DNA from: a virus
Length of the DNA stretch: 64,000 nt
Virus genome (UHGV): UHGV-0066004
Strand: one strand, 5' to 3'
Shown here: piece after piece, positions 1-64,000 of the stretch
Layout: the number at the start of each line of letters is the position of its first letter
How positions within the stretch are numbered: the first letter of the stretch is position 1
Made by a program: the position numbers and the translations under genes
Notes under the pieces: model-generated
What the model saw: only the letters and a program-made list of their open reading frames with translations
The model's database searches: none
What the model was told of the DNA's origin: nothing

Positions 1-1277
1 TCAACTTCCAAAGCACCTACTGCAACAGTCTTCTGAATATAAGAACCAATTGCTTCAAGGTCTGGAGTTTCGATATCATCATAAGTGATTTGTACATGTT
101 CTTCATCGTCCCACATATTAAGAGCATAAGTCTGTGCAACTAAATCACGGTTAATTACATTCTTAATTTGCTTCAGTAGGATATCTACCGACATTGCTAG
201 TAAGCTTGTCTTAGAATCTGCAAGAGAGAATGAACCATATTTTGACTGACCCATAGCAAGAACATCCGACATAAATGCCATCATGATTTGCTTGGAATAT
301 CTGTCAATGATAGAACCTGTATCATATGCTTTAGCACCCTGTCTAGAAACTAATGAGAACTCAAAGATATCCTCTTTAGTATCTGGGTCGATATATCTAG
401 GCCAGATTAAACCTGCTCTATCGTTAGCAATCATATCGTTAACAACAGTTTTGCAGTATTGTACGAAAGCTTTCTTTTCAGGTTCTGCATTTTCATCCAG
501 ATAATCTGGTGGTAAACCAATCTTTGGCATACCTACCAAGTCTCTTGAAACGCCAACAGCTTCGTACTCTTCAATCTGAACTTTATACTTCCACGGTACA
601 TAAGCATTAAGTAATGGTGAACGACCTTCTGGGTTTCCATATTCATCGTCATACTTAAACAGCATGAATTTAGCTCGTGGAAGTTTTCTTGTTAGCGGTC
701 TTTCTCCAAGATTAATTGCTCCAGCAATATGTGAAACATTTCTCAGATTCTGTCTAACACCAGTAACTTTTCTAAAGTCTTCGTCAAAATACCACTTATC
801 AAGTGTTGATTGGTTTCTGATTGGTAATTTAGCCCATCCAATTAGACCATCATCAAATTTTGACTGGTACTTTCCTTTTTTACCCTGTCGCTTCTTATAA
901 ACTTTCTCGTTAACACAGAACCCATAAGTGCAGAATGACATTACAGAGTTAATAAAATCTGCCCAATCATGCTCCATGTCATCCATTAAAGAATTAAAGA
1001 AGTCTGCTCTCTCAAGCATTTTAGGGTCTTGCTCTTTTCCCTTTGGAGGTACGAATCTCCAGTTGACTTTTCTGACAAACATCTTAATAATATTTACAGA
1101 TGCTGCTACAGCAGGGTCACGCATCATTAATTGGAAAGTTTTAATACTTTCAGGGAACCTTAGTGCCTGACGAGGTTCTTCATAGATTCTTCCATTCTTA
1201 ACCTTCAGACCCAAAGAACCTACTTCACCCATTCTAAATGGTGGTAAGCTTTCTTGTGTTTCTGTAATATCTGCCAT
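1..1277 (-). CDS. putative portal protein, partial (gene continues beyond window start)
   Basis: Minus-strand frame starting ATG at 1277 stays open to position 1 on manual translation; lies directly downstream of terL; portal identity is by synteny only. Confidence 0.4.
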   Translation of the reverse strand, partial: MADITETQESLPPFRMGEVGSLGLKVKNGRIYEEPRQALRFPESIKTFQLMMRDPAVAASVNIIKMFVRKVNWRFVPPKGKEQDPKMLERADFFNSLMDDMEHDWADFINSVMSFCTYGFCVNEKVYKKRQGKKGKYQSKFDDGLIGWAKLPIRNQSTLDKWYFDEDFRKVTGVRQNLRNVSHIAGAINLGERPLTRKLPRAKFMLFKYDDEYGNPEGRSPLLNAYVPWKYKVQIEEYEAVGVSRDLVGMPKIGLPPDYLDENAEPEKKAFVQYCKTVVNDMIANDRAGLIWPRYIDPDTKEDIFEFSLVSRQGAKAYDTGSIIDRYSKQIMMAFMSDVLAMGQSKYGSFSLADSKTSLLAMSVDILLKQIKNVINRDLVAQTYALNMWDDEEHVQITYDDIETPDLEAIGSYIQKTVAVGALEV

Positions 1278-1293
1278 TCTTCTCACCTAGCTA

Positions 1294-2895
1294 TCAACGT
1301 CTAAGCCCCTCATACGGGTTTCCTCTCACTAAATCTGTGTGAGCACCCATTGATGGTGGCTTGAATAATTTAACTTCGTTAAGACTGTTGAAAGCATCAC
1401 TGGTAGCATCCACTTGGTCATCTTTAGTTTTGCCGTCACCACAAAAACCTTCAAGTTCTTGAAAGTAAGCTTCATTCCAACTACCTCTCAAGACTTTTAC
1501 AAGTCCAGCTTCAGAAGCAGCAGAAAATCCCGCAAAGCGGGTAACTTTATCTTTATTTGTTGGTTTGGCTCTTGCTCGATAACCTTTCTCGGCAAGTTTC
1601 CTGATGAGGGATGTTGCGTAGGATTTACCAGCAGCGCCTGGGTCTTGAGGGATAAAAATACCAGTTCGCTTACCGTCACTTTCAGCAGTCAAATTAATTT
1701 GTGTTTCGACTCCAGAGGGTCTATCTCTAAATCTTACTACATCAATGATATAATAGCAACCGTCTTTTTTAGATTTACCCATCTTAACACCTGCTGTCCA
1801 GTCTGGATTAGGGTTAATCTCAGATGGTAAAGTTGCTGCTAAGTCCCATGCTCTAACATCAAATACATCTTCTGGGAGTGAATCAACAACCTCACACCAT
1901 TGCCTTTGCCAATAGTTTGAACCTTCTGCACGAGCCTTCCAGTTACCGAAACGAAGTCTTGCAACGTTTACAGGGGTGTTGTTTTCCAACTTACCACGGT
2001 ACTTAGGTTCTAAGAAGTCAAGGATTGGGTTATCATCAATCGTACCAGAGATAAAGGTGTATGTTTGAGGAATCTCAAGAGGGAACATTTCAAGAATCTT
2101 GTCTCTCTCCCAATCAGAAACCATCACACCATCGTTCATTACATACCAACGAATACGACCACATTTTTCAGGGTCTGGATAGCCTTCTTCATCTAAGAAT
2201 GGCTCTACCCAATCGTAAATAAAGTGGTCTCTGTCTGGGTTCATGGAAATCTTCATGTATGAATCACCTTCAGCACCAGAACGTAGACGGGTTTGTAGGT
2301 ATGAAATCTGTGAAGCAGAGAAGTGTGTACCTTCGTCAAAGTAAATAGCTGAGTATTCAATACCCTGATGACCTTCAGCGTGCTTTTCAAGTTCTAGATA
2401 GGTAAACTTGATAGTTGCCCCAGAAGGGAATGTGATAGTCATCTTCTGCTCGTGAGGAACCCCACCAAACTTACCAAATAGTTTCTTTGCAGCAGGCCAC
2501 AAACCACCTTGTAACTGTGTTGTATTTCGACGGAAATATACAGCGTTATAATTAGGGTCGTCAATAAACCTTAAAGAGTCCATTAACAATGCAGCAGTCT
2601 TACCAGCACCCGCAGCACCACCATAGAGAACCAAGTCAGCATTAGTATTTAAAAAGACCTCTTGAGAACCCGGCTGAGGGGCTACATAGTTCTTATCAGT
2701 CATCAATTTGAAGATAAGTCTAACTTGGTCTGGTGTGTATCTTAATAAAGTCAGAATTTGAGTTGGAAGGAATTTAGAGGGGTCTTTACCGAATGATTTG
2801 ATAATTTCTTTTACTTCATCAGAAAGCCCCAACTCTCCAGCTAGGACTTTCCTAACATCTTCCACTCGCTTCTGCTTAACAGCATTTAAGTCCAT
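1294..2895 (-). CDS. terL: terminase large subunit
   Basis: 538-aa ORF with Walker A P-loop (GGAAGAGKT) and C-terminal nuclease-like region; start moved to ATG at 2895 (MDLNAV) preceded by GGAGGTG, since the track start appears to be a TTG. Confidence 0.85.
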   Translation of the reverse strand: MDLNAVKQKRVEDVRKVLAGELGLSDEVKEIIKSFGKDPSKFLPTQILTLLRYTPDQVRLIFKLMTDKNYVAPQPGSQEVFLNTNADLVLYGGAAGAGKTAALLMDSLRFIDDPNYNAVYFRRNTTQLQGGLWPAAKKLFGKFGGVPHEQKMTITFPSGATIKFTYLELEKHAEGHQGIEYSAIYFDEGTHFSASQISYLQTRLRSGAEGDSYMKISMNPDRDHFIYDWVEPFLDEEGYPDPEKCGRIRWYVMNDGVMVSDWERDKILEMFPLEIPQTYTFISGTIDDNPILDFLEPKYRGKLENNTPVNVARLRFGNWKARAEGSNYWQRQWCEVVDSLPEDVFDVRAWDLAATLPSEINPNPDWTAGVKMGKSKKDGCYYIIDVVRFRDRPSGVETQINLTAESDGKRTGIFIPQDPGAAGKSYATSLIRKLAEKGYRARAKPTNKDKVTRFAGFSAASEAGLVKVLRGSWNEAYFQELEGFCGDGKTKDDQVDATSDAFNSLNEVKLFKPPSMGAHTDLVRGNPYEGLRR

Positions 2896-2916
2896 TAAGC
2901 ACCTCCGCAAATAGAA

Positions 2917-3117
2917 TTATTCAGAGTCTGTAGCAGTCTCTTCTTTCTTAACTTCGAACTTTGCATCAACAGCATCAAGAAGTGCATCCATAGATGCTTC
3001 TTTAATATCAATGCCTGTTGCTACAGATAATCTGTCTGCAATTGCCATGATAGTATTCTGCATAAATTCTAGCTTCTTGTTAGCTTCATAAAGTTCTTTA
3101 TAAACGGTCTCGCTCAT
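2917..3117 (-). CDS. small acidic protein upstream of terL (function unknown)
   Basis: 66-aa ORF, GGAGAA SD 7 nt upstream, 6-nt gap to terL. Confidence 0.5.
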   Translation of the reverse strand: MSETVYKELYEANKKLEFMQNTIMAIADRLSVATGIDIKEASMDALLDAVDAKFEVKKEETATDSE

Positions 3118-3242
3118 TATGTTTTCTCCAAATAATTAACCATGTTTCCCCTTAAAAAAGACGGCACAGAGACCGTCAAGGAGAAACCACAATGTACGTC
3201 AGAGACATACTGTATAAGGCTTCCTATAAAGTATAACTCTGT

Positions 3243-3302
3243 AAAAAAGCCCTGTCTAAAAATACTCTTCGGTAGCGAAAGGAAGAATACTTATAGCAGG
3301 GC
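3243..3302 (-). terminator. putative intrinsic terminator after tRNA cluster
   Basis: Minus strand GCCCTG...CAGGGC stem followed by TTTTTT; long imperfect loop. Confidence 0.35.
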
Positions 3303-3342
3303 ATTATTATTATTATTTTAATTGAGAGAGAGTAAAATAAAT

Positions 3343-3418
3343 TGGAGAATCCGAAGGGACTCGAACCCTTATAAACCTGTTTTGCAGACAGGCACATAGC
3401 CATTTCTGTCACGGATTC
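3343..3418 (-). tRNA. tRNA-Cys(GCA)
   Basis: T-arm GGGTTCGAGTCCC, 7-bp acceptor pairing GAATCCG/CGGATTC, anticodon loop CTGCAAA, encoded CCA; hand-folded. Confidence 0.65.
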
Positions 3419-3422
3419 AAAT

Positions 3423-3515
3423 TGGAGGAAGATACCAGACTTGAACTGGTACACCGATTTCTCAGCTACTGGCAGTTTAGCAAACTGCTCCCTTACCTTT
3501 TAGGGTTAATCTTCC
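3423..3515 (-). tRNA. tRNA-Ser(GCT), type II
   Basis: 93 nt, long variable arm, T-arm CCAGTTCAAGTCTGG, acceptor GGAAGAT/ATCTTCC, loop TTGCTAA. Confidence 0.6.
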
Positions 3516-3517
3516 AT

Positions 3518-4252
3518 TTATTTCTGTAATGCGTTCTTCATTTCTGGTGTTGCAATAGTGTCAATTACACCAGTTTTACAAGCATCATCAAACCAGTCTG
3601 GTAAGATACCTGCTAAGAACCCATTGATATTCGTTTTAAGGTACTCTGCAATAAGGGCAGCTTCTTCTTCAATCATCTGCACAACTTCATCTGCATAAGC
3701 TGTAATCTTTGAGATACCTTCATTAATCTTACTGACAGCTTGGTTAGCTAAATCAGAAACAGTATCAAGACCCTTGTCAATAGCGTCTTGTAAGTCACTT
3801 AATACATCGTTAACACTCTCTAGTGTACTGTTAATCGTATCAATAGCTTTTTGACCATATTCTGTAGCAACACCCATAATACCACTGAACGGTGTACAAC
3901 CAACTTGTTCTCCTGCTGCACCCATAACATTGGAATATCCCTTTGCTACCTGCATACGTGATGAAAACTCATCAATAGATTTTTGACCGTAGTCTGTCAG
4001 GGTCTTAGTAGTTGCTGTAGTGCTTGTAAGGCTTGTTGTAAAGCTGTTTAGAAGGACTGTTGTAAGTCCAGCAGCAACAAGCTTATCCTTTACTGTAGGG
4101 TCTGATACAGAGCTAATAGAGCTTACAAGTGATGTAGAGGCAGCTACGGTTCCACCGAGAACTGCTGCACCAGTAATAAGGGGGTTAGAAAACCCTTTAC
4201 CGGTTTTTAAGAGATTGAAAATCTCCTTACCTTGTTCTGTCATCTCTTTCAT
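3518..4252 (-). CDS. Ser/Thr-rich hypothetical protein inside tRNA cluster
   Basis: ORF in track; start trimmed to ATG at 4252 (AAAGGTG SD) because the upstream part overlaps tRNA-Phe. Confidence 0.45.
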   Translation of the reverse strand: MKEMTEQGKEIFNLLKTGKGFSNPLITGAAVLGGTVAASTSLVSSISSVSDPTVKDKLVAAGLTTVLLNSFTTSLTSTTATTKTLTDYGQKSIDEFSSRMQVAKGYSNVMGAAGEQVGCTPFSGIMGVATEYGQKAIDTINSTLESVNDVLSDLQDAIDKGLDTVSDLANQAVSKINEGISKITAYADEVVQMIEEEAALIAEYLKTNINGFLAGILPDWFDDACKTGVIDTIATPEMKNALQK

Positions 4253-4268
4253 TAAGCACCTTTGAAAT

Positions 4269-4345
4269 TGGTAGTCCAGTGGGATTTGAACCCTCTTCTC
4301 ATGTTTTTCAGACACGCGCTTTAACCATATAAGCTACTTGGACTA
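4269..4345 (-). tRNA. tRNA-Phe(GAA)
   Basis: T-arm GGGTTCAAATCCC, acceptor TAGTCCA/TGGACTA, loop CTGAAAA. Confidence 0.6.
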
Positions 4346-4350
4346 TAAAT

Positions 4351-4426
4351 TGGGGTGACCTACGGGATTTGAACCCGTATAGACCATGTTCACAGCATGG
4401 GTCATTACCGTTTATGATAAGGCCAC
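4351..4426 (-). tRNA. tRNA-His(GTG)
   Basis: T-arm ACGGGTTCAAATCCCGT, loop CTGTGAA, encoded CCA. Confidence 0.65.
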
Positions 4427-4457
4427 ATTTAAGGACTCTCGTAAGAATCCTTAGAAG

Positions 4458-4533
4458 TGGCAGCGGCATAAGGATTTGAACCTTAATAAGACAGCTTCAG
4501 AGACTGCTGCATTGCCAGTTATGCTATGCCGCT
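4458..4533 (-). tRNA. tRNA-Gln(CTG)
   Basis: T-arm TAAGGTTCAAATCCTTA, acceptor AGCGGCA/TGCCGCT, loop CTCTGAA. Confidence 0.55.
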
Positions 4534-4538
4534 AAATT

Positions 4539-4617
4539 TGGTACTCCATATCGGATTCGAACCGATACATAACACAGATTTTAAGTCTGGCCTCTCTGCC
4601 AATTGGAGTAATGGAGC
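4539..4617 (-). tRNA. tRNA-Leu-like (anticodon TAA?), atypical
   Basis: Perfect T-arm ATCGGTTCGAATCCGAT, discriminator A, Leu-type D-loop AATTGGCAGAG, loop CTTAAAA, but no long variable arm in my fold. Confidence 0.35.
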
Positions 4618-4619
4618 AT

Positions 4620-4695
4620 TGGCGGGGGATGTTGGAATTGAACCAACTTCTTCGATTTCAAAGACCGAGGTTTTAACCTTGTAAACTAATCCCCT
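4620..4695 (-). tRNA. tRNA-Gln(TTG)
   Basis: T-arm GTTGGTTCAATTCCAAC, loop CTTTGAA, encoded CCA. Confidence 0.55.
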
Positions 4696-4703
4696 TTAAA
4701 TCT

Positions 4704-5261
4704 TTACTTTCTCAGTGGATGAATAAAGAATGCCAACATAACTCTTTCCCTTGAGAATGCTCTTTCTTCTGGGACAACACTTTTTAGTTTCCATCCAATA
4801 TAAATTCTCCAGTAAAATTGTTTACCAAAGATTTTAATTGATGGGATAAAAGCGAATAATCCCCAAGCATTACTGTTCCACATTAGGAGATAACCTGTCT
4901 GATTATCTTCAGGGTCAGAACTTACGTTGATATTACCTTTCCACTTAGTAACATCTTTTACATCTCTTCCTAATACATGGTAAGAGAAGTTATAAGCTTT
5001 GTTTCTCCAGAGCCATCCGACTCTTTGCATGTAGACACCTAGTTTACCAATCCATCTGATATTAGCCCATCTTTTAACGTGACCTTCATCACCATCAATT
5101 GGGTTGTCATATGTCTCCATCCATCTGAACCCGAAAGGTAAGTGTCCTTTCTTCTCACTGTAGAATGGAACTACGAAAGGTGCTAAGATAACTGCTAGTA
5201 TTGCTGCAAGTGGTTCTAGCAAAGCTAAGAAAATCCATGAAGCATATTTTAAGTATCTCAT
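4704..5261 (-). CDS. membrane protein (hydrophobic N-terminus), function unknown
   Basis: 185-aa ORF between tRNA sub-clusters; N-terminal TM-like segment. Confidence 0.5.
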   Translation of the reverse strand: MRYLKYASWIFLALLEPLAAILAVILAPFVVPFYSEKKGHLPFGFRWMETYDNPIDGDEGHVKRWANIRWIGKLGVYMQRVGWLWRNKAYNFSYHVLGRDVKDVTKWKGNINVSSDPEDNQTGYLLMWNSNAWGLFAFIPSIKIFGKQFYWRIYIGWKLKSVVPEERAFSRERVMLAFFIHPLRK

Positions 5262-5500
5262 TGTCTAACCCTCGTAAGGAGGTAAGCATTATTACTTGTT
5301 TCTGAGCTTTCTGGTAACATTGTCTCAAAATTGACACTTTTAAGTTGTCTTCCACCAAAGCAATGACCAATAAATCTTTCTACTTTTATTGGGTCGCATT
5401 CCCATCCGACTTTTAAGAAAATGTGGGTATCTATAGTGGGAACCCTTACAAACTCAATACTATTGGGATTTTCATGTTCAACGACGATTAATGTTTGCAT
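5258..5500 (-). CDS. hypothetical protein
   Basis: 80-aa ORF with ATGA-type overlap onto downstream gene. Confidence 0.4.
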   Translation of the reverse strand: MQTLIVVEHENPNSIEFVRVPTIDTHIFLKVGWECDPIKVERFIGHCFGGRQLKSVNFETMLPESSETSNNAYLLTRVRQ

Positions 5501-5518
5501 AAATTCCTCTTGCTTATC

Positions 5519-5594
5519 TGGCGCAGGATAAGGGATTCGAACCCCTATTAACAGTTTCGTAGACTGTTGCTCTATCCATTTGAACTAATCCTGC
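5519..5594 (-). tRNA. tRNA-Arg(ACG)
   Basis: T-arm GGGGTTCGAATCCCT, acceptor GCAGGAT/ATCCTGC, loop CTACGAA. Confidence 0.65.
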
Positions 5595-5599
5595 AAAAT

Positions 5600-5677
5600 T
5601 GGTGTTCCAAGACGGATTCGAACCGTCACTAATACAAGGTTTGAGCTTGCATCCTCTGCCAATTGGGATACTGGAAC
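5600..5677 (-). tRNA. tRNA-Leu-like (anticodon CAA?), atypical
   Basis: T-arm GACGGTTCGAATCCGTC, D-loop CAATTGGCAGAG, loop CTCAAAC, discriminator A; short variable arm. Confidence 0.35.
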
Positions 5678-5678
5678 A

Positions 5679-5753
5679 TGGTACTCACTAAAGGACTTGA
5701 ACCTTTTTCTTCATCTTGTAAGGGTGGTGTTTTACCATATAAACTAAGCGAGT
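5679..5753 (-). tRNA. tRNA-like gene with disrupted anticodon stem (possible pseudo-tRNA)
   Basis: Good acceptor, D-arm GTTTATATGGTAAAAC and T-arm AAAGGTTCAAGTCCTTT, but I cannot pair an anticodon stem. Confidence 0.3.
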
Positions 5754-5848
5754 GTGAAAGAGGTCTGAAGTTGTGCCGCTAACTCAACTCCGTGGAATTT
5801 GTTACGGTCTTCAGTTGACACCAGCGGTCTTTCACTTGACCTCTGAAT

Positions 5849-5925
5849 TGGTGCTGCTCACAGGACTCGAACCCGCATTTCCATCCTTACAAGGGATGTG
5901 TAATAGCCAATTATACGAAAGCAGC
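5849..5925 (-). tRNA. tRNA-Thr(TGT)
   Basis: T-arm GCGGGTTCGAGTCCTGT, anticodon stem CATCC/GGATG, loop CTTGTAA. Confidence 0.65.
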
Positions 5926-5932
5926 ATTAATT

Positions 5933-6007
5933 TGGAGCATCCAGAGGGAATCGAACCCTCAACCTCAGTTTGGAAGACTGTAATTTTCCCGTTTAAACTA
6001 TGGATGC
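5933..6007 (-). tRNA. tRNA-Gly(TCC)
   Basis: T-arm GAGGGTTCGATTCCCTC, acceptor GCATCCA/TGGATGC, loop CTTCCAA. Confidence 0.6.
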
Positions 6008-6013
6008 ACTAAT

Positions 6014-6089
6014 TGGTGGAGAAGCAGGGAATTGAACCCTGTACTTAAGTTTGCAAAACTTATGTTTTAACCATGTAAACTACATCCCC
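6014..6089 (-). tRNA. tRNA-Ala(TGC)
   Basis: T-arm CAGGGTTCAATTCCCTG, anticodon stem TAAGT/ACTTA, loop TTTGCAA. Confidence 0.6.
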
Positions 6090-6095
6090 AATGTA

Positions 6096-6171
6096 TGGTA
6101 CAGGTGGAGGGAATTGAACCCATCGTCTTACTGATTAAGAGTCAGCCGCATAACCATTTTGCTACACCTGC
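6096..6171 (-). tRNA. tRNA-Lys(CTT)
   Basis: T-arm GGGTTCAATTCCC, loop CTCTTAA; paralogous to the Lys(TTT) gene at 7323. Confidence 0.55.
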
Positions 6172-6178
6172 ATTAATT

Positions 6179-6256
6179 TGGTAGGAGACAAGGGATTCGA
6201 ACCCTCAAACACCAACTTCTAAGGATGGTAGGTTTACCAATTACCGTCAATCTCCC
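6179..6256 (-). tRNA. tRNA-Leu-like (anticodon TAG?), atypical
   Basis: T-arm GAGGGTTCGAATCCCTT, D-loop TAATTGGTAAA, loop CTTAGAA, discriminator A; short variable arm. Confidence 0.35.
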
Positions 6257-6512
6257 ATTAAATCTTTTTAGAGAACTTCTAAGAACCTAAGCAACAAGGT
6301 TCCACAACAAGCTGTAATAACCTTAGAAGCCCTCTAAAAAGACCTAAAAAGGTCTTTGCATAGTCTTGTTTAATCCGGTGACTAGAACCTTTGGAGAGCT
6401 TGATATTATCTCTTCTCCGTGACACATACTAGGTGCTTTACTGTGCTTGTACGACAATACACGAGGGATACCAAAGCAACATCCGAATGAAGCTTGGCTT
6501 TAAACCTTATTA

Positions 6513-6602
6513 GGCGGTAAGTAAAGGAGTCGAACCCTCACCGTATCTCTACAGTGGCAACTGTTTTCAAGACAGTTTGGCTACCATTAGCCGCTACCTA
6601 CC
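6513..6602 (-). tRNA. tRNA-Ser(TGA), type II
   Basis: 90 nt, T-arm GAGGGTTCGACTCC, anticodon stem ACTGT/ACAGT, loop CTTGAAA, long variable arm. Confidence 0.6.
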
Positions 6603-6615
6603 CCTAATAAGACTT

Positions 6616-6698
6616 TGGCATGGGACGGAGGAGTTGAACCCCTTTGAAACGGTTTTGGAGGCCGTTGCTCATGCCTTAGAGTCTTAACATCGTCCCAT
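6616..6698 (-). tRNA. tRNA-like, 83 nt, anticodon unresolved
   Basis: Perfect acceptor ATGGGAC/GTCCCAT and T-arm GGGGTTCAACTCC; internal AACGG/CCGTT hairpin with 9-nt loop; cannot assign anticodon. Confidence 0.3.
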
Positions 6699-6840
6699 AT
6701 TATAATTCGAAGCTTACCGTATTATCTCAACACTGTAAAGCCCCTTCTCAGATTATTTACATGTTCTGGAAAACATGAGATACAGACCACCTCCCTACAG
6801 GAAGACCCGCTTAGGTCGTCTAAGTAATCTGCTAACTAAT

Positions 6841-6917
6841 TGGCACACCCTACAGGATTCGAACCTGTAACTAACGATTTAGAAGACCGTTGCTCTATCC
6901 AATTGAACTAAGGGTGC
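6841..6917 (-). tRNA. tRNA-Arg(TCT)
   Basis: T-arm ACAGGTTCGAATCCTGT, loop CTTCTAA, encoded CCA. Confidence 0.65.
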
Positions 6918-7164
6918 ATTAATCTTTAAAGACTCTCTTAGAAAGCCCTTAAAGATGCCCACCTTATTAATCATACCGTGGGCTAGTACGCCAAATTCTT
7001 TGATGAGGGATTGGAAGACCTCACTGGTGTTTAGCCTATCAAGCTACTGCCAGAAAAACATTGTCGTTTGCATTTATTTTAAATTTGCAAAATAGACGCT
7101 ACGCAACGAAAACTAAGGTTACTATAAAGTAGTCACATCTCAATGTCAACAACTTTATTGAAAT

Positions 7165-7240
7165 TGGTACTGGTAGGTGGAATCGAACCACCGATGTTCC
7201 CTTATCAGGGGAGTGTTATAACCTTCTTAACTATACCAGC
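7165..7240 (-). tRNA. tRNA-Ile(GAT)
   Basis: T-arm GGTGGTTCGATTCCACC, loop CTGATAA. Confidence 0.6.
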
Positions 7241-7241
7241 T

Positions 7242-7318
7242 TGGAGGTTCAGATGGGAATCGAACCCACATTCATAGGGCTTATGAGACCCTTGCATTAC
7301 CTTATCTGCGACTGAACC
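7242..7318 (-). tRNA. tRNA-Met(CAT), elongator-like
   Basis: T-arm TGGGTTCGATTCCCA, loop CTCATAA, G1-C72 paired. Confidence 0.6.
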
Positions 7319-7322
7319 ATAT

Positions 7323-7398
7323 TGGTAGAAGTGGAGGGATTCGAACCCATCGCCTGTCAGATTAAAAGTCTGCTGCATCACCATTCTGCTACACTTCC
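7323..7398 (-). tRNA. tRNA-Lys(TTT)
   Basis: T-arm GGGTTCGAATCCC, loop CTTTTAA. Confidence 0.55.
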
Positions 7399-7403
7399 AT
7401 TAA

Positions 7404-7546
7404 ATTATCTTTGTAGATAAGCTACCCAGACTTGCTTAAGGTCTGTAGCGATGTGCCTTGTTGGGTTTAAATCTAGAATTTACCCTTTCACCCTTTGTGG
7501 TCGCATACTCACAGGTAAGCTTAATAACTTATCTACAAAGATAATT
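7404..7546. repeat. pair of inverted 18-bp hairpin elements (TTATCTTTGTAGATAA / TTATCTACAAAGATAA) about 107 bp apart
   Basis: Exact reverse-complement arms at 7404-7421 and 7529-7546, each arm itself a 5-bp stem hairpin. Confidence 0.7.
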
Positions 7547-7589
7547 ACCAGACCGTTGTTTATCATCTTAAGTGCTACCATTACACCAA

Positions 7590-7680
7590 CTCGACATCTG
7601 CCGAGTGAAGGAATCGAACCTTCGCCTTTTCTTTACCGGAGAAATAGATTGTTTAAGTTTTGCTGTAAACGGTCTTCTGT
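7590..7680 (-). pseudogene. tRNA fragment or pseudo-tRNA (T-arm only)
   Basis: Perfect T-arm GAAGGTTCGATTCCTTC with acceptor-like 3' strand but no matching 5' acceptor strand and no CCA. Confidence 0.3.
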
Positions 7681-7826
7681 AAATTTGTTGAGCCAGACCA
7701 AGTTTAAATTTTCAAAATTAAATTGGCTTGAAATTTCATACGTTCTTGCTGTATTTGGTCTTCTGCTCCTTTAAAGGATACTCGTAAGGACCCTTTAAGG
7801 GAGGGGCTAAATAGCCCTCTCAAAAT

Positions 7827-7904
7827 TGGCGGTTACGAAGGGATTTGAACCCTCATCATCTCCCGTGACAGGGGAGTATTTTAACCAAATTAAACTACAT
7901 AACC
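7827..7904 (-). tRNA. tRNA-Asp(GTC)
   Basis: T-arm GAGGGTTCAAATCCCTT, anticodon stem CTCCC/GGGAG, loop CTGTCAC. Confidence 0.65.
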
Positions 7905-7909
7905 TTTAT

Positions 7910-7997
7910 TGGTGTGCCGTGTAGGAGTCGAACCTACCGAGTCTCAATGACAAGGGATTTACAGTCCCCACCGCTACCATCTACGGGATAACGACAC
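7910..7997 (-). tRNA. tRNA-Tyr(GTA), type II
   Basis: 88 nt, T-arm GTAGGTTCGACTCCTAC, loop CTGTAAA, long variable arm. Confidence 0.6.
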
Positions 7998-8006
7998 ATT
8001 TAAATT

Positions 8007-8083
8007 TGGCGGTTAGTCAGGGATTCGAACCCTGTGCCATTCGCTTAACAGGCGACCGCACATACCTTATATGCTTCCTAACC
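8007..8083 (-). tRNA. tRNA-Asn(GTT)
   Basis: T-arm CAGGGTTCGAATCCCTG, loop CTGTTAA. Confidence 0.55.
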
Positions 8084-8160
8084 TTAATACATTGCCAGAC
8101 CGTGTTTTTTCTTTTATCCGCAAAAAGTATTTTGTTGCTGAATACGGTCTTCTGCAAAAT

Positions 8161-8237
8161 TGGAGGCGGGTGCAGGAGTCGAACCTGCCGATACCATGCT
8201 AATGAGACATGTGAGACGCCCTTTCTCTATACCCGCA
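8161..8237 (-). tRNA. tRNA with CAT anticodon (Met, fMet or Ile2)
   Basis: T-arm GCAGGTTCGACTCCTGC, loop CTCATTA, unpaired 1-72 position. Confidence 0.45.
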
Positions 8238-8327
8238 ATTCTCAATGACCAGACCAAATATCTTCTTTGTCCGATTTCGTGTCAGATGAGTAGATTAAGT
8301 TTGCTGTAATTGGTCTTCTGTCAAAAC

Positions 8328-8405
8328 TGGCGTTCCAGAAGGGATTTGAACCCTCAGATATCCACTTTGAAAGAGTGGTGACTTTACCATTTTGTCTACT
8401 GGAAC
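8328..8405 (-). tRNA. tRNA-Glu(TTC)
   Basis: T-arm GAGGGTTCAAATCCCTT, anticodon stem CCACT/AGTGG, loop CTTTCAA. Confidence 0.65.
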
Positions 8406-8412
8406 ATTAATT

Positions 8413-8489
8413 TGGTCTCTGTTGGAGGACTTGAACCTCCGGCCTTACCGCCCCAAACGGAACGCTCTACCAAGCTGAGCTAAACAGAG
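8413..8489 (-). tRNA. tRNA-Pro(TGG)
   Basis: Canonical D-arm GCTCAGCTTGGTAGAGC, T-arm GGAGGTTCAAGTCCTCC, loop TTTGGGG. Confidence 0.6.
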
Positions 8490-8604
8490 ATAAACTTTTC
8501 AAACTCTATGTAACCACTTTAACATTATTTTTTAGTGGTTGTCAAGAACTTTTTTAAAATATTTTTCAGTATCTTAGAAAAGCTCTCGTTTCGTTTCTAT
8601 GTAG

Positions 8605-8640
8605 AACATATTAAAGGGTATCAAACACATTGTCAATACC
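8605..8640 (-). promoter_or_regulatory. sigma70-type promoter reading into tRNA cluster (TTGACA-N17-TAATAT)
   Basis: Minus strand: TTGACA, 17-bp spacer, TAATAT; a second TTGACA-N18-TAAAGT lies about 90 bp downstream. Confidence 0.6.
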
Positions 8641-8654
8641 CTTTTTAAAACTTT

Positions 8655-10070
8655 TTACCAGATATAACGGTCAATCATTACTGCTTTGAGCATTACACTG
8701 ATTGGGTCAAACTTCTCACCACCAAGCAGAGCTTTTAAAGTAGCTGGAGAAAAACCAGATACCATTGCTACACCGTTATCCTTAACAGACACTTCGCAAG
8801 TACCATTACGGTTTGCTAAGTACCAGAATACCAGTTGAGGCATTTCGTATCCAGCTTTTTTGTACTTACTCTGAATTGCTTCAAAGTTTGTACGACCGTT
8901 AGCTCCATCAACCTGATTGAACTCCATATCGGAGAAGATGATAAGCTTACTTGGCATATCTTTCTGAGTCAAGTTGTTTCTTTTACCTGTTTCAAGAATA
9001 CGGTCAAAAGCTGCTTGTAAGTTAGTTGAGCCATATTCAACGTGTCGCATCACCTGACGATGACGGTTTCGTAAATCACCACTCAGTTCGATGAAGTGAG
9101 GGTTTGTTGAATAAACCATCAACTCATTCTTAAAGCAACCTGTATTACGTTCTGCTACATACAATGCAAGTGAAACACCAATATCAAGAGCAGTAATTGA
9201 ACCAAAATTCACCCAAGACATTGAGCTTGAAACATCAGACATACACAAGATGTTTTCACCCTCTGCCATCCAGTTTGGTAGTGCTTTCCACTGCTCATTA
9301 GCAACATCTGCATTACCATACTTAACAGATTTAATTACATCGTATGGGTAAACAGCACCAGCATTAATCTTAGTCTCACCCTTTGATAAGGACTCGATGT
9401 AAGCTTTGTAGCGTTCTCCATCTTTGCGGTTAAACAGTTTTTGGTAACGTGCAGCAGCAAGTGAAGGAATCTTACTGTAGTCAATCTTACCAAACTCATT
9501 AGCAGAGATTTTTTGCTCAACTGTATCAGATAGTGCAGACAACAGTGTGCGGTACTCTTTCTCACTCAAGTTGGCAAACTTGCAGAAACGTTTTACAAAC
9601 TGCTTATGACGTGGTTTGACTCGTGGTAACCACTTAGCCGCCAAACCTGCTGTTGCAGGGTCTAGTAATGCTGCTTCTAGATGTTTGAAGGCATCTGTCT
9701 CGAAACAAGTACCTACGAAGATTTTGAAGTCATCAAAACGACCAAGTTCTGCAATCTTATCCATAATGCGAAGAACCTGCGTAGGCTCTAAAACTTTGTC
9801 TTCAATCGCTTGAAGTAAAACAGTTCTGAAGGCTTTACGCTCACCCATACCTTCTCGTACATCTCGCATATGAAGCAAAATACGAACTGCAACATCAACA
9901 TCCTCACGCAAAGCTTTGTAGAACAGGTCTGGTAAGATTTCTACGTTGCTACGGCTTGAACCAGCAGCTTTGTAAAAGTCTACAAGAGCAGACATTGATG
10001 AAGTATGGTTTACAGCACCATTTTCAGTTCGACCTGCATGAAGGTGCGCATGTTTAAATAATTCGCTCAT
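8655..10070 (-). CDS. von Willebrand factor A (vWA) domain protein, possibly TROVE/Ro-like
   Basis: 471-aa ORF; C-terminal MIDAS-type DxSxS (DVSSSM) and hydrophobic beta strands (LIIFSDMEF); TROVE assignment is a guess. Confidence 0.55.
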   Translation of the reverse strand: MSELFKHAHLHAGRTENGAVNHTSSMSALVDFYKAAGSSRSNVEILPDLFYKALREDVDVAVRILLHMRDVREGMGERKAFRTVLLQAIEDKVLEPTQVLRIMDKIAELGRFDDFKIFVGTCFETDAFKHLEAALLDPATAGLAAKWLPRVKPRHKQFVKRFCKFANLSEKEYRTLLSALSDTVEQKISANEFGKIDYSKIPSLAAARYQKLFNRKDGERYKAYIESLSKGETKINAGAVYPYDVIKSVKYGNADVANEQWKALPNWMAEGENILCMSDVSSSMSWVNFGSITALDIGVSLALYVAERNTGCFKNELMVYSTNPHFIELSGDLRNRHRQVMRHVEYGSTNLQAAFDRILETGKRNNLTQKDMPSKLIIFSDMEFNQVDGANGRTNFEAIQSKYKKAGYEMPQLVFWYLANRNGTCEVSVKDNGVAMVSGFSPATLKALLGGEKFDPISVMLKAVMIDRYIW

Positions 10071-10151
10071 ATTTTACTCTCTTCTCTCATTTGTTTGTTG
10101 ATGTGACAGACTTTAAAGCAACTTTGTAGAGTCTGTCAACACCTTTTAAAA

Positions 10152-10523
10152 TTATTTTTTGAGAGTCGCTACAGCAGAGAACGTTGGTTTGTTATCTGTC
10201 TGAGACTGACCACCATTATCAGGGGTCTTCTTAGTGTCTGCTGCAATCGCTTTCATCTCACCTGCTGAGTGAGTCATGATGGTTTTACCAGCCTCCATCA
10301 TCGACTTCAGGTTTACATCGTCAGTCGTCAAACCGAACTCTGCAAGCTTAGCAGCATCCCTTGTAACAACCGCCTCAAACAACTTTGCAGCAAACTCAGC
10401 AGAATTATCAATGGTCAGTTGAGCTTTTACAAGTGAGCTTTTGTTACGAGAGCCTTTTGGTCTTCCAGATGGGTTTCCAGACTGGCCTTTTTTAAACTGG
10501 CCTTTGTTTGTTCTGTTTTTCAT
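10152..10523 (-). CDS. hypothetical basic protein (GNPSGRPKG N-terminal motif)
   Basis: 123-aa ORF, first gene of minus-strand unit diverging from plus-strand cluster. Confidence 0.5.
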   Translation of the reverse strand: MKNRTNKGQFKKGQSGNPSGRPKGSRNKSSLVKAQLTIDNSAEFAAKLFEAVVTRDAAKLAEFGLTTDDVNLKSMMEAGKTIMTHSAGEMKAIAADTKKTPDNGGQSQTDNKPTFSAVATLKK

Positions 10524-10698
10524 TGGTATGCCTCTTATAAGACCTCTTAAAAGGCTTTTAAGATAAAAGATAGATATCCAGAAAGATATCTGTTTAAATA
10601 GCCTTTTTAGAGGAACCTTTTAAGTTATCTTCTAAGTATTTATAAGCCTACACCTTGTCAAGTACTTTGTCAACAACTTTTTTAACTTGCAATAGTTC

Positions 10699-10727
10699 TT
10701 GACTTGTTGTATGGATTACTGTACCAT
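10699..10727 (+). promoter_or_regulatory. candidate promoter TTGACT-N17-TACCAT
   Basis: Same TTGAC(A/T)-N17-TACCAT architecture recurs at 59757-59785; preceded by conserved CCTTGTCAAGTACTTTGTCAAC element at 10653-10674. Confidence 0.35.
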
Positions 10728-10915
10728 CTTACTTAAAGCTGTAGGTCTGCCTTGTTCTACAAAGGAGACTTAATGAGAAAATCAAATAAACCGAAGAAAG
10801 GTAAGAATACCAATCACTGTAAGGAATCAAAAAGGGTAGAATTAATCTACTATTCATCCTCTGAAATTGGTCTGTACCTGTTCTTTCAAAATTACAGAAG
10901 ACAAGAGGATTATCT

Positions 10916-11149
10916 ATGTGTAGTTCCCAATTAGAAATCGCAGATATTATAGATTTATATCAAACTGCAAAGAGTCATGGCTATATAACCTCAATTGGAA
11001 AGAATAGTCACTATGATGCTTTGACTGGAATGTATTTCAGGGCAATGGCTCAATCTAGTGAACAACACTTAGTGGTTTCTTCCAGTGAGTTTACTTCGTT
11101 TCTCTATTGCAGCAAAATTATAAATCGCAGGAGAACTGAAAAATGTTAA
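10916..11149 (+). CDS. hypothetical protein
   Basis: ORF in track, co-directional with downstream cluster. Confidence 0.3.
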   Translation: MCSSQLEIADIIDLYQTAKSHGYITSIGKNSHYDALTGMYFRAMAQSSEQHLVVSSSEFTSFLYCSKIINRRRTEKC

Positions 11150-11733
11150 CAGTAAGTTTTAATTACAATAGTGATGGCTCTGTATCAATTAACTCACCAT
11201 ATGCAAATGACCTACTTAAAGAGCTAGTCAATCAGTGTGAGAGGGGTCTTCACTATGTTCAAAATTCTTTTAAACAGAAGACTATTGCTAATAACTTGAT
11301 GCGTGTAACAGTGACGGCATCGAATCCAAATTATGACTTTGATAGTGAAAGTCCGTACTCATTAGTTGCGCTTGGAGAGAGCAGCCAATTCAAACTTGTT
11401 TGCCACGACTCAGAAACATTCCTTAAGGTATTTTCCAACCTTGTCCATAATAATAAGTGCAGCTACGTTGATGGTAGTGTAAACTTCTACCCAGCAAACT
11501 ATACATGTTTGTTAATTGATAATATGAGAAAAAGTAAGCAAGAACCTACAGAAATTTCATTTGATGTGAACTCTAGTCCAGACGCAGAAACAAGTAAGAA
11601 CTTTGATATGAGTTACGCATTGTCACTCAGTAAGAAATCCGAGTTCATTGATTATGTCAATGGATTTGGTTTTAAGTTTGATGAGAGTATGAATCTTAAA
11701 AAACTTAAGAACCTACTTAAGACCAAAGCTTAA
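11143..11733 (+). CDS. hypothetical protein
   Basis: 196-aa ORF, overlaps neighbour by 7 nt. Confidence 0.5.
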   Translation: MLTVSFNYNSDGSVSINSPYANDLLKELVNQCERGLHYVQNSFKQKTIANNLMRVTVTASNPNYDFDSESPYSLVALGESSQFKLVCHDSETFLKVFSNLVHNNKCSYVDGSVNFYPANYTCLLIDNMRKSKQEPTEISFDVNSSPDAETSKNFDMSYALSLSKKSEFIDYVNGFGFKFDESMNLKKLKNLLKTKA

Positions 11734-11780
11734 GTGTGAATAGGGGCTGATGCCCCTTTAACTATTTATAAGGATATTTA

Positions 11781-12152
11781 ATGAAGGCTAAGAGTGCAAA
11801 AGACTTTTATTGCTTCCTACAATCCTATATCAATTCCGTGAAAAATGGTGAAAGATACAATCTTAATGATGTTATCCCAACACCTTTGACATGGAGACTC
11901 AGTAAATGGCCTGAAGAAGATATTACACCAACAAGAGAACAACGCACCTACAAACCTGAAATCAACATTCCAGATTCTGAGAATCTATTATATCCAATGT
12001 TCCATATTGTTGGTCTTGGAAGATTCCTTATGGATATCCAGTATGTAATTGGTAAAGGTTATAAGGTTAAAGGCATTGTTGTTGGTGATGTATCTCCGCA
12101 TCACAAAGGTTATTTTAGACTAAACGCACATTTAGAGGCTAAAAAGAAATGA
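11781..12152 (+). CDS. hypothetical protein, paralog of N-terminal domain of the Ig-repeat protein
   Basis: Roughly 110-aa region alignable by eye with N-terminus of the next gene (shared FMDLQY-type motif, W-P-E-x-D-I). Confidence 0.5.
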   Translation: MKAKSAKDFYCFLQSYINSVKNGERYNLNDVIPTPLTWRLSKWPEEDITPTREQRTYKPEINIPDSENLLYPMFHIVGLGRFLMDIQYVIGKGYKVKGIVVGDVSPHHKGYFRLNAHLEAKKK

Positions 12153-13282
12153 TTAAAGCAAAGACTTACCCAGACTTCAAAGAGTTTGTGAAGGGCTTCA
12201 TTGCAAATGTAAAGGCTGGTAAGAGATATGATTTTAGAACATATCAAGAGGCTATTTTACCACTCACCTATAGTTCATATTGGCCTGAAGCTGATATTGC
12301 AGAAGTTGAGAAGTTTGACTACAAACCAGACTACAAAGTTCCATTTAGTGATGAGTTGCTTTACAGCGTTGGTGCTCAAATGAGAACGTCTGACTTCTTC
12401 ATGGACTTACAATATGCAATTATCAATGGTAAAGACGTTGATACAGTTTATTGTGAATGGCTGGCAAGAGTTAAACCGTTCTCAATGTTGAATGCTAAGT
12501 TGAAGGATGCTATCAAGCCACCATCAATCACTCAGCAACCAACCAATCAAACAGTAAATGAAGGGGGTACACTTACCCTAATCGTTATTGCAACTAATGC
12601 CACTGGATATCAATGGAAAAAGGATGGTGAGGACATCCCTAGTGCCAATTCTGCAACTTACACAAAACAGTCAGTAGCACCTTCTGACGCTGGTTCATAC
12701 ACTTGTGTTGTATCTGGAGAGGGTGGAACAAGTGTTACCTCAGATGCAGCAACAGTGACTGTGAACGCACTACCTGTGATTACACAACAACCTTCTAGCC
12801 AGACCATCAATGAGGGTGGAAACATCAGCTTGGAAGTGACTGCAACGGGTGCAACGGGTTACCAGTGGAAGAAAGATGGCTCTGACATTCCTTCAGCGAC
12901 AAATGCTACCTATAGCAAGTCTGGTGCTCTGCCAGCAGATGCAGGTTCATACACTTGCGTTGTAACAGGTGCAGGTGGTTCTGTTACTTCTAGCCCTGCA
13001 ACAGTTACTGTGAATGCACTTCCGGTAATCACTCAGCAACCAACCAATCAAGAAATCACTGAAGGTGAGACCTTAACACTGAATGTTGTGGCAACAGGTG
13101 CGACAGGTTATCAGTGGAAGAAAGGGGAGGAAGACATCCTCGATGCAACTACTGCAACTTACACCAAAGAAGGTGCAACCACTGCTGATGCAGGAAGCTA
13201 CACCTGTGTAGTGACTGGCGCAGGTGGCTCTGTAACATCTAATGCGGCAACAGTTACAGTTAACCCAGCAGGGGAGGCATAA
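12149..13282 (+). CDS. protein with three tandem Ig-like domains
   Basis: Three ~83-aa repeats with I-set-like signature (YQWKKDG...ATYT...AGSYTCVV); nucleotide-level tandem repeats. Confidence 0.65.
   Translation: MIKAKTYPDFKEFVKGFIANVKAGKRYDFRTYQEAILPLTYSSYWPEADIAEVEKFDYKPDYKVPFSDELLYSVGAQMRTSDFFMDLQYAIINGKDVDTVYCEWLARVKPFSMLNAKLKDAIKPPSITQQPTNQTVNEGGTLTLIVIATNATGYQWKKDGEDIPSANSATYTKQSVAPSDAGSYTCVVSGEGGTSVTSDAATVTVNALPVITQQPSSQTINEGGNISLEVTATGATGYQWKKDGSDIPSATNATYSKSGALPADAGSYTCVVTGAGGSVTSSPATVTVNALPVITQQPTNQEITEGETLTLNVVATGATGYQWKKGEEDILDATTATYTKEGATTADAGSYTCVVTGAGGSVTSNAATVTVNPAGEA
12520..13272 (+). repeat. three tandem ~250-bp coding repeats (Ig-like modules)
   Basis: Near-identical stretches such as atcactcagcaaccaaccaatcaa recur at a ~250-bp period. 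Confidence 0.7.
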
Positions 13283-13746
13283 TGCAACTCTCAAGAAAAG
13301 GTTTAGAAGCTATTAAGTTCTTTGAAGGTCTTAAGCTGGAGGCTTACGAAGATTCTGCTGGAATCCCTACAATTGGGTATGGGACAATCCGTATTGCTGG
13401 TAAACCTGTTAAGATGGGTATGAGAATCACGGCTGAACAAGCTGAACAGTATCTTCTCGCAGATGTTGAAAAGTTCGTTGCAGCAGTGAACAAAGCCATC
13501 AAGGTTCCAACTTCTCAGAACGAGTTTGATGCACTTGTAAGTGAAACATACAACATTGGCATCACAGCTATGCAGGACTCTACATTTATCAAGCGCCACA
13601 ACGATGGTAATAAGGTCGGTTGTGCAGAAGCTATGCAATGGTGGAACAAGGTTACAGTCAAAGGTAAGAAGGTCACTTCAAACGGCCTGAAAAACAGACG
13701 TAGAATGGAAGCTGACATTTATCTTGACAGTGTATATCCAAAGTAA
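13282..13746 (+). CDS. endolysin, T4-lysozyme-like (GH24)
   Basis: N-terminal FEGLKLEAYEDSAGIPTIGYG matches GH24 catalytic Glu region. Confidence 0.75.
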   Translation: MQLSRKGLEAIKFFEGLKLEAYEDSAGIPTIGYGTIRIAGKPVKMGMRITAEQAEQYLLADVEKFVAAVNKAIKVPTSQNEFDALVSETYNIGITAMQDSTFIKRHNDGNKVGCAEAMQWWNKVTVKGKKVTSNGLKNRRRMEADIYLDSVYPK

Positions 13747-13796
13747 TATCTTCATAGGCTCCTTCGGGAGCCTTTTTATTTTCTAAGGAGAAAACT

Positions 13797-14195
13797 ATGA
13801 AACTTTGGGCTGATGATGTTGGAACTTTTAAGTACACTCGCAATGGCTCAATGGTGAGAATCATTGGGAGTAACATTGTTACAATTGGTGATAGGGTGAA
13901 CACAATGTTCACTGTTGAGTTGGCTGAACTCTCACCTATTGAATCCGCTAACAACGGCCTGTTCAAGTTTGAAACTTACCATGTAAATGAACACGGGCAG
14001 TTTAACACTTTAGGTGAAAGTGGCCTTGATATTATTTCAGAACACCCCTTGACAAGAGGGCAGCTTGCAAGTTACTATAAAACAGTTCTTGAAAGGGCTT
14101 TGGCAACACATGAGAATGAGGCCAGATATCACATAGAACGCTGTGAAGTTTTAAGAGAAAAAATCGAACAAGCAGAGAGAGGTTTTTATGAATAA
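13797..14195 (+). CDS. hypothetical protein
   Basis: ORF in track, tightly packed operon. Confidence 0.5.
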   Translation: MKLWADDVGTFKYTRNGSMVRIIGSNIVTIGDRVNTMFTVELAELSPIESANNGLFKFETYHVNEHGQFNTLGESGLDIISEHPLTRGQLASYYKTVLERALATHENEARYHIERCEVLREKIEQAERGFYE

Positions 14196-14577
14196 AGAGA
14201 TTCAAGTAAAAGTTGACACTTTTGGCCATGATGGTCGAGAAGATGCTGGACTTGCCGACGCAGTGATTTTTGAGTGTAATGGTAATATCAGTCTTCGCTT
14301 TACAGGCTCAGGTAGCACCCTTCGCAGAATGCGAGATGATGCAGATGGTTGCCCTGTATTTGGTTGGTATGACATGGAGTTCCCACTTTATGCAATCCAT
14401 TATCCAGATGGTGGGGAAGATTGGACAACTCAATCAATCCGTGATGAGCTTAACGGTATTCCAGTTGAGCAAGAAGAGCAAGAACCTGTTGAACTTACCT
14501 TCACTTTTATCAAAGAAGAGAAAGTAGGTGACTTATCAGTAACTGAAGCAATTCAAGTCTCACAGGTCATTCGCTAA
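14188..14577 (+). CDS. hypothetical protein
   Basis: ORF in track, overlapping start/stop with neighbours. Confidence 0.5.
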   Translation: MNKEIQVKVDTFGHDGREDAGLADAVIFECNGNISLRFTGSGSTLRRMRDDADGCPVFGWYDMEFPLYAIHYPDGGEDWTTQSIRDELNGIPVEQEEQEPVELTFTFIKEEKVGDLSVTEAIQVSQVIR

Positions 14578-14870
14578 TGAGTAAAGTACAGGTCGTTTTC
14601 CCCATTTGTGACTTCTCACTAGAGCGTGAACTTGACCTGTACGAAGAAATTACTGACGAAATTATCTGGTCTGTTGTAGAAGAGGCTATCAAGAAACTAT
14701 ACGGTGGCCTCTTAAACCCATCAAGTAAAAAGCTCAATACTAAACAAGTAGCTGATACATATACTTCTTATGATGCCTACAACAAACCTTTTGAGAATAC
14801 CTGCTTTGACCTTATGGTAGGCAATAACAAAGTCAACTATTTCTTCGTCAGAGAGTTTAACGATGAGTAA
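14577..14870 (+). CDS. hypothetical protein
   Basis: ORF in track. Confidence 0.45.
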   Translation: MSKVQVVFPICDFSLERELDLYEEITDEIIWSVVEEAIKKLYGGLLNPSSKKLNTKQVADTYTSYDAYNKPFENTCFDLMVGNNKVNYFFVREFNDE

Positions 14871-15057
14871 GCTCCATGTCACAGTATACAAAAACTTCTC
14901 AGATATCAAAGAGTCTTTAACAAATAAGCTTGACTTACAACGTAAAAGGCTCTTTTTAATGTATGACATAGACAACTACAACCATCCTAAAGAGTTCAAC
15001 TACAAAGATGGTACAAAGGTTGTCGAATTTGAAGATTCTGTGACGGTGTATGTCTAA
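14863..15057 (+). CDS. hypothetical protein
   Basis: ORF in track. Confidence 0.4.
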   Translation: MSKLHVTVYKNFSDIKESLTNKLDLQRKRLFLMYDIDNYNHPKEFNYKDGTKVVEFEDSVTVYV

Positions 15058-15206
15058 TATGACTTACCAGCAAAGTACATAGGTATGTTAGAGTACTACA
15101 TATTCAAACATACAGGTATGCGTGGTGAATCTGTCAAGATATCTTCTGTAGAAGTTTTTGAGAAACCTAACACACAACTTAAAAAGTATTTAATGAGGAA
15201 ACTGTA

Positions 15207-15788
15207 ATGTCCGAAGAGCAACAGGATATCATTCCACAAGTAACACTTGTACAACACTTTGGAAATATTGAAGGGTGTGTTGCACTTTTTCAACCAAACA
15301 TCAATTCTCCTGTAAAAGTTTGCAAGTTGACTATGAACGTTAACAATATCAGTGTTTGCCTTGTTGAAGAAGTTCAATATTTCAAGTTCAATGACAGAGA
15401 GGTTGATGCTGCACTATTGAAGTATCGAGCAAACCTCGAAAAAGATATTGACCACAAAGAACTTGTAACACTATTTGGTGACCTTCACAAGCTTCTTGAA
15501 AAGGTTATTAAGCGTACATACTATATGAACAATGGTTCAATCATCACCACTTTGATTTCACCATGTATTTCAGAGCCAATTTTAACTGATGACGGTGGAT
15601 ACTACGTGGTAGCATCAGCAGATTCTGATTGGTGGATGAAGAACACAGCACTTAAAACAGTGATTGAGGCTATCCGCGAACATATCCCTTCATTCAGCCC
15701 GTGGAAAGGTAAAAGTGATGATTTTATCGCACTATTGAGTGAAGAGAGCAACAAGCGCAGTGCATTACTGCCTAAAAAATACTCTTGA
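15207..15788 (+). CDS. hypothetical protein
   Basis: 193-aa ORF. Confidence 0.5.
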   Translation: MSEEQQDIIPQVTLVQHFGNIEGCVALFQPNINSPVKVCKLTMNVNNISVCLVEEVQYFKFNDREVDAALLKYRANLEKDIDHKELVTLFGDLHKLLEKVIKRTYYMNNGSIITTLISPCISEPILTDDGGYYVVASADSDWWMKNTALKTVIEAIREHIPSFSPWKGKSDDFIALLSEESNKRSALLPKKYS

Positions 15789-15860
15789 CCGAGTATACAA
15801 AACTGATTATGATGGGAGCTATCGAGAGGTAGTTCCCTTTTTAGTTTCTGGAGAGTAGAT

Positions 15861-16406
15861 ATGGCTAAAGTGAAAGAGCACGATAAAATTATTTTGTATG
15901 TTAAACAGAACCCTTCAAAGAGTGTTGAGGCTGTTGTAACACACATCTCACACAATGGTACAGTTTATTTCCGACCACTAAAGAACTTAGACTTTGACAT
16001 AACACCAAACCACACATTTAGTACTTCTGCAAGACTGTGTGCCGGGACTGTATACTCAACTGCTGAGATTGAGTCCTTATCTTTCACAGGTGCTTACAAA
16101 AACTTTATAGGTATTGCTCTAAAGGACTCTGAAGAATCTTTTAAATTTTTCATGGAGACTAATAAAGGTTGCTACGCACATGTTATGCCAATCTATAAGA
16201 AAGTTGACACAGAACTTACCAGTAAGTGTGAAGAGATTAGTAGTGACCTGAAGGAGCGTAAAACAGCTATTCAGAATGCCATTTACATCATTGAGAAGAG
16301 CCACTTAGAAGTTCTTTTCAGAGATATGCTAAAAGCAGGGTTTACTCCAAACGAAATTACAAGAGAAACACAACGCCAGTTCAGAAATGCTATGGTGAAA
16401 GAATGA
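15861..16406 (+). CDS. hypothetical protein
   Basis: 181-aa ORF. Confidence 0.5.
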   Translation: MAKVKEHDKIILYVKQNPSKSVEAVVTHISHNGTVYFRPLKNLDFDITPNHTFSTSARLCAGTVYSTAEIESLSFTGAYKNFIGIALKDSEESFKFFMETNKGCYAHVMPIYKKVDTELTSKCEEISSDLKERKTAIQNAIYIIEKSHLEVLFRDMLKAGFTPNEITRETQRQFRNAMVKE

Positions 16407-16621
16407 AAAAGTTAACTACAGTTGAAGATTACTACAAACTTTCCCTGTTAGAACAGTATCGCAGAAGCCAGAATATCAGAAAATGCTATGGTAAGCACGC
16501 TGAAGGTGACTTTTACCACTGCTATGATGCAGATTTAAAAGGCGTAACGCCTAGAGGGAAAGTTCTGCAAAGATTTGTTGACCTTGAGTGGAACAAACGA
16601 TTGAGAGGGGTTGGGAAATGA
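16403..16621 (+). CDS. hypothetical protein
   Basis: 72-aa ORF, ATGA overlap with next gene. Confidence 0.45.
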   Translation: MKKLTTVEDYYKLSLLEQYRRSQNIRKCYGKHAEGDFYHCYDADLKGVTPRGKVLQRFVDLEWNKRLRGVGK

Positions 16622-17121
16622 TTTACGAAGAAAGATACAAAATAGATTACCAGAAGACTGGTCATCATACTTCTTTAAAAGTAACCAAACCAAATGGAGA
16701 TACCGGTATCATAGCACATTTTGGTGGTGATTATTGGTACGGTACAGGTTGCTTTGAGGGCTACAGTCAAGAATACTTGAAAGCTTTCTACAGAGACTTT
16801 ACAAACGACTACAACAGGGTTGTTGACGAAAAGAACAAGTGTATTAAGCATGAACACCATGCAAGAGGCTGCCTAAGTATTGTTATGGTACTGGCGTTCT
16901 TCTTAGCAATGTTACTGGCAGTATCAGCAATTAGCTGCATAGCTCAAGATTTGACAATTACACAGATTACTACAAAGATACACGATATCTGGTACTTGTA
17001 TGCTGTTCCTTTAGCTGGTATTATCATCTCACTAGTAAGATTCAGAGTTCATAAGAAACGACTTAAGGACTCTGAGGTTAAACTTGAAGAGGTAAGTAAA
17101 GAATGCAACCTACAATTATAG
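16618..17121 (+). CDS. membrane protein with two C-terminal TM helices
   Basis: Start set to ATG at 16618 (overlaps stop of upstream gene); hydrophobic stretches VMVLAFFLAMLLAV and AVPLAGIIISLV. Confidence 0.5.
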   Translation: MIYEERYKIDYQKTGHHTSLKVTKPNGDTGIIAHFGGDYWYGTGCFEGYSQEYLKAFYRDFTNDYNRVVDEKNKCIKHEHHARGCLSIVMVLAFFLAMLLAVSAISCIAQDLTITQITTKIHDIWYLYAVPLAGIIISLVRFRVHKKRLKDSEVKLEEVSKECNLQL

Positions 17122-17197
17122 CTGTATGCGTTCGTTTTGCAATCGCTGAAATGATTAACAAGGCAATCTTAAAAGATGCCTATGGAGAGACTAAGTA

Positions 17198-17434
17198 ATG
17201 ATTAAGACACCTGTACCAATTTTTGGATTTCCTTCTATAGAAGAATTTAAAGTTTATCTTGACAAAAACTTCTACAATGAGCAGCCTGTTACTCTGCTGA
17301 AGAGTGACTTATCAGAACTTCTTGATATGGTTATCAAGGCAACTCCTGAAAAGGAACCTGAAAAGGAACCTGAACAGAAAGCTGAGAAGAAGACTAGTAA
17401 GAAATCCGATAAGAAGACTGAAAAGTCTGAGTAA
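17198..17434 (+). CDS. small protein with Lys/Glu-rich repetitive tail
   Basis: 78-aa ORF ending in PEKEPEKEPE...KKTEKSE. Confidence 0.45.
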   Translation: MIKTPVPIFGFPSIEEFKVYLDKNFYNEQPVTLLKSDLSELLDMVIKATPEKEPEKEPEQKAEKKTSKKSDKKTEKSE

Positions 17435-17486
17435 TAGCTTAGGGGTTACTTGATAGCCCCTTTGTAGAAACTTAGAAGGTAGCGAA

Positions 17487-17951
17487 ATGAAAATTAAAGA
17501 AGTCGTTCAAAAAGCAATGCTTGGCAACTCAACTAAAGATGAAATGTACAAAGAGATTTGTGATAAGTTGAATTGTTCAAGACATGCTGCTAAGGCTCTT
17601 GTACATTGTTTTATCTGGGAATGCTCAGAGGCTTATATGCAATATGTAGCTTTTGAAAGTTCTCACTTGCTAGGTGATGTAGAAGCTGGTGATAAGCTAA
17701 AAGAGCCTGAGATGAAAACAGTCCCTAGAGTCGGTAACACATACCCTCTTAAAGATTTCAAGACTGGAAAGATTGTTGCAAAAGGTGTAGTAGAATCTGT
17801 CTATCATGATGGTAAATACTTACTTAAAATATTTGAGTATGACAGCCACTATACGCACTTATGTGGGATTACATTCTTAGTAACAGAAGAAGACCTTATT
17901 AAGAACAACAGCAACAAGTTTGCAGTACCAGCCTACCAAGTTTTACGATAA
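17487..17951 (+). CDS. hypothetical protein
   Basis: 154-aa ORF. Confidence 0.5.
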   Translation: MKIKEVVQKAMLGNSTKDEMYKEICDKLNCSRHAAKALVHCFIWECSEAYMQYVAFESSHLLGDVEAGDKLKEPEMKTVPRVGNTYPLKDFKTGKIVAKGVVESVYHDGKYLLKIFEYDSHYTHLCGITFLVTEEDLIKNNSNKFAVPAYQVLR

Positions 17952-17964
17952 TGGTGTGATAGCT

Positions 17965-18513
17965 ATGGAAAAAGATAACTTAAAAGAAGTTGAAGGTAAC
18001 TACCTAGTGCTTGACTGGAGTGATATCCGAGAAGCACTCTCCGAAGAAAATCTTGACTGGTTCGAACAAATTATCTTTGCAGTACGGCATAACAGAGAAG
18101 TTGAAAATGGTAAAGAGCCATTAGAAGGAATCTTTGTAGAGAGGTCTTATCCGTTCTATGAAGACACTTTACAAAAAGTTAAAATGTACTTTAAACAGAA
18201 GAACCGTAAAGTGGTCACTATGGTATCTCTTGGTGGACAGAGTATGTCTGTGATGGAAGATATCAACCCTAAGAGACCGAGTAAAGGTGTTTGTATAAAA
18301 ATCACAGGACATGAAGAGTATATCTCAGTGGCTGACTTTAGTGCATTCTGTAGTGGTTCTTGTGTCTTTAATGGTTTTCACTATGATATCCGAGTGTACC
18401 CAATCAAGGGAGATGATATCATGATGCAGATATTCGATAACAACAATGGATTCACTCATTTTTATCAGACAACTAAGCCATCCCTAAAAACAGTTCTGGA
18501 AACACTGATTTAA
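17965..18513 (+). CDS. hypothetical protein
   Basis: Start set to first ATG after upstream stop (MEKDNL). Confidence 0.45.
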   Translation: MEKDNLKEVEGNYLVLDWSDIREALSEENLDWFEQIIFAVRHNREVENGKEPLEGIFVERSYPFYEDTLQKVKMYFKQKNRKVVTMVSLGGQSMSVMEDINPKRPSKGVCIKITGHEEYISVADFSAFCSGSCVFNGFHYDIRVYPIKGDDIMMQIFDNNNGFTHFYQTTKPSLKTVLETLI

Positions 18514-18524
18514 AATATCTTAAG

Positions 18525-18552
18525 AGCCTCCTTAATTGGGGGCTTTTTAATT
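18525..18552 (+). terminator. intrinsic terminator ending the plus-strand cluster
   Basis: AGCCTCC-ttaatt-GGGGGCT stem followed by TTTTTAATTTTT. Confidence 0.6.
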
Positions 18553-19159
18553 TTTATAAAATTTTATCGGTTGTCCCAACCTCTGGGTCACCATCATATG
18601 TGAATAAAATATCTACCCTTCTTAACAACCTTCTTAATCTTACTCTCTATATAGTTATATAGTACTATATAGTATCTTAGTAACTATCTAGTGGTCTTAA
18701 TAGCCCTCTGTATAGCCCTTCTAAATAGCCATCTAAACACTCTTCTAACAAACCTTCTTAACAATCTATACAATCACCTTAACCATCTCTCTACATCCTC
18801 TTAGAAGCTCCTATACACCTCTTAATCTCTATGTTAGCTATGTTACTCTCTATAGGTGTTCACTAGGAAATACTAAGCCTCTATATAGACTGTTTTAACA
18901 AACTTAACAGGAATATCTTTACAGGCCTTATCTCACAAGGTCTAACACGGTACTAACAAGGTATCTTATAAGCCTGTTTCTACCTGTATTTTTAAAAGAC
19001 TGTATAGGTAATTATTCAGAATTTTAAAATTTTTATAAAATAGGACTATCAAGTCATTTTTTAGGGTCTTTGAAGGAACTGAAAAATATCTGTAGAAGAT
19101 GTATATCTGCTTGGTAGCCCTTAACAGCTCCCTTACAAGTACTTTGCAAAATTTTAAAA

Positions 19160-19400
19160 TATCCTTAACAATCTCTTAACAGCTCTCACATCTTCTTAAC
19201 AACTCTTCAAAGGTCTTAACAGACTCTTAACAGAACTAACAAGGGTGTAACAGTTTCTTAACAGTTGATACATAGGCTTAACAGAATCTTAACAGATGAC
19301 TAACAAGAGCTAACAAGTTAATTTTAAAGAGTTATTTTGTTAAGATAATTAACAAGTTTCTAACAAGTGTTTAATCTTTTTAACAAGCTATTAACACGGT
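19160..19400. repeat. dense cluster of CTTAACA(G/A) / CTAACAAG iteron-like words
   Basis: More than 15 copies of cttaacag, ctaacaag, ttaacaag within ~240 bp of non-coding DNA. Confidence 0.6.
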
Positions 19401-19668
19401 CACTATCTCTGGTCTTATCGTTCCCTTCTCCTCTTAGTGATTCTTTAAACATACCTCTTAAAAGCTCTCTATAGCTCTTTATAGGCTCTTTTAAGCATCT
19501 TCCTAGTATTTACCCCTCAACTGTATGGATAGCTCTTTATAAGGCTTTACAGGAGCTTTTAAGGCTATGCCAAAGATTCTTACAAGGCTTTTACGTGGTC
19601 TTAACAGAGATTTAACAAGGGGCTAACAAGTTGCTAACAAGTGCCTTAAAAGCATAACTATGTAGGGT

Positions 19669-19720
19669 TTGTTAAGAAATTGTTAAGAAATTGTTAAGAA
19701 AATGTTAAGAAAATGTTAAG
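19669..19720. repeat. tandem 11-12 bp repeat (TTGTTAAGAAA) x ~4.5
   Basis: ttgttaagaaa ttgttaagaaa ttgttaagaaa atgttaagaaaa tgttaag; reverse complement of the CTTAACA word. Confidence 0.8.
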
Positions 19721-20144
19721 GGGGCTAGCATTTACGTAACTTTATAGCCTCTTTTACGTAACTTTTAAGCTACTTTTAAGCCCCTATAACATACTTTTAA
19801 GACAATAACAAGCCCTTTATAGTAGTTCACAAGAATACTAACGAGATGATAAAGCTTACACCCTTATAAGATTCTTTTAAGGCTCTGGGAAGCTCTAGGA
19901 AGGGCTTTTTAGAGTGGGTTAATATGATTGCTTAAGTTAGGTTGATAAGGCTGTTATAGAGCTTTATAGAGCGTTTTAGTGGTTGCCCTTCCCTTTCGGG
20001 TTATGGGCTTACATTTAAGGGAAAGATTAAGTTGATTTGATAAAAGGCTATAGAGTAGACTATAGAGTTATTGCTTTTTAAGGTCTGGTAAAGTTCTGAC
20101 TTGTTAGGTGGGTTTTAAGATTCTGGAAAGGAATTTGATAGACG

Positions 20145-20168
20145 TAAAAAAGCCCCATTTAAGGGGCT
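20145..20168 (-). terminator. intrinsic terminator ending the early-gene array
   Basis: Minus strand GCCCC-TTAAAT-GGGGC followed by TTTTTT, 40 nt after stop at 20207. Confidence 0.6.
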
Positions 20169-20206
20169 GTAAAGGTATCTGGGGCTATTTAGCCCCGTTG
20201 CGGCGT

Positions 20207-20455
20207 TTAGTTAGTGCCTTCTTTGTCGTAGTACAGGGAGACGATTTTTTCTCCCCAATAGTGATAAGTGTGACCATGCGTAAGAACTTCCTGTTTTGTT
20301 TCCTCCCAGAATTCATCAGAGGGGTTGTAGTCACTGATGGTCTGACTGATAAGGCCTTTCACCATTTCAAAGGCGTTATCAGTACCTACAAGGTCAAATT
20401 TAACGTCCAGAGAGTAGAAGCCAAATTCGTTAACAGTTGCGCGGATAGTAGCCAT
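20207..20455 (-). CDS. small early-type protein
   Basis: 82-aa ORF preceded by type A leader and AGGAGA SD. Confidence 0.55.
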   Translation of the reverse strand: MATIRATVNEFGFYSLDVKFDLVGTDNAFEMVKGLISQTISDYNPSDEFWEETKQEVLTHGHTYHYWGEKIVSLYYDKEGTN

Positions 20456-20534
20456 TTTAGAATCTCCAGTTTAGGAAGTTGATTAAGGGTTTTATTTAGT
20501 GGGGAAGGTCATTCCCTCCCCGTTGATTGACAAT
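20456..20534 (-). promoter_or_regulatory. type A promoter-leader cassette
   Basis: Conserved GGGGAGGGAATGACCTTCCCC hairpin and AGGAGATTC SD; -10 TAAATT overlaps upstream stop, -35 TTGACG in upstream CDS. Confidence 0.55.
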
Positions 20535-21065
20535 TTACAGACTTTTGATTGTTTCGTCAATATCTTTTTCAATATCTTTTAAAGTTTTTTCTAAGTTCTT
20601 GATATTGAAAGATAATCCTTCTCCCAGTGTCTTAGAGTAACCGCTAGGACGTGAGTCATATAGTTCAATTTCTTCTACTTCGAAGAGGCTAACCAACTCA
20701 CCGCTTACACTGTAAGCCATTGAAACAGTATTTACAGGGGCTTTATAGAACTTGTTCAAGGACTTGATAGAACGTTCATAAGCCATTTTATAACCGTTTA
20801 AAAGGTTTTTAACGTGGTTACGAACGTTTTTACACTCATCTAGATAAATCTCTAAGAATAACGGTAATAACTCCGCTACAGCTTGCATAAAGTGAGAGAC
20901 TACAACGGTTGCAACATTACGACGATGTACATAATAAGCCCCGTTTTCTGATTTGGTGATGGTTGCAAAGTGTACCCCATTACAACGGAACTCATATGTG
21001 TCTTTAACAGGCTTAGACATTACAGCATTTGAACGAATGTAGTTGATAGCTTTAAACTTGTTCAT
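20535..21065 (-). CDS. early-type protein
   Basis: 176-aa ORF with type A-like leader. Confidence 0.55.
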   Translation of the reverse strand: MNKFKAINYIRSNAVMSKPVKDTYEFRCNGVHFATITKSENGAYYVHRRNVATVVVSHFMQAVAELLPLFLEIYLDECKNVRNHVKNLLNGYKMAYERSIKSLNKFYKAPVNTVSMAYSVSGELVSLFEVEEIELYDSRPSGYSKTLGEGLSFNIKNLEKTLKDIEKDIDETIKSL

Positions 21066-21284
21066 TTTGACTCTCCTAGTTTAAGGATTTTATTTAGTGG
21101 GGAGGGATGACCTCCCGTTGATTAGTAATTTACTTGTTTTGATAGCTGATTGCAAGCAATTTTTTAAGCTTATCTATAAAGAATCTTTTAAGTGAATCCC
21201 TTTTAGATAAACCCCCTCGAACAAAGTTACCAATGTCAAGGGGTATTGTCAACACTTTTTTAAAAGTTTTTTATAAGTTATTGA
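21066..21284 (-). promoter_or_regulatory. type A-like leader plus extra intergenic sequence
   Basis: Variant hairpin GGGAGGTCATCCCTCCCC and AGGAGAG SD. Confidence 0.45.
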
Positions 21285-21626
21285 TTAACTGATGAATATT
21301 TTTTCAGGTTTTACATAGCTGATACGCTGACTTTTTAGCAGGTCATCCCAGATTAGAGCGGCAATATGAGGATAACCGGATTCACGTAAGAGCTTCATTG
21401 TTTTACTTCTCGTTTCAAAACGGCTTGCGTAGTACTCACTATTCAGAGTTGTTTTCTTCCCTTCGTTGTCTACATGGATAATCTGCATCACTTGAAAGGG
21501 GCTTGTGTCCTCGCCTTTGTTCCACTGTTCAAAGTATTTTAGGCACTGCATAGGCGACATCTTATCACTAACCTGAGTTGACCAAGATGCGCCAGCTTTA
21601 TCGGTAATTACGGTTACATAAGACAT
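21285..21626 (-). CDS. small early-type protein
   Basis: 113-aa ORF with type A leader. Confidence 0.55.
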   Translation of the reverse strand: MSYVTVITDKAGASWSTQVSDKMSPMQCLKYFEQWNKGEDTSPFQVMQIIHVDNEGKKTTLNSEYYASRFETRSKTMKLLRESGYPHIAALIWDDLLKSQRISYVKPEKIFIS

Positions 21627-21717
21627 TTTTGAATCTCCTAGTTTAAGGACTTTACTTAGTGGGGAAGGTCATTCCCTCCCCGTTGATTGACAATTTACAG
21701 ACTTTTATCAGGCTTGT
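21627..21717 (-). promoter_or_regulatory. type A promoter-leader cassette
   Basis: Near-identical to cassette at 20456-20534. Confidence 0.55.
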
Positions 21718-21951
21718 CTAGTCTTTTTCAATGATAATTTCATATTGACCGTCAACGCTGTCAAAATAGATGCCGTCTTCATCTTCTGTCTTAAAGTAGC
21801 ATTGTATATCATCACTTGCGGGATAGTCTTGCCGTGCTATCTGGCAAGCTTGAATAGCGTTTTCTTTACTTCCTGTGAACTCCTCAAGCCCTTTAAAATC
21901 ACATGAATGGCCATTACAAATTGAGAGGATGAGATAAATGGTTGTAAGCAT
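21718..21951 (-). CDS. small secreted or membrane-anchored protein
   Basis: 77 aa, hydrophobic N-terminus MLTTIYLILSICNG, four Cys. Confidence 0.5.
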   Translation of the reverse strand: MLTTIYLILSICNGHSCDFKGLEEFTGSKENAIQACQIARQDYPASDDIQCYFKTEDEDGIYFDSVDGQYEIIIEKD

Positions 21952-22014
21952 GATTTAAGCCCTCTAAATGGCCCTGTATGGGCCTTAAGTTGGAAATTAG
22001 TGTCTTTGTACTGC

Positions 22015-22581
22015 TTAGTCTAAAAAGTCGCTTAGATTGCGCTCTGTGAGATTCTCGGTAATTTTATCCAGCAGGTCACAAAACAAAGAAGAAGTATCCC
22101 CGCTATTCTGTACAATTTTTGCAATACTCAACAAATCATCGTCAATATAGCCCAAATTGCGGTTAGTTGTATCAGGTACAAAGAATGGCGCATACATTGC
22201 ACTAAATTTCGTCGAGTGAATACCGATAATCCAATCTTTATCAAAGTAACCGGTAAAGCTGGCGATTTCGCTCATGTTGTCACAAGAATAATCGTCCTCA
22301 AGTTCTTCCTCTGGGATATCCATCTCAATTACAATCACTTCCTGCGTTTCCATTTGGAAAGCTGCCGTAATAAGCCCCGACTCTAAAGCGTTTTGAATGC
22401 AGCGTTCACGGATGTAAGAGGCTTCTTCATCTTCCAGGCATTCCGTCTTGATAATCTTATCCATCGGGTAAACGTAAAAACAATCATCCATGTAAGAGCA
22501 GTTCCAGATACCTTCCGGCTTGTCGCCACCTTTAAGCAGGTTTACAAAGTTTTTCAGAGTAGTGCCGTGATAGCATTTCAT
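22015..22581 (-). CDS. early protein with N-terminal YHGT motif (possible ADP-ribosyltransferase or Tpt1-like fold)
   Basis: N-terminus MKCYHGTTLKNFVNLLKGG resembles the NAD-binding HGT segment of KptA/Tpt1; type B leader upstream. Confidence 0.3.
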   Translation of the reverse strand: MKCYHGTTLKNFVNLLKGGDKPEGIWNCSYMDDCFYVYPMDKIIKTECLEDEEASYIRERCIQNALESGLITAAFQMETQEVIVIEMDIPEEELEDDYSCDNMSEIASFTGYFDKDWIIGIHSTKFSAMYAPFFVPDTTNRNLGYIDDDLLSIAKIVQNSGDTSSLFCDLLDKITENLTERNLSDFLD

Positions 22582-22668
22582 TTTTGAATCTCCTAGTTTA
22601 AGGATTTAGTGGTAAAGCTCTTTATCTGGGGCTTACTTTATCGAACTATAAGCCCCTTGTAAAGTACT
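22582..22668 (-). promoter_or_regulatory. type B promoter-leader cassette
   Basis: Conserved GGGGCTTA-N13-TAAGCCCC inverted repeat overlapping TTTACA-N17-TAAAGT, then AGGAGATTC SD. Confidence 0.55.
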
Positions 22669-22872
22669 TTATTTGTTATTTTTGACAACTTTTAAAACTG
22701 CAAGATAACCTAAGCAATAAGAATCACCGAAGAGAGTCCTACCCATGAAAGAATCCTCTGCAATATCTTTCGCCGTGACGGTTTTTTCTACGCCGTGAAA
22801 GAGAACTACATCACCAACTTTAATATCTTTGATGTGTGTAGTTTCAATGGTTAAGCCGTTAATAATAGCCAT
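22669..22872 (-). CDS. small early-type protein
   Basis: 67-aa ORF with type A leader. Confidence 0.5.
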   Translation of the reverse strand: MAIINGLTIETTHIKDIKVGDVVLFHGVEKTVTAKDIAEDSFMGRTLFGDSYCLGYLAVLKVVKNNK

Positions 22873-22972
22873 TTTGAATCTCCTAGTTTAAGGACTTTAC
22901 TTAGTGGGGAAGGTCATTCCCTCCCCGTTGATGTGTAATTTAATCTATCTAAAAACCAGTGTCAACAGTTTT
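22873..22972 (-). promoter_or_regulatory. type A cassette with explicit TTGACA-N17-TAAATT promoter (22937-22965)
   Basis: Minus strand TTGACActggtttttagatagatTAAATT then 5' hairpin leader. Confidence 0.6.
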
Positions 22973-23377
22973 TTAGAGTTCTGCATAAATTGCGTCACAG
23001 ATATCACGGAAGTCGTGATTTGATAGGTTACGTTGTAACCAAGTGGCGAAAAAGTCAGCGATTGCATAATTGGCATCGTAGTCAACTGATAGCCACACTT
23101 TTACGGCGAATCTGAACATTTTTAAATCAAGCTCTTTATTCATTACCTTAGATTTGCCCAACATGTCGACCATTTCATATTGTGCGCCGTCTAGCGTGAT
23201 ACCTGCTGCAACGTCAGCCAATGAGCTTTTTACGTTTTCAATGTCTAAGATAACACTTTGAATCTTTCCGATAATGTTGTGCAATGTCTCATCAGGTGCT
23301 GATGACGTGATAACATTAATCCGGTTAACGGTCAAACGTGCTTTTAAGATTGATAACTCACGGTTGTTAATAGCCAT
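22973..23377 (-). CDS. early-type protein
   Basis: 134-aa ORF with type B leader. Confidence 0.55.
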   Translation of the reverse strand: MAINNRELSILKARLTVNRINVITSSAPDETLHNIIGKIQSVILDIENVKSSLADVAAGITLDGAQYEMVDMLGKSKVMNKELDLKMFRFAVKVWLSVDYDANYAIADFFATWLQRNLSNHDFRDICDAIYAEL

Positions 23378-23463
23378 TTTAGAATCTCCAATTTAGGATT
23401 TAGTGGTAAAGCTCTTTATCTGGGGCTTACTTTATCGAACTATAAGCCCCCTGTAAAGTACTT
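23378..23463 (-). promoter_or_regulatory. type B promoter-leader cassette
   Basis: Same inverted-repeat element as 22582-22668. Confidence 0.55.
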
Positions 23464-23736
23464 TTACACTAAATGCAGCTTTTTACCTTTTACCATGATG
23501 TAACTCGATGCGCTATTGCTACAAACATCTTGATAAATTCTGCGCAAACGTCCTTCGTAGTGTACTTTCCAACTAGTTGGAATCTTTTTACCATATCCGG
23601 TAGCAGTTTTTTGGAGTCCTGCTACTTGCCAATCTAAGATATGTTGCTCAGCTTGTAAATCCTCAAAGCACATTACACCATCTACATAGTGACGTAAAGT
23701 TACATTTAAAGTGCGACCGTTGTTAGTAGTATACAT
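23464..23736 (-). CDS. small early-type protein
   Basis: 90-aa ORF with type A leader. Confidence 0.5.
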   Translation of the reverse strand: MYTTNNGRTLNVTLRHYVDGVMCFEDLQAEQHILDWQVAGLQKTATGYGKKIPTSWKVHYEGRLRRIYQDVCSNSASSYIMVKGKKLHLV

Positions 23737-23826
23737 TTTTGAATCACCTAGTTTAAGGACTTTATTTAGTGGGGAAGGTCATTCCCTCCCCGTTGATGTG
23801 TAATTTAATCTATCTAAAAACCAGTG
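23737..23826 (-). promoter_or_regulatory. type A cassette with TTGACA-N17-TAAATT promoter
   Basis: Near-identical to 22873-22972. Confidence 0.6.
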
Positions 23827-24159
23827 TCAAGAATTTTGTTTTCGTTTGCTCAATTCTTGAACAATTACAGCGTAGTAGTCTTTTAAGTCAATGATATTTA
23901 AAGCATTTATCAGAGAATTATAATCATCAACTAACTGGAAATCATCTTTGAAGATGTCACTTATCTGATAGGTTTTCGCTTTATATCTGAAGCTCATCTC
24001 TAGCCGCTTTATTTGCTCATCACTGAGACGCCCTAGAAAGCTTTCTACAAGGTTATTGCTAACCTGCTGTGTGATTGCCTTATTTGCTAGATTATAGGCT
24101 TTATATGCCTTATAGAGCGCGAGAATGGCAATGATTGCAGTGATGCCAGTCATTAACAT
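23827..24159 (-). CDS. small membrane protein
   Basis: 110 aa, N-terminal TM helix ITAIIAILALYKAY. Confidence 0.5.
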   Translation of the reverse strand: MLMTGITAIIAILALYKAYKAYNLANKAITQQVSNNLVESFLGRLSDEQIKRLEMSFRYKAKTYQISDIFKDDFQLVDDYNSLINALNIIDLKDYYAVIVQELSKRKQNS

Positions 24160-24449
24160 GGTGTTTCCTCTTTACGTGATACTTTGCCATTTACAGATAT
24201 CTCATAAGAATCTAGCAAATCACTTTTAGACTTTACTGGACTTTTAAAAGTATCATCATAAATATTTACTTGCAATACAGGTTTTTTGTACTCCCTGCAG
24301 CTATTCCATAAGCAAATCACTACGCGACGGCCTTTGATTTTTCCGTGTAACCATTCCATAACATCGTGGCTATTTCTTGATGTCTCGATAAAATCAATTT
24401 TGTTGAGTAACTTGCTTAGATTTTCACGGACTTTATTTGACAATTTCAT
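24153..24449 (-). CDS. small early-type protein
   Basis: 98-aa ORF with type B leader. Confidence 0.5.
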   Translation of the reverse strand: MKLSNKVRENLSKLLNKIDFIETSRNSHDVMEWLHGKIKGRRVVICLWNSCREYKKPVLQVNIYDDTFKSPVKSKSDLLDSYEISVNGKVSRKEETPC

Positions 24450-24537
24450 TTTTGAATCTCCAGTTTAGGATTTAGTGGTAAAGCTCTTTATCTGGGGCTT
24501 AAGATATCAACTTTTAAGCCCCCTGTAAAGTACTTTA
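24450..24537 (-). promoter_or_regulatory. type B promoter-leader cassette
   Basis: GGGGCTTA...TAAGCCCC element. Confidence 0.5.
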
Positions 24538-24828
24538 TCAGTTAATTTTCAGTTTTGCATAGCCTCTGATTGTTCGAATGGGGGAGGTTAAGGCCACGCG
24601 TTTGATATATGATTTTTTAGTGTATACGTTTGTTTTACCGAGTGTTTCCACACCTTTAAAAAGGTTATTTGAACTGCGTTTCAAGGTTAAATGTTTATCA
24701 ACCTTTACGCCCCATCTTACAGCAGACTGTTTTCCGTTGTCAACCACTTTCCCGCATAACTTTTTAGCCATGATACGAGCGTCATCACGAGTCTTTGCGG
24801 TAATTACAACGTTTTTGATAATAGCCAT
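24538..24828 (-). CDS. small basic early-type protein
   Basis: Start set to ATG at 24828 (MAIIKNV) adjacent to type B leader. Confidence 0.5.
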   Translation of the reverse strand: MAIIKNVVITAKTRDDARIMAKKLCGKVVDNGKQSAVRWGVKVDKHLTLKRSSNNLFKGVETLGKTNVYTKKSYIKRVALTSPIRTIRGYAKLKIN

Positions 24829-24914
24829 TTTTAAGTTCTCCAATTTAGGATTTAGTGGTAAAGCTCTTTATCTGGGGCTTACTTTATCGAACTATAAGCC
24901 CCTTGTAAAGTACT
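24829..24914 (-). promoter_or_regulatory. type B promoter-leader cassette
   Basis: GGGGCTTA...TAAGCCCC element. Confidence 0.5.
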
Positions 24915-25298
24915 TTATTTGTTAATTTTGAAGATAGTTACATAACCATCGCTGCCGATGATTTGTGATGCTCCAGCTTTTTCTACTTGATAGCCCATAT
25001 TTTCAAGATGGTAAACAGCATCATCATAACCATATGCGCCGCCCTGATAACGTCTCTTATCACATCTTACTAATACCTTTCCACGTCCTGCCAGTGCATT
25101 TAGTACGGCTTTTTCACTTGAAAGTGTACCATCTAACATGGTTGCCGTGTAATGGTTGATTCTATTCCCGTTTACATCATACTTAAAATTGAATGCGTGA
25201 ACAACGATAATGTTACCTTTAAAATTTTCATCAAGTGACTTCTCCAGTGCGTTGCGAAAGTTGTCTTTGTTGATGAATTTAGGTGCACGATATGCCAT
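24915..25298 (-). CDS. early-type protein
   Basis: 127-aa ORF with type B-variant leader. Confidence 0.55.
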   Translation of the reverse strand: MAYRAPKFINKDNFRNALEKSLDENFKGNIIVVHAFNFKYDVNGNRINHYTATMLDGTLSSEKAVLNALAGRGKVLVRCDKRRYQGGAYGYDDAVYHLENMGYQVEKAGASQIIGSDGYVTIFKINK

Positions 25299-25388
25299 TT
25301 TTGAATCTCCTAGTTTAAGGGTTAATTTGGTAAAGCTCTTTATCTGGGGCTTACTTTATCGAACTATAAGCCCCTTGTAAAGTACTTT
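25299..25388 (-). promoter_or_regulatory. type B-variant promoter-leader cassette
   Basis: GGGGCTTA...TAAGCCCC element with altered SD-proximal part. Confidence 0.5.
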
Positions 25389-25610
25389 TTATTTATCGTA
25401 GTAGTAAATTGCTGTCTGTCTCGTAAATTTTTTAGTATTTCTTGTAAGGTAGCAATTAGAGTTTATAGCTGTTTCTACATAGTTGCAATAGTCAGCTTCT
25501 GATATTCTGGACCATACGCCACAGATTTGCATGTAAAAACGTTTTGCCTTTGTGTTAACGTTAGTTGTAACCATCAATTCGCGACTGTAAAGCATTATTT
25601 CGCGCTCCAT
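25389..25610 (-). CDS. small early-type protein
   Basis: 73-aa ORF; start may be the internal ATG at 25595. Confidence 0.45.
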   Translation of the reverse strand: MEREIMLYSRELMVTTNVNTKAKRFYMQICGVWSRISEADYCNYVETAINSNCYLTRNTKKFTRQTAIYYYDK

Positions 25611-25783
25611 TTCTCAAAGAGTTCAGCAGGGAAACGTTCGCTATACCCTTTTAAGGAAAAAGTATTATCTTTGTGGATAGCTTCCACCTGATAAACCTTA
25701 TAAGAGCGTATAGTTAGCATTTTGTAAGAGTATTCGTGCTTAATGTTAACCTCATCGCCAACTTTAATTTTTCTTGATGCCAT
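25595..25783 (-). CDS. small early-type protein
   Basis: 62-aa ORF with type A leader. Confidence 0.5.
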   Translation of the reverse strand: MASRKIKVGDEVNIKHEYSYKMLTIRSYKVYQVEAIHKDNTFSLKGYSERFPAELFEKWSAK

Positions 25784-25850
25784 TTTTGAATCTCCAGTTT
25801 AGGATTTTATTTAGTGGGGAAGGTCATTCCCTCCCCGTTGATGTAAATAT
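25784..25850 (-). promoter_or_regulatory. type A leader (first of array)
   Basis: GGGGAGGGAATGACCTTCCCC hairpin and AGGAGATTC SD. Confidence 0.5.
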
Positions 25851-26039
25851 TAGATAACCACGTTCAAAGAGTCAATAAAAATTTTAAAAATATTTTTGGC
25901 AAAACTGTAATGAAACGGGTGCGCACGACTACCACAAAACAGAACGCAAATCAAGAATTATTTTTCAATCCGCTACAAATTTTTCTCTTGACTTTTGGGG
26001 AGAGGAAGAGGGGGAGAGGGGTTGGGCTGGCTGTCTATA

Positions 26040-26230
26040 AAAACCTACCTGCACAATTCTAAAATGATTTTTCTTGCCCGACCTGAGCGGGGTCTGCACG
26101 TTTTGAAAATGAAAAAGCTCTTTGGAGATTACCTGCACAGTTTGAAAATGAATTTTCTCTTTGGAGTTCAAAATTCTCTCTACAGATTTCTCTACAGAAC
26201 TCTACCTGCACAATTCTAAAATGAAAAAGC
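26040..26230. repeat. four direct ~45-bp repeats (CTGCACARTTYTAAAATGA...)
   Basis: ctgcacaattctaaaatga (x2), ctgcacgttttgaaaatgaa, ctgcacagtttgaaaatgaa in non-coding DNA upstream of early array. Confidence 0.7.
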
Positions 26231-26297
26231 CCTCCTTACCTGAAAAATTTACCAGATAAGAAAGGCTTAGGCTATTGTGAATATACTACAGAGTTTC

Positions 26298-27083
26298 TTA
26301 GTTCTTTGCGTCTAAGAAGGTAACTTCTGGTGAAGAGAAGATTGCCTCGATATCCTCATCAGTTCTTGCATAGATATAAGCTTCTGCATCACTACCAAAT
26401 GTTACAGCAATTCTGTGATTGCTCTTTGACAGGTGGGTAACTAGAGCGTTACTTAGAGACATCTTTTCAACCGGAGGGTTACTTTGATGTATCTTACCTT
26501 TTCTTCGTCTGAAGAGGGTAACTGCGTTATCTGTGAACACTGCTACACCTGCAAAGTATTCTGGTTCACAGTAGTTCTTCCAACCTGAGCGTAACTTGTG
26601 GTACATCTCGCCTTCATAGACATACAGATAAACATCTACACTCTTCATCACCTGATTGATGATAACTGTGATGGCTTGAGGGTCAAGTCCACCGATACCT
26701 GCACCAATCATAGGTAAACCAACTTTCTTCAACTGATTAACTTCACAGTATCTGTTAAGCTGTTTCAAAGATGACTCTAAAGCACTGTATCGGGCATCTT
26801 TACCAGTCTTAAGCTGAGTGTAAAGGTTAGCTATACGACCTTGTTTTAAGCGTGCTACAGAGAAATTACCTAGTAAATTCTCACAGGGTTTGTGACCTAT
26901 ACCACCTGCATAGAGATAAACTTCTGTATCGGTCTCATATGCTTTTGGGTAAAGTTTAGAAATCTTGTCAGCGATACCTGCGCCCATTAGGTTCATGCAG
27001 TTACAACCATGACCAATGATGTCAAACTTACCTTTATCAAATGCAGCAAAGATATCACCATTGATGATTTTTACAATACCCAT
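26298..27083 (-). CDS. macro-domain protein (ADP-ribose binding or hydrolase) with C-terminal extension
   Basis: N-terminal NGDIF...DIIGHGCNCMNLMGAGIADKI and LPMIGAGIGGL match macro-domain glycine-rich motifs. Confidence 0.6.
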   Translation of the reverse strand: MGIVKIINGDIFAAFDKGKFDIIGHGCNCMNLMGAGIADKISKLYPKAYETDTEVYLYAGGIGHKPCENLLGNFSVARLKQGRIANLYTQLKTGKDARYSALESSLKQLNRYCEVNQLKKVGLPMIGAGIGGLDPQAITVIINQVMKSVDVYLYVYEGEMYHKLRSGWKNYCEPEYFAGVAVFTDNAVTLFRRRKGKIHQSNPPVEKMSLSNALVTHLSKSNHRIAVTFGSDAEAYIYARTDEDIEAIFSSPEVTFLDAKN

Positions 27084-27284
27084 TTAGCATCTCTCCCAAG
27101 ATTCTTTATCTTCTGAAGGTTTTACACGTTGCCCCTCATGGTCTACCCAGATGCACCCACAACCTTCACAGATTACTGGCATTGCATAACCAGCTTTAAA
27201 ATCATCTTCAGTGATAAGACCTTTTAAGTCACCTGTATCACGTCCGAACATTTCGATAGAACAGTCTTTACAGAAGTCAGCCAT
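27084..27284 (-). CDS. small Cys-rich (zinc-binding?) protein
   Basis: Start set to MADFCKDCS; CxxC and CEGCGC motifs. Confidence 0.4.
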   Translation of the reverse strand: MADFCKDCSIEMFGRDTGDLKGLITEDDFKAGYAMPVICEGCGCIWVDHEGQRVKPSEDKESWERC

Positions 27285-27504
27285 GAATAATTGCCTCTTG
27301 AATGATGATACCTTTACCACAACGACTTTTAAAGTCTTCCAATGGTTCAGAGATGAAGCCACGTAAGCAGTCAGTGAATACTAAGTTCTTCCTGTAAGCT
27401 ATCACATCATTTGCTGTAAATGGGATGACCTCATTTCGTCCAATGAATACTGCTGACCTTATAAGTTTTCGTGTCTTTTTATCTCTGGCTAGTATTACTT
27501 TCAT
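27277..27504 (-). CDS. hypothetical protein
   Basis: ORF in track. Confidence 0.4.
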   Translation of the reverse strand: MKVILARDKKTRKLIRSAVFIGRNEVIPFTANDVIAYRKNLVFTDCLRGFISEPLEDFKSRCGKGIIIQEAIIHG

Positions 27505-27805
27505 AGTTTACCTTCTCAGTTAGTTCATATAAATCAACATGCTCAATACTGTCAATGTTGATATCAATCTTTTTGAAACGCTCCATCACTTCGTTATCAG
27601 TCATCCATATCAGACACCAATGATTCTGGATGGATTCTTCAAGAAGGTCAACACAATCTTTAAAGGTTTTTGTATCACTTCTTGTTCCTACTACTGCGAT
27701 TGTTCCATATAGCCACTTACCATTGCCATAAGATACTTGTGCTACGCCAACTTCTTTACCTTTCTCATAGTAAACGGCTACAAAGTCTCTTCCATTAATC
27801 TGCAT
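27479..27805 (-). CDS. hypothetical protein
   Basis: ORF in track. Confidence 0.45.
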   Translation of the reverse strand: MQINGRDFVAVYYEKGKEVGVAQVSYGNGKWLYGTIAVVGTRSDTKTFKDCVDLLEESIQNHWCLIWMTDNEVMERFKKIDINIDSIEHVDLYELTEKVNYESNTSQR

Positions 27806-27807
27806 AG

Positions 27808-28077
27808 TTACTTCCTCGTTTTAAGAACTGCTAAGATTTCTTTAGAATCTGGTAAGAACCATGTGTAGTGATTCTCTTTGATTTCTGGATGAGTGTCAAC
27901 CTTTATTTTGCACTCTTTACCAACATGTTTAAGCTGTGCTGTGACACCTTGCATAAAGATATGGCACATCACATTATCCATAATGGTTGGTGAGAAATCA
28001 ATTCGCATATAAGTCTCTTTTGGTCGTGGTAACAGTAAGTATCCTTCTACGTAAAAAGTATCTTGATTCTCTGTCAT
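27808..28077 (-). CDS. hypothetical protein
   Basis: ORF in track. Confidence 0.45.
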   Translation of the reverse strand: MTENQDTFYVEGYLLLPRPKETYMRIDFSPTIMDNVMCHIFMQGVTAQLKHVGKECKIKVDTHPEIKENHYTWFLPDSKEILAVLKTRK

Positions 28078-28343
28078 TGCTGCTTATTCCCTAATAAAAT
28101 CATGTCAATAAGGTTGTTAGCTTTGATTGTGCACTGGTAAAAGCCGTCACGATAGAACTCAAGGGCTGCTGCTACATCGCTGCCTGTGTTGCCTTTGATG
28201 ATATACCGTGATTCTTCTTGGGTGTACTTATCACCCTCACTTACTTGGGAGTTTTTGAATGTACTGCTCACTTTGTTCGTTGAACACCCTGACATAGTTA
28301 TCAGTAACACAAACATTATAAAACTCTGGCTTAGTTTTTTCAT
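28074..28343 (-). CDS. putative lipoprotein
   Basis: Signal peptide with lipobox (ITMSGC). Confidence 0.5.
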   Translation of the reverse strand: MKKLSQSFIMFVLLITMSGCSTNKVSSTFKNSQVSEGDKYTQEESRYIIKGNTGSDVAAALEFYRDGFYQCTIKANNLIDMILLGNKQQ

Positions 28344-28584
28344 ATGTTAGTACCTCTTTTGTATGCTTATTCTTAGCAAGCACATCTTTCAAATCATTTT
28401 TGTAATTGGTGCTGAGTGTGGCTAAACCTTCCTGATAAGCATCTTTAGCAACACTTATTAGTTTCTCATTATTTAGCTCAGTTTCAGCAACTTGATAGTC
28501 TCTGTAAGAGTATCCTCCCCAGACACCTGCACCAACTAAGAAAACAATTATGAAAGTAGCTTGACAGAACTCTTTAAATGTCAT
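28237..28584 (-). CDS. membrane-anchored protein (3' end overlaps lipoprotein gene)
   Basis: N-terminal TM helix; 107-nt out-of-frame overlap with 28074..28343 is unusual. Confidence 0.4.
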   Translation of the reverse strand: MTFKEFCQATFIIVFLVGAGVWGGYSYRDYQVAETELNNEKLISVAKDAYQEGLATLSTNYKNDLKDVLAKNKHTKEVLTYEKTKPEFYNVCVTDNYVRVFNEQSEQYIQKLPSK

Positions 28585-28603
28585 TTAACAATCTCCTAAA
28601 ATG

Positions 28604-28624
28604 AAAAAGGCTCCCGAAGGAGCC
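28604..28624 (-). terminator. intrinsic terminator with UUCG tetraloop
   Basis: Minus strand GGCTCC-UUCG-GGAGCC followed by U-run. Confidence 0.6.
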
Positions 28625-28636
28625 TGTATCTTAACC

Positions 28637-29101
28637 TTAACCGAGGACTTTAGCAAGGATATTCGCAGCCATCGAAGAAGCTTTTGCAGCAGCAACTACG
28701 CCAGCTTTGACAGTGCTATCCTTAATAGCAGATACCGTTGCAGCATCAGTAAAGAGATAAGTGATTGTTTTAGAACCACTTGTAAAGGAAAGCATAAGAG
28801 TAGTTTCCAGATTGAAAGAGCGATACGGAGCACCTTCTTTAACGATACCTTCAGCACCTAACTCTGAAGCCTTGCCCATATCATAGATAGTCATCAGGTT
28901 TTCTTTGTGTGCTGTGGTTGAGCCAGAACCTTTTACGTGTTTCTTAACATTCAAAAGAGCACGATACTCTCGGATGTTACCGTCTGCTTTTACGTTGACA
29001 GCACGGAAAATTTTACCCTCAAAGTTGCTCTTGATAATGTTACGAACTACTTCAGATTTGTTTGCCGTAACGTCCAGTGCTACCGTAATGATATTGTTCA
29101 T
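28637..29101 (-). CDS. hypothetical protein
   Basis: 154-aa ORF. Confidence 0.5.
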   Translation of the reverse strand: MNNIITVALDVTANKSEVVRNIIKSNFEGKIFRAVNVKADGNIREYRALLNVKKHVKGSGSTTAHKENLMTIYDMGKASELGAEGIVKEGAPYRSFNLETTLMLSFTSGSKTITYLFTDAATVSAIKDSTVKAGVVAAAKASSMAANILAKVLG

Positions 29102-29111
29102 AAGTTTTCTC

Positions 29112-29807
29112 TCAATGTTTAACTAACATGGTTTTGATGTGTGGAAGTATTCTGTTCACCTTCTGCACATTCTTCTCTGTGTCTTCTATAAAACATACTA
29201 TATTAAAGTAAGGCAGAATACAAGACTGAATCATCCTCACTTTCAAACTTTCTGCACTTATAGAGTTAGTCCCAAAACCACGCATAAAAAGCATGTAGTC
29301 ATGCTCTGTGTTATGCCTTAAAAACATCTCAGTAGGTATTCTCTGAGATTCACCTCTCGCTGTCAAGAGTCCAATGGCAGCATGATTAGCAATTGCATCA
29401 ATAATACTAAAGACATACGTTGGTTTTGCTCTTACAGAGTCAAGAAGATTAGTGTACTGTGAGAATGACCCATCAGTCAATTCCGTTGAGCAATCTTCGT
29501 GATTAAAATTTGTAAGAACACCATCAATATCTGCTAAGATGAGGTTACCTTTTTCTACAAGGTCTTTATTGACTATGACTAAGCTATCACGACTTACACC
29601 TATAGTTTGTCCAGTCTCTTTATCTACAACATTCACAATTGGCTCTGATGTGTGGAACTCTTCGAGTGAACATACAACTTCTCTTGCAGTGTCTTCAAAA
29701 TCCCTACACTGTTCTGGAGTCCATACACAGGAATCAAGACCTAACTCATGAGGATGTAAGTCGTAAGCATGACACAGTACTTCATCAGACTTTTTTAATT
29801 TTTTCAT
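29112..29807 (-). CDS. HAD-superfamily hydrolase (putative nucleotidase or phosphatase)
   Basis: LILADIDGVLTNF matches HAD motif I (DxDGV). Confidence 0.45.
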   Translation of the reverse strand: MKKLKKSDEVLCHAYDLHPHELGLDSCVWTPEQCRDFEDTAREVVCSLEEFHTSEPIVNVVDKETGQTIGVSRDSLVIVNKDLVEKGNLILADIDGVLTNFNHEDCSTELTDGSFSQYTNLLDSVRAKPTYVFSIIDAIANHAAIGLLTARGESQRIPTEMFLRHNTEHDYMLFMRGFGTNSISAESLKVRMIQSCILPYFNIVCFIEDTEKNVQKVNRILPHIKTMLVKH

Positions 29808-30333
29808 GGTTTACCTTAGAAATGTTTATTGCAAATTCACATTGAGCAATGACTTTCATGTTGTTATAGACATCTTGAGAATATTTCTTAGCTTTAGGGA
29901 TTTTGTACGAATACCCAGCATTATATGATGCTAAAACTTTTTGTAAAGTCTTCTTTGACTTTGGCTGACCATGCACCTTTGTCCAAAACTCAAGCTCTTT
30001 GTGAGTTTCCTTCGCAGCATAGTCAAAGTCTTTTAAGAGTTTCTTTTTAGCCACATTAGGACTAATTTTGTTACGCTTTACAACAGTCTTCAAGTGATTC
30101 TGGAAGATACCATAATCATGTGTCTTTTTATTCTCTACCTTCAGACCTAACTCTGACTCTTGTAAGGCTATAGCAGCTAGAGTGATACCCCAACCTTTAC
30201 CCATGTTATTCTCACCATACTGGTAAGCTTTTAACATGTTTACTTTTTGGCTAATTGATAGCTCTGGGCAGTCAACTGCATAAGATAAGTGTGCTGTAAA
30301 CATTAAGCACAAACCTAGAATCAATTTCTTCAT
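29785..30333 (-). CDS. secreted lysozyme or lytic transglycosylase-like protein
   Basis: N-terminal signal peptide; AIALQESELG...DYGIFQ resembles SLT-domain catalytic region. Confidence 0.4.
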   Translation of the reverse strand: MKKLILGLCLMFTAHLSYAVDCPELSISQKVNMLKAYQYGENNMGKGWGITLAAIALQESELGLKVENKKTHDYGIFQNHLKTVVKRNKISPNVAKKKLLKDFDYAAKETHKELEFWTKVHGQPKSKKTLQKVLASYNAGYSYKIPKAKKYSQDVYNNMKVIAQCEFAINISKVNHEKIKKV

Positions 30334-30433
30334 TGGTTCTCCTGTTTAGTTTATCGTGACAACAATTATACAGCACTCTGCACAAAATACAAATAAAAAA
30401 GGCCGCCGAAGCAGCCTTTTAAGAAATTACTTA

Positions 30434-31543
30434 TTAGATTTCACGTTTACGTTGGGAGATTAGTTCACCAGCAGTGCCAACGATGACATGCAAAGCTTCA
30501 GTCTTGCCATCCCATTCTTTCAGCACTTTACGTTGATTATCAACGATTGCTGCAACTTCATAACGAGACGAACGCATCTTCATATCGTTGTAATCAGTTG
30601 GAACAGATACAACATCTCGTGGATGGACACGAACCTTCAGGATTGTATCACCTGAGAAGCAACGAACATAATCCCAAGCACCAACGTGAAGACCCTGAGA
30701 GCAAGTCACGTTACGGTTATTATCAACCATCCAACGTGGCATTTCTACAATGTTACCCAAATCATTAGGTACTCTGTAGGTGTGGGAGTCAACCAGCTTG
30801 CCTTCATGAGTAGAGACTTTCTTCCAACCAATGATGTAGCCTTCTTCATCAATTTCAACATCAAGGTGAGATACGAATCCCCAAAGTTGTTCTACAGAGT
30901 CTTTAGATGGGTTTTCCATCAGTTTTTCGAAGAACATCACAAGGCGTTCAAAACCCTTATCTCCAGTCTTCATCATGTGAAGAATACGGTCAACCAGAGT
31001 AGAACGCATCTCAACAGCACCGTAGAATAACTTGTCACCTTTGATGGTGATAGCACCCTGAGTGAAGTTTTCGATAGACTTACGAATGTTCATCAGTTCG
31101 AAAGCTTTCTTATACTCACCGGATACAACAGCCATCACGATTTCTTTGTAGTTCGGATGGGTAGATTCAACGATTTCAGAATCTGCACCGAAAGTCATGA
31201 TAACAGAGTCGCCAGTAATCATGTACTCAATCTGGTTGCCATTCTGCATAGCTTCATGCAGTTTATTTACCGGAGCTTTCTGTACAGGCTCTTTAACAAC
31301 CTTTTCAACTGGTTTGTCAGCTTTCTTTTTAACTGATTTAGCAACTTGCTTCAAAGTCTTCGTAGCTGGTTTAGAAGCTACCTTTTTCTTACCTTTTAAG
31401 GTTGCTTCATGACGCTCTACAGCACGACCAACTGAACGGGTTGAAGTATTGAACTTCTGTGCAATAGCTGTTTTAGTCAGCTTACCTTCTTTAACCAGTT
31501 CGTAAATTTCTGCGTCAATCTGTGCTTTAGTTTTAGTAGTCAT
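30434..31543 (-). CDS. rIIB-like protein (tentative)
   Basis: 369-aa ORF immediately downstream of rIIA-like gene; assignment mostly by synteny. Confidence 0.35.
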   Translation of the reverse strand: MTTKTKAQIDAEIYELVKEGKLTKTAIAQKFNTSTRSVGRAVERHEATLKGKKKVASKPATKTLKQVAKSVKKKADKPVEKVVKEPVQKAPVNKLHEAMQNGNQIEYMITGDSVIMTFGADSEIVESTHPNYKEIVMAVVSGEYKKAFELMNIRKSIENFTQGAITIKGDKLFYGAVEMRSTLVDRILHMMKTGDKGFERLVMFFEKLMENPSKDSVEQLWGFVSHLDVEIDEEGYIIGWKKVSTHEGKLVDSHTYRVPNDLGNIVEMPRWMVDNNRNVTCSQGLHVGAWDYVRCFSGDTILKVRVHPRDVVSVPTDYNDMKMRSSRYEVAAIVDNQRKVLKEWDGKTEALHVIVGTAGELISQRKREI

Positions 31544-31622
31544 CTTATTACTCTCTCTTGTTAGTTAATAAATCATTTTGTAAGGCTATTCTAAGGGGCT
31601 TCGAAGCCCCTTGTCAAACACT

Positions 31623-33989
31623 TTAATCGTAAATTGTAGTTCCTTCTGGAACACACTTCACATCAAAACCTAAGAACTTACTCACTTCGATGGGTGACAC
31701 TTTATTCCAATCTAAATGAGAAAGCAAGAAGTTTTCTTGTTTTCTTTTTGAAAGATAGTTTGTCAGTTTGATAACCATGCGGTCACCCGCTTTCTTAATC
31801 TTTTTGTACAGTTTTGTATCATTGTCAAGGCATGACTTCAAATCCTGAAGAACACTGATAGTGTAAGTGTATGCAAACGGTGCAGCCACATACTGAATCT
31901 TACCAAACATTGCCTCAACAGCATTCTCATTACCTTCTAAGAAGATGGTTTTGTTTGTATCTCGTGAATAGCAATACCCGCGAGAAGTCTTCTTGTTATT
32001 AAACGTAAAGTTTCTGGCAATAATCCAACTACTTGTAAGGTCAAGGACACCATTCATATAGATACGTGTCATATACCTGTTATGATTAATCCAGTGAACA
32101 TCAGTTAAGCTGTCATTCAATAGCTTCTCATCTACTTCAATCCAGTCTTCTGGTATCTTTTTCCAATTTGCTTTTCGGAAAACATAGACTGTTTTTCCTA
32201 TAACATTAGCAATTGTTTTAGCTACATCTTCTGGGGATGAGCAAAAACATTCACCATCAACTGTGTCGCCTACTGCCTTGATATAAAGCTGGGGTTCTTC
32301 AATTGTATCTAGGTCTTCTGACACCTCTGTGTATGAAGCTTTAGTTTCTGATGGAACAGCTTTCCAGAGTTTTACAACACCCCTCACAGCTTCTTTACGC
32401 TGATAATGGTGTTCCTTATCAGACATCTTCACAATCTTTAACAAACTTTTATCAAGCTTGTGTAGATTGATTAAATCATCTAACTCTTTTTCAGTCGAGA
32501 ATACAAACACAATACCATTGTATCTGTGGAACAGGCTTGACTCGTTAGCGTAGTCTCGACATGCACCACGCAGAATCTGATTGCGGCCTACAGTCTTCTC
32601 AGTGCCATTTTTATTACGACGGTCATTAATCACGAACAAAAACTGTTCAATTTGGCTTTTACGCATTGCACCAAAGATATTGAACATACTTGCCTCTTGA
32701 GTGTAGGAAAGTGCTGTTGCACGAATCTTACTCTCTAAAGAGTTGAACTTGACATAAGCAACTGGATTATAAAGATAATCCAGTTTAGGGATATTGTTCC
32801 CGTTCCTATCAACCTTGATATTACCTTTACCGTCACGTTCATAAATGACTGAGCCGTCTTCTGCGTAGATAATCCCACGACGAATGTTTAGTAATTCTTC
32901 TTCCAGAGAATCAAGCTTAATGCCTCCCCACTCTAGCTTTGGACACACAGCATTAAACATCTCTCGTGAGTTCAAACGTAACTCAGCATAAGCCTGTGCA
33001 GCATCCATGAGTGTAGGTTGGTTGTTAACTTTCTTGATAACATCCTTTGTAATGGCTTCAGTTATCTTTTTAGTAGCCTCAATGATAACATTTTTTGTCG
33101 TGTCATTCATCTGCAATGCTTCACGAGAAGCTGCAATAGCCACTGAACCAATAGGCATGTAGATGTTTACAAGGTCTACGCTCCTACGGAAAAACTCTGG
33201 CAAGACTTTGAAGAAATCATCACCAAGTAATGCTTCCATGTTCACTGGGTAGGCAATATTACCCATCACCACATTAAACTCTGTCCTGTTGCCACTAGAA
33301 CGCCAGCTTTGCTTATGAATCATAGCATCATAAACACCCTCTTCACGGGCAATGACATTCATATCTGCTAATACATCATCATATACAATGTTACTTTCTG
33401 GTTTTACAGCAAAGTATGAGTATACGTGACCAGCCTCTTCAAAGAACTTTGAAATACGATGGTCAGCAACTGCCACACGTACAGCTAAACCATTGGGTTC
33501 ATTTGTTGGGTTGGTAGTAAGCTTAGTTACTTGAGGGATACCATTCTCAAGGTAAACAGAGTACTTATTAACAACACCATCAACATAGCTAGATACTGTG
33601 AATGACTGAGCAATTGCAAATGGGGATTTTGAGCCGATACCCATTGCACCAATGTAATCATTGGAGTCATTCTTCGTAGAAGCCCCATAGTTCAGATACA
33701 AACTCATTACTTTGTCATGGGTTAAACCAGTTCCAAAGTCACGGACTTCAAAGTAAGGCTCAAATCGAGTAGGTAAATGCACATGGAATGGGATGTTCTC
33801 TTTTCCAGCTTCTTTTTGAGCATCTACTGCGTTACATGACAGTTCACGAATCACTGCCCTTTCTTTGAATGTGTATACACCTGAACTCAAAAGGCTGAAC
33901 ATTTCAGGTGTCATTGTAATCTGTGCTTGAGATGTTTCCAAAGAAGTTGAACTCTTAATCACTTCTGCGTGGTCGTTTACCATGCGCAT
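31623..33989 (-). CDS. rIIA: rIIA-like protein with GHKL ATPase N-box
   Basis: 788 aa; N-terminal ELSCNAVDA (ExxxNxxD) and DFGTGL motifs of histidine-kinase-like ATPase fold. Confidence 0.55.
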   Translation of the reverse strand: MRMVNDHAEVIKSSTSLETSQAQITMTPEMFSLLSSGVYTFKERAVIRELSCNAVDAQKEAGKENIPFHVHLPTRFEPYFEVRDFGTGLTHDKVMSLYLNYGASTKNDSNDYIGAMGIGSKSPFAIAQSFTVSSYVDGVVNKYSVYLENGIPQVTKLTTNPTNEPNGLAVRVAVADHRISKFFEEAGHVYSYFAVKPESNIVYDDVLADMNVIAREEGVYDAMIHKQSWRSSGNRTEFNVVMGNIAYPVNMEALLGDDFFKVLPEFFRRSVDLVNIYMPIGSVAIAASREALQMNDTTKNVIIEATKKITEAITKDVIKKVNNQPTLMDAAQAYAELRLNSREMFNAVCPKLEWGGIKLDSLEEELLNIRRGIIYAEDGSVIYERDGKGNIKVDRNGNNIPKLDYLYNPVAYVKFNSLESKIRATALSYTQEASMFNIFGAMRKSQIEQFLFVINDRRNKNGTEKTVGRNQILRGACRDYANESSLFHRYNGIVFVFSTEKELDDLINLHKLDKSLLKIVKMSDKEHHYQRKEAVRGVVKLWKAVPSETKASYTEVSEDLDTIEEPQLYIKAVGDTVDGECFCSSPEDVAKTIANVIGKTVYVFRKANWKKIPEDWIEVDEKLLNDSLTDVHWINHNRYMTRIYMNGVLDLTSSWIIARNFTFNNKKTSRGYCYSRDTNKTIFLEGNENAVEAMFGKIQYVAAPFAYTYTISVLQDLKSCLDNDTKLYKKIKKAGDRMVIKLTNYLSKRKQENFLLSHLDWNKVSPIEVSKFLGFDVKCVPEGTTIYD

Positions 33990-34017
33990 AATACTTTCCT
34001 CTTAGTTTACTGTTAAA

Positions 34018-34194
34018 TTACTTATTAAACATTTTACCAGAACCACCACAAATAGGGCAACAACCTGCTCTTGTGTACCCTTCCCCGTTGCAGTAATCAC
34101 ACTTCTTGTGCTCTGCATAGTACTTGCAAAGAAGGTAAACAAATACTGCTACACTACCAAGTGACAGTAAAATTTCTATCCAATATGCTTGCAT
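34018..34194 (-). CDS. 58-aa membrane protein with zinc-ribbon (CxxC-N11-CxxC)
   Basis: Below track length cutoff; translates as MQAYWIEILLSLGSVAVFVYLLCKYYAEHKKCDYCNGEGYTRAGCCPICGGSGKMFNK. Confidence 0.35.
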   Translation of the reverse strand: MQAYWIEILLSLGSVAVFVYLLCKYYAEHKKCDYCNGEGYTRAGCCPICGGSGKMFNK

Positions 34195-34511
34195 GACTCA
34201 CCTCTCATATTCTTGTAAAGGATAAAGCTTCTGTCATGGACGATACTTGTAGACACTGCAAAGTTACTTTCAAGCATCTGTTTGTTTGGATTGTAGAAGC
34301 TTTCTTTAAACTCGTCAAGTGCAAATTGGTGATGTTGTGGAAGACCTTTTACACAGATTTTTATTGTGATTGCTGCTGCAACCTTACCCGTCAGTTCTTC
34401 TTTAGCTGCTACTAAAATTTTGTTAAGGAATTTATGACCATTTTCAGGTTTCTTAATGTTTTCCCAACGTTCTTCCAAGACAACGTTGATGTTCATCTCT
34501 TTGATTTTCAT
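34176..34511 (-). CDS. hypothetical protein
   Basis: 111-aa ORF. Confidence 0.45.
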   Translation of the reverse strand: MKIKEMNINVVLEERWENIKKPENGHKFLNKILVAAKEELTGKVAAAITIKICVKGLPQHHQFALDEFKESFYNPNKQMLESNFAVSTSIVHDRSFILYKNMRGESCKHIG

Positions 34512-34526
34512 AGTTTTCTCCAGAAA

Positions 34527-34551
34527 TTAAAAAGGCTCCCGTAGGAGCCTC
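34527..34551 (-). terminator. intrinsic terminator after NAMPT-family gene
   Basis: GGCTCC-CGUA-GGAGCC stem followed by U-run on minus strand. Confidence 0.6.
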
Positions 34552-34564
34552 TTATCATATACTT

Positions 34565-36346
34565 TTAAAGCTGCTTGTCAATATTATTTCGAATATCACC
34601 AAGAGTTGTGTAACCGAACTGCTCAGAGTCACTAAAGACTAAACGTAAAGCACAGGCTGGGTGGTCAAGTACATCTGCAAAACTCTGGAATCCATATCCA
34701 TCTACAGCTTTCAGCTTATCACCGTCCCACATAGGTGCTACACCACCAAAGGCAGACTTCTTAACACCACTATCTGTTTTAGGGTCTTTTGCAAGCATAA
34801 TCTCTTTACCACCAATGCTTGCAAGAGTTGCTTTGACAGCAAATGCAAAGGTGTCACGAGTCATGTACTGGTAAGTGTAGGAGCCTACACCAAACACTAC
34901 GTTAGAGCTTGCAAAACCCATTCCATACAGACGCTTCAGGATTTCGTTTGCACGTTCCAGCGTGATAGAATCACCATAGATAAGGCCGATATGCTCATCC
35001 AGTACCTTAAACCCTTTAGAGTTAATAGTTCCCCCAAAGATGTTGTACAGTGTCTTAATAGCTCCATCAATCTCAGCTACAGGACGTGTTACAACGTTTG
35101 CAGAACCAACCATATAAGCATCCTTTAACATCACCGTATCAGCAGCTTCAAAGTCTTCTCTGTCAACAACCATTTCGTAGCCTTCTGACAGTAGCCATCC
35201 AGCAATACCATAGCTGATGTTTTCAAGCTTCATGTTCAGAATAGCATTCAACATTGTGTCACTGGCTTCCAGCTTGCTTAGGTGCTTATAATAAGCCTTC
35301 TTAGCACACTCTAAGTGGATTGCTTTATAACCTGTGACAATATGTACAGGGTCTCCAGAGTCAGGACGAATTACCAGTTTGCCATCACGTTCCATAATTT
35401 CTTTACGGAGTGCTGGTAAGATTTCTGACACAGTTCTCCAGAAGTTATAAGTATCTGAAACAATACTTGCAATACCAGTTGGGTAAGTTTCTGTTAAGAA
35501 ACGACGGAAGGTTTGTAACTCACCTTTAAAGCGTCTTTCTTCTTCAATCAATTCATTACCACCTTCCCAAGCAATGTTTGCACACATTACAGAGTGCTCA
35601 GTGGCTGGTACAGAACTACCAATATCAGAGATTGGGTAAGACTGACCATAGATTCGTTTAGCCGTGTATACAGCAGGGAAGCTATCAGTTCCTTTAAAGC
35701 TGGTTAAGTGACCTACAGCGTTAAATGCGTCATCAGTAAAGCCGGACATACCACGCATAGCAAAGTCATGGCACTGATAAGGCAAATGTAAGTCGTTGTC
35801 ACAAGTAAGGTCAGACCACTTCTTACAGATACGTTTGTAGTGCAATGCAATAGTCGCAATGGTACAAGCCTTCCAAATTTCAGCAGAGAAAGCATCTTCC
35901 AGATAACCTGCTACCCAATGGAAACCTGAAACAGTGTTCTGGAAGACAATCATTGGGACACGCATAGGAACAACTGTACCTTCTTCTACAGCGTATACTT
36001 CAACTGGTAGATAACCTAAGTCGTGAAGTGATTCCCAATGCTCTCGACCGATAGCATCTTTACCCAGAACACCATTCATGACTTCTAAGATTTCGTCAAC
36101 TGCTTCTTTTTTATCACGTTCAAAGAAAGTGGCGTTCCAGTGGTCTATCAGGTAATCTTTAACGAAACGTTGAATACCAAAAGCTACTACACCATCAATT
36201 GCTAAGGGGCTGTTAAACCATTTGTCACTACGTGGTGTCAGGTTGAACATCAAGTATTCTGTTGCACTAGGGTACTGGTAAACATGACCAGATTTGTAAG
36301 CATCTGCGTTTAAACCTGCTGGTACTGCGTAAAGCGATTTAGTCAT
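34565..36346 (-). CDS. nicotinamide phosphoribosyltransferase-family enzyme (NadV or Namat-like)
   Basis: 593 aa; N-terminal NADAYKSGH and overall NAPRTase-fold features typical of NAMPT. Confidence 0.7.
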   Translation of the reverse strand: MTKSLYAVPAGLNADAYKSGHVYQYPSATEYLMFNLTPRSDKWFNSPLAIDGVVAFGIQRFVKDYLIDHWNATFFERDKKEAVDEILEVMNGVLGKDAIGREHWESLHDLGYLPVEVYAVEEGTVVPMRVPMIVFQNTVSGFHWVAGYLEDAFSAEIWKACTIATIALHYKRICKKWSDLTCDNDLHLPYQCHDFAMRGMSGFTDDAFNAVGHLTSFKGTDSFPAVYTAKRIYGQSYPISDIGSSVPATEHSVMCANIAWEGGNELIEEERRFKGELQTFRRFLTETYPTGIASIVSDTYNFWRTVSEILPALRKEIMERDGKLVIRPDSGDPVHIVTGYKAIHLECAKKAYYKHLSKLEASDTMLNAILNMKLENISYGIAGWLLSEGYEMVVDREDFEAADTVMLKDAYMVGSANVVTRPVAEIDGAIKTLYNIFGGTINSKGFKVLDEHIGLIYGDSITLERANEILKRLYGMGFASSNVVFGVGSYTYQYMTRDTFAFAVKATLASIGGKEIMLAKDPKTDSGVKKSAFGGVAPMWDGDKLKAVDGYGFQSFADVLDHPACALRLVFSDSEQFGYTTLGDIRNNIDKQL

Positions 36347-36391
36347 CTTTTAATCTCTCTCAAAATGGGGCTTTCAAGCCCCTATAAAGTT

Positions 36392-37288
36392 TCAATCAAT
36401 GGTTGCTACAGTAACTTGGGCGTAATGTGTTAAGCCACGGTCTTTAGCTTCACCTAAAGTGTTTGTAGTGTAGATATGGTCAATACCGTTGTCAAGTAAG
36501 TTTTCAACACCTTTAGAGAAAATACCATGAGTTACATAGAGTTCCACACGTTTTGCACCTGCTTCACGTAGGTGTTTAGCTGCCTCTACGAAGGTTCGAC
36601 CACCATCACAGATATCATCAAGAATCATGACAGTTTTATCGGTCAAATCAACATCGTCAAGGATTCGCATACCAGTGATTTCTCCAGTCTTAAGATTGCG
36701 CACCTTAGACATTGTGATATACGGTTTATCCACCTCTTTAGCGGTATCTTCAGTCTTCTTAGCTGCACCTGCATCTGGGGCTACCAAGAAATCAATGCGT
36801 GGGTCACTTGCAAAGTGTACTGCCACATCTTTTTGCTTCATGCTTTGAAAGCACTTAAATAAGTTTTCTGCAACATTACTGTGAGGGTCAAGAGCACATA
36901 CTGCATCAAAACCCATTGCATTAACTAGGTTGGCAAAGACTTTCAGTGCTGCTGCATCACCTTTGAACATGTGGCGGTCATATCGAGCATTTGGTAAGAA
37001 CCCGAAAACAACGGTTTTCATCGCTGATTTCTGGGGAACAAGACTGTCAACGGCATCCTTAGCCAAAGCTAATGCAAACAGTGTATCTTTGTCATATCCC
37101 TGCACAGTAAGTATAACATTGTCAATCTTACCAGCATTACGCTCAGTAAACTTAACAAAATCTTCAGAGAAGTTTCCACCAATTTCTCCAGATGGGAATT
37201 GAATGATATTAAATTTTTCTGTGTGGAAGAATTTCTCTTGTGCGGTGACGACGGCTTCAATAACAGTTTTCATAGTTTTCTCTCTCAA
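36392..37288 (-). CDS. ribose-phosphate pyrophosphokinase-family enzyme (Prs or Adps-like)
   Basis: PRTase-type nucleotide-binding motif VMILDDICDGGRT, DPHS resembling Prs DLHA; divergent from canonical DDxxDTxGT. Confidence 0.7.
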   Translation of the reverse strand: MREKTMKTVIEAVVTAQEKFFHTEKFNIIQFPSGEIGGNFSEDFVKFTERNAGKIDNVILTVQGYDKDTLFALALAKDAVDSLVPQKSAMKTVVFGFLPNARYDRHMFKGDAAALKVFANLVNAMGFDAVCALDPHSNVAENLFKCFQSMKQKDVAVHFASDPRIDFLVAPDAGAAKKTEDTAKEVDKPYITMSKVRNLKTGEITGMRILDDVDLTDKTVMILDDICDGGRTFVEAAKHLREAGAKRVELYVTHGIFSKGVENLLDNGIDHIYTTNTLGEAKDRGLTHYAQVTVATID

Positions 37289-37563
37289 TCAAAAGTTACG
37301 TTTGTTACTGCCATTGCAGATTTGCATTTTGCAGGGTCTACAACGTGATAAAGTACACTACAGTTACCTGTGCTGTCTGGTACAGGCTTTACCCATTGCT
37401 GCTTTATAGTTGGCTCTCCTAAGTCTTTGTAAGAACCATCTGTAAAGTTGTTTACCATCTCAAGTGCAATTGGTTCTGGAACATGACCACGTATCATGTA
37501 CATTTCACAACCATTACCGCCTTCACTGACTAATGGTAAAATCTCCCACTTCTCTTTAGCCAT
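37285..37563 (-). CDS. hypothetical protein
   Basis: ORF in track. Confidence 0.45.
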   Translation of the reverse strand: MAKEKWEILPLVSEGGNGCEMYMIRGHVPEPIALEMVNNFTDGSYKDLGEPTIKQQWVKPVPDSTGNCSVLYHVVDPAKCKSAMAVTNVTFD

Positions 37564-38071
37564 TGTAAGTTGCCCTATAAACTGTCTCGAACTTCAACAG
37601 GAGAGATATTGCCAAATCTGTATAGTTGTTGTCAAGCACATCTGGCATATTATTTTTGATATATTTCTCTTGCTCTTCATAGGTCATCTTAGGTGTGCTT
37701 AGAAGATTACCCCCTTGCTTCTGGTTATCAAGTTTAGTTTGGATAAACCAGTTTGCACAGTGATGCTCACCACCCTTTGTAACAGGCTTGTGGTGGCCTA
37801 ATGTAAATGTTTGCTTACCTGTATACCTGCAAAGATTGTTCAGTGTTGCAATAGTGTTCTTCACAACACACCATTCATACAGGTTATCTATTGTGTAGTG
37901 TGGGTAATAACGGACAAGTGCTCTTTCACGGAAGTTATCACGATTCCAAAGAACCATGTGATTCGAGTTAGAAGGGTCGTATTGGTGGGAGTCAATGAAC
38001 TCTTGACGTTCCTCAAAGCTGAGTCTTAGAACTGACATTGCAGCCGAACGTTTCAGGTTTGACAGATACAT
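37556..38071 (-). CDS. possible HNH-fold nuclease
   Basis: LGHHKPVTKGGEHHCANW resembles HNH core (HH...GG...N); weak. Confidence 0.35.
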   Translation of the reverse strand: MYLSNLKRSAAMSVLRLSFEERQEFIDSHQYDPSNSNHMVLWNRDNFRERALVRYYPHYTIDNLYEWCVVKNTIATLNNLCRYTGKQTFTLGHHKPVTKGGEHHCANWFIQTKLDNQKQGGNLLSTPKMTYEEQEKYIKNNMPDVLDNNYTDLAISLLLKFETVYRATYNG

Positions 38072-38122
38072 TTTATCTCCAAAATAAAAAGGGAACCTTT
38101 ACAGTCCCCTTATAGTATCTGT

Positions 38123-38443
38123 TTACTGAGCTACTTTCAAGATGCTTGTGAATGAGATTTCACTCTCATCCATAAACTCTTTTGCTTCTCCAGTAACTTT
38201 CACAAAGTTATCTAGGCAGATAATCTTCTTATCTTTCTTACTGTAGGTTAGCTTAACCTTTTCAATATCTTTCTTAGAGCTTTCCTCTTCATTGAAGAGT
38301 TTTACAGCCTCTTTGAATGGGAGGTATGAGCCATCATCATCACTAATAAAACCTGTACCACAATAGTAGAAGTTATATTCTTTAGCCATAAACTGGCACA
38401 GTACGAAAATCTGTAATTTGCGAGTGTTATAAACTTTGCTCAT
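38123..38443 (-). CDS. hypothetical protein
   Basis: ORF in track. Confidence 0.45.
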   Translation of the reverse strand: MSKVYNTRKLQIFVLCQFMAKEYNFYYCGTGFISDDDGSYLPFKEAVKLFNEEESSKKDIEKVKLTYSKKDKKIICLDNFVKVTGEAKEFMDESEISFTSILKVAQ

Positions 38444-38445
38444 GA

Positions 38446-38703
38446 TTATTTAGCCTTCTTATTACGTTTACGGTTACGAGCTTTCTTAGCTGCTCGTTTA
38501 ATAGCTGCTGCACCAGACGGACGGTGGGCTTGTTTCTTACCACCTTTGCCACGGCCTACATAGATACTTTTCATAATCTCATTAGCCAGCTTCTCATCCA
38601 TCTTGAAGTTCTGCATAAGATGAGTCACATCAACTCCAGTGAGCATACCTAATGAAGTTAGTGCTGCTTTTACTTTTGATTTAAAACTATTCCAGATTCC
38701 CAT
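38446..38703 (-). CDS. small protein with highly basic C-terminal tail
   Basis: Ends KRAAKKARNRKRNKKAK. Confidence 0.45.
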   Translation of the reverse strand: MGIWNSFKSKVKAALTSLGMLTGVDVTHLMQNFKMDEKLANEIMKSIYVGRGKGGKKQAHRPSGAAAIKRAAKKARNRKRNKKAK

Positions 38704-38827
38704 TTCGTATCTCTCTCAATCTTTTCACAAAATGCTTTAAGTTCTTCTTCAGTGACGCCAACTGTTAAGTTTGTTCTGTAGAAGATTGTAAAGTGGCCTT
38801 TACCGATAACCTACTTTACGACGAGGC

Positions 38828-39313
38828 TTACTCGGCTCTCCACTGGCAATCACCTTGCCACCCATACTCTTTTCTCCAGAGGTTTTGGTTATCAGAACCA
38901 CGATACGGTTTAACTGTTGGTTTAGATGAATCATACTTACCATCAATCACCACGTCAACATATTTCATCACATCTAGGTGAATTTTTTCGTGTAGTTGAA
39001 AACCTGTCCAGAGCCATATAGACTTCTCTGGATAAACAGTTTTAATACGTTTGCATATGTTGGTAACCTCTTGAATATTTCTATCATCCAAAGGTTCTCC
39101 ACCAAGTATTGACAAACCACTGACAGCATTATCACCCATTAACTTAATGATGCCGTAAAGGTTTGCATAAGTAAACTCTTTACCAGCATTAAACTTCCAA
39201 GACTCCCTGTTAAAGCAGCCTTCACAGTGATGCTTACAACCAGCTACGAAGAGGCTTACACGAACCCCTTCACCATTAGCTGTGTCAAATGGTCTAATCT
39301 CCATGTAATTCAT
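38828..39313 (-). CDS. nrdG: anaerobic ribonucleotide reductase activating protein
   Basis: Radical-SAM cluster motif CKHHCEGC near N-terminus; close to nrdD. Confidence 0.8.
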   Translation of the reverse strand: MNYMEIRPFDTANGEGVRVSLFVAGCKHHCEGCFNRESWKFNAGKEFTYANLYGIIKLMGDNAVSGLSILGGEPLDDRNIQEVTNICKRIKTVYPEKSIWLWTGFQLHEKIHLDVMKYVDVVIDGKYDSSKPTVKPYRGSDNQNLWRKEYGWQGDCQWRAE

Positions 39314-39372
39314 CTAGTTACCTCACCAATAAATATAAATGTTCTTTAAACCTTTTCTTCGAATTGTTTTAC

Positions 39373-39768
39373 TCATTCAAACACCACCTGACAAGGAACC
39401 TGTTTAGTAATAAATTCTTCACAGTGCTCTTTAATGAAGTTTTGTAATGGTACACAATCTTGTGCGCAAGTCATTAGCATAACGTACTCTGGGTTCATGA
39501 TGTTTTCAAGGGTGTAGAAGACAACATCATCAGACAGTTCGTGACCATCTTCCTCAGACCAAGTTCCAGAGACTACAGCTAGTTTATCAAGTAATTCATT
39601 AGGCAATGCTACACCATCTTCTACAGAATCACTTAGAACATTTTCACCGATATACAGTGTGAAGGTCGTATGGAATGTTGAGTATCTTACATGATTCTTT
39701 TCGCAAGAGCCACACTCTGAGGCGTAATCTTTAATCCACTCTAATTGTTTTTGGCTTAACTTAATCAT
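39373..39768 (-). CDS. hypothetical protein
   Basis: 131-aa ORF between nrdD and nrdG. Confidence 0.45.
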   Translation of the reverse strand: MIKLSQKQLEWIKDYASECGSCEKNHVRYSTFHTTFTLYIGENVLSDSVEDGVALPNELLDKLAVVSGTWSEEDGHELSDDVVFYTLENIMNPEYVMLMTCAQDCVPLQNFIKEHCEEFITKQVPCQVVFE

Positions 39769-39965
39769 AATTTCACCTTAGTTGGTAATGCACTGAATGC
39801 TATAGCTAACCCTAAAAATGGTTTGAAGCATGACCATAAGTCCATCTGACCATTATATGATAAATTCCATTGTGGGTCTGAAAAACCACATACCATAGCA
39901 CTAACCCCAAAGAAGAAGGTTAGAGTGCGGAGTATGTATATCATCGTTTTTGATATCTTAAACAT
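39765..39965 (-). CDS. small membrane protein
   Basis: 66 aa, hydrophobic segments. Confidence 0.4.
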   Translation of the reverse strand: MFKISKTMIYILRTLTFFFGVSAMVCGFSDPQWNLSYNGQMDLWSCFKPFLGLAIAFSALPTKVKL

Positions 39966-40119
39966 TTTAACTTGCCTCTCAACTCACAATAAGAGAGTCC
40001 TAAAAAGAACCCTAGTAAGACAGAACCTATGAACAACCCAATAATACTCTCTGCCATATATAACATCCAATAAAAAAGGTGATGTAAGCCTATCAAGACC
40101 CACATCACCTTGTCAAGTT

Positions 40120-40686
40120 TTACATAAGGTTATTTTTCTTACAATTGTCAAAATGATATCGAGTCATGTTACCAGCGCCACCAGTCATGCCACAATGAGG
40201 ACAGGTTTTCTTTTCCTTTGGCTTTTTTCCGGCTTCTGACATCTTCTTCCTTGTTTCTATAGACCTTTTACAACCTTTTGATTTTGTATTTCCTATTTGG
40301 GATTCCCCTAATCGTCTTCGATGTTCTTCAGTGAAAACCCTACCTTTATTCACAATAGATAAAGCTTTCGAGTTTAAAGCCCTTACCTTTTCATAGTCTC
40401 TGGATGATATTTTCCTATCTAGGCCATCATGAGCTAACCTGTGCCATGCGAACCATAACTTATGATTGTTTGGATACATCTTAACCAGTAATTTATGAGC
40501 TATATAATGCTCTCTAGGTGTAAGTAAAGCAATATTATCTCCACTAATTTTATCGCCACCTAGACATACTGGTATGATATGGTGTCTTTCATAACCCTTA
40601 CCTTGACATTTGTAGTATGTCAGGGGCACACCCCTTTCAGAATGTGCCTTCTTAATAATTGCATTATATATTAGTTTGTAATTCAT
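40120..40686 (-). CDS. HNH homing endonuclease (free-standing, downstream of nrdD)
   Basis: ERHHIIPVCLGGDKISGDNIALLTPREH HNH motif plus C-terminal CPHCG zinc finger; start set to ATG after nrdD stop. Confidence 0.75.
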   Translation of the reverse strand: MNYKLIYNAIIKKAHSERGVPLTYYKCQGKGYERHHIIPVCLGGDKISGDNIALLTPREHYIAHKLLVKMYPNNHKLWFAWHRLAHDGLDRKISSRDYEKVRALNSKALSIVNKGRVFTEEHRRRLGESQIGNTKSKGCKRSIETRKKMSEAGKKPKEKKTCPHCGMTGGAGNMTRYHFDNCKKNNLM

Positions 40687-40693
40687 TTGTATA

Positions 40694-42838
40694 CTACATA
40701 GAAACCCTATCCTTAATTTCTGCCATCTTAGCGTCATTCATTCGAGACTGACCTTTAATTTTTGTGAATGACAAGTACCCGCACACCCTGTTAATCACAG
40801 AGATATCATGTGAATGGCAAACCTCACATTCTTCAACATCAGCTTTTGGTCTGTTACCACAATGTTCACAGATTGCTAAGTCAAAGTTAAGTCCCTGATA
40901 GAAACCTTTCAACATACCTCTCGTAATACAACTCTTAAGTGCTGATAAGTTTTCTGGATTAGCCACTCTTACATATTGGATTCTTCCGCCTCTACAGATA
41001 TGGAAGAAGGGTTCTTCTAAGTCCTGCTTCTCAAATGGTGTAATGTCTGCTGCAACATTCATATGGAAACTGTTTGTAAAGTATTCCTTGTCAGAAACGC
41101 CTTTGATAACGCCAAACATATCTCTGAACTGTTTTAGCTGAGTTCCACAAAGTGATTCTGCTGGAGTGCCATAGACTGCATATAAGAAGCCATCTTCATT
41201 TTTAAACTCTTCAGTCTTCATGTTGATATATTCCAGAACATCATATGCAAAACTACAGCTTCCAACTTCATGAAGTCGTTTACCTTCAGCAAGAACAGAT
41301 AGCTCATCAAGCGCAGTAACCCCAAAAGAAGCTGTGAAGGACTTCACGATATCCCAGCCAACCTTATCAGTAGGTTTCTTATTCCCTTTGTACAGACCAC
41401 CTTGTGTAAATGCAAGAGGGTTAGAACTTGCTGGCATATTAGCAATCATTTCGTAGCGTTTCTTGTGGAAGCTGCGAATCATCTCTAGGTACTTATCAAG
41501 CTCTTTCCAGAAATCTAAACCATTCTCTTTAGAATACTGGTAAATCATTGGTAAGTTCAAAGATACAGCACCAATGTTAGCACGACCAACGTAGAACTCT
41601 TCCCCATTCTCGTTAAAATATGGAGATAGGAAGGCTCTGCAACCCATCGGTGAAATAACCTTACCAGAACGCTCAAAAGCCTCTGCTACAGCACCATGAC
41701 CAGATACACTTAAGAAATCTGGATACATTGCTTTAGAGCAACACTCAATAGCTTTACTGTACAGGTGGCCTTGACAGATATTCTCATCGTGTCTCTTCTG
41801 GTCATAAATATAAACCAGTTTAGGAAATACAACAGGTTTCTTGCTCTTACCTTGTCCATTCATACGAACATCTAGGAGAGTACTTGCAATCATGTATTGT
41901 AGTCGGTTATCTTCATTGGACATATCTGAGTCAAGTAACCCGAATGTCAAAGTTGTAAATGCAAAATCCCCACGACTACAAGGTACAGTGTTTAGTTTCA
42001 TTTCAAGTGACTGGAAACCTTGAGTCAGTTCAATCTGTAGCTGCTCCATGACATAATTGTGGTAATGTTCTTTAGGAATACCATAAGATGCTGCTTTCTC
42101 AGCATGATAGCGTAGAGACTTCTTAGCATACGGCACAAGTACCTTATCAATCTCTGCTAAAGTAAAGCCACCAAATTGCTGTGCAGTTGCTGAAAGAACT
42201 ACGTCACCAATAACCTGTAAGGCTGACAGTACAGACTTCGGTTCACAATATTCAATGCCAGACATTTCAAAGCCACCTTTCAGGACTTTACCAATGTCAA
42301 ACAGGCAACAGTTGATACCACCAAAGATTAAGTCTCTTAAATCATGGATATAGATAAACCCTTTTTCAATGGCTTCAAGTTCCTCTGGTGTTAAATGGTA
42401 CTGTTTAAAGATTTCTTTAGTCAGGTAACCACGAATAATTGAGCCTTTTGTAGAAATTAAACTGCTGTCAAAGTTAGCATTCTCTCTGTCACCTAAGAAG
42501 AGTGTATCTCTGGTCTTCTGGTAGAGTTCATCCCAATTTTGAGCAACTTCTTTACGGTAATTTCTGTATGTTGAGTAAGACTCATAAATTTCGTGATTGA
42601 CTTCTGCCAAAGCACCCTCAACAATACTGTGAATATCGTTTACAGAAATTAGCAAATTATTCTGCTTAGTGGACTTTACCAGAATCCTCATAAATGCTGA
42701 CTCAAGAGCTTGAGTAACATCTGGTGGAAGCTCTTTATAACCAACTCTGTTAGCTGACTTTGTGACTGCTGCTAAAACTTTTTTGATATCAGGTTCTTCA
42801 AGTGAGCCGTTCTTTTTAATAATCTGTACTTTGTTCAT
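40694..42838 (-). CDS. nrdD: anaerobic ribonucleoside-triphosphate reductase
   Basis: 714 aa, C-terminal zinc ribbon CEHCG...CEVC and glycyl-radical motif RVCGYL. Confidence 0.9.
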   Translation of the reverse strand: MNKVQIIKKNGSLEEPDIKKVLAAVTKSANRVGYKELPPDVTQALESAFMRILVKSTKQNNLLISVNDIHSIVEGALAEVNHEIYESYSTYRNYRKEVAQNWDELYQKTRDTLFLGDRENANFDSSLISTKGSIIRGYLTKEIFKQYHLTPEELEAIEKGFIYIHDLRDLIFGGINCCLFDIGKVLKGGFEMSGIEYCEPKSVLSALQVIGDVVLSATAQQFGGFTLAEIDKVLVPYAKKSLRYHAEKAASYGIPKEHYHNYVMEQLQIELTQGFQSLEMKLNTVPCSRGDFAFTTLTFGLLDSDMSNEDNRLQYMIASTLLDVRMNGQGKSKKPVVFPKLVYIYDQKRHDENICQGHLYSKAIECCSKAMYPDFLSVSGHGAVAEAFERSGKVISPMGCRAFLSPYFNENGEEFYVGRANIGAVSLNLPMIYQYSKENGLDFWKELDKYLEMIRSFHKKRYEMIANMPASSNPLAFTQGGLYKGNKKPTDKVGWDIVKSFTASFGVTALDELSVLAEGKRLHEVGSCSFAYDVLEYINMKTEEFKNEDGFLYAVYGTPAESLCGTQLKQFRDMFGVIKGVSDKEYFTNSFHMNVAADITPFEKQDLEEPFFHICRGGRIQYVRVANPENLSALKSCITRGMLKGFYQGLNFDLAICEHCGNRPKADVEECEVCHSHDISVINRVCGYLSFTKIKGQSRMNDAKMAEIKDRVSM

Positions 42839-42857
42839 TATTGCCCCTTTATATGCT

Positions 42858-42878
42858 AAAAAGGTCTCCGAAGAGACC
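42858..42878 (-). terminator. intrinsic terminator with UUCG tetraloop
   Basis: GGTCTC-UUCG-GAGACC followed by U-run on minus strand. Confidence 0.55.
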
Positions 42879-42886
42879 CTTTCATT

Positions 42887-43093
42887 TTAAATCTTTTTAG
42901 AAAACTTCGAAAAGAGTTCTCTTAGTTTTTCAGTGATACCTAACTGTATCTCTAATATTTCAAAGATAACCCATAGTAACATAGCTCCAAACAATGAACC
43001 TTGTTCAAAGTCAGTAAATAGGTTAACAATAAGCATACCAATCACAATAGCTGGTGCATCAACAACCAAACCTTCCCAAAGGCGTTTAAGCAT
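42887..43093 (-). CDS. small membrane protein
   Basis: 68 aa, two hydrophobic helices. Confidence 0.4.
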   Translation of the reverse strand: MLKRLWEGLVVDAPAIVIGMLIVNLFTDFEQGSLFGAMLLWVIFEILEIQLGITEKLRELFSKFSKKI

Positions 43094-43328
43094 TATTCAC
43101 CTCTGCCATAAAATTCTGTAGCGTCCCAACAGGTTTTAGGTTTTGTCCATCAGTTTTCATGATGAATGGCATCTGACGAACTGGCATCTGTGCAATATCC
43201 ATCAGGTCTGATAGTTCATAGTCCTGCCCTAACATTCTCACAACATGGTCAATACCACGAGCTTTTGCAAAATTCTTTGCAGTCTCACACTGAGGGCATC
43301 CAGTTTTGGAGTAAATTACATAAGTCAT
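43086..43328 (-). CDS. glutaredoxin or NrdH-like redoxin
   Basis: 80 aa with CPQC active site near N-terminus, adjacent to nrdB. Confidence 0.7.
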   Translation of the reverse strand: MTYVIYSKTGCPQCETAKNFAKARGIDHVVRMLGQDYELSDLMDIAQMPVRQMPFIMKTDGQNLKPVGTLQNFMAEVNNA

Positions 43329-44401
43329 TAAGGAACCTCTAAAAATCCACTATTCAAATCATCTACAACAGTATTCAATAGGTACGCACCGTTCTGTTGC
43401 TCCTGATTAGCATTCTGCTCTTTATCAATTTCCATCTTCTTAATCATGTACTTCAAAGGTGGTTCTTTAGGAGCTACAAAATCTCTGGGAATGCCAAACA
43501 TATCATACAGTGGGGCAGCATTATAGTAAACCCACTCATGAAGAAGCTTTGTATTTAAGCCAACTACAGCACGTCCTTCGGAGAAGATATAATACGACCA
43601 TTTCTCTTCACTTTCAACTACTTCATCTAAGATTACTTTAATCTCTGGAAGAATCTGTTGAAAAGCTTTCTGCCACTCATCATCTCTTAAAGTTTCTTTT
43701 AAAACTTCAATATCAATTTTAGTGTGAAGGATTTCATCAAGCATAATCTTCTGCACAGCTTGAGCAATACCCTGAAATTTATCTTGAGCATCAAGTGCAA
43801 AAGTACATGCAAAGGATGCCATAAAAGATATACCTTCCAGTGCAGTCACTGCAAATAGACCTTTCAGAATCACTTTATGGAAGTGTAAAGGGTCTTTGTC
43901 CAGAAGTGAGTCACGAACATAACTCAGTCGATAGTTTATACCTTCATCCAGTAATTCTTCAAGAACACGATTCACAGTTTTTAATCGGTCTTGCACAGCA
44001 ACATTCTGGTTAATCTCATCTAAGATTGTTTCAGGATTTTTAATACATTGTCTTACAATCTCTGAGTAAGTAAGAGCATGTAGGTTTTCAATCTCAGACT
44101 GCTTCATAATTGCAGTTGCGTAGATATCATCAGAAATAAATGGTGCAAAGGCAAATGCCAAGCTCTTAGCAACTTGAGTGTCTGCTTCCCATTGCCACTT
44201 AAGAATCTCAAGCATTACACCTGACATTGATGCTGGGACACTCTCAAAATCAAGACGTGATTGTTCAAAAGGAAACTCATCTTCTGACCAGTCTTGTGCT
44301 TTTTGTTGTTTATAAAGCTCAAAGATTTTTGGGTAGTGTTTATTAAGTGAGTCAAAAGTTTTTCTCTCACCACCTAAAAAGATTGGGTGCTGATTAATCA
44401 T
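43328..44401 (-). CDS. nrdB: ribonucleotide reductase small subunit
   Basis: Ferritin-like di-iron protein length and position next to nrdA; start trimmed to MINQHPIF. Confidence 0.8.
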   Translation of the reverse strand: MINQHPIFLGGERKTFDSLNKHYPKIFELYKQQKAQDWSEDEFPFEQSRLDFESVPASMSGVMLEILKWQWEADTQVAKSLAFAFAPFISDDIYATAIMKQSEIENLHALTYSEIVRQCIKNPETILDEINQNVAVQDRLKTVNRVLEELLDEGINYRLSYVRDSLLDKDPLHFHKVILKGLFAVTALEGISFMASFACTFALDAQDKFQGIAQAVQKIMLDEILHTKIDIEVLKETLRDDEWQKAFQQILPEIKVILDEVVESEEKWSYYIFSEGRAVVGLNTKLLHEWVYYNAAPLYDMFGIPRDFVAPKEPPLKYMIKKMEIDKEQNANQEQQNGAYLLNTVVDDLNSGFLEVP

Positions 44402-44655
44402 AGCGTGATTTCTCCTTTCTTTATCATTTCTAAGGCTTGTTTTCTGTCTAAAACTTCCCAATTTTCTTTGTTAAACATCTCATAAGGTCTTGCATAGATT
44501 TTACCATCTGCTGTAGAGATGTAAGAGATACCAGCAACCCATGAGTCATCATTTTGTTTTATCATCATGTCTGTGCTACTCACATAGTACATCGTTTTCC
44601 GAGGCTTGTGGAGCAAGTATATAGGCCGCTCATGTTTTTCTATTAAATCTTTCAT
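44398..44655 (-). CDS. hypothetical protein inserted between nrdA and nrdB
   Basis: ATGA overlap with nrdB start. Confidence 0.4.
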   Translation of the reverse strand: MKDLIEKHERPIYLLHKPRKTMYYVSSTDMMIKQNDDSWVAGISYISTADGKIYARPYEMFNKENWEVLDRKQALEMIKKGEITL

Positions 44656-44710
44656 GGTCTCTCCAAAGTTATTTTTAGAGGGTCTTTTACGACCCTCATA
44701 GTTGTTAAAA

Positions 44711-46945
44711 CTAAACACCACAACCCTCGCAATAAGCATCTTGCAGTGCAGATTTACCTACACCAATGCGGCTGTTAAGGTAGTACATGGTTTTCATACC
44801 TACCGAGTTGGCATAAATCATGTACTTCAGAGCTTGAGCCAATGATACCTTCTTAGACTTTGCATAGTCAACATAGAAGTCTGAAGAGATAGCCTGACCA
44901 GTGAACTTTTGAACAATTGCATAACAATCAATCATATCAAAGGTGTCAATATCCCAAGCAATCTCATAGACATACTTCAACTCTTCATAATCTGGAACAA
45001 TAAACAGTACGTTACCAGTTGCAGACTTTTTAGTTAAAATAAAGTCACGAATTGGGTACAAGCCATTTGTCGTATTAGTTGCCAGTGAAGAACTCTCATT
45101 AGGCATATAAGCCTCAAGTACAGAGTTTCGGATTCCACCATTTTCTTTGATACGTTGTGCTAAGTCGTCCCAATCATATCGTAGTTTTGCATCATGCTTT
45201 TCATCAATCTTCTTGTTAGCTGTCTTTGGAGGAACCCATCCTTCAGGATACTTAGTGAACTTCATGTACTCTGGAACGCCACGCTCTTTAGCAAGTCTCA
45301 GAGAGGCTTCATGCAGATAGTAAGAGTGCATCTCTGCAAGTTCATGAAGCTTCGTCTTACCTGCTCGTGAAGAGTAGTTCACGTAGTTCTTCGCAAGGTA
45401 ATGAGCCACATTTGTAAGGCCAATCCCAACAGAACGACGCTTCTGAACATGGTTACGCATCGACGGATACGGATAATCCATAAGGTCAATAACGGAGTCA
45501 ACCATTGCAAGAGCATAATAAGCAACGTCAGCGTATTCATCTTCTGAAATTCTCCCTGCAACCAAACTAGCTAGGAAGCAAAGAGCCACCTCACCATCCT
45601 CTTTCACAGCATCGTCTCTGTAAAGGTCTGTCTCTTTCTCAAAACCATACACTGGCAACACAATTTCCATACAAAGATTTGACATCTTCAAAGGCTCTTT
45701 AAATGGTGTATGTGTGTTCGCATTATTTGTGAAGAATGGATACACACGGCCTGTTGCGTAACGCTGCTGAATAAACAGTTTAGCAATTTCACGAGCCTTT
45801 ACTCGTCTGTGCTTAACTCCTGAATGTACTGCGTGACCAACTGCCATAGCAAACTCATCAGCAGATGCTGTGTAGAACATGTCATAGAGTTTTGGTGCAT
45901 CTTTGTAAGAGAATAGCAACCAATCTGTATCATACTGGACACACTGCCAGAAATAATCGTTTGTGCCGAATGAGTAGTCCATCTCATTAATACGTTTAGA
46001 AGGAACCGTTGTAGGGTGCTTCAAACGCAGTAAATCTTCAATCTGCGGGTCTAGAGCAGTGTAAAAGTTATTAGCTGAACCACCACGGCTCTTCTGTTTG
46101 TTTGCCTCTACAGATGAACGTACAAGCTTGTAATAAGGTAGCTTACCCATGTGCTCAATAGTATTTTGACGGATACCATCACCAATAGTGCGAGTCTCCA
46201 TCAGCATACCAATACCAGCTTGCTTTGTAGTCATATCATAAGCAACCTTTGCAGCAATACCAAGTGATTCAGCAGTATCATTTGCCTTAATCAAACAGCA
46301 TGACGCATAGCCTGACTTGGTGGCTCTTAAACCGTTTAAATAAGGTGTAGGAGCATTAATCTTCAGGTCAGACAGGTAAGTGTACAGCTTGATAACATCT
46401 TGCAGTCTACGGTGCTTTGGTTGCTTCTCAAAGGCTTTCATAGCCATACCCATAAACATAAACTGTGGTGACTCAAAAAGTCTTCCAGTTTTAATATCAC
46501 GGATACCGTACTTGTCTCTGAACTGTTTCAAGACTGCATAACCGTAAGAGATATCTTTTGAGTGTACGATGTAACCTTGCAGGTATTCAAGCTCTTCCTG
46601 TGAATAGTCCATCTTCTCCCAAAGTCCTGCTCTCTCCATATTTTTAACGAAGGTAATCAGTGTAGGAACCTTAGTAAAGCCTCCAAAGGCTTCTTTGTAG
46701 ATAATACCCAAAAGTAGCCGTCCAGCCATGTCTGAGTACTCTTGAGTTTGTTTATCAACACAAACATCAATCATGGCTTGGTGCATCTCTTTTGTAGTGC
46801 ATCCTTCATAGACACGTTTCATGGCTTCCATAGTGACTTCTGACCAGATAATTCCACGCTTATCTGCCCATGATGCCCACTTGTTCAGTCTTTCTGGGTC
46901 AAAGCTTACTACTGTACCGTTTGATTTTTTAATTGTCTTAATCAT
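44711..46945 (-). CDS. nrdA: ribonucleotide reductase large subunit
   Basis: 744 aa with N-terminal ATP-cone-like segment and C-terminal Cys pair (YCEGCGV). Confidence 0.85.
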   Translation of the reverse strand: MIKTIKKSNGTVVSFDPERLNKWASWADKRGIIWSEVTMEAMKRVYEGCTTKEMHQAMIDVCVDKQTQEYSDMAGRLLLGIIYKEAFGGFTKVPTLITFVKNMERAGLWEKMDYSQEELEYLQGYIVHSKDISYGYAVLKQFRDKYGIRDIKTGRLFESPQFMFMGMAMKAFEKQPKHRRLQDVIKLYTYLSDLKINAPTPYLNGLRATKSGYASCCLIKANDTAESLGIAAKVAYDMTTKQAGIGMLMETRTIGDGIRQNTIEHMGKLPYYKLVRSSVEANKQKSRGGSANNFYTALDPQIEDLLRLKHPTTVPSKRINEMDYSFGTNDYFWQCVQYDTDWLLFSYKDAPKLYDMFYTASADEFAMAVGHAVHSGVKHRRVKAREIAKLFIQQRYATGRVYPFFTNNANTHTPFKEPLKMSNLCMEIVLPVYGFEKETDLYRDDAVKEDGEVALCFLASLVAGRISEDEYADVAYYALAMVDSVIDLMDYPYPSMRNHVQKRRSVGIGLTNVAHYLAKNYVNYSSRAGKTKLHELAEMHSYYLHEASLRLAKERGVPEYMKFTKYPEGWVPPKTANKKIDEKHDAKLRYDWDDLAQRIKENGGIRNSVLEAYMPNESSSLATNTTNGLYPIRDFILTKKSATGNVLFIVPDYEELKYVYEIAWDIDTFDMIDCYAIVQKFTGQAISSDFYVDYAKSKKVSLAQALKYMIYANSVGMKTMYYLNSRIGVGKSALQDAYCEGCGV

Positions 46946-46962
46946 TTTTGAATCCTACAGAT

Positions 46963-46985
46963 GAAAAGAGCCTCCGAAGAGGCTC
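46963..46985 (-). terminator. intrinsic terminator with UUCG tetraloop
   Basis: GAGCCTC-UUCG-GAGGCTC followed by U-run on minus strand. Confidence 0.55.
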
Positions 46986-47041
46986 CATAGTTTAAATCTT
47001 GAAAATTTGCTCATTCTGCCACATATCGTAAAACTTATCAC

Positions 47042-47326
47042 TTACTTTGTGACTGAAGAAGTGTGCATACAATTTAGGAACCATGATGGTGCGCTAGCAT
47101 CCATAATTGTTTCAAGTTTTTGTGTAACGTTCACATCCATGTCTGCAACAACGTAATTACCTCTCATCTTGCAAACAATTCTTCCAAACAAGATTGCACT
47201 TCTGCCTCTTCGGTCATCACAGTACATAACTGTGTCTCCGTGCTTGATATCTTGTCCGATACTGTCAACACCTAACTTAGCACCTGAGATGATGTCATCA
47301 TAAGATAGCTTTTTTGCTTTAGACAC
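47042..47326 (-). CDS. hypothetical protein
   Basis: ORF in track. Confidence 0.45.
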   Translation of the reverse strand: MSKAKKLSYDDIISGAKLGVDSIGQDIKHGDTVMYCDDRRGRSAILFGRIVCKMRGNYVVADMDVNVTQKLETIMDASAPSWFLNCMHTSSVTK

Positions 47327-47651
47327 GGTATTTCTCCAAGTTTCTTTTTAGATACAACCAACCATAGTCAGTCCTTTCTACACCCATAAAGAGTGGAGCC
47401 ATCACAACTTTACCGAAAGTATTCCTGTGTTGGCAGATTTCAAAGGAATACTCTTTCTCAATATCAATCCCGTATTTGTACAGGACTGCTTTTAAAACTT
47501 GTTCATTGTCCAGAAGTGTATCTGGAGTCTCACCATATTTTTCTAGTAACGGGTCATTCATAAACACCGTCATAGAAATATTGTAGTTTGAGAAGTGGCT
47601 CTTCTGAGCCACACCCTCTTTATTAATGTTCTGTGAATCCATTATAACCAA
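47319..47651 (-). CDS. hypothetical protein
   Basis: ORF in track. Confidence 0.45.
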   Translation of the reverse strand: MVIMDSQNINKEGVAQKSHFSNYNISMTVFMNDPLLEKYGETPDTLLDNEQVLKAVLYKYGIDIEKEYSFEICQHRNTFGKVVMAPLFMGVERTDYGWLYLKRNLEKYRV

Positions 47652-48378
47652 CCCCTTTTAACCAGCACTTCAGGTTATTAGCATCATAATTCAGTTTCGG
47701 GTATGAGGTTACATGGAACTGCTCACCATCATAGTAGACAATATCTGCAATCCATAGTCCGTTCTCTTTACAGAAGTCTTTATCTGCTTTAGAGGTAATT
47801 GGATTAACTTCTACAAAACCATCTACACCCAAATCCTTTAAGCTACCTACAATACCTTTGCAGATAACGCATGTCTCAGATACTACCACAAAAAGTTCTT
47901 GGCTTTCAAGCTCTACAATGTATTCACCAAGCTGTACTTTAGGGAGATTTGATTGCTTCATAATCTTCCCATCGGCTGCACGAACAATCGCATACCACTC
48001 TTTACCATCAACTACTGACATTCTGATAATACACTCTTGACCAGTACGCTTTTCAATGTCTGCAAGACGTTTTAAAGCTTCTTCATAGTCATCTGTGTAC
48101 TTCAGGTCATTATTATGGCAAACAGCTTTCATAGCACCGTTATGGTCATGTTGTGACAGATAAATCAATCCGTCAAGAACATATTGCAAATCCGCCTGAG
48201 CATCCAGTGTCTCAATGGGGTCTTTCTCTTCAATTGCTTTTACAAGCTCTTTTGCTTCTTCAAGCATACACAGAGATTGAGATTTTAAAGATTCCCAATA
48301 CTCATCACTGTAAGGTTGCTTTTGAGTGTTTCCACAACGAAGGTTCCAGTTTTTTACTGATTCTCTTGAGTTAAACAT
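47623..48378 (-). CDS. hypothetical protein
   Basis: 251-aa ORF. Confidence 0.5.
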   Translation of the reverse strand: MFNSRESVKNWNLRCGNTQKQPYSDEYWESLKSQSLCMLEEAKELVKAIEEKDPIETLDAQADLQYVLDGLIYLSQHDHNGAMKAVCHNNDLKYTDDYEEALKRLADIEKRTGQECIIRMSVVDGKEWYAIVRAADGKIMKQSNLPKVQLGEYIVELESQELFVVVSETCVICKGIVGSLKDLGVDGFVEVNPITSKADKDFCKENGLWIADIVYYDGEQFHVTSYPKLNYDANNLKCWLKGVGYNGFTEH

Positions 48379-48617
48379 TTGGACTCCTTAAAATATTTGT
48401 TAACCTTTAGCTCTCGTGTTTCAATATATTCTAGATGCTCACGTAGCTCTTGACGTTTAAGCATTAGGTGCTGCATTTGAGATTCAACAGCTTCAACTTC
48501 TTTAATGATTGACTCTTTAGCATTTGCAAGAATGCGCTCAAGTTCTTCAATCTTGCTGTCAACTTTTGCTACATGACTTACAGCTTTACTTTTGTTAAAC
48601 ATTTTATTCTCTCTCAA
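48354..48617 (-). CDS. coiled-coil protein
   Basis: 87 aa, heptad-like charged sequence. Confidence 0.4.
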   Translation of the reverse strand: MRENKMFNKSKAVSHVAKVDSKIEELERILANAKESIIKEVEAVESQMQHLMLKRQELREHLEYIETRELKVNKYFKESKCLTQENQ

Positions 48618-48623
48618 TAGTTA

Positions 48624-49121
48624 TCAAGCACAATTTGCTTTCATTACCTTATGGATTCTTTTTTCAGCATCTTCATAAGTTTCTTTAGTAATAAACTTAA
48701 TTGCTGCAATATTGGCATTGTAGAAGAGTCTGAGCTTCGAGTCAATCCTTTTTGTCATTACATCGAACTTATGTTGAAGGTTTGCTTCACCATAAACTAG
48801 ACCACCTTTTGTGTAGTAGGTTTGGATAATGTAAAAGTCAAAAAACTCTTTTCCAAAGCTTTCAATATCTTTTTTGATATACTCAGAAGAAGTCTCATAA
48901 GTCATCCAATCACTTTCCTTAGTGACTATCTTCTTCCGAGTCTTACCAGCAACTTTTCTTTTGGTCACACTGTTAAGCTGCTTCTTACCCAAATAGTACT
49001 GTCCAGTCTTTTTGCAGTACACTAGGTAGACAAAACCAAAGTGCTTTGCTGGGTCAACTTCACCACATAGTGAAACCCAATGTCCATATTCAGGGCAATT
49101 GCCAAAACCTTTAACCTTCAT
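48624..49121 (-). CDS. GIY-YIG homing endonuclease (Seg-like)
   Basis: FGFVYLVYCKKTGQYYLGKK matches GIY-(10)-YIG spacing. Confidence 0.55.
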   Translation of the reverse strand: MKVKGFGNCPEYGHWVSLCGEVDPAKHFGFVYLVYCKKTGQYYLGKKQLNSVTKRKVAGKTRKKIVTKESDWMTYETSSEYIKKDIESFGKEFFDFYIIQTYYTKGGLVYGEANLQHKFDVMTKRIDSKLRLFYNANIAAIKFITKETYEDAEKRIHKVMKANCA

Positions 49122-49618
49122 TCATAAGCTTCTCCGTGATTTGAAAACTCTTTATGTAGTTCTTCTCTTTTCTTTTTGACAACTGATTCAGCCTCAGTGA
49201 TAGAGTCAAATAAACCTAGATGGTAGCATACTTTATTATGCTTGACTTGTGCAGCCCATCTACCTCTTTGCTTGTGGTAATATACACCCTTCACACCAGA
49301 CTTATTATCTTTTCTTTTGACTGCATTGCAGTTGTTGTCTGACCTGCTACACTCTCTCAAATTGTCGAACCAGTTGTCGTGCCTGATACCATTCTTGTGG
49401 TCAACAAATTTTGGGAGGTAGCCTTTCATATACAAGAATGCCAGTCTGTGTGCTGCATATCTTTTTCCGAAGAGTTTTATATAGATATAACCACTATGGT
49501 GTTTAAGACCTGCTACTGAGCCAGCTTTGGCCTTACCTCTTCTACCAACTAACCAAGTAAAGACCCCTGTTTCGGGGTCATAGTGCAGGTATTCTTTAAG
49601 AGTTTGTTGAGTTAACAT
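49118..49618 (-). CDS. HNH/AP2-type homing endonuclease
   Basis: Paralog of 59233..59760 (shared LHYDPETGVFTWL, AHRLA, C-terminal AP2-like KGV...GRW motif). Confidence 0.7.
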   Translation of the reverse strand: MLTQQTLKEYLHYDPETGVFTWLVGRRGKAKAGSVAGLKHHSGYIYIKLFGKRYAAHRLAFLYMKGYLPKFVDHKNGIRHDNWFDNLRECSRSDNNCNAVKRKDNKSGVKGVYYHKQRGRWAAQVKHNKVCYHLGLFDSITEAESVVKKKREELHKEFSNHGEAYE

Positions 49619-50642
49619 TTGGTGTCCACCCATACTTATCAAAAGTGAAATCGTCTTTCTTGTTTCTTTCCTGATAAGCTAAGAAAAAGTGTTGCTGCAT
49701 TAACTCTAAAGGTGTTCTGGTAATTGTTTGACCATCCCATGATACATAAGTGTATGACTCTTTCTTAGCATAAAGTTCATAGATAGCATCAAGGCACTCT
49801 TTATAAGTATTTTTACCTTCAAGGGCTTTCATTACAGTAGCCTTACCAACACCCTTTAAACCAAAATAATTATCAGCATTGTCACCAGCCACAGCTTGAT
49901 AACAAAGGAATTTAAAACCTACACCAACTGTCTTCTTAGCTTTTGGTGTTGATTTTATTGGGCAATCCCAAATTTCACCTACGTTGTTGTCAGCAATGAA
50001 AATCAAAGGCGACTTTTCATAGGTCATATCAATGCAGTAAGTCCCTTCAGCTTGGCGAAGGTCTTTATCAATACTCATCAAGGCAGCCTTTTTACCCATC
50101 TTTTCAGCTTTAGCAATAACGATAGAATCGGCTTCAAATCCATCAAGAATTAGTTTGAACTCTGGTCTTGACAGAAGATACTCACGACAAGCAACTAAGT
50201 GTGTTGGTGTGACAGCATCTTTACGGTTCCCTTGATATTGGTGCTCAAGACCTTTAATGTCTTTATGTTTATGCACACCTTTCTCTGTTAAATAACCTAC
50301 CCAAGTTCTCTCTTTACCAACAATCTTAAGCCATTCCTGAAGCACCTGTTGAGTAGCCATGATAGCTTCTTTTTCACTCTTAGCTTCTTTCCAAGTCTGT
50401 CTTTCCCATTCATCTTCATCAAATGTCAGGCCAAGCTCTTCCACAAGGATTCTCTGGTCTGCTAACCATCTTGCAGCATCTTTCGCATTATCAAATAGCT
50501 CAGATTCTTCTGCTGTGAGTTTATTGATGTATTTATATTTTGCTTTCTCAACTACACAAGCACCTTTATAGGCAATACTGTCAGAGTCAATAAAAACATG
50601 TGTAACTGAATCGGGAAGTTTTGTTAATGTGTACTTCTCCAT
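49596..50642 (-). CDS. 5'-3' exonuclease / flap endonuclease (RNase H-like)
   Basis: Acidic clusters FIDSDSIAY and MSIDKDLRQ typical of FEN/PIN-fold metal sites. Confidence 0.55.
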   Translation of the reverse strand: MEKYTLTKLPDSVTHVFIDSDSIAYKGACVVEKAKYKYINKLTAEESELFDNAKDAARWLADQRILVEELGLTFDEDEWERQTWKEAKSEKEAIMATQQVLQEWLKIVGKERTWVGYLTEKGVHKHKDIKGLEHQYQGNRKDAVTPTHLVACREYLLSRPEFKLILDGFEADSIVIAKAEKMGKKAALMSIDKDLRQAEGTYCIDMTYEKSPLIFIADNNVGEIWDCPIKSTPKAKKTVGVGFKFLCYQAVAGDNADNYFGLKGVGKATVMKALEGKNTYKECLDAIYELYAKKESYTYVSWDGQTITRTPLELMQQHFFLAYQERNKKDDFTFDKYGWTPNVNSTNS

Positions 50643-50704
50643 TATGGCTCTCCATATGAAAAAGCCCCATACTAAGTACAGGGCTTTAAAGTAACTTTTA
50701 GAGA

Positions 50705-51562
50705 TTAGTCTTCTGTATCGAAGTCTTCATCTTCTTCGTCATCTGGGTCTGGCAAATCTTCATCATCACCATCATCAGAAGCATTCGAAGATTTATGGTC
50801 TGTTGCGTCTTCTTCAGTGATTTCACCGTTATCTTCAACACCATCAAGACCAAGCATAGCCAGTTCATCTTCATCCAGTTCAGGTTCACCATTAGCACCG
50901 TTACCACCAGTGTAAGGTACAAGAGTATCAATGATAAACTGTTCCTGAATAGGTTTTGTCAGAACATTGTTCTCAAAAGTGTAGAAGTGAGTAGAAAGAA
51001 TCACACTACCAAAAGAACCATTACCAACTGCGATATCTGGATGAATTACATCATAGTTCTTGTCATCTTCATGTTTATCAGATGCTTGAGCTTTGATTTT
51101 CTTCATCGGCTGCTTAACAGCTACACGCTTACCATTTACTTCTTCAATCAGCATTACAGGGAATGACTGTTTAGCTGTCCATACAGCACCATCTTTATAA
51201 GCTGCTGCACGACTTACTTTCAAGATGTAGTAAGTGTCTGCTTCAAAAGGTGGCTTACAACCAAACTTCTCTTCGAAGTCGTCTGCATCAACTGCTTCAG
51301 TAGTGACTTTATCCCAGCCTTCTGGATTTTTCTTAGATTTAGTAAACTCTTTAAACAGTTTGTTACCGTCTTCTGCCAGAATTGATACGCTGTAGCTACA
51401 ATCTTTTCCTGGGAATTTCTTGTCAATAGATTTACCTTTACCCGGACGTGGTGAAGTGTTCAGGTAATAAAACCAGACATCTTTCAGCAGGTAACGCAGA
51501 GTTTGACGTTCAGTACCGTTGTACTTCTCTACCGGAGCTTTCATTTTAACAACTTTAGACAT
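50705..51562 (-). CDS. single-stranded DNA-binding protein (acidic C-terminal tail)
   Basis: 285 aa ending DDGDDEDLPDPDDEEDEDFDTED; sits in replication module. Confidence 0.5.
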   Translation of the reverse strand: MSKVVKMKAPVEKYNGTERQTLRYLLKDVWFYYLNTSPRPGKGKSIDKKFPGKDCSYSVSILAEDGNKLFKEFTKSKKNPEGWDKVTTEAVDADDFEEKFGCKPPFEADTYYILKVSRAAAYKDGAVWTAKQSFPVMLIEEVNGKRVAVKQPMKKIKAQASDKHEDDKNYDVIHPDIAVGNGSFGSVILSTHFYTFENNVLTKPIQEQFIIDTLVPYTGGNGANGEPELDEDELAMLGLDGVEDNGEITEEDATDHKSSNASDDGDDEDLPDPDDEEDEDFDTED

Positions 51563-51634
51563 TATTTAAACCTCTATCTCAATTTATGAAGAGTACCAAT
51601 TCTAATTTGTTGATACTCTATTGTCAAATACTAA

Positions 51635-51784
51635 TTACTGGAAGTTGTGCTTATCTTTAGAAGCTGCTTTACGTGCAGTTTTTCCAGTTCTTACACGTTT
51701 TTCTTCATAGTATTTTGCTGGTTTTCCAGCAGTGGCTTTTAAGGAATCCCCAAAAACTTTTTCAAATGCTTTAGAGTGTTTCAT
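51635..51784 (-). CDS. 49-aa basic protein (below track cutoff)
   Basis: ATGA-coupled to upstream ORF; MKHSKAFEKVFGDSLKATAGKPAKYYEEKRVRTGKTARKAASKDKHNFQ. Confidence 0.3.
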   Translation of the reverse strand: MKHSKAFEKVFGDSLKATAGKPAKYYEEKRVRTGKTARKAASKDKHNFQ

Positions 51785-52074
51785 GATATTCTCCGATATA
51801 CTTGATATTCAAACACATTTTCTTTCATTATAAACAGCCAACCAATATTATGCTGAGGCAGTGTAATGATGACTGTAATCATACTTTGATGGAACTGCTG
51901 TTCTATTTCAACTTCTCCATCGCATTTCATGTGGAGCATTCTATAGAACCTATCAATCTTTGTCAAACACTCTTCATGAAATTTATTTAAACTTTTTTCT
52001 TCAAATAAGGGTGTGAACCCCTCTCTTTTATAGCTATCACTCAGTTTCGAACGGGCAGTCATCTGCATCCTCAC
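51781..52074 (-). CDS. hypothetical protein
   Basis: ORF in track. Confidence 0.45.
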   Translation of the reverse strand: MRMQMTARSKLSDSYKREGFTPLFEEKSLNKFHEECLTKIDRFYRMLHMKCDGEVEIEQQFHQSMITVIITLPQHNIGWLFIMKENVFEYQVYRRIS

Positions 52075-54022
52075 TTAATACAGGTGGAATCGTTGAGCTT
52101 TGACGCTGCTCTTCAGTATAGACTTCACCAGTCTCACGGTCAAACACTTCATCCTCATAATGTGGCAAAGAGTCATCGTAATGGTCTTCAGCTTCACCAA
52201 TACCAAACTGTTGGCGAATATTTTCTGCTGCACCATCAATGTCAACTCCACAACCAGAGGCTTTAATGAGACGTCCTGTATCTGGATTGTACCAAGTATG
52301 ACCAGCAATACCTGTTGACTTACCGTGACGACGGCATTTAGTTAACTTGATTTTTGTCAAGTTTTTCTTAACAGGGTCTGGGTCAACCTTGTTACGCATT
52401 AACAGAATGTTGTTCATAGAAATCTGGAAATACGCACCAGAACCTTTAATATCCTCTTCAGAGATATCTCCACCTTCGGAGTTAGCCTTCTGACCACCTG
52501 CACTCTTACGAACGTGACAGACGTTCACCTGTGCATACTGGTAGCGTTTGCAACGACGCAATAGCTCAGATAAAACTTCCTCTTCATCCGTATCTGAACG
52601 TGACAGAGCCAACGTAATAGGGTCAAGAATAATAATCTTACAGTCTAAGCTGTTAACAAGACAGTCAACAAACTCCAGCAAGTTATCTTGGTCAATTGCC
52701 CCTTGATGGTCAACGATGTGGATACGACGACCTTTAGACAGTTCTGCGTGTGCCTTCTTCAATTCATCCCAATCACGTTCGTCATAAGGAATCTCAGAAA
52801 TCTGCTTGCTCAGGTGGATTGCACAGAGCATCTCCATCAACTCTTCATAGGTATCTTCTACAGGAATTACACCAATATTGTAATCGGTATCTTTCCAAGC
52901 AGTATAAATCATTTCACGAGTGTATGCAGATTTACCCACTGAAGAGGGTGCTGCCAGAGTTGTAATCTCACCTAAACCATAACCGCCATAAGTCAGTCTG
53001 TTCAAATCTCCGAATGATTCTGGGAAAGGAATCAATGGAATCTGACCACGATTCTTCATTGCCTCAAAACCATCTGCGAAGTTCTTGATACCAGCAGGGC
53101 AGTAACGGGGTGCATTGTATATACGCTGCTTAAACCCTTCAAGAACTGTATCTTTCTCTTTATAGAACTTTGTCCACCATTCGTTAAGGTCTTTTACACC
53201 CTCTGGATACTGGAATAAACGAACCTTCTCGATAGGGAGAATGCCAGCAGCCTCTTTGGTAGCTTTAGCACCTGCTTCATCGTTATCAAAGCACAAGTAA
53301 ATCTCATCAAATGATGTGATGTACTGATAGTTGTCTTTGATAGACTTAATGTTTGCACCTGATGGAACAGATACGTGACAGTAATTCTTACGACGAGACT
53401 TATCTTTAATCGCCAAAGAAGTCATGTAGATAGCTGTCGCACATTCCATCTCACCTTCCCAGATGAACAGTCGGTTCCCACCTTCTGGAGCAATCCATGA
53501 ACCGAACATTGCCAGTTCACCTTTGATATCTCCAACACCACCTGAAAAGTCTTTTAACTTACCACGTAGGTGTTCTTTTGGATGGTCTTCTGGGTAACGG
53601 TGACGAACACGGTAGCCAACATGTTCTAGCTTGCCATCTTCATTACGTTTGTAAGTTGGATAGAAATGTGCATCAATTTCACCATCACTATCAATGTCAA
53701 CCTTGATACCTAAACGTTCAAGGACTTTTGCAGGGATTTTCCTGTCTTTCAAGTCCATTGCTTCAAGGTTTTCTTTCACATCGTCTAAATCCATTCCACG
53801 GAAAGTACGGTTTTTATTGTCTGAACCAGTAGAATAAGTGCTCACGATTTGTCCTTTATCAAAATCCCACTCTGGGAAACCTTTGTTACAGCTAAAGCAA
53901 GTCATCGAATAAGAATCATCGTCATGATGATAGATTGAACCAGCATCTGATGAACCACAACGTGGACATGCACAATGACCAATAAACTGACCAGCCTCTT
54001 TCAATTTACGACCTTTAGACAT
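52037..54022 (-). CDS. bifunctional primase-helicase (T7 gp4-like)
   Basis: N-terminal Cys4 zinc finger (CPRCG...CFSC), central TOPRIM-like region, C-terminal DnaB-type Walker A (APSSVGKS). Confidence 0.8.
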   Translation of the reverse strand: MSKGRKLKEAGQFIGHCACPRCGSSDAGSIYHHDDDSYSMTCFSCNKGFPEWDFDKGQIVSTYSTGSDNKNRTFRGMDLDDVKENLEAMDLKDRKIPAKVLERLGIKVDIDSDGEIDAHFYPTYKRNEDGKLEHVGYRVRHRYPEDHPKEHLRGKLKDFSGGVGDIKGELAMFGSWIAPEGGNRLFIWEGEMECATAIYMTSLAIKDKSRRKNYCHVSVPSGANIKSIKDNYQYITSFDEIYLCFDNDEAGAKATKEAAGILPIEKVRLFQYPEGVKDLNEWWTKFYKEKDTVLEGFKQRIYNAPRYCPAGIKNFADGFEAMKNRGQIPLIPFPESFGDLNRLTYGGYGLGEITTLAAPSSVGKSAYTREMIYTAWKDTDYNIGVIPVEDTYEELMEMLCAIHLSKQISEIPYDERDWDELKKAHAELSKGRRIHIVDHQGAIDQDNLLEFVDCLVNSLDCKIIILDPITLALSRSDTDEEEVLSELLRRCKRYQYAQVNVCHVRKSAGGQKANSEGGDISEEDIKGSGAYFQISMNNILLMRNKVDPDPVKKNLTKIKLTKCRRHGKSTGIAGHTWYNPDTGRLIKASGCGVDIDGAAENIRQQFGIGEAEDHYDDSLPHYEDEVFDRETGEVYTEEQRQSSTIPPVLSEDADDCPFETE

Positions 54023-54215
54023 TAGCACCTCTTCGTTGTAGTTCTGCTTTTAATCCATTTTCAATCTTGTCCAGCTCATGAATTTCATCTGCAATCTCTT
54101 TCCTTCGTGATTCAACTCTCTTAAGACGTTCAATCATTACCTCATTGGAAAGAGATGAGAGTTCCACTAAACGGTGGTCAATAACTTTAAAATTGTCTTT
54201 TACTCTCATCTTCAT
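54015..54215 (-). CDS. hypothetical protein
   Basis: 66-aa ORF. Confidence 0.4.
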   Translation of the reverse strand: MKMRVKDNFKVIDHRLVELSSLSNEVMIERLKRVESRRKEIADEIHELDKIENGLKAELQRRGANV

Positions 54216-54223
54216 CCTCTCTT

Positions 54224-54967
54224 TTAAACTTTAATGATGGCTCTTAGCTTGTTCTCAAGGTCTGCAAGAGTACCATTATTATGAATAATGTCACGCTCAT
54301 ATTTTGTAGAAATGCCATTTTCTGAAACATGTGATGAAACTTTGTCCACATTGTCTCTTTTTACTTCAATAGTTTGGTGTGCAAATCTACTCAGCCATTC
54401 AGCTTCAGAGTCAAATCTTAAATCACTGATTAAGACAAAACCATATTGATTTCTAAGTGAGCACATTTCATGGAATCTAACCATTCTTTTTTCAAGGTCT
54501 TTAGACCAGAACTTGTCGCCCATTACTTTACGGACAACTTCAGTACCCCAAATCTGTTGAATTTGTCTTGATGAGAATTTATACTTTTTACTAAATCCCA
54601 GACGTGTTAATAGGGTAGGTTTAGCAACCTTCTTAAGCTCCATGATTAATCGTCCGGTTAACTCTGACATAAGCTTGAAGTCCATATGGTAACGTTCATC
54701 TCTGAAGGTGAACTCCATAGCTTCCGTAACTTTAAACATCAGTTCAGGATATGATAAGTCAAATACCTGTGGAGTCTCTTTAGTTTCACCATACAGGTCA
54801 TTCCAAGTCAGGTCAAATATCTTTGATGCAGACAGTTTAAGGTTGTCTGCAAAGGCCATTACAGCAACATTGTAGCCATACTCATCCTCTAAGATGTTCT
54901 TCACAATAGAACATGAGGTGTCTTTTCCAGAACGTGCCTTTCCAGTAAATGCGATAATATTACTCAT
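54224..54967 (-). CDS. deoxynucleoside monophosphate kinase
   Basis: N-terminus IIAFTGKARSGKDT closely parallels the T4 gp1 P-loop. Confidence 0.75.
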   Translation of the reverse strand: MSNIIAFTGKARSGKDTSCSIVKNILEDEYGYNVAVMAFADNLKLSASKIFDLTWNDLYGETKETPQVFDLSYPELMFKVTEAMEFTFRDERYHMDFKLMSELTGRLIMELKKVAKPTLLTRLGFSKKYKFSSRQIQQIWGTEVVRKVMGDKFWSKDLEKRMVRFHEMCSLRNQYGFVLISDLRFDSEAEWLSRFAHQTIEVKRDNVDKVSSHVSENGISTKYERDIIHNNGTLADLENKLRAIIKV

Positions 54968-54985
54968 TTTATCTCCCTTAATTAC

Positions 54986-55010
54986 TAAAAAGCCCCCAAC
55001 TAAGGAGGCT
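54986..55010 (-). terminator. intrinsic terminator
   Basis: AGCCTCC-loop-GGGGGCT followed by U-run on minus strand. Confidence 0.5.
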
Positions 55011-55028
55011 TGTAAGATTTATAAAGAC

Positions 55029-55841
55029 TTAGTGCAGTTGCTCAGTATTAATCTGTGAGTGTTCTTTTTCAGCCATAGCTGAGATTTGCTTCACAAAATC
55101 ATCACCAAAGTTAATGCGCAGCTTCTCTTCAATGATTGAAGCACCAATGCTCACCAGAACATCATTGATTGCTTGCATACTCACACCACCAGTCATGCTC
55201 TCAATGAACTCAATGCTTGCACCCATCATCTGTGAAAGCTGTATTAGTGCAACGATATTCATCATTGTAGAAATAGCTGGAATCATCAGAGCAACCTTCA
55301 CCTGTAGTGGTTCTACATCAGCTACAGAATCATCTTTCACAGCTTCTTCTAAAGAATCTTTAGTTTGCTGGATAATCTCTTTGATTCGTGGGTTTAACTC
55401 TTCTACACCCCAATCAAGTTTTTCATATCGTGACAGCTTCTCTTCCATGCGCTTCTCAAGAGCAGCCATAACAGCACTCGTTGACGAAATTAACAGGTCA
55501 ACTAGCTCATTATTATCTAAGAGCAGTAGCGAGTCTTTTTCTTCAGAGGTCATGGCAATATAGTCATTTTTCTGCATCTCATAAAAAATGAACTCTGCAA
55601 GAGCATCAACACCTACAACAATAGATGCTAAAGCAAGTGTTTTGTCACACAGCATCATATTAACCTGTTCTGCAAAAGCACCGTTATCAGACTTGTCTTT
55701 AGGCAGGTTATAGCTTGCAGGCATAAACTGTTCTGTGTAGTTGTTTCCACGAAGAATCATAGCCATGCTTTCTACGGCATTGATTAAGAAAGCTTCGTCA
55801 ATACCTTTTTCTTCAAGCATCTGGTCTACAGTAGTATTCAT
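55029..55841 (-). CDS. hypothetical protein
   Basis: 270-aa ORF. Confidence 0.5.
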   Translation of the reverse strand: MNTTVDQMLEEKGIDEAFLINAVESMAMILRGNNYTEQFMPASYNLPKDKSDNGAFAEQVNMMLCDKTLALASIVVGVDALAEFIFYEMQKNDYIAMTSEEKDSLLLLDNNELVDLLISSTSAVMAALEKRMEEKLSRYEKLDWGVEELNPRIKEIIQQTKDSLEEAVKDDSVADVEPLQVKVALMIPAISTMMNIVALIQLSQMMGASIEFIESMTGGVSMQAINDVLVSIGASIIEEKLRINFGDDFVKQISAMAEKEHSQINTEQLH

Positions 55842-55842
55842 A

Positions 55843-56265
55843 TTATTTCTCTCTCAGTTGGTTAAGTTTCTTTCTAGAGCATTTTAAGTTTTCAGATGAA
55901 GAAAAGTCAAGTGTCTTTTCAGAACGTGGATAGTAATGCCTGTCCCAAGAAGTTTCAACATCGTTAATCAGTGATGCTAGATTACACAGGTCTGTACCAC
56001 TTTGCAACCTCTTTTTAAGAGAATCTAGTAAAGCAACTGTATCTTTAGCTTTACGTCTAGCTATAGCAACGTCTTTCATATGCTCAAACACAGAGCATTT
56101 TAAGTCATCTTCATAGTCTTCTGATAACTCTATTTCATGTTGTATATCAACCATTCTCCTGTGATGGTGAGCATATTCCCGTTGAGCAGCAATGTCAAGT
56201 TCTTCCAACTTCTGCAAAGCTCTAACAAAGTCAGCTATGTCTGGGTGAACAAACATTTTCTGCAT
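55843..56265 (-). CDS. hypothetical protein
   Basis: 140-aa ORF, first gene of minus unit diverging from polymerase. Confidence 0.5.
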   Translation of the reverse strand: MQKMFVHPDIADFVRALQKLEELDIAAQREYAHHHRRMVDIQHEIELSEDYEDDLKCSVFEHMKDVAIARRKAKDTVALLDSLKKRLQSGTDLCNLASLINDVETSWDRHYYPRSEKTLDFSSSENLKCSRKKLNQLREK

Positions 56266-56441
56266 GTAAGCCTCTTTTAAGTAACTATTAAGTTTTAATC
56301 TTTTATCTTAACGTATTCTATACGTTATACTTTAAAGCTTTTTAAAAGCTATTAAATAATCTTTTAAGAGCTTTAAAGTATCTGTATAGTTAAACTGTTA
56401 AGTAACCTTTTAAGTAAAAACCCACTTCGCAAAGATTAACA

Positions 56442-56477
56442 CCTTGTCAAGTACATTGTCAACTTGCTTTTTATAAT
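56442..56477 (+). promoter_or_regulatory. conserved CCTTGTCAAGTACATTGTCAAC element plus TATAAT upstream of polymerase
   Basis: Near-identical 22-bp element also at 10653-10674; spacing to TATAAT is not canonical for sigma70. Confidence 0.4.
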
Positions 56478-56522
56478 TTTTTGCAGTAATGTATGAGGTT
56501 AATGATTTTAGAGGGAGTAAAA

Positions 56523-59222
56523 ATGGAAAACGTAGATTTTAAAAACTTACATTTAGTTGGTGATACAGAAACTGATGGTTTACTCCTTGAGTTCACTAAA
56601 GTTCACGTAATGGCCTTTGCAGACTATAAATCTGACGATGAAGAGCCACCTGTATGGGTCTTTACAGATGAGCCTATCCTCGGTCACAAGTACACTAAGT
56701 ACATTAAGGGTGGTTTACGTGAAGGTATTGAGTTTGCGTTGAAGGCAAAACGACTTTGTATCCATAATGGTCTCGGTTATGACTGGTGGGTTTTCAATCA
56801 CATTGCACCGGATTTATGGAACTTTGATAATCCAAAATGTAAGCCGTGGAGTAATTTCTTTCAGGACTCTCTTATCCAGTCTCGTGTTCAGTGGATGGAT
56901 AGACCAACTCCAAAGGGTTATAAAGGTGCTCATGGTTTGGCTGCATGGGGTGCTCGTGTTGGTGTTCGTAAACCAGAGATTGAACATTGGGGTGTGTGGA
57001 ATGCAGAAATCTTCACTCGTGTTGTAGAAGATATCCGTATTAACGCCAAAACTAAACGGGCGCTTGATAACGAGTATCTCAAGCTTAAGAAGTGTGGTAT
57101 AGACACTTATGAAACTTACATGCGAGCTAAAGAGACATCTTTCTGGATGAGCCAACAAGCTATTAATGGCTGGAAAGCTGATAAAGAGCTTATGGAGTTC
57201 CATGTAAAGGAGCTTGACAAGTTGACTAATGAGCTTGCTTCAGAGGTTGAACCACATCTACCTCCAACTATTAAGACCAAAGGTAAAGTCACTGGAGAGG
57301 AGTTTGCAAAAGCTTGGAATGAGTATGTTGAAACATTTGGTCATGCAGATGGACTGAAGAGAATTACCAAGTACCCTAAGACAAAGTATCGTCAGCAGGT
57401 ACGTAATGGCGAGATGCAGACATACGAAATCAAACCATTTGGTAAGCCAACTACAAAGATTTTTAACATTGAGAAAAGGAATTGCTATACACCAACCAAC
57501 ACTGTAACTGGTGAAGAGTACAAGGAAGGCTTTGTAGCAATGAAGGATGCTCGTGCAATTTGCAATGAGTTGAACGCAAAGATTGGTAAGAAATGCAAAG
57601 ACTGGAAGCCAGTAAAAACAGTCAAAACTGTGAAGTACTATAACAGCCACGTTGTTAACCACTTTGAACTTGAGTCAAGTCGCTACACAGGTTTGATTGA
57701 TGCACCATATACACCAATTGAGTTCGAGGTTTCTCGTATGACTCAGGTAGCAGTTGTTAAAGACTACTTGAAATCAGTTGGTTGGATTCCAGATGACTGG
57801 AACTACAAGAAAGACTCAGATGGTCGTCCTGTCAAAGTTTGTCGTTTCAAAGACAATAAAAAGATGATTACAAAACATCCTAAGTGGCAGGAAATGGTTG
57901 AGCGGTGTGGTTTGAGTTATGTTGAACATGAAGGTGTCCAGTACATTGAGCATAACTGGTCTGTGAAGAAATACACAGATTTGCTTGAGCCTTGCTTAAT
58001 CCGTACTTCACCAAAACTTACCGAATCATCCTATGATACGATTGAAGGTGAGCTTGGACAGAAGATTGCGAAATACTACACTTTGATGCACAGACGCAGA
58101 ACTATTGAGAACTCAAAGGATGATGAAAAAGGTTGGTTGAACCAGATTCGTCCTGATGGTCGCCTTAGTGCTGGTGCAATGGTGTTTGGTACTTCAACTG
58201 GACGTATGACGCAATATGGTATTGTAAACGTACCGTCTGGTGCTGCTGTCTATGGGGAACCAATGAGGGCAGTGTGGATTTGTGAGGAAGGTACTAACGT
58301 TGTCTCTGTAGACATGAACTCAGCCCAGCTAGTTCTCCTTTGTAACTTTATGGGTGATAAAGATTTCACCAAAGCGGTAACGCAAGGTAAAGAAGAAATT
58401 GAGTTTACTCGTCAAGAAGATGGACGCTATTACTGCAAACATTTTGATGAGTACCTCAACCCAGAGATTGATAAGTACCTTCGCTATGACTCTGAGAATG
58501 ACCTGTACGTTGTCTATTCAGGGACTGATGCGCATACACTGAACAGTATCTACTTTAGCTTGAACGATGAGCAGGACATCTTGACTTGTCGAGCTACTCA
58601 GGATGAGAATCTTCTCCATGAGATTAGCAAGGGTCGTAAGAAAGCTAAGAATGGTATCTATGCACTGCTGTTCGGTGCAGGTGATGAGAAGTTTGCTAAG
58701 ACGATTAAAGCTGCAACTACTCAGGAAGGAGCACTGACTAAACAGACTTACTTTATTCGTTTGCCTAAAATTAAGAAGCTGCTAGATGACTTGGAAGCTG
58801 ACTACAAAGCAACTAAAAAGGCACTTGAAGAGGTGTTTGGTAAGACTGCTGCAATCTCTAAAGGGGGTTTTGTAAAGGTTGCTGGAGCTTGGTTGTGGTG
58901 TAAATCTCCACATAAGTTATTGAATTATTTGCTCATGGGTTCGGAAAGTCAGATTCAGAACGAGGCAATTAACCTTGCTTGCCGTCGTATGATTGACGAA
59001 GGTTTGATGAAGTTGAACGGTCGCAAACCAGCTATAGGTGCTCGTTTATTGTGCTCCTATCACGACGAGACAAGTTGGGAATGCCCAGAGAGTATGACGG
59101 CAGAGGTGAAGGCTGTCACTGATTGGTATTACGGGCAAGCCTCTAAGAACTTAGGGCTAAAGAGTGAAACACTGGTAACTGGTACTGGTAAGGTTGGTAA
59201 ATCGTGGTTGGAAGTGCATTAA
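56523..59222 (+). CDS. DNA polymerase, family A (T7 gp5-like)
   Basis: Exo motif DTETDG, HNGLGYDW, and segments paralleling T7 gp5 (AHGLAAWG, APYTPIEF, KSVGWIPD); start set to ATG after GAGGGAG. Confidence 0.85.
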   Translation: MENVDFKNLHLVGDTETDGLLLEFTKVHVMAFADYKSDDEEPPVWVFTDEPILGHKYTKYIKGGLREGIEFALKAKRLCIHNGLGYDWWVFNHIAPDLWNFDNPKCKPWSNFFQDSLIQSRVQWMDRPTPKGYKGAHGLAAWGARVGVRKPEIEHWGVWNAEIFTRVVEDIRINAKTKRALDNEYLKLKKCGIDTYETYMRAKETSFWMSQQAINGWKADKELMEFHVKELDKLTNELASEVEPHLPPTIKTKGKVTGEEFAKAWNEYVETFGHADGLKRITKYPKTKYRQQVRNGEMQTYEIKPFGKPTTKIFNIEKRNCYTPTNTVTGEEYKEGFVAMKDARAICNELNAKIGKKCKDWKPVKTVKTVKYYNSHVVNHFELESSRYTGLIDAPYTPIEFEVSRMTQVAVVKDYLKSVGWIPDDWNYKKDSDGRPVKVCRFKDNKKMITKHPKWQEMVERCGLSYVEHEGVQYIEHNWSVKKYTDLLEPCLIRTSPKLTESSYDTIEGELGQKIAKYYTLMHRRRTIENSKDDEKGWLNQIRPDGRLSAGAMVFGTSTGRMTQYGIVNVPSGAAVYGEPMRAVWICEEGTNVVSVDMNSAQLVLLCNFMGDKDFTKAVTQGKEEIEFTRQEDGRYYCKHFDEYLNPEIDKYLRYDSENDLYVVYSGTDAHTLNSIYFSLNDEQDILTCRATQDENLLHEISKGRKKAKNGIYALLFGAGDEKFAKTIKAATTQEGALTKQTYFIRLPKIKKLLDDLEADYKATKKALEEVFGKTAAISKGGFVKVAGAWLWCKSPHKLLNYLLMGSESQIQNEAINLACRRMIDEGLMKLNGRKPAIGARLLCSYHDETSWECPESMTAEVKAVTDWYYGQASKNLGLKSETLVTGTGKVGKSWLEVH

Positions 59223-59232
59223 TGGTGACAAA

Positions 59233-59760
59233 ATGATTACACAAGAACGTTTAAAGGAACTACTACACTATGACCCCGAAACAGGGGTCTTTACTTGGCT
59301 TCGTAGAGAGGGTGACTCAAGGGCTGTTAAAGTCTTTAATAGTAAGTACGCAGGACAGGTAGCGGGGAGCATCCAGATTGACTCAACTGGTCATAAGCAG
59401 ATTACTATCTATTTTGACAAGAAAGCACATAAAGCACACAGACTTGCATGGCTGTACGTGTATGGTAGGCTACCGAAAGGTGTTATTGACCATATTAATG
59501 GGGACTCCCTTGATAACAGGGTTGTAAACTTAAGAGAAGCAGATGACTGCCAAAGTGCTTGGAATAAAAGCAAGTTATCTACCAATAAATCAGGCTATAA
59601 GGGTGTAAGCCTGAAGAAGAAGTCTGGTAGGTGGGTTGCGCAAATAAGCTATAAAGGTAAAAAGATATCATTAGGTTACTATGACACACCAGAAGAAGCC
59701 CATAAAGCTTACTGTGAAGCTGCTATTAAACTCCACGGAGAGTTTGCAAAACTAAGTTGA
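59233..59760 (+). CDS. HNH/AP2-type homing endonuclease
   Basis: Paralog of 49118..49618; 33-bp identical nucleotide stretch in inverted orientation. Confidence 0.7.
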   Translation: MITQERLKELLHYDPETGVFTWLRREGDSRAVKVFNSKYAGQVAGSIQIDSTGHKQITIYFDKKAHKAHRLAWLYVYGRLPKGVIDHINGDSLDNRVVNLREADDCQSAWNKSKLSTNKSGYKGVSLKKKSGRWVAQISYKGKKISLGYYDTPEEAHKAYCEAAIKLHGEFAKLS

Positions 59761-59785
59761 CAAGGTGCTCAGGGAAGAGTACCAT
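59757..59785 (+). promoter_or_regulatory. candidate promoter TTGACA-N17-TACCAT
   Basis: Same architecture as 10699-10727. Confidence 0.35.
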
Positions 59786-59805
59786 ATACAATATCTTATA
59801 TAGGA

Positions 59806-60021
59806 GTGATTATGAGCCACCGTGGAAGAACCCATGCAGCGATGATGAAAGGTGCTTCAAAGGAAACTATCAAGAACCGTAAGCAGAAGTTGTTTGAGAG
59901 AATGAACAGGTTAATTGACAATTCATCTCTTTCAGGTTCTGAGAAGGTTTTCTTGAAAGGTAATCTGAAAAGCATTGCACAAGAACTTATTGATATTGAG
60001 TATTGGAGACATCAAAAATGA
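59806..60021 (+). CDS. hypothetical protein
   Basis: ORF in track. Confidence 0.45.
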   Translation: MIMSHRGRTHAAMMKGASKETIKNRKQKLFERMNRLIDNSSLSGSEKVFLKGNLKSIAQELIDIEYWRHQK

Positions 60022-60236
60022 CACTTGCAGACGTTATTCAGCAACTTCACGACAATTGCTATACTCCAGAGTTGATTCAGGAGATGTCCATTGTAGTGAT
60101 GCCTAGTAAGTTCGTAAAAGCTTTTAATGGTGACTCTTTAAGGGCTGCACATATCCTTATTGTTGACGGCAAGATTGCAAGAGACTGTACTGGAGTACTC
60201 AAAGGCGAACGTATTGATATTCTGGAGTTGCTATGA
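60003..60236 (+). CDS. hypothetical protein
   Basis: ORF in track. Confidence 0.45.
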   Translation: METSKMTLADVIQQLHDNCYTPELIQEMSIVVMPSKFVKAFNGDSLRAAHILIVDGKIARDCTGVLKGERIDILELL

Positions 60237-60368
60237 AGAAAATGTACAGTCTCTGGGGAAGGGTTGGTAAAGGTTTTGACTGGACACTTCTTCGTTCAAA
60301 CGTTAAACGTAGTGAATTACCAGAACTCATCACTCACTATTTAAAAACATACAGAGAGGTAGACTATC

Positions 60369-60626
60369 GTGAACAATAAGGTTAAGAGTTGTGTGAAAGC
60401 AATGGTTGCACTTGGAGTAATTTTTCTGGCTGGCTGCAACCCATCTTATGAAAACAAAGATGCTTCTTACAGCCTCCCTCCAGAGATGCAAGACTGCAAA
60501 ATCTACAAACTCAATGGTGATGCTATAAGCAGAGATATTGTTGTTGTCAGATGCCCAAACTCTCAAACAACAACATCTTATAGCTATGGCAAAAATGGTC
60601 AATCACATACTACGGTTATTGAGTGA
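60369..60626 (+). CDS. putative lipoprotein (GTG start)
   Basis: Signal peptide with lipobox LAGC; GAGAGGT SD upstream of GTG. Confidence 0.5.
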   Translation: MNNKVKSCVKAMVALGVIFLAGCNPSYENKDASYSLPPEMQDCKIYKLNGDAISRDIVVVRCPNSQTTTSYSYGKNGQSHTTVIE

Positions 60627-60636
60627 GGTTTTCACG

Positions 60637-60843
60637 ATGGAAGTATTAGTAAACTATATCTATCGTTATGATGTTGTTCACTCCACTACAACGGTAGCTC
60701 AACGTAATCCAATCGTCCCACGAGAAGGTGAGTTGGTTCGCATTGAGGATTGGACTTACACTGTGGAAAGCATCATTCATAAGTTTGATGTTGCTGGTGA
60801 TGTTCAAGTTATTGACGTAGAAATTGGTGGCAAGAGGAAATGA
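60637..60843 (+). CDS. hypothetical protein
   Basis: Start set to ATG after upstream stop (MEVLVNY). Confidence 0.4.
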   Translation: MEVLVNYIYRYDVVHSTTTVAQRNPIVPREGELVRIEDWTYTVESIIHKFDVAGDVQVIDVEIGGKRK

Positions 60844-61031
60844 ACAAAGAAGATAAGCATAAAAATGCTGTACGAACTCCTGATGGAAAGATTCAGTCCT
60901 TCGTCCTGACAGTTGGTGGAAAGCCATTTCGTTGCCACTGCGGAGCAAACTGTTTTCATAAACCGGATAAAAATGACTTAGAGCTTTACGCATGTAATGC
61001 TTGCAACACTTGGTATCACTCAGAGGAATAA
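60840..61031 (+). CDS. small zinc-finger protein
   Basis: 63 aa with CHCG...CNACN Cys/His cluster. Confidence 0.45.
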   Translation: MNKEDKHKNAVRTPDGKIQSFVLTVGGKPFRCHCGANCFHKPDKNDLELYACNACNTWYHSEE

Positions 61032-61032
61032 A

Positions 61033-62136
61033 ATGACAATCCTATACAAACAAAATAAAGATGGCTCTTTCAACGTCTGGTCATGCGTTGCTGTAGGTGA
61101 CAAAGTTATTACAACCTATGGTAAAGAAAATGGCAAGATGATGTTTGAAGAGTATACAGCAGAACCTAAAAACATCGGTAAAAAGAATGAGCGTAACGCT
61201 GAACAGCAAGCTCTCTTTGAAGTTGCTGCTAAGTATAAAAAGCAAGTTGACCGTAAAGGTTATGCTTACACAAAAGAGTCTGCACAGAATACTGAGAAGG
61301 TAGGTGTACAGCTTGCTCATGATGCTGCAAAGGTTAGTCATGCGAAGTACCTGAAGTTCCCTGCTGATGCTCAACCAAAACTTGATGGTGTCCGTTGTAG
61401 AATTTCAAGACACTTGAGCATCGGTAGTGTATTTACAGCATACTCTCGTGAGAATACTGTTTATAAAATTCCTACTGAGCTAATACCTGACATTATGGCA
61501 ATGTTAAGGCTCCACAAAGATGTTGATGAATTTGATGGTGAGATTTATGCTCATGGGCAGGACTTAGAAGATATTGTCTCCATGATTAAAAATGAAGACA
61601 ATCCTGACCGACATCTACTCAAGTTTTACTGGTACGATATCTGTGACAGTACTAAGACGTGGCCTGAGCGTAGAGATATTATTGAGACTTCACCATTGAA
61701 TGACTTTAGAGACGGCTGTAAAGTTGTTCCTGTTAAATCTCGTCGTGTAAATTCTTGGGAAGAGTTTGATGAAGCTCATGATAAGTGGGTTGAAGCTAAG
61801 TTTGAAGGTGCAATGTACCGTTCAATCTCTGAAGACTCCTTCTATGAGTGTTGTCACCGTTCATACTTCTTGATTAAACACAAGAAGATGCACACTGAAG
61901 AGTTTAAAGTGACTGGTGTCAAGACCGATAAACGTGGTCATGGTAAGTTCGTTGTAGAGACTCTTCCTAACGTCTTTGTAGATGTCTCATGGAAAACTAC
62001 ACACGAGAAGAAACAGTATCTTGCTGAACACCCTGAAGAGTTTATCGGGAAACCTTTAACGGTTCAGTTCCAGAAGATGACTCGTAAGGGTTCTTTACAG
62101 TTCCCTGTTGGTCTCGTTATTAGGGATTATGAATAA
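61033..62136 (+). CDS. ATP-dependent DNA ligase
   Basis: Adenylation motif I KLDGVRC; start set to ATG after GAGGAA SD. Confidence 0.8.
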   Translation: MTILYKQNKDGSFNVWSCVAVGDKVITTYGKENGKMMFEEYTAEPKNIGKKNERNAEQQALFEVAAKYKKQVDRKGYAYTKESAQNTEKVGVQLAHDAAKVSHAKYLKFPADAQPKLDGVRCRISRHLSIGSVFTAYSRENTVYKIPTELIPDIMAMLRLHKDVDEFDGEIYAHGQDLEDIVSMIKNEDNPDRHLLKFYWYDICDSTKTWPERRDIIETSPLNDFRDGCKVVPVKSRRVNSWEEFDEAHDKWVEAKFEGAMYRSISEDSFYECCHRSYFLIKHKKMHTEEFKVTGVKTDKRGHGKFVVETLPNVFVDVSWKTTHEKKQYLAEHPEEFIGKPLTVQFQKMTRKGSLQFPVGLVIRDYE

Positions 62137-62139
62137 ACT

Positions 62140-62286
62140 ATGTTCAGTACAGTCATTCTGTTTATACTGGTTGTCTTTGTATTGTCATACGTTGCAAGTA
62201 AGCTTTTGGACACATCTTTTGCAATGGGTGTCTTGTTTACAATCTTTTGTTTCGTGACACATATAGCTATCAGAACTTTTTTATAA
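62140..62286 (+). CDS. 48-aa hydrophobic membrane protein (below track cutoff)
   Basis: MFSTVILFILVVFVLSYVASKLLDTSFAMGVLFTIFCFVTHIAIRTFL, 4 nt after ligase stop. Confidence 0.35.
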   Translation: MFSTVILFILVVFVLSYVASKLLDTSFAMGVLFTIFCFVTHIAIRTFL

Positions 62287-62351
62287 AAAGTTGTTGACAT
62301 AGAAAATTTGGTGAGTATACTGAGCAGCATAAACCAACAGGTACTCACCAG

Positions 62352-62450
62352 CATCACTTAAGAGTCTTTTAAAAGGGTTTTTAAGTGAAGTATGGTATGG
62401 CATGGCGCGGTGAGGTCGGGTGCGGTCAGGTCAGGTGAGGTTCGGTGTGG
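62352..62450. repeat. direct repeat copy 1 (at least 99 bp, identical to 63902-64000), contains a GGTNN array
   Basis: catcacttaagagtcttttaaaagggtttttaagtgaagtatggtatggcatggcgcggtgaggtcgggtgcggtcaggtcaggtgaggttcggtgtgg occurs twice. Confidence 0.9.
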
Positions 62451-62531
62451 GTAGTTAGTCTCAACTACATTAAAATGAGACTTACCTTTTTAAAAGGTCT
62501 TTAAAAGGTCTTTAAACAGGGTCTTTTAATG

Positions 62532-62610
62532 AGGTGTGGTAAGGTAAGGTTAGGCGAGGTTGGGTGCGGCAAGATTTGGTCAGGTTTGGTATGGTGAGGG
62601 TGGATGGTAG
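62532..62610. repeat. GGTNN pentanucleotide array (about 14 units) plus GGTAG...CTACC hairpin
   Basis: GGTAA GGTAA GGTTA GGCGA GGTTG GGTGC ... GGTGA. Confidence 0.75.
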
Positions 62611-62689
62611 TAGCCACGTTAAAAATCTACCAAGTTTCTAAAGAGTCTTCTGTTGAGGGTTCTTTACAAACAACTTAACAATCAACTAA

Positions 62690-63295
<606 letters not shown>

Positions 63296-63297
63296 TT

Positions 63298-63738
63298 ATG
63301 AATACAAAAGCATTAGCAGCAAAGTTCAGTTACGGTGACACTGTATCACATTCTGAGATGGACACCTTCTTAGGTATTGTGAAGCCAACTTATCAAGGTG
63401 ACATTGTTAAGTACGAAGATGAAATGAAGGCTTACGCACTGACACGTTTAAATCGACTTGAGAAGTTTATTGAGAAGCTTCTTAAAGAAGAGAAGATTTA
63501 TCTGGTTGCTTCAATGGGTGTTGGTTATCGTGTGGTTGAACCTAAGCATCAAGCAACTATTGCAAAACGAAAAATGTCTGGTAAAATTGGTCGTGCTTTA
63601 AAGCAAGCCACTCAAGCGATTGAGAATGTGAACACTATGGCACTTAGCCATCAAGAACGCTCACGACTAATTGAACAGCAAAACCATTTAGCTGCTATGA
63701 AAGCTAACATTAACAAGCAACGTAGAAAACCTTTCTAA
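63298..63738 (+). CDS. hypothetical protein
   Basis: 146-aa ORF, 2 nt after previous stop. Confidence 0.5.
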   Translation: MNTKALAAKFSYGDTVSHSEMDTFLGIVKPTYQGDIVKYEDEMKAYALTRLNRLEKFIEKLLKEEKIYLVASMGVGYRVVEPKHQATIAKRKMSGKIGRALKQATQAIENVNTMALSHQERSRLIEQQNHLAAMKANINKQRRKPF

Positions 63739-63748
63739 GTTAACTAGG

Positions 63749-63773
63749 TAGCCTCTTCGGAGGCTCCTTTTTA
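63749..63773 (+). terminator. intrinsic terminator with UUCG tetraloop
   Basis: AGCCTC-TTCG-GAGGCT followed by CCTTTTT. Confidence 0.7.
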
Positions 63774-63810
63774 AAAGGTCTTTAAGAGGGTCTTTTAACA
63801 AGGTGCTGCG

Positions 63811-63872
63811 AGGTGGGGTCGGGTCAGGTACGGTCTTGTAAGGTCAGGTTAGGTAAAGTGAGGTATGGGTAG
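63811..63872. repeat. GGTNN pentanucleotide array (about 11 units)
   Basis: GGTGG GGTCG GGTCA GGTAC GGTCT ... GGTAT GGGTAG then GTAG...CTAC hairpin. Confidence 0.75.
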
Positions 63873-63901
63873 TTAATCGGAGCTACATAAAAATTCGATT
63901 A

Positions 63902-64000
63902 CATCACTTAAGAGTCTTTTAAAAGGGTTTTTAAGTGAAGTATGGTATGGCATGGCGCGGTGAGGTCGGGTGCGGTCAGGTCAGGTGAGGTTCGGTGTGG
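63902..64000. repeat. direct repeat copy 2 (identical to 62352-62450), truncated by window end
   Basis: Exact match over all 99 bp available. Confidence 0.9.

What the first reader, a model, noticed from the sequence alone, without database searches (positions are those of the whole stretch)
3343..8489. Cluster of about 27 tRNA genes with several atypical members
About 22 tRNAs fold convincingly by hand (Cys, Ser x2, Phe, His, Gln x2, Arg x2, Thr, Gly, Ala, Lys x2, Ile, Met x2, Asp, Tyr, Asn, Glu, Pro). Five are unusual. Three carry Leu-type D-loops (AATTGGCAGAG / TAATTGGTAAA), discriminator A73 and Leu anticodons (TAA, CAA, TAG) but appear to lack the long variable arm. One (5679-5753) has intact acceptor, D and T arms but no pairable anticodon stem. 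One 83-nt gene (6616-6698) has a perfect acceptor and T-arm with an internal hairpin carrying a 9-nt loop. There is also a free-standing T-arm fragment (7590-7680). These could be decoys, tRNA-derived small RNAs, or substrates meant to resist host anticodon nucleases.
Basis: partly seen in the sequence, partly recalled or inferred. Interest (0 to 1): 0.6.

Follow-up and report, generated by a model that had tools for sequence, protein, structure and literature searches.

The report
Phage tRNA island with odd members
This is the known tRNA gene cluster of a Felix O1-type phage; its odd members are conserved, probably working tRNAs of unusual shape, and the "T-arm fragment" belongs to a tRNA-mimicking small RNA that probably partners the Ro60-like protein encoded next door.

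Summary
The window is a Felixounavirus (96.7% identical to sequenced relatives). ARAGORN tRNA genes on the minus strand at 3343-8489, covering 19 amino acids. The uncalled 83-nt gene (6616-6698) is a conserved tRNA-Trp(CCA)-like RNA, which completes the set of 20.

- **Leu tRNAs:** all three really lack the long variable arm (4-7 nt). They keep A73 and the Leu D-loop. They recur in every Ounavirinae genus examined and in a Vibrio phage, with compensatory stem changes.
- **Val(UAC):** it has a weak but real anticodon stem, with a conserved 30:40 mismatch.
- **Trp-like gene:** it has 10 nt instead of 2 between the acceptor and D stems, and the fold covaries strongly.
- **"T-arm fragment":** it is the tRNA-like domain of a 138-nt RNA with YrlA-type architecture. 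It is one of four paralogous stem-bulge RNAs that share an invariant CAGCAA motif.
- **Upstream gene:** it encodes a structural Ro60 homologue.

The cluster itself is already known. The unusual shapes and the four Y-like RNAs are unannotated. A tmRNA-like tag-coding RNA without a tRNA-like domain also lies inside the cluster.

The parts
3343..8489 (-). tRNA island as a whole: 26 ARAGORN-called tRNAs, one expanded Trp-like tRNA, four Y-like RNAs, one tmRNA-like RNA and three small ORFs
8655..10070 (-). Ro60-like protein gene (471 aa; Pfam DUF2828 + DUF7788), directly upstream of the island on the same strand
   Evidence: gp130 of phage Bas63
8516..8636 (-). two sigma-70-like promoters (TTGACA-17-TAATAT and TTGACA-18-TAAAGT) between the Ro60-like gene and tRNA-Pro
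8413..8489 (-). tRNA-Pro(tgg)
8328..8405 (-). tRNA-Glu(ttc)
8246..8323 (-). Y-like stem-bulge RNA 1: outer stem UGAC/GUCA, AGA bulge, AGACCAA/UUGGUCU helix, UUACAGCAA motif
8161..8237 (-). tRNA(cat) with an unpaired 1:72 position (initiator-like)
   Evidence: 28.5 bits
8092..8157 (-). Y-like stem-bulge RNA 2: outer stem UUGC/GCAA, motif UUCAGCAA; fold z = -2.8
8007..8083 (-). tRNA-Asn(gtt)
7910..7997 (-). tRNA-Tyr(gta), with the normal bacterial long variable arm
7827..7904 (-). tRNA-Asp(gtc)
7690..7768 (-). Y-like stem-bulge RNA 3: outer stem GAGC/GCUC
7545..7682 (-). Y-like RNA 4, with YrlA-type order: basal stem, V hairpin (UUUCU/AGAAA), T arm (GAAGG-UUCGAUU-CCUUC), closed acceptor-like hairpin (ACUCGGC-AGAU-GUCGAGU), D arm (GUG-UAAUGGUAG-CAC), then the 3' strand.
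7323..7398 (-). tRNA-Lys(ttt)
7242..7318 (-). tRNA(cat), annotated tRNA-Ile(CAU) in KhF1 and tRNA-Met elsewhere
7165..7240 (-). tRNA-Ile(gat)
7121..7149 (-). near-consensus sigma-70 promoter TTGACA-17-TATAGT (11 of 12) inside the island
6918..7116 (-). tmRNA-like RNA without a tRNA-like domain. The tag frame at 7071-7039 reads ANDNVFLAVA then stop. It also has a stop-codon hairpin, a pseudoknot-like stem and a hairpin with loop UGAUUAAUAA.
6841..6917 (-). tRNA-Arg(tct)
6616..6698 (-). tRNA-Trp(CCA)-like gene, 83 nt: A1-U72, G73, CCA end, 10-nt connector GAUGUUAAGA before the D stem, D arm CUC-UAAGGCAU-GAG, C31.A39 mismatch (9-nt loop)
6513..6602 (-). tRNA-Ser(tga), long variable arm
6179..6256 (-). 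tRNA-Leu(tag), 4-nt variable region, conserved U30.U40 mismatch
   Evidence: (40 bits)
6096..6171 (-). tRNA-Lys(ctt)
6014..6089 (-). tRNA-Ala(tgc)
5933..6007 (-). tRNA-Gly(tcc)
5849..5925 (-). tRNA-Thr(tgt)
5679..5753 (-). tRNA-Val(tac); anticodon stem CCACC/GAUGA with C27.A43 and C30.A40
   Evidence: (55.8 bits)
5600..5677 (-). tRNA-Leu(caa), 5-nt variable region
   Evidence: (44 bits)
5519..5594 (-). tRNA-Arg(acg)
4704..5500 (-). two overlapping small ORFs (5500-5258 and 5261-4704) interrupting the island; hypothetical proteins in relatives
4620..4695 (-). tRNA-Gln(ttg)
4539..4617 (-). tRNA-Leu(taa), 7-nt variable region
   Evidence: (47.5 bits)
4458..4533 (-). tRNA-Gln(ctg)
4351..4426 (-). 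tRNA-His(gtg)
4269..4344 (-). tRNA-Phe(gaa)
3518..4252 (-). ORF of 244 aa interrupting the island (hypothetical protein in relatives)
3423..3515 (-). tRNA-Ser(gct), long variable arm
3343..3418 (-). tRNA-Cys(gca)

Best explanation
The region is the conserved tRNA island of a Felix O1-type phage. It is probably transcribed from host-type promoters as polycistronic precursors and cut into individual RNAs by host tRNA-processing enzymes.

It supplies a full set of 20 amino-acid specificities, biased towards codons that this AT-rich phage uses far more than E. coli does.

The three leucine tRNAs have lost the long variable arm but keep A73, A14, A15 with U48, G18G19 and A20a. Enterobacterial LeuRS is reported to use these elements and not the arm, so the tRNAs are most likely charged with leucine and used in translation.

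The Val tRNA and the expanded Trp-like tRNA are also most likely functional. They carry lineage-specific mismatches at the bottom of the anticodon stem.

The 'T-arm fragment' is not a gene remnant. It is the tRNA-like domain of a Y RNA of the YrlA type. It is one of four paralogous stem-bulge RNAs that most likely bind the Ro60-like protein encoded immediately upstream, forming a phage Ro-Y RNP.

Shown: sequences, folds, conservation, covariation, the structural homology of the protein, and the co-occurrence of the RNA motif with the gene. Inferred: aminoacylation, expression, processing, and protein-RNA binding.
For: Identity and synteny: 96.7% identical to Felixounavirus genomes that annotate the same tRNAs.

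tRNA calls.

Short-arm Leu tRNAs occur in Felixounavirus, Suspvirus, Mooglevirus, Kolesnikvirus, Pectobacterium phage Wc4, Yersinia phage P778 and Vibrio phage phi-pp2. In an alignment of 13 of them, 19 of 21 consensus pairs keep pairing through changes on both sides. The LeuRS identity rules come from a review.

Trp-like gene: 11 distinct orthologues, 99.5% of cells paired, 8 of 19 pairs with compensatory changes, and slid controls at 31-51% paired with none. The anticodon CCA is invariant, with G73 and a 1:72 pair.

Codon use: CTG is 17% of Leu codons and AGA is 28% of Arg codons in window ORFs.

Ro60-like protein: the AF2 model has pLDDT 88.7, and its 12 best PDB matches are all Ro60/TROVE structures (E down to 4e-8, TM up to 0.65). 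The same conclusion was published for Bas63 gp130.

Y-like RNAs: 4 copies against 0.02 expected. There are 61 distinct instances. The outer stems covary between paralogues, the inner GU/AC and AA/UU pairs covary, and CAGCAA is invariant. The closed acceptor hairpin of RNA 4 has three unrelated, fully paired versions. The arm order equals that of YrlA.

Association: the T[ATG]CAGCAA motif occurs 19 times on the gene strand near seven distant DUF2828 genes, against 3.9 expected. Some sit in tandem arrays directly downstream of the gene, with different stem sequences.

Precedent: a phage Ro60 that binds phage Y-like RNAs is described experimentally.
Against: There is no expression, processing, charging or binding evidence for any of these RNAs here.

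The Rfam YrlA model does not match RNA 4, even in a 171-nt search at E up to 10. The YrlA 5' motif GNCGAA(N)G is absent.

The Ro60-like protein matches Pfam DUF2828 and DUF7788 but not the TROVE family among matches at E<=0.01, and it has no sequence-level match to any PDB chain.

The Trp-like gene fails ARAGORN and the Rfam tRNA model. Its 10-nt connector has no known precedent in the review consulted. Its single-sequence fold is not better than shuffles (z = -1.4).

In this phage the Val anticodon stem has only 3 of 5 standard pairs.

Bas63 tRNA genes were mostly non-essential in the laboratory.
Confidence: 0.7

Rival explanations
1. The atypical Leu, Val and Trp-like genes are adaptations against host tRNA-targeting defences. 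Their altered shape (no long arm, mismatches at 30:40 and 31:39, expanded connector) would let them escape anticodon nucleases or tRNA-modifying toxins, or let them act as decoys. This can coexist with normal decoding.
For: The mismatches next to the anticodon loop are conserved while neighbouring pairs covary. The PhageMaP preprint on Bas63 notes that phage tRNAs are thought to provide resistance to defence systems made of tRNA nucleases, and reports that the neighbouring Ro60-like gene counters the ppl defence system.
Against: No nuclease is known to me that depends on the Leu variable arm or on the 30:40 pair. Nothing in the sequence identifies a target. Codon supplementation alone explains the anticodon set.
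Confidence: 0.2
2. The four AGAAGACC...GGUCUGG elements are not protein-binding small RNAs. They would be processing or stability hairpins of the tRNA precursor, or scars or targets of the homing endonucleases that move in and out of this island. Their position next to the Ro60-like gene would be coincidental.
For: Relatives carry HNH endonuclease genes inserted in the island. Other repeated hairpins with a UUACGAG loop also lie between the tRNA genes. The single-sequence folds of three of the four elements are not better than shuffles.
Against: A conserved single-stranded CAGCAA motif and a fixed 3x1 internal loop are not expected of simple spacers. RNA 4 carries a complete tRNA-like domain in the YrlA order. 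Motif-plus-stem elements recur beside DUF2828 genes of phages only 45-55% identical to this protein, and there the stem sequences differ.
Confidence: 0.15
3. The atypical genes are decaying pseudogenes left over from duplication and deletion in a rapidly rearranging island.
For: The Trp locus is polymorphic, with 83-86-nt, 71-nt and canonical 76-nt forms in different relatives. In this phage the Val gene carries an extra mismatch compared with KhF1.
Against: The anticodons are invariant. Stems are maintained by compensatory changes across genera. All three Leu genes are present in every relative examined. The short Leu(caa) is 95-100% identical in about 250 genomes.
Confidence: 0.05
4. Element 7682-7545 is a circularly permuted tRNA gene (3' part before 5' part), as in some algae, that is rearranged into a working tRNA-Thr(GGU).
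For: The order anticodon-like arm, T arm, acceptor 3' strand, acceptor 5' strand, D arm is that of a tRNA permuted at position 26/27.
Against: There is no CCA or processing site between the two acceptor strands. The connecting loop varies from 4 to 8 nt and the stem from 5 to 7 bp. The anticodon-like loop is 6 or 7 nt in close relatives and lacks U33. From established knowledge, bacteria lack the splicing endonuclease that resolves permuted tRNAs.
Confidence: 0.03

Closest known systems
tRNA gene cluster of Felix O1 and other Ounavirinae
   Same: Same position, order and content. The sequence is 95-97% identical to many deposited genomes, and 25-26 tRNAs are annotated in the records examined, including three tRNA-Leu.
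   Different: None of the records examined annotates the Trp-like gene, the four stem-bulge RNAs or the tmRNA-like RNA. None comments on the missing Leu variable arm.
Class II bacterial tRNA-Leu, and arm-less tRNA-Leu of animal mitochondria or engineered E. coli variants
   Same: Leu anticodons, A73, the D-loop AAUUGG(C/U)AGA and a U before the T stem. The review reports that E. coli variants without the arm are still leucylated, and that mitochondrial tRNA-Leu lacks the arm.
   Different: These are natural tRNAs of phages infecting bacteria (E. coli, Salmonella, Erwinia, Yersinia, Vibrio) with 4-7-nt variable regions. [quoted passage not shown]
YrlA-type bacterial Y RNAs with Ro60 (Rsr), including the Thermus phage phiLo Ro60 with its two Y-like RNAs
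   Same: RNA 4 has the same arm order (5' strand, V hairpin, T arm, closed acceptor-like hairpin, D arm, 3' strand). It lies within 4 kb of a Ro60-fold gene on the same strand. Several Y-like RNAs occur per locus.
   Different: There is no match to the Rfam YrlA model and no GNCGAA(N)G motif. The protein is of the DUF2828/DUF7788 type, not Pfam TROVE. The basal stem has an AGA bulge followed by a CAGCAA motif. The RNAs are embedded among tRNA genes.
Class I RNAs of dictyostelid social amoebae (Rfam RF01414)
   Same: AAG, then a short terminal stem, then UUACAGCAA directly after the 5' strand, a variable middle, the 3' strand, then CUG. The Rfam model aligns full-length to three of the four phage RNAs (24.0, 17.5 and 12.8 bits).
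   Different: All scores are below the gathering score of 41.5. The only unbiased E-value is 0.49. The organisms are unrelated. The only named amoeba partner protein is an RRM protein. It could not be tested whether dictyostelids have a DUF2828 protein.
tmRNA (SsrA), one-piece and two-piece
   Same: A frame with no start codon that begins GCA AAC GA, has ten codons and ends in hydrophobic-A-(V/A)-A. The stop codon lies in a hairpin loop, followed by a covarying pseudoknot-like stem. The 5' GUUUUCG resembles the D-loop analogue.
   Different: No acceptor stem, T arm or CCA belongs to it. The promoter leaves no room for a 5' acceptor strand. ARAGORN calls no tmRNA in any of 122 loci, and Rfam scores are below threshold.

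Membership tests
tRNA (Rfam RF00005 / ARAGORN cloverleaf) | Score at or above the gathering threshold, and a cloverleaf called by ARAGORN | tested here: met
   Leu(taa) 47.5, Leu(caa) 44, Leu(tag) 40 and Val(tac) 55.8 bits against a threshold of 29. ARAGORN calls all four.
tRNA (Rfam RF00005 / ARAGORN cloverleaf) | The same criterion applied to the 83-nt Trp-like gene at 6616-6698 | tested here: not met
   ARAGORN does not call it even at a lowered threshold. The best clan match is tRNA-Sec at 23 bits, E 0.5. The four-helix fold is nevertheless supported by covariation.
Bacterial class II tRNA-Leu | Leu anticodon, discriminator A73, D-loop with A14, A15, G18G19 and A20a, and U48 | tested here: met
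   Read from the ARAGORN structures of all three genes and their relatives. The identity elements are as reviewed.
Bacterial class II tRNA-Leu | Long variable arm of 10 or more nucleotides forming a stem-loop | tested here: not met
   The variable regions are 7, 5 and 4 nt. The Ser and Tyr genes of the same island keep their long arms.
tRNA-Trp as recognised by bacterial TrpRS | Anticodon CCA, discriminator G73, and the first acceptor pair | tested here: met
   CCA is invariant in 11 orthologues. G73 is present. The 1:72 pair is A-U, G.U or G-C. The identity elements are as reviewed. Charging itself is not testable here.
YrlA Y RNA (Rfam RF02553) | Encoded within 4 kb of a Ro60 orthologue on the same strand | tested here: met
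   The RNAs at 8323-7545 lie 0.3-1.1 kb downstream of the gene at 10070-8655, on the same strand.
YrlA Y RNA (Rfam RF02553) | tRNA-like domain in the order V, T arm, closed acceptor-like stem-loop, D arm | tested here: met
   This holds for RNA 4 only. RNAs 1-3 lack it, as does YrlB in Salmonella.
YrlA Y RNA (Rfam RF02553) | 5' motif GNCGAA(N)G and a match to the covariance model | tested here: not met
   The motif is absent from the 5' region. There is no YrlA match at E up to 10 in either a 7-kb or a 171-nt search.
YrlA Y RNA (Rfam RF02553) | Binds Ro60 and tethers an effector such as PNPase | not testable with these tools
   This needs RNA immunoprecipitation or gel-shift experiments.
Ro60 / TROVE proteins | Ring-shaped HEAT-repeat domain followed by a vWA domain | tested here: met
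   Full-length Foldseek matches to Xenopus, human, Deinococcus and Thermus-phage Ro60 are ranked 1-12. vWA domains follow from rank 13.
Ro60 / TROVE proteins | Sequence-level membership (Pfam TROVE, or a match to solved Ro60 chains) | tested here: not met
   Pfam gives DUF2828 and DUF7788 only. phmmer against PDB sequences finds nothing relevant.
tmRNA | Tag reading frame without a start codon, beginning at a GCA/GCU resume codon and ending in a stop inside a hairpin | tested here: met
   There are 24 distinct 33-nt frames. Codons 1, 2, 3 and 10 vary only at the third position. A stop (TAA, TAG or TGA) is always codon 11. The helix around the stop covaries.
tmRNA | tRNA-like domain with acceptor stem, G3.U70, T arm and CCA on the same or a paired RNA | tested here: not met
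   ARAGORN calls no tmRNA. The only T-loops outside tRNA genes in the window are in RNA 4 and the Trp-like gene. None lies in the rest of a related genome.
Dictyostelid Class I RNA (Rfam RF01414) | Covariance-model score at or above the gathering threshold | tested here: not met
   Scores are 24.0, 17.5 and 12.8 bits against a threshold of 41.5.
Dictyostelid Class I RNA (Rfam RF01414) | Terminal 5-6-bp stem, conserved motif next to the 5' strand, conserved AAG and CUG ends | tested here: inconclusive
   All these features are present in the phage RNAs. However, the shared sequence is only about 9 nt plus 6 flanking nt, and the unbiased E-value is 0.49.

The most novel reading that the evidence does not exclude
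The four stem-bulge RNAs define the cognate RNA class of the DUF2828-type Ro60 paralogues that are widespread in large phages. The same signature (AAG, short terminal stem, UUACAGCAA, ..., stem, CUG) is what defines the Class I RNAs of dictyostelid amoebae, which have no known function and were reported as unique to that group. If the resemblance reflects a shared protein partner, an orphan eukaryotic RNA class and an orphan protein family would explain each other.
Probability: 0.15. Interest if true: 0.85.

Novelty: new variant of a known kind. Interest (0 to 1): 0.6.

Why it matters
The cluster itself is textbook phage biology. Three things in it are not.

**Arm-less Leu tRNAs.** Natural leucine tRNAs without the long arm, conserved in several phage lineages that infect enterobacteria and Vibrio, contradict the reviewed rule that only animal mitochondria lack the arm. 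They are a natural test of what LeuRS, EF-Tu, modification enzymes and tRNA-targeting toxins really need.

**Expanded Trp tRNA.** A conserved Trp tRNA with a 10-nt acceptor/D connector is invisible to standard tRNA finders. Counts of 'missing' specificities in phage tRNA sets are therefore unreliable.

**Candidate Y RNAs.** A published phage knockout study proposed that some annotated tRNAs of a sister phage are Y RNAs for its Ro60-like anti-defence protein. This analysis instead points to four specific unannotated RNAs, with a defined motif and stem geometry. That makes the proposal directly testable.

Tried and rejected
- **Intron-containing tRNA-Arg.** ARAGORN with introns and a lowered threshold called one at 7599-7830. 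I rejected it: it joins the T arm of RNA 4 to unrelated upstream sequence, and the acceptor strands do not pair.
- **Permuted tRNA gene** for 7682-7545. Rejected, see rivals.
- **Rfam YrlA model.** No match.
- **Sequence search of the Ro60-like protein against PDB.** Nothing relevant. Only the structure comparison worked.
- **Exact 15-mer scan of viral contigs for the Trp-like gene.** 85 loci, of which 61 were chance matches and 24 were real.
- **Motif scan of viral contigs for AGAAGACC-N5-CAGCAA.** Mostly single chance matches. Only Felixounavirus-size contigs had four copies.
- **Search for a tRNA-like partner of the tmRNA-like RNA.** No further T-loops in the window or in the remaining 25 kb of a related genome. 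No significant intermolecular pairing with any other RNA of the island (all z above -2).
- **AlphaFold-database fold search**, to ask whether dictyostelids have a DUF2828 protein. The library was unavailable.
- **The paper naming the four Class I RNA-binding proteins** is not held.
- **Literature searches** for phage tmRNA-like RNAs, DUF2828, and arm-less phage tRNA-Leu found no prior description in the held library. This does not prove that none exists.

Full report
**What the window is.** The 5.5-kb region is 96.7% identical to Felixounavirus genomes (LF82P3, KhF1 and more than 200 others). Related clusters exist in Suspvirus, Mooglevirus, Kolesnikvirus and unclassified Ounavirinae. Deposited annotations list 25-26 tRNA genes in the same order. 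The cluster as such is already known.

**Checking the observation.** ARAGORN finds 26 tRNA genes at 3343-8489, all on the minus strand. They cover 19 amino acids, with Trp missing. The Rfam tRNA model scores 24 of them above threshold. All but Ser(tga), which ends GCC, end in an encoded CCA.

**The three Leu tRNAs.** ARAGORN structures give variable regions of 7 nt (taa), 5 nt (caa) and 4 nt (tag). The Ser and Tyr genes of the same island keep long arms. All three have the following:
- A73;
- a 3-bp D stem with the loop (C/U)AAUUGG(C/U)A(G/A)A, giving A14, A15, G18G19 and A20a;
- a U immediately before the T stem.

A recent review states that E. coli LeuRS relies on A73, the A15-U48 pair, G18G19, A20a and D/T-loop tertiary pairs. 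It does not rely on the long arm, and arm-less variants remain active. [quoted passage not shown]

Short Leu tRNAs of 77-79 nt are present in every Ounavirinae genus sampled. They also occur in Yersinia phage P778 and in the KVP40-like Vibrio phage phi-pp2. Pectobacterium phage Wc4 has one short and one normal 87-nt Leu gene. In an alignment of 13 distinct short Leu tRNAs the consensus is a cloverleaf, and 19 of 21 pairs keep pairing through changes on both sides. By sequence similarity the caa species is essentially confined to Ounavirinae.

Window ORFs use CTG for only 17% of Leu codons, against TTA 23%, CTT 27%, TTG 15% and CTA 11%. They use AGA for 28% of Arg codons. From general knowledge, E. 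coli uses CTG for about half of its Leu codons and AGA rarely. The anticodon set therefore fits ordinary codon supplementation.

**tRNA-Val(tac), 5679-5753.** It scores 55.8 bits. Its anticodon stem is CCACC/GAUGA, with three standard pairs and C.A at 27:43 and 30:40. Relatives have four pairs. A mismatch at 30:40 (U.U or C.A) is kept in all genera while flanking pairs change. Leu(tag) has the same conserved U30.U40.

**The 83-nt gene, 6616-6698.** It is the missing Trp. Its features are:
- acceptor AUGGGAC/GUCCCAU, then G73 and CCA;
- a hairpin loop reading C-CUCCAAA-A, which is the E. coli-like Trp anticodon loop with C31.A39 unpaired;
- a D arm CUC-UAAGGCAU-GAG, preceded by 10 nt (GAUGUUAAGA) where tRNAs have two;
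- a T arm GGGG-UUCAACU-CCUC.

Orthologues occur in Felixounavirus, Mooglevirus, Wc4 and Yersinia phage P778. On 11 distinct sequences, 99.5% of cells pair and 8 of 19 pairs show compensatory double changes. Sliding the partners gives 31-51% paired and no compensatory changes.

CCA, U33 and A37 never vary, while positions 32 and 38 do. Kolesnikviruses carry a canonical 76-nt Trp gene, also with an unpaired 31:39. Suspvirus-type genomes carry a 71-nt form with a reduced D arm. A 2020 review of non-canonical tRNAs describes connectors of 0-2 nt but nothing like 10 nt, and it does not mention phages.

**The 'T-arm fragment'.** It lies inside a repeat family. Four elements (8323-8246, 8157-8092, 7768-7690, 7682-7545) share one layout:
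- a 4-bp outer stem;
- an AGA bulge opposite a single G;
- the helix AGACC(R)N/N(Y)GGUCU;
- a single-stranded N(U)(A/U/G)CAGCAA motif.

The signature occurs 4 times against 0.02 expected. In 61 distinct instances from relatives, the outer stems differ between paralogues but always pair (UGAC/GUCA, UUGC/GCAA, GAGC/GCUC, UUAC/GUAA). The inner pairs alternate GU/AC and AA/UU. CAGCAA is invariant.

The fourth element adds a hairpin, a T arm, a closed acceptor-like hairpin and a D arm. The acceptor-like hairpin exists in three unrelated, fully paired versions: ACUCGGC/GUCGAGU, ACACG/CGUGU and ACCCUUC/GAAGGGU. The first hairpin's loop is 6 or 7 nt, so it is not an anticodon loop. This order is the one described for YrlA, the tRNA-mimicking Y RNA found within 4 kb of Ro60 genes on the same strand.

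**The neighbouring gene.** The 471-aa product of 10070-8655 matches Pfam DUF2828 and DUF7788. An AlphaFold2 model built with 37 homologues has mean pLDDT 88.7. Its 12 best PDB matches are all Ro60 proteins, including the Ro60 of Thermus phage phiLo, and they cover the full length. vWA domains follow.

A 2024 preprint reached the same structural conclusion for the orthologue gp130 of phage Bas63. It showed that gp130 counters the ppl defence system, and it speculated that some annotated tRNAs might be Y RNAs. The phiLo protein binds two phage-encoded Y-like RNAs and host PNPase.

As an independent test, I examined seven DUF2828 genes only 45-55% identical to this one. The motif T[ATG]CAGCAA occurs 19 times on the gene strand within 4-6 kb, against 3.9 expected, and twice on the other strand. 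Tandem arrays lie directly downstream of the gene in three phages, and their terminal stems have different sequences.

The Rfam YrlA model does not match, and the YrlA 5' motif is absent. I therefore describe these as working like Y RNAs, not as members of the YrlA family.

**How it most likely works.**
- *Shown:* sequence features, folds, covariation, protein fold, and gene-RNA co-occurrence.
- *Inferred:* host RNA polymerase transcribes the island from the promoters at 8636-8516 and 7149-7121. Host RNase P and 3' processing release the tRNAs and, with them, the intervening small RNAs. The tRNAs top up decoding of A/U-ending codons. The four stem-bulge RNAs bind the Ro60-like protein. The tRNA-like domain of RNA 4 serves as the effector-binding module, as in other Ro-Y RNPs.

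**A resemblance I could not resolve.** The Rfam model for Class I RNAs of Dictyostelium aligns end to end with three of the four stem-bulge RNAs (24.0, 17.5 and 12.8 bits against a threshold of 41.5). Both families have AAG, a short terminal stem whose structure but not sequence is conserved, UUACAGCAA directly after the 5' strand, a variable middle, and CUG after the 3' strand. The unbiased E-value is only 0.49. I could not check whether dictyostelids encode a DUF2828 protein.

**A second RNA inside the island.** Downstream of the near-consensus promoter at 7149-7121 lies a 199-nt RNA whose fold beats all 200 shuffles (z = -4.0). It contains AAAUAAAU followed by GCA AAC GAC AAU GUU UUU CUG GCA GUA GCU UGA, which reads ANDNVFLAVA and stop. 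Rfam tmRNA models match weakly (29.2 and 15.2 bits).

The element is present, unannotated, in the following:
- Ackermannviridae, several siphoviruses and a Vibrio phage;
- at least 120 viral contigs;
- 656 of 5426 complete E. coli genomes, mostly on plasmids of about 90-100 kb. In the one I examined it lies between dam and tRNA-Asn, the arrangement I recall from phage P1.

Twenty-four distinct tag frames always have ten codons and a stop. Codons 1, 2, 3 and 10 vary only at the third position. The hairpin around the stop and a pseudoknot-like pairing (CCAA/UUGG against CCGA/UCGG) covary.

No acceptor stem, T arm or CCA goes with it. ARAGORN calls no tmRNA in any of 122 loci, and no spare T-loop exists in this phage. 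An Erwinia relative does have a 175-nt RNA with acceptor stem, T arm and GCCA immediately upstream of the promoter. A 2014 census of tmRNA genes listed phage copies only in mycobacteriophages and Bacillus phage G. How a tag frame without a tRNA-like domain could be used remains unexplained.

**Verdict.** The cluster is known. Its unusual members are real, conserved and largely undescribed variants of known kinds.

Noticed in passing
window 7149-6918 (minus strand): A promoter-driven RNA with a tmRNA-like tag frame (7071-7039, ANDNVFLAVA then stop), a stop-codon hairpin, a covarying pseudoknot-like stem and a hairpin with the conserved loop UGAUUAAUAA. It has no tRNA-like domain. Its fold has z = -4.0.
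   Followed up: partly
L003, L004, L005, L006, L098-L200, L323: The same tmRNA-like element occurs unannotated in Ackermannviridae, Deseoctovirus C1, Vibrio phage pYD38-A and at least 120 IMG/VR contigs. It also occurs in 656 of 5426 complete E. coli genomes: 150 chromosomal places and 554 places on plasmids, those listed being about 90-216 kb. In the one plasmid examined (L323) it lies between dam and tRNA-Asn, with tag ANDDLMMVAA. There are 13 tag variants, always ten codons.
   Followed up: partly
L010 5084-5261; L201 9009-9149; L011 about 5573-5686: Relatives carry long tRNA-like RNAs that ARAGORN does not call. In Erwinia phage FIfi106, one with acceptor stem, T arm and GCCA lies directly upstream of the promoter of the tmRNA-like RNA. 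Yersinia phage P778 has one with G3.U70 (Rfam tmRNA 18 bits). Wc4 has one with a UUCGAC motif. They are possible acceptor partners. No equivalent exists in this window.
   Followed up: partly
window 8149-8096, 8315-8250, 7674-7549: The Rfam model for Dictyostelium Class I RNAs aligns full-length to three of the four stem-bulge RNAs (24.0, 17.5 and 12.8 bits, all below threshold). They share AAG, stem, UUACAGCAA, stem, CUG.
   Followed up: partly
L324 5520-5990; L325 5580-6600; L201 8130-8900; L202 5950-6000: Stem plus U(A/U)CAGCAA elements sit in tandem directly downstream of distant DUF2828 genes. In Vibrio phage phi-pp2 one motif lies 28 nt upstream of the DUF2828 start codon, which could mean autoregulation.
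   Followed up: partly
window 7547-7399: A 149-nt element is enclosed by an 18-bp perfect inverted repeat (AUUAUCUUUGUAGAUAAG ... CUUAUCUACAAAGAUAAU). It has no counterpart in SUSP1, Sf13 or Michonne, so it is a variable insertion of unknown nature.
   Followed up: partly
window 7800-7769, 4455-4428, 6956-6922; also L010 about 5462-5490: A hairpin recurs with a loop around UUACGAG or UUCUAAGAG (for example CUUUAAAGGGUCCUUACGAGUAUCCUUUAAAG), placed just before tRNA or Y-like genes. One copy is annotated as a terminator in phage Michonne. It may be a processing or stability signal.
   Followed up: no
window 5848-5754: A 95-nt spacer between tRNA-Thr and tRNA-Val is 96-97% conserved in Suspvirus and Mooglevirus and folds into a long irregular hairpin (-30.7 kcal/mol). 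It contains UGAAGACCGUAACAAAUU, a partial look-alike of the Y-like 5' signature.
   Followed up: no
L007 2534-2938; L009 2943-3395; records: HNH homing endonuclease genes are inserted at different places in the tRNA island of relatives (SUSP1, Michonne, FO1a, heid and others). This window has none in the island.
   Followed up: no
L143, L174, L007 about 2430-2500: The Trp locus is polymorphic. Some Felixounavirus-size contigs and SUSP1 carry a 71-nt tRNA-Trp(CCA) with a reduced D arm instead of the 83-nt form. Kolesnikviruses carry a canonical 76-nt gene.
   Followed up: partly
window 8161-8237 and 7242-7318: There are two CAU-anticodon tRNAs. The first has an unpaired 1:72 position, as in initiator tRNAs, and scores just below the Rfam threshold (28.5 bits). 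The second is annotated as Ile(CAU) in one relative and Met in others, so the island may lack an elongator Met.
   Followed up: no
L003 about 820-1090: In Ackermannviridae the tmRNA-like element is followed by two T-arm-containing RNAs ending in CCA that ARAGORN does not call. One is a 69-nt D-armless tRNA-like RNA with a GAAA-capped 7-bp stem. The other is about 125 nt long.
   Followed up: no
L098-L200 (siphovirus and prophage contigs): Long hairpins with the conserved strands ACAGGUAAGAGCAUUG and CAGUGCUCUU(U/A)(U/C)CGUUGUGG flank or follow the tmRNA-like element, sometimes in several copies. This is another repeated structured module of unknown role.
   Followed up: no

What the first reader, a model, noticed from the sequence alone, without database searches (positions are those of the whole stretch)
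7404..7546. Two copies of an 18-bp hairpin element in inverted orientation flanking about 107 bp next to tRNA-Lys
TTATCTTTGTAGATAA (7404-7421) and its exact reverse complement (7529-7546) are each self-complementary hairpins. Together they could form a long cruciform or stem, or mark a small invertible or mobile segment.
Basis: seen in the sequence. Interest (0 to 1): 0.4.

Follow-up and report, generated by a model that had tools for sequence, protein, structure and literature searches.

The report
Conserved long RNA stem before tRNA-Lys
The inverted repeat is real, but it is the 24-base-pair closing stem of a conserved, roughly 145-nt structured RNA in a Felix O1-like phage's tRNA operon, sitting next to previously unrecognised Y-RNA-like genes that accompany the phage's Ro60-like protein, and it is not an invertible or mobile DNA segment.

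Summary
The repeat exists: 19 nt exact, 22 nt at 95%, and 24 bp as RNA when G·U pairs are counted. It lies in a Felixounavirus tRNA array, on the transcribed (minus) strand, and ends 4 nt before tRNA-Lys(UUU).

Across 22 sequence variants the stem is 98% paired, with four compensated pairs, one co-deleted pair and conserved U·G pairs. This is selection on an RNA helix, not on a DNA cruciform. The self-complementarity inside each arm is not conserved. None of about 250 related genomes carries the interior inverted.

A paralogous long stem (6258-6347) abuts tRNA-Leu. The element follows four modules of one architecture: a closing stem, then a single-stranded UUNCAGCAA motif. One of them is a circularly permuted tRNA mimic like bacterial YrlA. 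All lie downstream of a DUF2828 protein whose model matches Ro60. The same modules flank DUF2828 genes in 52 of 75 distant phage loci.

A model built from those distant modules finds the window's canonical modules but not this element, so it is a neighbour of the family and not a member.

Most likely it is a double-stranded processing stalk, probably cut by RNase III, enclosing a small RNA with an AAGCAA-loop hairpin. That mechanism is inferred, not shown.

The parts
7523..7546 (-).
   Evidence: 98.1% of cells paired across 22 variants. Compensated pairs at alignment columns 8/152, 16/144, 23/137 and 28/132. Co-deleted pair at 19/141.
7403..7426 (-). It is followed by UAAU and then G+1 of tRNA-Lys.
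   Evidence: The conserved U·G pairs (columns 24/136 and 27/133) work only as RNA on this strand.
7427..7445 (-). Inner 3' hairpin P4: CAGAC-C UUAAGCAA-GUCUG. The 9-nt loop CUU(A/U)AGCAA is conserved.
   Evidence: One compensated pair (G-C to A-U). The loop and the 3' flank GUCUGG resemble the CAGCAA modules.
7463..7485 (-). Hairpin P3 with the invariant apex AUUCUAGAU. The basal helix differs between lineages (GGGU/ACCC versus AGC/GCU).
7488..7518 (-). Variable 5' sub-domain P2. Its sequence is replaced between type A and type B; a small helix is kept by G-C to C-G exchange.
   Evidence: columns 40-42 / 57-59
7323..7398 (-). tRNA-Lys(UUU). Its 5' end lies 4 nt after the stem.
7548..7681 (-). 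Module Yd: closing stem AGACCGUU/AACGGUCU, then UUUACAGCAA, then a circularly permuted tRNA mimic (T-arm, closed 7-bp acceptor, D-arm; core 7572-7623). It ends 3 nt before M3.
7693..7767 (-). Module Yc (CAGAAGACCAAAUACAGCAA...UUGGUCUGG)
   Evidence: 21.3 bits with a model built from distant phages
8095..8156 (-). Module Yb
   Evidence: 29.9 bits
8249..8322 (-). Module Ya
   Evidence: 31.6 bits
6258..6347 (-). LS2, a paralog of M3: a 27-bp stem ending 1 nt before tRNA-Leu(UAG). It has the same 3' tail ...AAAGAUUUAAU and a conserved loop UGUUGCUU.
8655..10070 (-). Ro60-like protein (DUF2828 + DUF7788; TROVE-like ring plus vWA). It is the first gene of the unit, upstream of the tRNA array.

Best explanation
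The two 'copies' are the two strands of one RNA helix. The element (M3, window 7403-7546, read on the minus strand) is a roughly 145-nt structured domain of the polycistronic transcript that carries the phage's tRNAs and its Y-RNA-like modules. A 24-bp, nearly perfect double-stranded stem brings its ends together. The stem encloses about 96 nt that form two conserved hairpins (apex AUUCUAGAU; loop CUU[A/U]AGCAA) and one variable sub-domain.

Shown here:
- the helix is maintained by selection at the RNA level on the tRNA strand;
- it has a paralog (LS2) in the same array;
- both abut a tRNA 5' end;
- it is neither inverted nor mobile in relatives.

Inferred:
- The helix is two turns of dsRNA, which is much longer than the 7-10 bp closing stems of the neighbouring modules. 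It therefore most likely acts as a processing stalk cut by host RNase III, as in rRNA precursors and the T4 tRNA precursor.
- Cleavage would separate the upstream Y-like RNA Yd from tRNA-Lys, shorten the tRNA-Lys leader for RNase P, and release the interior as a small RNA.
- The interior's AAGCAA-loop hairpin (flanked by CAGAC/GUCUGG) is a collapsed version of the motif shared by the four neighbouring modules. The released RNA may therefore join the same Ro60-like ribonucleoprotein.
For: Repeat and fold: (z = -5.8).

Comparative support:
- 22 distinct variants from Felixounavirus and Mooglevirus are 98.1% paired in the long stem, with 4 pairs changed on both sides, one pair deleted on both sides, and 0 double changes in all slid controls.
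- RNAalifold recovers the same stem and P4 on its own, with 7 of 30 pairs compensated.

Strand:
- U·G pairs are conserved.
- The covariance model scores 151.7 bits on the minus strand against 28 bits on the plus strand.
- All 26 tRNAs are on the minus strand.

Position:
- The stem ends 4 nt before tRNA-Lys.
- The paralog LS2 ends 1 nt before tRNA-Leu, has the same tail, and has its own compensatory changes.
- Stems of at least 18 bp ending 0-4 nt before a tRNA occur at 7 of 234 tRNAs, against 0 in a shifted control.
- The 47%-identity outgroup L017 has a 22-bp stem of similar sequence enclosing a CAGCAA module just before tRNA-Pro.
- No promoter or terminator is predicted at M3 or LS2, so both are internal to the transcript.

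Precedent: RNase III takes part in T4 tRNA maturation (PMC4810235).

Context:
- The upstream protein has a Ro60-like fold and was noted as such in Bas63.
- There are four CAGCAA modules directly upstream of M3.
- The motif family is about 8-fold enriched beside DUF2828 genes.
Against: - There are no expression or cleavage data. RNase III cutting and release of the interior are inference from helix length and from analogy.
- Most compensatory changes separate two main lineages (type A and type B), so the number of independent events is small.
- The alignment of the 5' half of the interior between types is uncertain.
- M3 is not detected by the model of the CAGCAA family, and the AAGCAA resemblance is short.
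- M3 is dispensable in at least one isolate: SP116 lost half of Yd, all of M3 and most of tRNA-Lys in a single deletion.
- The conserved interior hairpins are more than a plain RNase III site would need, so the stalk reading may be incomplete.
Confidence: 0.6

Rival explanations
1. M3 is itself a Y-like RNA. The long stem is the docking helix for the Ro60-like protein (as Ro60 binds the stem of Y RNAs), and the interior recruits an effector. RNase III plays no part.
For: - M3 has the overall Y-RNA layout: a 5'/3' stem plus a large interior.
- It lies 1.1 kb downstream of the Ro60-like gene and on the same strand, inside the distance criterion used by Chen et al..
- The AAGCAA loop and GUCUGG flank resemble the neighbouring modules.
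- Bacteria have a second 'long hairpin' Y RNA (YrlB/Yrn2) that is co-processed with YrlA.
Against: - M3 is not recognised by the family model R2.
- It lacks UUNCAGCAA after the 5' strand, having AAGCUUA or GAGCUAA instead.
- Its stem is three times longer than those of the 120 or so family modules.
- No M3-like element lies next to DUF2828 genes in 75 distant loci.
- YrlB-type hairpins have small pyrimidine-rich loops, not a 96-nt interior.
Confidence: 0.2
2. M3 is a decayed or highly divergent tRNA-like gene with an extended acceptor stem. It has a cloverleaf-like layout: a closing stem plus three hairpins, with a P3 loop UUCUAGA that resembles an anticodon loop carrying CUA.
For: - Four-way topology in the MFE fold.
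- P4 abuts the 3' strand as a T-arm would.
- Other phage arrays hold tRNAs enclosed by 14-bp extensions of their acceptor stems (L019, L058, L090).
- The apex UUCUAGA is invariant.
Against: - ARAGORN and the Rfam tRNA model find nothing at M3, even at E <= 1.
- There are no T-loop or D-loop consensus sequences.
- The P3 stem is irregular.
- The interior is about 96 nt, where about 62 nt would be expected.
Confidence: 0.07
3. DNA-level element: a cruciform, a recombinase-invertible segment, or a small mobile element bounded by inverted repeats.
For: A 19-nt exact inverted repeat with about 100 bp between the arms. The plus strand also folds well as a single strand.
Against: - No inverted isolate among about 250 genomes.
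- Fixed position in every genome, with no other copies.
- No recombinase gene nearby.
- Conserved U·G pairs and the strand asymmetry of the model.
- The interior evolves by substitution and replacement while the arms co-vary, which is an RNA signature.
Confidence: 0.03
4. The region codes for a small protein (for example the 107-aa plus-strand ORF at 7451-7774, or the 28-33 aa ORFs), and the repeat is incidental.
For: ORFs exist, and some GenBank records annotate 'hypothetical protein' here.
Against: - Single-base indels among close relatives inside these ORFs (A3 columns 65 and 68; A4 column 41).
- The ORF runs antisense through tRNA-like sequence.
- The substitution pattern follows base pairing, not codons.
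Confidence: 0.02

Closest known systems
RNase III processing stalks in polycistronic stable-RNA precursors (E. coli rRNA operons; the phage T4 tRNA cluster)
   Same: A long (at least 20 bp), nearly perfect helix formed by sequences that flank an RNA, inside a multi-gene stable-RNA transcript and directly next to a tRNA. RNase III is reported to take part in T4 tRNA maturation (PMC4810235).
   Different: Cleavage has not been shown here. The enclosed RNA is not an rRNA or tRNA but a 96-nt domain with conserved hairpins of unknown role. There is no sequence similarity to the T4 or rRNA sites.
Bacterial and phage Y RNAs bound by Ro60 (YrlA, YrlB/Yrn2; Thermus phage phiLo Yrl1/Yrl2)
   Same: The genes lie within about 1-2 kb of a Ro60-type gene on the same strand. 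Several RNAs come from one precursor. One RNA is a tRNA mimic with T-arm, closed acceptor and D-arm (module Yd here). A companion RNA is closed by a long stem.
   Different: The protein is a DUF2828 family member that is recognisable as Ro60 only by fold. The conserved single-stranded motif is CAGCAA, not GNCGAA. M3 lacks even that motif in the canonical place, and its interior is large and branched. Rfam finds no Y-RNA match.
Stable RNAs of unknown function in the phage T4 tRNA cluster (species 1 and 2, rnaC/rnaD); recalled from memory and not checked here
   Same: Small structured non-tRNA RNAs encoded among phage tRNA genes and co-processed with them.
   Different: No sequence or structure comparison was made. 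T4 has no Ro60-like gene next to its cluster, as far as I recall.

Membership tests
CAGCAA-motif Y-like modules next to DUF2828/Ro60-like genes (family defined here) | Single-stranded (U)U-N-CAGCAA 1-4 nt after the 5' strand of a 7-10 bp closing stem | tested here: not met
   After its stem, M3 has AAGCUUA (type A) or GAGCUAA (type B). AAGCAA occurs only in the loop of the inner hairpin P4.
CAGCAA-motif Y-like modules next to DUF2828/Ro60-like genes (family defined here) | Recognised by a covariance model built from 27 modules of distant phages | tested here: not met
   Ya scores 31.6 bits, Yb 29.9 and Yc 21.3, the top three hits of the window. Yd gets a partial hit of 13.4 bits. There is no hit at 7403-7546 at E <= 10.
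CAGCAA-motif Y-like modules next to DUF2828/Ro60-like genes (family defined here) | Same strand as, and close to, the Ro60-like gene | tested here: met
   M3 is 1.1 kb downstream of 8655-10070 on the minus strand. Family density is 0.66 per kb near the gene against 0.06-0.09 per kb elsewhere.
Bacterial Y RNA, YrlA type (Chen et al. 2014) | T-arm, closed acceptor-like stem-loop and D-arm in permuted order | tested here: not met
   This is not met for M3. It is met for the neighbouring Yd: a strict scan hits it with 0 hits in the control, the acceptor helix has 3 compensated pairs, and ARAGORN calls the re-permuted sequence a tRNA.
Bacterial Y RNA, YrlA type (Chen et al. 2014) | GNCGAA(N0-1)G motif near the 5' end | tested here: not met
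   A few type-B variants have GCCGAAG in the interior, but it is not conserved (GCCGAUG in the others, absent in type A).
Bacterial Y RNA, YrlA type (Chen et al. 2014) | Bound by Ro60 in vivo | not testable with these tools
   Needs RIP or CLIP.
RNase III substrate | About two turns (at least 20 bp) of mostly Watson-Crick dsRNA | tested here: met
   24 bp in type A and 23 bp with one mismatch in type B. LS2 has 27 bp.
RNase III substrate | Staggered cleavage by RNase III leaving 2-nt 3' overhangs | not testable with these tools
   Needs an in vitro cleavage assay or end mapping in wild-type against rnc hosts.
Invertible DNA segment or inverted-repeat mobile element | Both orientations, or several insertion sites, found among isolates | tested here: not met
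   the inverted query gives about 81% identity at best; a single fixed locus with no further copies.
tRNA | Cloverleaf with T-loop and D-loop consensus, detected by ARAGORN or Rfam RF00005 | tested here: not met
   no hit on 7399-7550.
Intrinsic terminator | G+C-rich hairpin followed by a U run on the transcribed strand | tested here: not met
   no terminator-like site at M3 on the minus strand. The stem is A+U-rich and is followed by UAAU and then the tRNA.

The most novel reading that the evidence does not exclude
M3 and its paralog LS2 are long-stem members of an undescribed phage ribonucleoprotein system. In this system, a Ro60-like DUF2828 protein assembles with an array of CAGCAA-motif Y-like RNAs encoded between the tRNA genes; in Bas63 this protein counters the Ppl defence. 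M3 would be the piece that couples this particle to production or protection of tRNA-Lys(UUU), the classic target of anticodon nucleases. For example, its AAGCAA loop could bind the protein, or it could pair with the complementary UGUUGCUU loop of LS2.
Probability: 0.2. Interest if true: 0.8.

Novelty: new variant of a known kind. Interest (0 to 1): 0.55.

Why it matters
Taken alone, the repeat is a conserved RNA helix in a tRNA operon, which is useful but modest.

Its neighbourhood matters more. A 2024 preprint showed that the Ro60-like protein of a Felix O1-like phage counters a bacterial defence system. It guessed that some 'tRNA genes' might be its Y RNAs but did not identify any.

This work points to concrete candidates in the inter-tRNA spacers: four CAGCAA modules, one of them a permuted tRNA mimic. 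It also shows that the same RNA architecture flanks DUF2828 genes in most distant phages examined.

That makes the partnership directly testable. It would also extend Ro60-Y RNA biology to a large protein family that is not recognisable as Ro60 by sequence. The long-stem elements M3 and LS2 are the unexplained extra components of that locus.

Tried and rejected
- **Rfam at permissive thresholds**, on the window and on 11 related loci. Only tRNAs and one tmRNA were found, nothing on M3 or the modules.
- **Sequence-level link of the protein to solved structures.** Only a marginal Ro60 hit in the MIDAS motif, E = 0.85. The fold search was needed.
- **Searching the M3 model in 75 distant DUF2828 loci.** No homologs, so M3 is confined to Felixounavirus and Mooglevirus.
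- **Metagenome scan with an interior-anchored pattern, to gain M3 diversity.** The pattern was too loose, and its gap range (20-40) missed type B, which has a 19-nt spacing. Only 5 near-identical type-A copies were recovered.
- **Hammerhead-like reading of type B's CCGAUGAG.** Rejected by eye: the core is CUGAUGA, and there is no Rfam hit.
- **GNCGAA motif as a Ro-binding site in Yd or M3.** Not conserved.
- **Promoter or terminator role.** No supporting sites.
- **Supplementary tables of Chen et al. 2014**, to see which 22 phages they listed. These are not held in the library.
- **Pair counts on alignment A5** are partly circular, because the modules were selected for having a stem. I rely on the strand and position enrichment and on the cross-search instead.

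Full report
**Observation.** The window is a Felix O1-like myovirus (Felixounavirus): 433 phage records match the region. It carries 26 tRNA genes, all on the minus strand. The reported inverted repeat is real: arms 7403-7424 and 7525-7546, 22 nt, 95% complementary, 100 nt apart. The repeat lies in the 428-nt spacer between tRNA-Asp (7827-7904) and tRNA-Lys(UUU) (7323-7398). Folded as RNA on the tRNA strand, the 152 nt give -48.3 kcal/mol, z = -5.8, with a 24-bp terminal stem once G·U pairs are allowed. The 18-mer has no other close copy in the window.

**Is it selected, and on which molecule?** The spacer is shared by 252 phage records. I collected 22 distinct variants of the element from GenBank phages and IMG/VR contigs. 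They fall into type A (window-like) and type B (some Felixounavirus plus Mooglevirus, about 75-86% identical).
- On the alignment the long stem is 98.1% paired.
- Four pairs changed on both sides (U-A/C-G, C-G/U-A, C-G/G-C, G-C/U·G).
- One pair is deleted on both sides together.
- The slid controls show no double change at all.
- RNAalifold finds the same stem without being told.
- Two U·G pairs are invariant and a third A-U/G·U alternates. These would be C·A mismatches on the plus strand.
- A covariance model of the element scores 151.7 bits on the minus strand and 28 bits on the plus strand.

So the object under selection is an RNA helix on the tRNA transcript. Most of the changes separate two lineages, so the number of independent events is small.

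The 6-bp palindrome inside each arm (TTATCT/AGATAA) exists only in type A. Type B arms (for example AUCCUCUUUGCAGUGAC) are not self-complementary, yet they still pair with each other. A query with the interior inverted finds at best about 81% identity over its length, against 95-99% for the native order. None of about 250 sequenced relatives therefore has the segment flipped. The element is always in the same place. The ORFs overlapping it are broken by single-base indels among close relatives. No promoter or terminator is predicted at it.

**Anatomy of the element (M3).** Inside the stem, both lineages keep two hairpins.
- One has the invariant apex AUUCUAGAU on a basal helix whose sequence differs between lineages (7463-7485).
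- The other, right against the 3' strand, is CAGAC-C UUAAGCAA-GUCUG (7427-7445). Its 9-nt loop CUU(A/U)AGCAA is conserved and it has one compensated pair.
- The 5' third of the interior is largely replaced between types, apart from a small compensated helix.
- The stem's 3' strand is followed by UAAU and then G+1 of tRNA-Lys. Its 5' strand starts 3 nt after the module described next.

**Surroundings.** Just upstream of the array lies a 471-aa protein (8655-10070, minus strand) with Pfam DUF2828 + DUF7788 and PHROG 'RNA-binding protein'. By sequence it barely touches Ro60 (E = 0.85). Its AlphaFold model (pLDDT 86.6) matches full-length Ro60/TROVE structures as the top ten PDB hits: X. laevis Ro60, D. 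radiodurans Rsr and Thermus phage phiLo Ro60, with E of 3e-8 to 1.5e-6 and TM up to 0.63. After these come only isolated vWA domains. This agrees with a preprint on Bas63, a Felixounavirus. There gp130 resembles Ro60 and counters the Ppl defence, and the authors guessed that some annotated tRNAs might be Y RNAs but did not identify any.

**Y-like modules.** Between the tRNAs downstream of this gene the window has four modules of one design: Ya 8249-8322, Yb 8095-8156, Yc 7693-7767 and Yd 7548-7681. Each reads CAGAAGACC-NNN-U(A/U)-CAGCAA ... NNN-GGUCUGG, that is, a 7-8 bp closing stem with a single-stranded CAGCAA just after its 5' strand.

Yd additionally contains a T-arm (GAAGG-UUCGAUU-CCUUC), a 7-bp 'acceptor' closed by a loop, and a D-arm (GUGU-AAUGGUA-GCAC). 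This is the permuted order described for bacterial YrlA.
- The acceptor helix has three compensated pairs across lineages.
- In Mooglevirus its 3' strand is followed by GCCA.
- When the sequence is re-permuted in silico, ARAGORN calls it a tRNA, but not in its native order.

**Generality.** In 75 IMG/VR loci encoding DUF2828 proteins only 39-47% identical to this one, the same design recurs.
- A CAGCAA motif with a closing stem of at least 7 bp occurs at 0.66 per kb on the gene's strand within 700 nt of the gene, against 0.06-0.09 per kb elsewhere or on the other strand. 52 of 75 loci have at least one.
- Many are about 58-nt minimal modules whose A+U-rich insert repeats (A)AGCAA.
- Others carry permuted tRNA mimics, with 0 hits in a reversed-sequence control of the strict scan.
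- Rfam 15 has no family for them.
- A covariance model built only from 27 distant minimal modules ranks Ya, Yb and Yc as the three best hits in the whole window (31.6, 29.9 and 21.3 bits) and touches Yd.
- The pair statistics on that training alignment are partly circular, because the modules were chosen for having a stem.

**Where M3 fits.** The family model does not detect M3. M3 lacks CAGCAA after its 5' strand, its stem is three times longer than the family's, and the M3 model finds nothing in the distant loci. It is therefore not a canonical member. It is still related to its neighbours in three ways.
- Its inner hairpin looks like a module collapsed to stem, AAGCAA, stem, with the same GUCUGG flank.
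- It has a paralog, LS2 (6258-6347). LS2 has a 27-bp stem with its own compensatory changes in type-B phages, the same 3' tail (...AAAGAUUUAAU), and ends 1 nt before a tRNA.
- In the 47%-identity outgroup L017, a 22-bp stem of similar sequence encloses a CAGCAA module and ends 3 nt before tRNA-Pro.

Stems of at least 18 bp ending within 4 nt of a tRNA 5' end occur at 7 of 234 tRNAs in these loci, and never in a shifted control. M3 and LS2 are the longest.

**Mechanism.** The following are shown: a conserved RNA helix of two turns, internal to a polycistronic tRNA/ncRNA transcript, abutting a tRNA. The following is inferred: such a helix is the natural substrate of host RNase III. RNase III cuts the stalks that enclose rRNAs and is reported to take part in T4 tRNA maturation. 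Cutting here would separate Yd from tRNA-Lys, trim the tRNA-Lys leader, and free the interior RNA. The conserved interior hairpins suggest that this RNA has a role of its own, possibly in the Ro60-like particle. The main rival is that M3 is simply another protein-bound Y-like RNA.

Deletion variants show how M3 is linked to its neighbours. SP116 lost half of Yd, all of M3 and most of tRNA-Lys in one deletion, by recombination between T-arms. ESCO49 and warpig lost upstream modules but kept M3 with tRNA-Lys. So M3 travels with tRNA-Lys and is not essential.

**Verdict.** The invertible or mobile reading is rejected, and the 'long stem' reading is upheld at the RNA level. The element is a new variant of a known kind: a processing-stalk-like structured RNA in a stable-RNA operon. 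The locus matters mainly because it exposes a widespread, undescribed family of Y-like RNAs for DUF2828/Ro60-like phage proteins.

Noticed in passing
window 8249-8322, 8095-8156, 7693-7767, 7548-7681 (minus strand): Four related modules lie between tRNA genes, each reading CAGAAGACC-NNN-UA-CAGCAA ... GGUCUGG. The last one contains a circularly permuted tRNA mimic. The same architecture flanks DUF2828 genes in 52 of 75 distant phage loci, and Rfam has no family for it.
   Followed up: yes
window 8655-10070 (minus strand): A DUF2828 + DUF7788 protein whose predicted structure matches full-length Ro60/TROVE + vWA. By sequence alone the link is not significant.
   Followed up: yes
window 6258-6347 (minus strand): A second long-stem element (27 bp) ends 1 nt before tRNA-Leu(UAG). 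It is a paralog of the finding. In some relatives a different tRNA follows the same ...GAUUUAAU junction.
   Followed up: partly
window 6284-6321 (LS2 loop) and 7427-7445 (M3 inner hairpin): The conserved LS2 loop UGUUGCUU(A) is complementary to the AAGCAA motif: 7 nt against M3's loop in type A and 5 nt in type B. A loop-loop contact is possible but does not clearly co-vary.
   Followed up: no
window 6922-6956 (minus strand): A 15-bp hairpin ends ...CUUUAAAGAU, followed by UAAU and then tRNA-Arg(UCU). This is the same tail as M3 and LS2, so it may be a short third member of the 'stem before tRNA' class.
   Followed up: no
L006-L008 (Mooglevirus Yd), L075 6563-6618, L058 4502-4570: In several permuted tRNA mimics the acceptor 3' strand is followed by GCCA or ACCA inside the closing loop. 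RNase P cleavage and trimming would then leave a CCA end, as reported for M. smegmatis YrlA.
   Followed up: partly
L009 (Salmonella phage SP116) about 1190-1240: A deletion joins the T-arm of module Yd to the T-arm of tRNA-Lys. It removes half of Yd, all of M3 and most of tRNA-Lys, which indicates recombination between T-arm sequences.
   Followed up: partly
window 7470-7480 (minus strand): The invariant apex AUUCUAGAU contains the palindrome UCUAGA. As a 7-nt loop UUCUAGA it would fit the anticodon-loop pattern U33-CUA-R37. No tRNA detector supports this.
   Followed up: partly
L019 about 6576-6675, L058 about 7630-7733, L090 about 7062-7167: tRNAs (or tRNA-like RNAs) in other DUF2828 phages are enclosed by roughly 14-bp extensions of their acceptor stems, formed by the flanking sequences.
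   Followed up: no
L088 8696-9187: A tmRNA gene (85.5 bits) lies about 2.3 kb downstream of a DUF2828 gene in a viral contig.
   Followed up: no
window 7121-7149 (minus strand): A near-consensus sigma-70 promoter (TTGACA-17-TATAGT, 11 of 12 matches) lies just downstream of tRNA-Ile. It is annotated as a promoter in phage ASO1A, so the array is probably more than one transcription unit.
   Followed up: no

What the first reader, a model, noticed from the sequence alone, without database searches (positions are those of the whole stretch)
7681..8326. Recurrent spacer motif TTGCTG-N5-GGTCTTCTG in the tRNA cluster
The motif occurs at about 7683-7707, 7746-7765, 8140-8160 and 8300-8325. It sits immediately 3' of two tRNA genes in transcript orientation and often pairs with a nearby CCAGACC to form a spacer hairpin. 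It may be a processing signal or part of small stable RNAs encoded between tRNAs.
Basis: seen in the sequence. Interest (0 to 1): 0.45.

Follow-up and report, generated by a model that had tools for sequence, protein, structure and literature searches.

The report
Y RNA-like RNAs beside phage Ro60-like gene
The repeated spacer motif marks four small structured RNAs, hidden among a Felix O1-like phage's tRNA genes, that look like the missing RNA partners ("Y RNAs") of the Ro60-like protein encoded just upstream, and the same RNA signature sits next to that protein's gene in many unrelated phages.

Summary
The motif is real. TTGCTG-N5-GGTCTTCTG occurs four times exactly (chance 0.18); one reported coordinate is about 23 nt off. 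On the transcribed minus strand it reads CAGAAGACC-N5-CAGCAA. It is the 5' strand of a stem closed by GGUCUGG 60-132 nt downstream, giving four units of 66-138 nt between tRNAs.

Unit D carries a circularly permuted tRNA-like domain (variable hairpin, T arm, capped acceptor stem, D arm), which is the YrlA layout.

The ORF directly upstream (8655-10070, DUF2828+DUF7788) models as a Ro60 fold; the ten best PDB matches are all Ro60.

In 75 diverse phage loci encoding homologues of about 40% identity:
- CAGCAA is among the most enriched hexamers just downstream of the gene.
- A strict stem-plus-CAGCAA signature gives 95 sense hits and 1 antisense hit, clustered within 500 nt of the gene, including loci with no tRNA.
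- The helix covaries.
- A covariance model built only from these distant phages finds units A-C in this window (E 4e-7 to 5e-5).

No Rfam family matches the units. A preprint noted the Ro60-like fold in a related phage but did not identify its RNAs.

Best reading: a new variant of Ro60/Y RNA systems. Protein binding and expression of the RNAs are untested.

The parts
8246..8323 (-). Unit A (78 nt), between tRNA-Glu and tRNA-Met. 5'-UGAC-AGA-AGACCAAUUA-CAGCAA ... small hairpin cargo ... UUGGUCU-G-GUCA-3'.
   Evidence: Fold (z -2.2). Scanner. Model R1, built from distant phages only, hits 8247-8319 at E 1.5e-5.
8092..8157 (-). Unit B (66 nt), between tRNA-Met and tRNA-Asn. 5'-UUGC-AGA-AGACCGUAUU-CAGCAA ... 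ACGGUCU-G-GCAA-3'.
   Evidence: Fold (z -2.9). R1 hits 8093-8153 at E 4.1e-7. In orthologues the outer helix is either UUG/CAA or UUA/UAA, a change on both sides.
7690..7768 (-). Unit C (79 nt), downstream of tRNA-Asp. 5'-GAGC-AGA-AGACCAAAUA-CAGCAA ... AU-rich hairpin ... UUGGUCU-G-GCUC-3'.
   Evidence: Fold (z -2.2). R1 hits 7691-7764 at E 4.7e-5.
7545..7682 (-). Unit D (138 nt). Same closing stem (UUAC-AGA-AGACCGUUUA-CAGCAA ... AACGGUCU-G-GUAA), enclosing a permuted tRNA-like domain.
   Evidence: Fold. Only a partial R1 hit (E 0.17), because of the 100-nt cargo. Scanner.
7567..7657 (-). tRNA-like domain of unit D: connecting stem CUUAA/UUAAG; variable-arm hairpin UUUCU-CCGGUAA-AGAAA (7628-7644); T arm GAAGG-UUCGAUU-CCUUC (7607-7623); capped acceptor stem ACUCGGC-AGAU-GUCGAGU (7589-7606); D arm GUGU-AAUGGUA-GCAC (7572-7586).
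   Evidence: Read from the sequence. Element finder. Partial Rfam tRNA match at 7606-7656: 22 bits, below the threshold of 29. ARAGORN calls no tRNA here. The acceptor stem carries a change on both sides of one pair in Sf17 and mistaenkt.
8301..8320 (+). Motif copy as reported (TTGCTG-N5-GGTCTTCTG). It is the reverse complement of CAGAAGACC-N5-CAGCAA of unit A.
8135..8154 (+). Motif copy, unit B.
7746..7765 (+). Motif copy, unit C.
7660..7679 (+).
8655..10070 (-). Gene for a 471-aa Ro60-like protein (DUF2828 + DUF7788; PHROG 850 'RNA-binding protein'). It lies directly upstream of the tRNA/unit array on the same strand.
   Evidence: Pfam; PHROGs. AlphaFold2 model with a 64-sequence alignment, pLDDT 90.4. 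Foldseek against the PDB: the ten best matches are all Ro60, E 6e-8 and query TM-score 0.64. Invariant D279-x-S281-x-S283 aligns to Ro60 DVSASM.
8516..8636 (-). Two sigma-70-like promoter matches (TTGACA-17-TAATAT at 8636-8608; TTGACA-18-TAAAGT at 8545-8516), upstream of tRNA-Pro and heading the array.
   Evidence: These are consensus matches only.
7399..7547 (-). Possibly related: a 149-nt structured spacer RNA between unit D and tRNA-Lys. It is closed by a stem of about 24 bp and contains a hairpin AGAC-CUUAAGCAA-GUCU that resembles a cargo-less mini-unit.
   Evidence: Fold z -5.85. Orthologues in Sf17 and mistaenkt fold the same way with different stem sequences, z -5.1 and -4.6. Whether it belongs to the family was not tested.

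Best explanation
The four motif copies belong to four small non-coding RNAs (units A-D, 66-138 nt). They are transcribed on the minus strand as part of the tRNA array of a Felix O1-like phage.

Each unit is closed by pairing of its two ends: a 4-bp outer helix, an AGA bulge opposite a single G, then an inner helix AGACC(+N5)/GGUCU. Each presents the invariant CAGCAA exactly 10 nt after the start of the inner helix. I propose that this closing stem plus CAGCAA is the binding site of the Ro60-like protein encoded immediately upstream, so that the units are this phage's Y RNA equivalents.

Three units carry small cargo, like YrlB. Unit D carries a permuted tRNA-like module, like YrlA, with the closing stem where the anticodon loop would be.

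The units would be released from the polycistronic transcript by the tRNA-processing enzymes (RNase P at the next tRNA's 5' end, endonuclease and exonuclease trimming after the previous CCA). The protein-bound stem would then protect them. The resulting ribonucleoprotein would act on RNA metabolism or anti-defence, as Ro60/Y RNA particles do with PNPase.

Shown here: the RNA family and its structure; its genomic linkage to the gene; the Ro60 fold of the protein. Inferred: physical binding, the processing route and the downstream function.
For: Motif and partner are far beyond chance. All four units fold into the same closing architecture, and the three variable outer-helix pairs differ yet stay complementary in each unit: UGA/UCA, UUG/CAA, GAG/CUC, UUA/UAA.

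The units are conserved at the same positions in Felixounavirus, Mooglevirus and Suspvirus. Yersinia phage P778 keeps the CAGCAA spacing and the bulge but has wholly different inner helices: GGACUG/CAGUCC, GGAUUC/GAAUCC, GGACUC/GAGUCC.

The upstream ORF has a Ro60 fold: model pLDDT 90.4; the ten best PDB matches are all Ro60, including phage phiLo Ro60.

Across 75 phage loci whose homologues are 38-47% identical to the window protein:
- CAGCAA occurs 59 times against 11.6 expected in the 400 nt after the gene. It is the second-ranked hexamer by fold enrichment and has the most occurrences among the top-ranked hexamers.
- The strict signature gives 95 sense units against 1 antisense. 34 lie within 500 nt downstream and 27 within 500 nt upstream of the gene.
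- 25 of the 47 loci with no tRNA still have a unit within 1 kb of the gene.
- On 29 distant units, the 7-bp helix has changes on both sides at 6 of 7 pairs; covariation score 0.93 against 0.21 in shuffles and at most 0.21 when the partners are slid.
- Model R1, built only from those distant units, finds window units B, A and C as the three best hits in 64 kb (E 4e-7 to 5e-5), with D as a partial hit.
- All 47 R1 hits in the 75 loci are on the gene strand.

tRNA-like cargo in the order T arm, capped acceptor stem, D arm recurs with different stem sequences in at least 9 units from 7 phages. This is the YrlA layout described by Chen et al. 2014 (PMC4201824).

A preprint on the Felixounavirus Bas63 found its gp130 to be Ro60-like, to lie upstream of the tRNAs and to counter the ppl defence. 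It only guessed that 'some tRNA genes are possibly Y RNAs' (PMC11482910).
Against: There are no expression, RNA-end or binding data. The canonical Ro-binding motif (GNCGAAN0-1G in bacteria, GGUCCGA in vertebrates) is absent. No Rfam Y RNA-type family matched. The protein does not hit Pfam TROVE by sequence, and its profile match to Ro60 in the PDB is only E 0.38.

Bas63 gp130 alone, moved to a plasmid or into T7, counters ppl. At least that activity therefore does not need these phage RNAs.

The seeds for the covariation count were chosen by a scanner that requires pairing, so the percentage paired is partly by construction. The independent controls are the antisense strand and the held-out window.

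23 of the 75 loci show no unit under the strict signature. Some have a register-shifted variant such as uugCAGCAA, which was not analysed.
Confidence: 0.68

Rival explanations
1. The units are only spacer hairpins that help the tRNA precursor to be processed (folding insulators, or entry and stop sites for RNase E, RNase P and exonucleases). They have no life of their own and no link to the upstream protein.
For: Two units begin 6-7 nt after a tRNA 3' end and end 12 nt before the next tRNA. They lie inside one polycistronic array that has promoter-like sites only at its head.
Against: The same signature flanks the Ro60-like gene in 25 of the 47 loci that have no tRNA within about 6 kb. An invariant unpaired CAGCAA at a fixed distance from the helix start, kept across phages whose proteins are about 40% identical, is not needed for a simple insulator. 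The cargo is modular and includes a tRNA mimic. Most tRNA junctions in this window (5-9 nt spacers) have no such element.
Confidence: 0.12
2. The elements are cis-acting operators or UTR structures through which the DUF2828 protein, or something else, regulates expression or stability of the DUF2828 mRNA. They would not be independent ncRNAs.
For: In distant phages, units cluster within 500 nt on either side of the gene and on its strand.
Against: In this window the units lie 330-1100 nt downstream of the stop codon. They are separated from the gene by promoter-like sites and by up to seven tRNAs. There are several units per locus with different cargo, including tRNA mimics whose loops encode N-CCA. 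Both features fit trans-acting RNAs better.
Confidence: 0.08
3. The units are decayed or rearranged tRNA genes, or small mobile insertions with terminal inverted repeats (CAGAAGACC...GGTCTGG), that spread within the tRNA cluster. Any selection would be at the DNA level only.
For: Unit D contains tRNA halves in permuted order. The unit ends are imperfect inverted repeats. There are four paralogous copies within 800 bp.
Against: Changes on both sides maintain the helices over large evolutionary distances. Strand bias relative to the gene is complete: 95 to 1 and 47 to 0. Positions are fixed and orthologous across three genera. Single exact-motif hits elsewhere in IMG/VR lack the partner strand and look like chance.
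Confidence: 0.05
4. The units are self-cleaving ribozymes, like the HDV-like theta ribozymes found 3' of phage tRNAs, that cut the transcript to free tRNA ends.
For: Their position directly 3' of tRNAs in a phage. A conserved unpaired hexamer might be catalytic.
Against: No ribozyme family of Rfam 15 matched, even at E up to 1. The conserved part is one 7-bp helix plus a single-stranded hexamer. Short units show no conserved pseudoknot or multi-helix core. The elements co-occur with a Ro60-like gene rather than with tRNAs.
Confidence: 0.03

Closest known systems
Bacterial and phage YrlA / YrlB Y RNAs with Rsr (Ro60), e.g. Salmonella Typhimurium, Mycobacterium smegmatis and mycobacteriophages (Chen et al. 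2014, PMC4201824)
   Same: Small RNAs of about 60-140 nt encoded beside a Ro60-type gene. The 5' and 3' ends pair into a stem that carries a conserved motif. The RNAs are modular: one (unit D) has a tRNA mimic in the order variable region, T arm, capped acceptor stem, D arm, as YrlA does; the others have simple cargo, as YrlB does. There are several RNAs per locus.
   Different: The conserved motif is CAGCAA placed 10 nt after a W-G helix start, with C-W-G on the 3' strand. It is not GNCGAAN0-1G. The protein belongs to DUF2828/DUF7788 and is recognisable as Ro60 only by fold, not by the TROVE Pfam model. The RNAs are embedded in a tRNA array rather than standing alone. No Rfam model matches. 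Binding is untested.
Thermus phage phiLo Ro60 with Yrl1/Yrl2 (Hu et al. 2025, PMC12135203)
   Same: A phage-encoded Ro60 homologue with Y RNA-like RNAs next to its gene. Its solved structure (9l5y, 9kop) is among the best fold matches to the window protein. That paper reports PNPase binding and attenuation of PNPase activity.
   Different: phiLo Yrl RNAs were picked by their CGAA motif and lie upstream of the gene. phiLo Ro60 is a recognisable TROVE protein. The window RNAs carry a different signature and sit among tRNAs.
Bas63 gp130 (PhageMaP preprint, PMC11482910)
   Same: The paper describes Bas63 as a Felixounavirus and gp130 as a Ro60-like protein directly upstream of the tRNA stretch. 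This is evidently the orthologue of window 8655-10070, a gene found at 78% or more DNA identity in 251 Ounavirinae records. gp130 counters the ppl defence.
   Different: The preprint names no RNA. It only suggests that some annotated tRNAs might be Y RNAs. Here the candidates are the unannotated spacers, not the tRNAs. I did not fetch the Bas63 sequence, so orthology rests on the paper's description and on the gene's presence throughout the subfamily.
Circularly permuted tRNA genes (red alga Cyanidioschyzon merolae) and two-piece tmRNA
   Same: Unit D encodes the 3' half of a tRNA-like fold before the 5' half, joined across the acceptor stem. In some distant units the joining loop starts with N-CCA.
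   Different: There is no anticodon loop; the closing stem with CAGCAA takes its place. There is no bulge-helix-bulge splice motif. ARAGORN and Rfam do not call a tRNA or tmRNA here. These comparisons rest on my own knowledge of those systems.

Membership tests
Y RNA / YrlA-type Ro60-associated ncRNA | Encoded adjacent to a Ro60/Rsr gene | tested here: met
   The units start 330 nt downstream of ORF 8655-10070, whose model matches Ro60 structures over its full length. The linkage holds in distant phages. Caveat: the Ro60 likeness is by fold only.
Y RNA / YrlA-type Ro60-associated ncRNA | The 5' and 3' ends pair into a stem that carries the conserved protein-binding element | tested here: met
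   All four units have the same closing stem. The helix covaries in 29 distant units.
Y RNA / YrlA-type Ro60-associated ncRNA | Canonical Ro-binding sequence on the 5' strand (GNCGAAN0-1G in bacteria, GGUCCGA in vertebrates) | tested here: not met
   The 5' strand reads AGAAGACC-N5-CAGCAA. The consensus of distant units is W-G-N5-N-U-W-CAGCAA. The canonical motif is as given by Chen 2014.
Y RNA / YrlA-type Ro60-associated ncRNA | tRNA-like module (T arm, capped acceptor stem, D arm) in at least one RNA of the locus | tested here: met
   Unit D, 7567-7657, has a T loop UUCGAUU, a D loop with GG and a 7-bp acceptor stem. Units A-C lack the module.
Y RNA / YrlA-type Ro60-associated ncRNA | Match to a curated Y RNA-type covariance model | tested here: not met
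   Rfam 15 at E up to 1 on 3000-9000 gave no Y RNA-type hit on any unit. Ten distant loci at gathering score gave only tRNAs.
Y RNA / YrlA-type Ro60-associated ncRNA | Physical association with the Ro60 protein; stable accumulation in cells | not testable with these tools
   Needs co-immunoprecipitation or gel-shift assays and small-RNA sequencing.
Ro60 / TROVE protein (for the neighbouring gene) | HEAT-repeat ring plus a von Willebrand A domain with a MIDAS motif | tested here: met
   Foldseek: the ten best matches are Ro60, aligned over 512-551 columns, query TM-score up to 0.65; the next matches are isolated vWA domains. D279, S281 and S283 are invariant in 64 homologues and align to Ro60 DVSASM.
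Ro60 / TROVE protein (for the neighbouring gene) | Sequence match to Pfam TROVE (PF05731) | tested here: not met
   Pfam returns only DUF2828 and DUF7788. NCBIfam returns nothing. The profile against PDB sequences reaches Ro60 only at E 0.38.
tRNA (canonical or permuted gene) | A complete cloverleaf with an anticodon loop, recognised by tRNA finders | tested here: not met
   ARAGORN finds no gene in any unit. The Rfam tRNA model gives 22 bits against a gathering score of 29, and only for part of unit D. The closing stem occupies the anticodon-loop position.
Intrinsic terminator / sigma-70 promoter | GC-rich hairpin followed by a U tract, or -35/-10 hexamers, at the motif | tested here: not met
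   No terminator-like site on the minus strand at any motif copy. There is only a weak 9-of-12 promoter match inside the cargo of unit A.
Self-cleaving ribozymes (HDV-like, hammerhead, twister and others) | Match to a ribozyme covariance model, or a conserved catalytic core | tested here: not met
   No such hit in Rfam 15 at E up to 1. Self-cleavage itself is not testable here.

The most novel reading that the evidence does not exclude
DUF2828 proteins and 'CAGCAA-stem' RNAs form a widespread, so far undescribed branch of Ro60/Y RNA particles in phages. One protein-binding stem would present interchangeable cargo: small loops, permuted tRNA mimics (some encoding N-CCA, so that RNase P could turn them into two-piece, possibly chargeable tRNA look-alikes), and structured RNAs of 170-260 nt. 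In Felix O1-like phages, the tRNA-maturation machinery would produce the particles from within the tRNA array. They would serve as decoys, sensors or repair platforms against host defences that target tRNA or RNA.
Probability: 0.3. Interest if true: 0.85.

Novelty: new variant of a known kind. Interest (0 to 1): 0.66.

Why it matters
It gives exact, testable RNA candidates for a phage Ro60-like protein that has already been shown genetically to counter a bacterial defence system, but whose RNA partners were only guessed at. It defines an RNA family absent from Rfam 15 that accompanies a very large phage protein family (thousands of homologues). It indicates that Ro60/Y RNA-type particles are more common in phages than searches based on the TROVE domain show. 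It also shows that 'spacers' in phage tRNA arrays can hold unannotated functional RNAs. In some GenBank records this spacer region carries 'hypothetical protein' annotations; one candidate is the + strand ORF 7451-7774.

Tried and rejected
- An exact-motif scan of IMG/VR returned 120 loci. Only contigs of Felixounavirus size had several copies with the GGTCTGG partner. Single hits lacked the partner and were treated as chance.
- My first two structure scanners were too permissive: control CAGCAA sites passed at 30-50%. I replaced them with a fixed-register signature, checked against the antisense strand.
- The 'far, same strand' control proved invalid, because genuine units also sit upstream of the gene.
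- A single-sequence structure prediction was unusable, pLDDT 45. It was redone with an alignment.
- Sequence searches of the protein against PDB sequences found nothing alone and only E 0.38 to Ro60 with a profile.
- A literature search for DUF2828 found nothing relevant. 'Ro60 + Felix O1' found nothing. The Sim et al. 2020 review was not held.
- Considered and set aside for lack of support: a kink-turn reading of the AGA bulge (no tandem G-A on the opposite strand); an archaeal bulge-helix-bulge splice motif (only one 3-nt bulge, and no such endonuclease is known in these hosts); hammerhead or HDV-like cores; a + strand promoter reading of TTGCTG.
- A 1-mismatch search for further degenerate units in the window gave only scattered hits in coding regions.
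- The 'tRNA-OTHER' features of phage Si3 correspond to tRNA-Asp and tRNA-Tyr, not to the units.
Full report
**Source and orientation.** The window is a Felix O1-like phage (Felixounavirus). Positions 7000-8700 are 99.6% identical to Salmonella phages FSL SP-010 and SP-012, and 238 phage records cover at least 80% of that stretch. ARAGORN finds 26 tRNA genes between 3343 and 8489, all on the minus strand. The RNA sense of the reported motif is therefore its reverse complement.

**Checking the observation.** TTGCTG-N5-GGTCTTCTG has four exact matches: 7660-7679, 7746-7765, 8135-8154 and 8301-8320. Shuffles give 0.18 matches even when 2 mismatches are allowed. CCAGACC occurs on the + strand at 7548, 7693, 8095 and 8249. 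In transcript sense, two copies begin 6-7 nt after the CCA ends of tRNA-Glu and tRNA-Met.

**Anatomy.** Read on the minus strand, each copy is CAGAAGACC-N5-CAGCAA. A GGUCUGG follows 60-132 nt downstream. Folding the four stretches gives the same closing architecture each time:
- a 4-bp outer helix;
- an AGA bulge opposite a single G;
- an inner helix AGACC(+N5)/GGUCU;
- the unpaired CAGCAA.

The outer helices are UGAC/GUCA, UUGC/GCAA, GAGC/GCUC and UUAC/GUAA. All three variable pairs differ between units yet stay complementary.

The units are A 8246-8323, B 8092-8157, C 7690-7768 and D 7545-7682. With the exact CAGCAA core there are exactly four in the window. Cores with one mismatch give only scattered hits in coding sequence.

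**Unit D.** Its cargo is a circularly permuted tRNA-like cloverleaf. The elements, in order, are:
- a connecting stem, CUUAA/UUAAG;
- a hairpin at the variable-arm position;
- a T arm, GAAGG-UUCGAUU-CCUUC;
- a 7-bp acceptor stem capped by AGAU;
- a D arm, GUGU-AAUGGUA-GCAC.

The closing stem sits where the anticodon loop would be. Neither ARAGORN nor Rfam calls a tRNA here; Rfam gives a partial 22-bit match against a threshold of 29.

**The neighbouring gene.** The 471-aa ORF at 8655-10070 lies on the same strand, directly upstream of the array. Pfam assigns it DUF2828 plus DUF7788, and PHROGs assigns it family 850, 'RNA-binding protein'. Phage records annotate it as vWFA protein, RNA-binding protein or hypothetical protein.

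A single-sequence model was useless. With a 64-sequence alignment, AlphaFold2 gave pLDDT 90.4. Foldseek against the PDB returned Ro60 as all ten best matches: Xenopus 2i91 and 1yvp, human 9nfa, 9nf8 and 9nep, and Thermus phage phiLo 9l5y and 9kop. The best E-value was 6e-8 and the query TM-score reached 0.65, over the full length. The invariant D279-x-S281-x-S283 aligns with the Ro60 MIDAS motif DVSASM. By sequence alone the link to Ro60 is not significant.

**Conservation in close relatives.** All four units are present at the same positions in Felixounavirus, Mooglevirus (Sf17, KMM4) and Suspvirus (mistaenkt). They carry changes on both sides of pairs, or wobble changes:
- unit B outer helix: UUG/CAA or UUA/UAA;
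- inner helix: AGGCC opposite GGUCU;
- unit D acceptor stem: ACUCGGC/GUCGAGU or ACACGU/GCGUGU.

Yersinia phage P778 encodes a 55%-identical protein. Three of its units keep the 3-nt A-N-A bulge, the 10-nt spacing and CAGCAA, but their inner helices are entirely different: GGACUG/CAGUCC, GGAUUC/GAAUCC and GGACUC/GAGUCC.

**Conservation in distant phages.** The protein family is large: 2555 proteins at E 1e-5 or better among the candidates scored, and 589 of 600 matched IMG/VR stretches confirmed as relatives. I analysed 75 loci whose proteins are 38-47% identical to the window protein.
- CAGCAA occurs 59 times against 11.6 expected in the 400 nt after the gene, in 41 of the 75 loci. It is the second-ranked hexamer by fold enrichment and the one with the most occurrences among the top-ranked hexamers.
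- The contexts give a consensus: W-G, five helix bases, N-U-W, CAGCAA, cargo, five helix bases, C-W, G. The Felix sequence AGACC...CAGCAA...GGUCU-G is one instance of it.
- A fixed-register signature requires W-G at positions -10 and -9, at least 6 bp in register, and a G after the helix. It finds 95 units on the gene strand against 1 on the opposite strand. 34 lie within 500 nt downstream and 27 within 500 nt upstream of the gene.
- 25 of the 47 loci with no tRNA in the locus still have a unit within 1 kb of the gene.
- On an alignment of 29 distant short units, the 7-bp helix is 99.5% paired, and 6 of 7 pairs show changes on both sides. The covariation score is 0.93, against 0.21 in shuffles and at most 0.21 with slid partners. 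The percentage paired is partly by construction, because the seeds were chosen for pairing.
- The independent test is model R1, built from those 29 units with no Ounavirinae sequence. In the 64-kb window its three best hits are units B, A and C (E 4.1e-7, 1.5e-5, 4.7e-5, full length). Unit D is a partial hit (E 0.17) because of its 100-nt cargo. Nothing else scores below E 0.3.
- In the 75 loci, all 47 R1 hits at E 0.001 or better are on the gene strand.

**Cargo is modular.** Besides short loops, at least nine units from seven phages carry the module T arm, capped acceptor stem, D arm, each with different stem sequences. In four distant units (in L164, L174 and two in L200) the capping loop begins N-CCA. 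Other units enclose 170-260 nt of apparently structured RNA.

**Comparison with known systems.** Chen et al. 2014 (PMC4201824) describe bacterial and phage YrlA RNAs. These are encoded beside Ro60 and have a stem formed by the two ends. [quoted passage not shown] One species' YrlA is cut by RNase P and receives CCA. Unit D has that architecture, and units A-C resemble the simpler YrlB.

The proposed Rsr-binding motif of those RNAs, GNCGAAN0-1G, is absent here; CAGCAA takes its place.

Rfam 15 has no family that matches the units at E up to 1 in the window, nor at gathering score in ten distant loci.

Hu et al. 2025 (PMC12135203) show that a phage Ro60 binds two neighbouring Yrl RNAs and host PNPase.

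The PhageMaP preprint (PMC11482910) reports that gp130 of the Felixounavirus Bas63 is structurally Ro60-like. It lies directly upstream of the tRNA stretch and counters the ppl defence, even when moved alone into T7. The preprint only speculates that some annotated tRNAs might be Y RNAs. I found no paper or GenBank record that identifies the spacer units.

**Most likely mechanism.**
- Shown: a structured RNA family with a conserved closing stem and CAGCAA; its tight, strand-specific linkage to a gene whose product has the Ro60 fold; four members inside this phage's tRNA array, one of them a YrlA-type tRNA mimic.
- Inferred: the closing stem plus CAGCAA is the binding site of the Ro60-like protein. 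The fixed 10-nt spacing would put the helix start and the hexamer on one face of the helix.
- Inferred: the units are transcribed from the promoter-like sites at 8636-8608 and 8545-8516, together with the tRNAs. The tRNA-processing enzymes free them.
- Inferred: the particles act on RNA turnover or anti-defence through their cargo.

The result that gp130 works alone against ppl means the RNAs are not needed for that particular activity.

**Rivals.**
- Processing spacers only: contradicted by the loci that have units but no tRNA.
- Cis-regulatory elements of the gene: unlikely here, because promoter-like sites and tRNAs intervene.
- Decayed tRNAs or mobile inverted-repeat elements: contradicted by the covariation and the strand bias.
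- Ribozymes: no model match and no conserved catalytic core.
- Promoter or terminator: no such matches at the motif.

**Verdict.** The finding is real and more interesting than its stated interpretation. The units are most likely the Y RNA-like partners of a divergent phage Ro60. They belong to a widespread RNA family that Rfam does not hold, which makes this a new variant of a known kind. Binding, expression and function remain to be shown.

Noticed in passing
window 7399-7547 (-): A 149-nt spacer between unit D and tRNA-Lys folds into a structure closed by a stem of about 24 bp (z -5.85). Orthologues in Sf17 and mistaenkt fold alike with different stem sequences (z -5.1 and -4.6). It contains a hairpin AGAC-CUUAAGCAA-GUCU (CAAACC-CUUUAGCAA-GGUUUG in Sf17) that looks like a cargo-less, degenerate version of the unit signature. 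Model R1 does not detect it.
   Followed up: partly
window 7766-7826 (-): Two further stable hairpins (GAGAGGGCUAUUUAGCCCCUC and CCUUAAAGGGUCC...GGAUCCUUUAAAGG; z -2.7) lie between tRNA-Asp and unit C. Their function is unknown.
   Followed up: no
window 8161-8237 (-): ARAGORN calls the tRNA-Met(CAU) flanked by units A and B, and its minimum-energy fold is a cloverleaf. It is nevertheless missing from the Rfam tRNA hits even at E up to 1, unlike the other 25 tRNAs, which match the tRNA or tRNA-Sec model.
   Followed up: no
L164 7419-7548; L174 from 7525; L200 7792-7921 and 10481-10610: In four distant tRNA-like units, the loop capping the acceptor stem begins N-CCA (ACCA, GCCA, ACCA, CCCA). 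This is what a permuted tRNA gene would look like if RNase P cleavage were meant to expose a CCA 3' end. The window's unit D has a 7-bp acceptor stem but no CCA.
   Followed up: partly
L132 4837-5068, L140 625-837, L152 5406-5663, L154 5063-5322; L168 5649-5901, L176 5650-5903, L184 1888-2145, L198 5432-5677: The same W-G helix plus CAGCAA closes much larger cargo (170-260 nt). At least two recurring sequence types are visible (for example ...CUAUGGUG...GGAGGG...GAAGC..., and ...GGCAAGCAGAAAAUAAAAUAC...). These may be unknown large structured RNAs. These particular loci were not run against Rfam.
   Followed up: no
L150, L178, L179, L181, L190, L196, L197 (about 45-100 nt after the gene): A variant reads ...GGAAUAAUUG-CAGCAA-AUUUAAAAACU..., followed by conserved ...GGGUGUAAAGGUGAAAGCCGGGGACCACUCA.... 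Its helix register is shifted by one, so the strict signature missed it. It is probably another subclass of the family.
   Followed up: no
window 7451-7774 (+): A 107-aa ORF on the non-transcribed strand overlaps units C and D, and an 80-aa ORF at 8006-8248 (+) overlaps tRNA genes. Some GenBank relatives carry 'hypothetical protein' features in this spacer region. These ORFs are probably spurious.
   Followed up: no
window 8613-8644 (-): A 12-bp hairpin directly after the stop codon of the Ro60-like gene overlaps the -35 hexamer of the first promoter-like site of the tRNA array. This may be a terminator/promoter junction.
   Followed up: no
L155 11822-12176, L156 12119-12479: Two distant phage loci encode a tmRNA about 4.5 kb downstream of their DUF2828 gene.
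   Followed up: no
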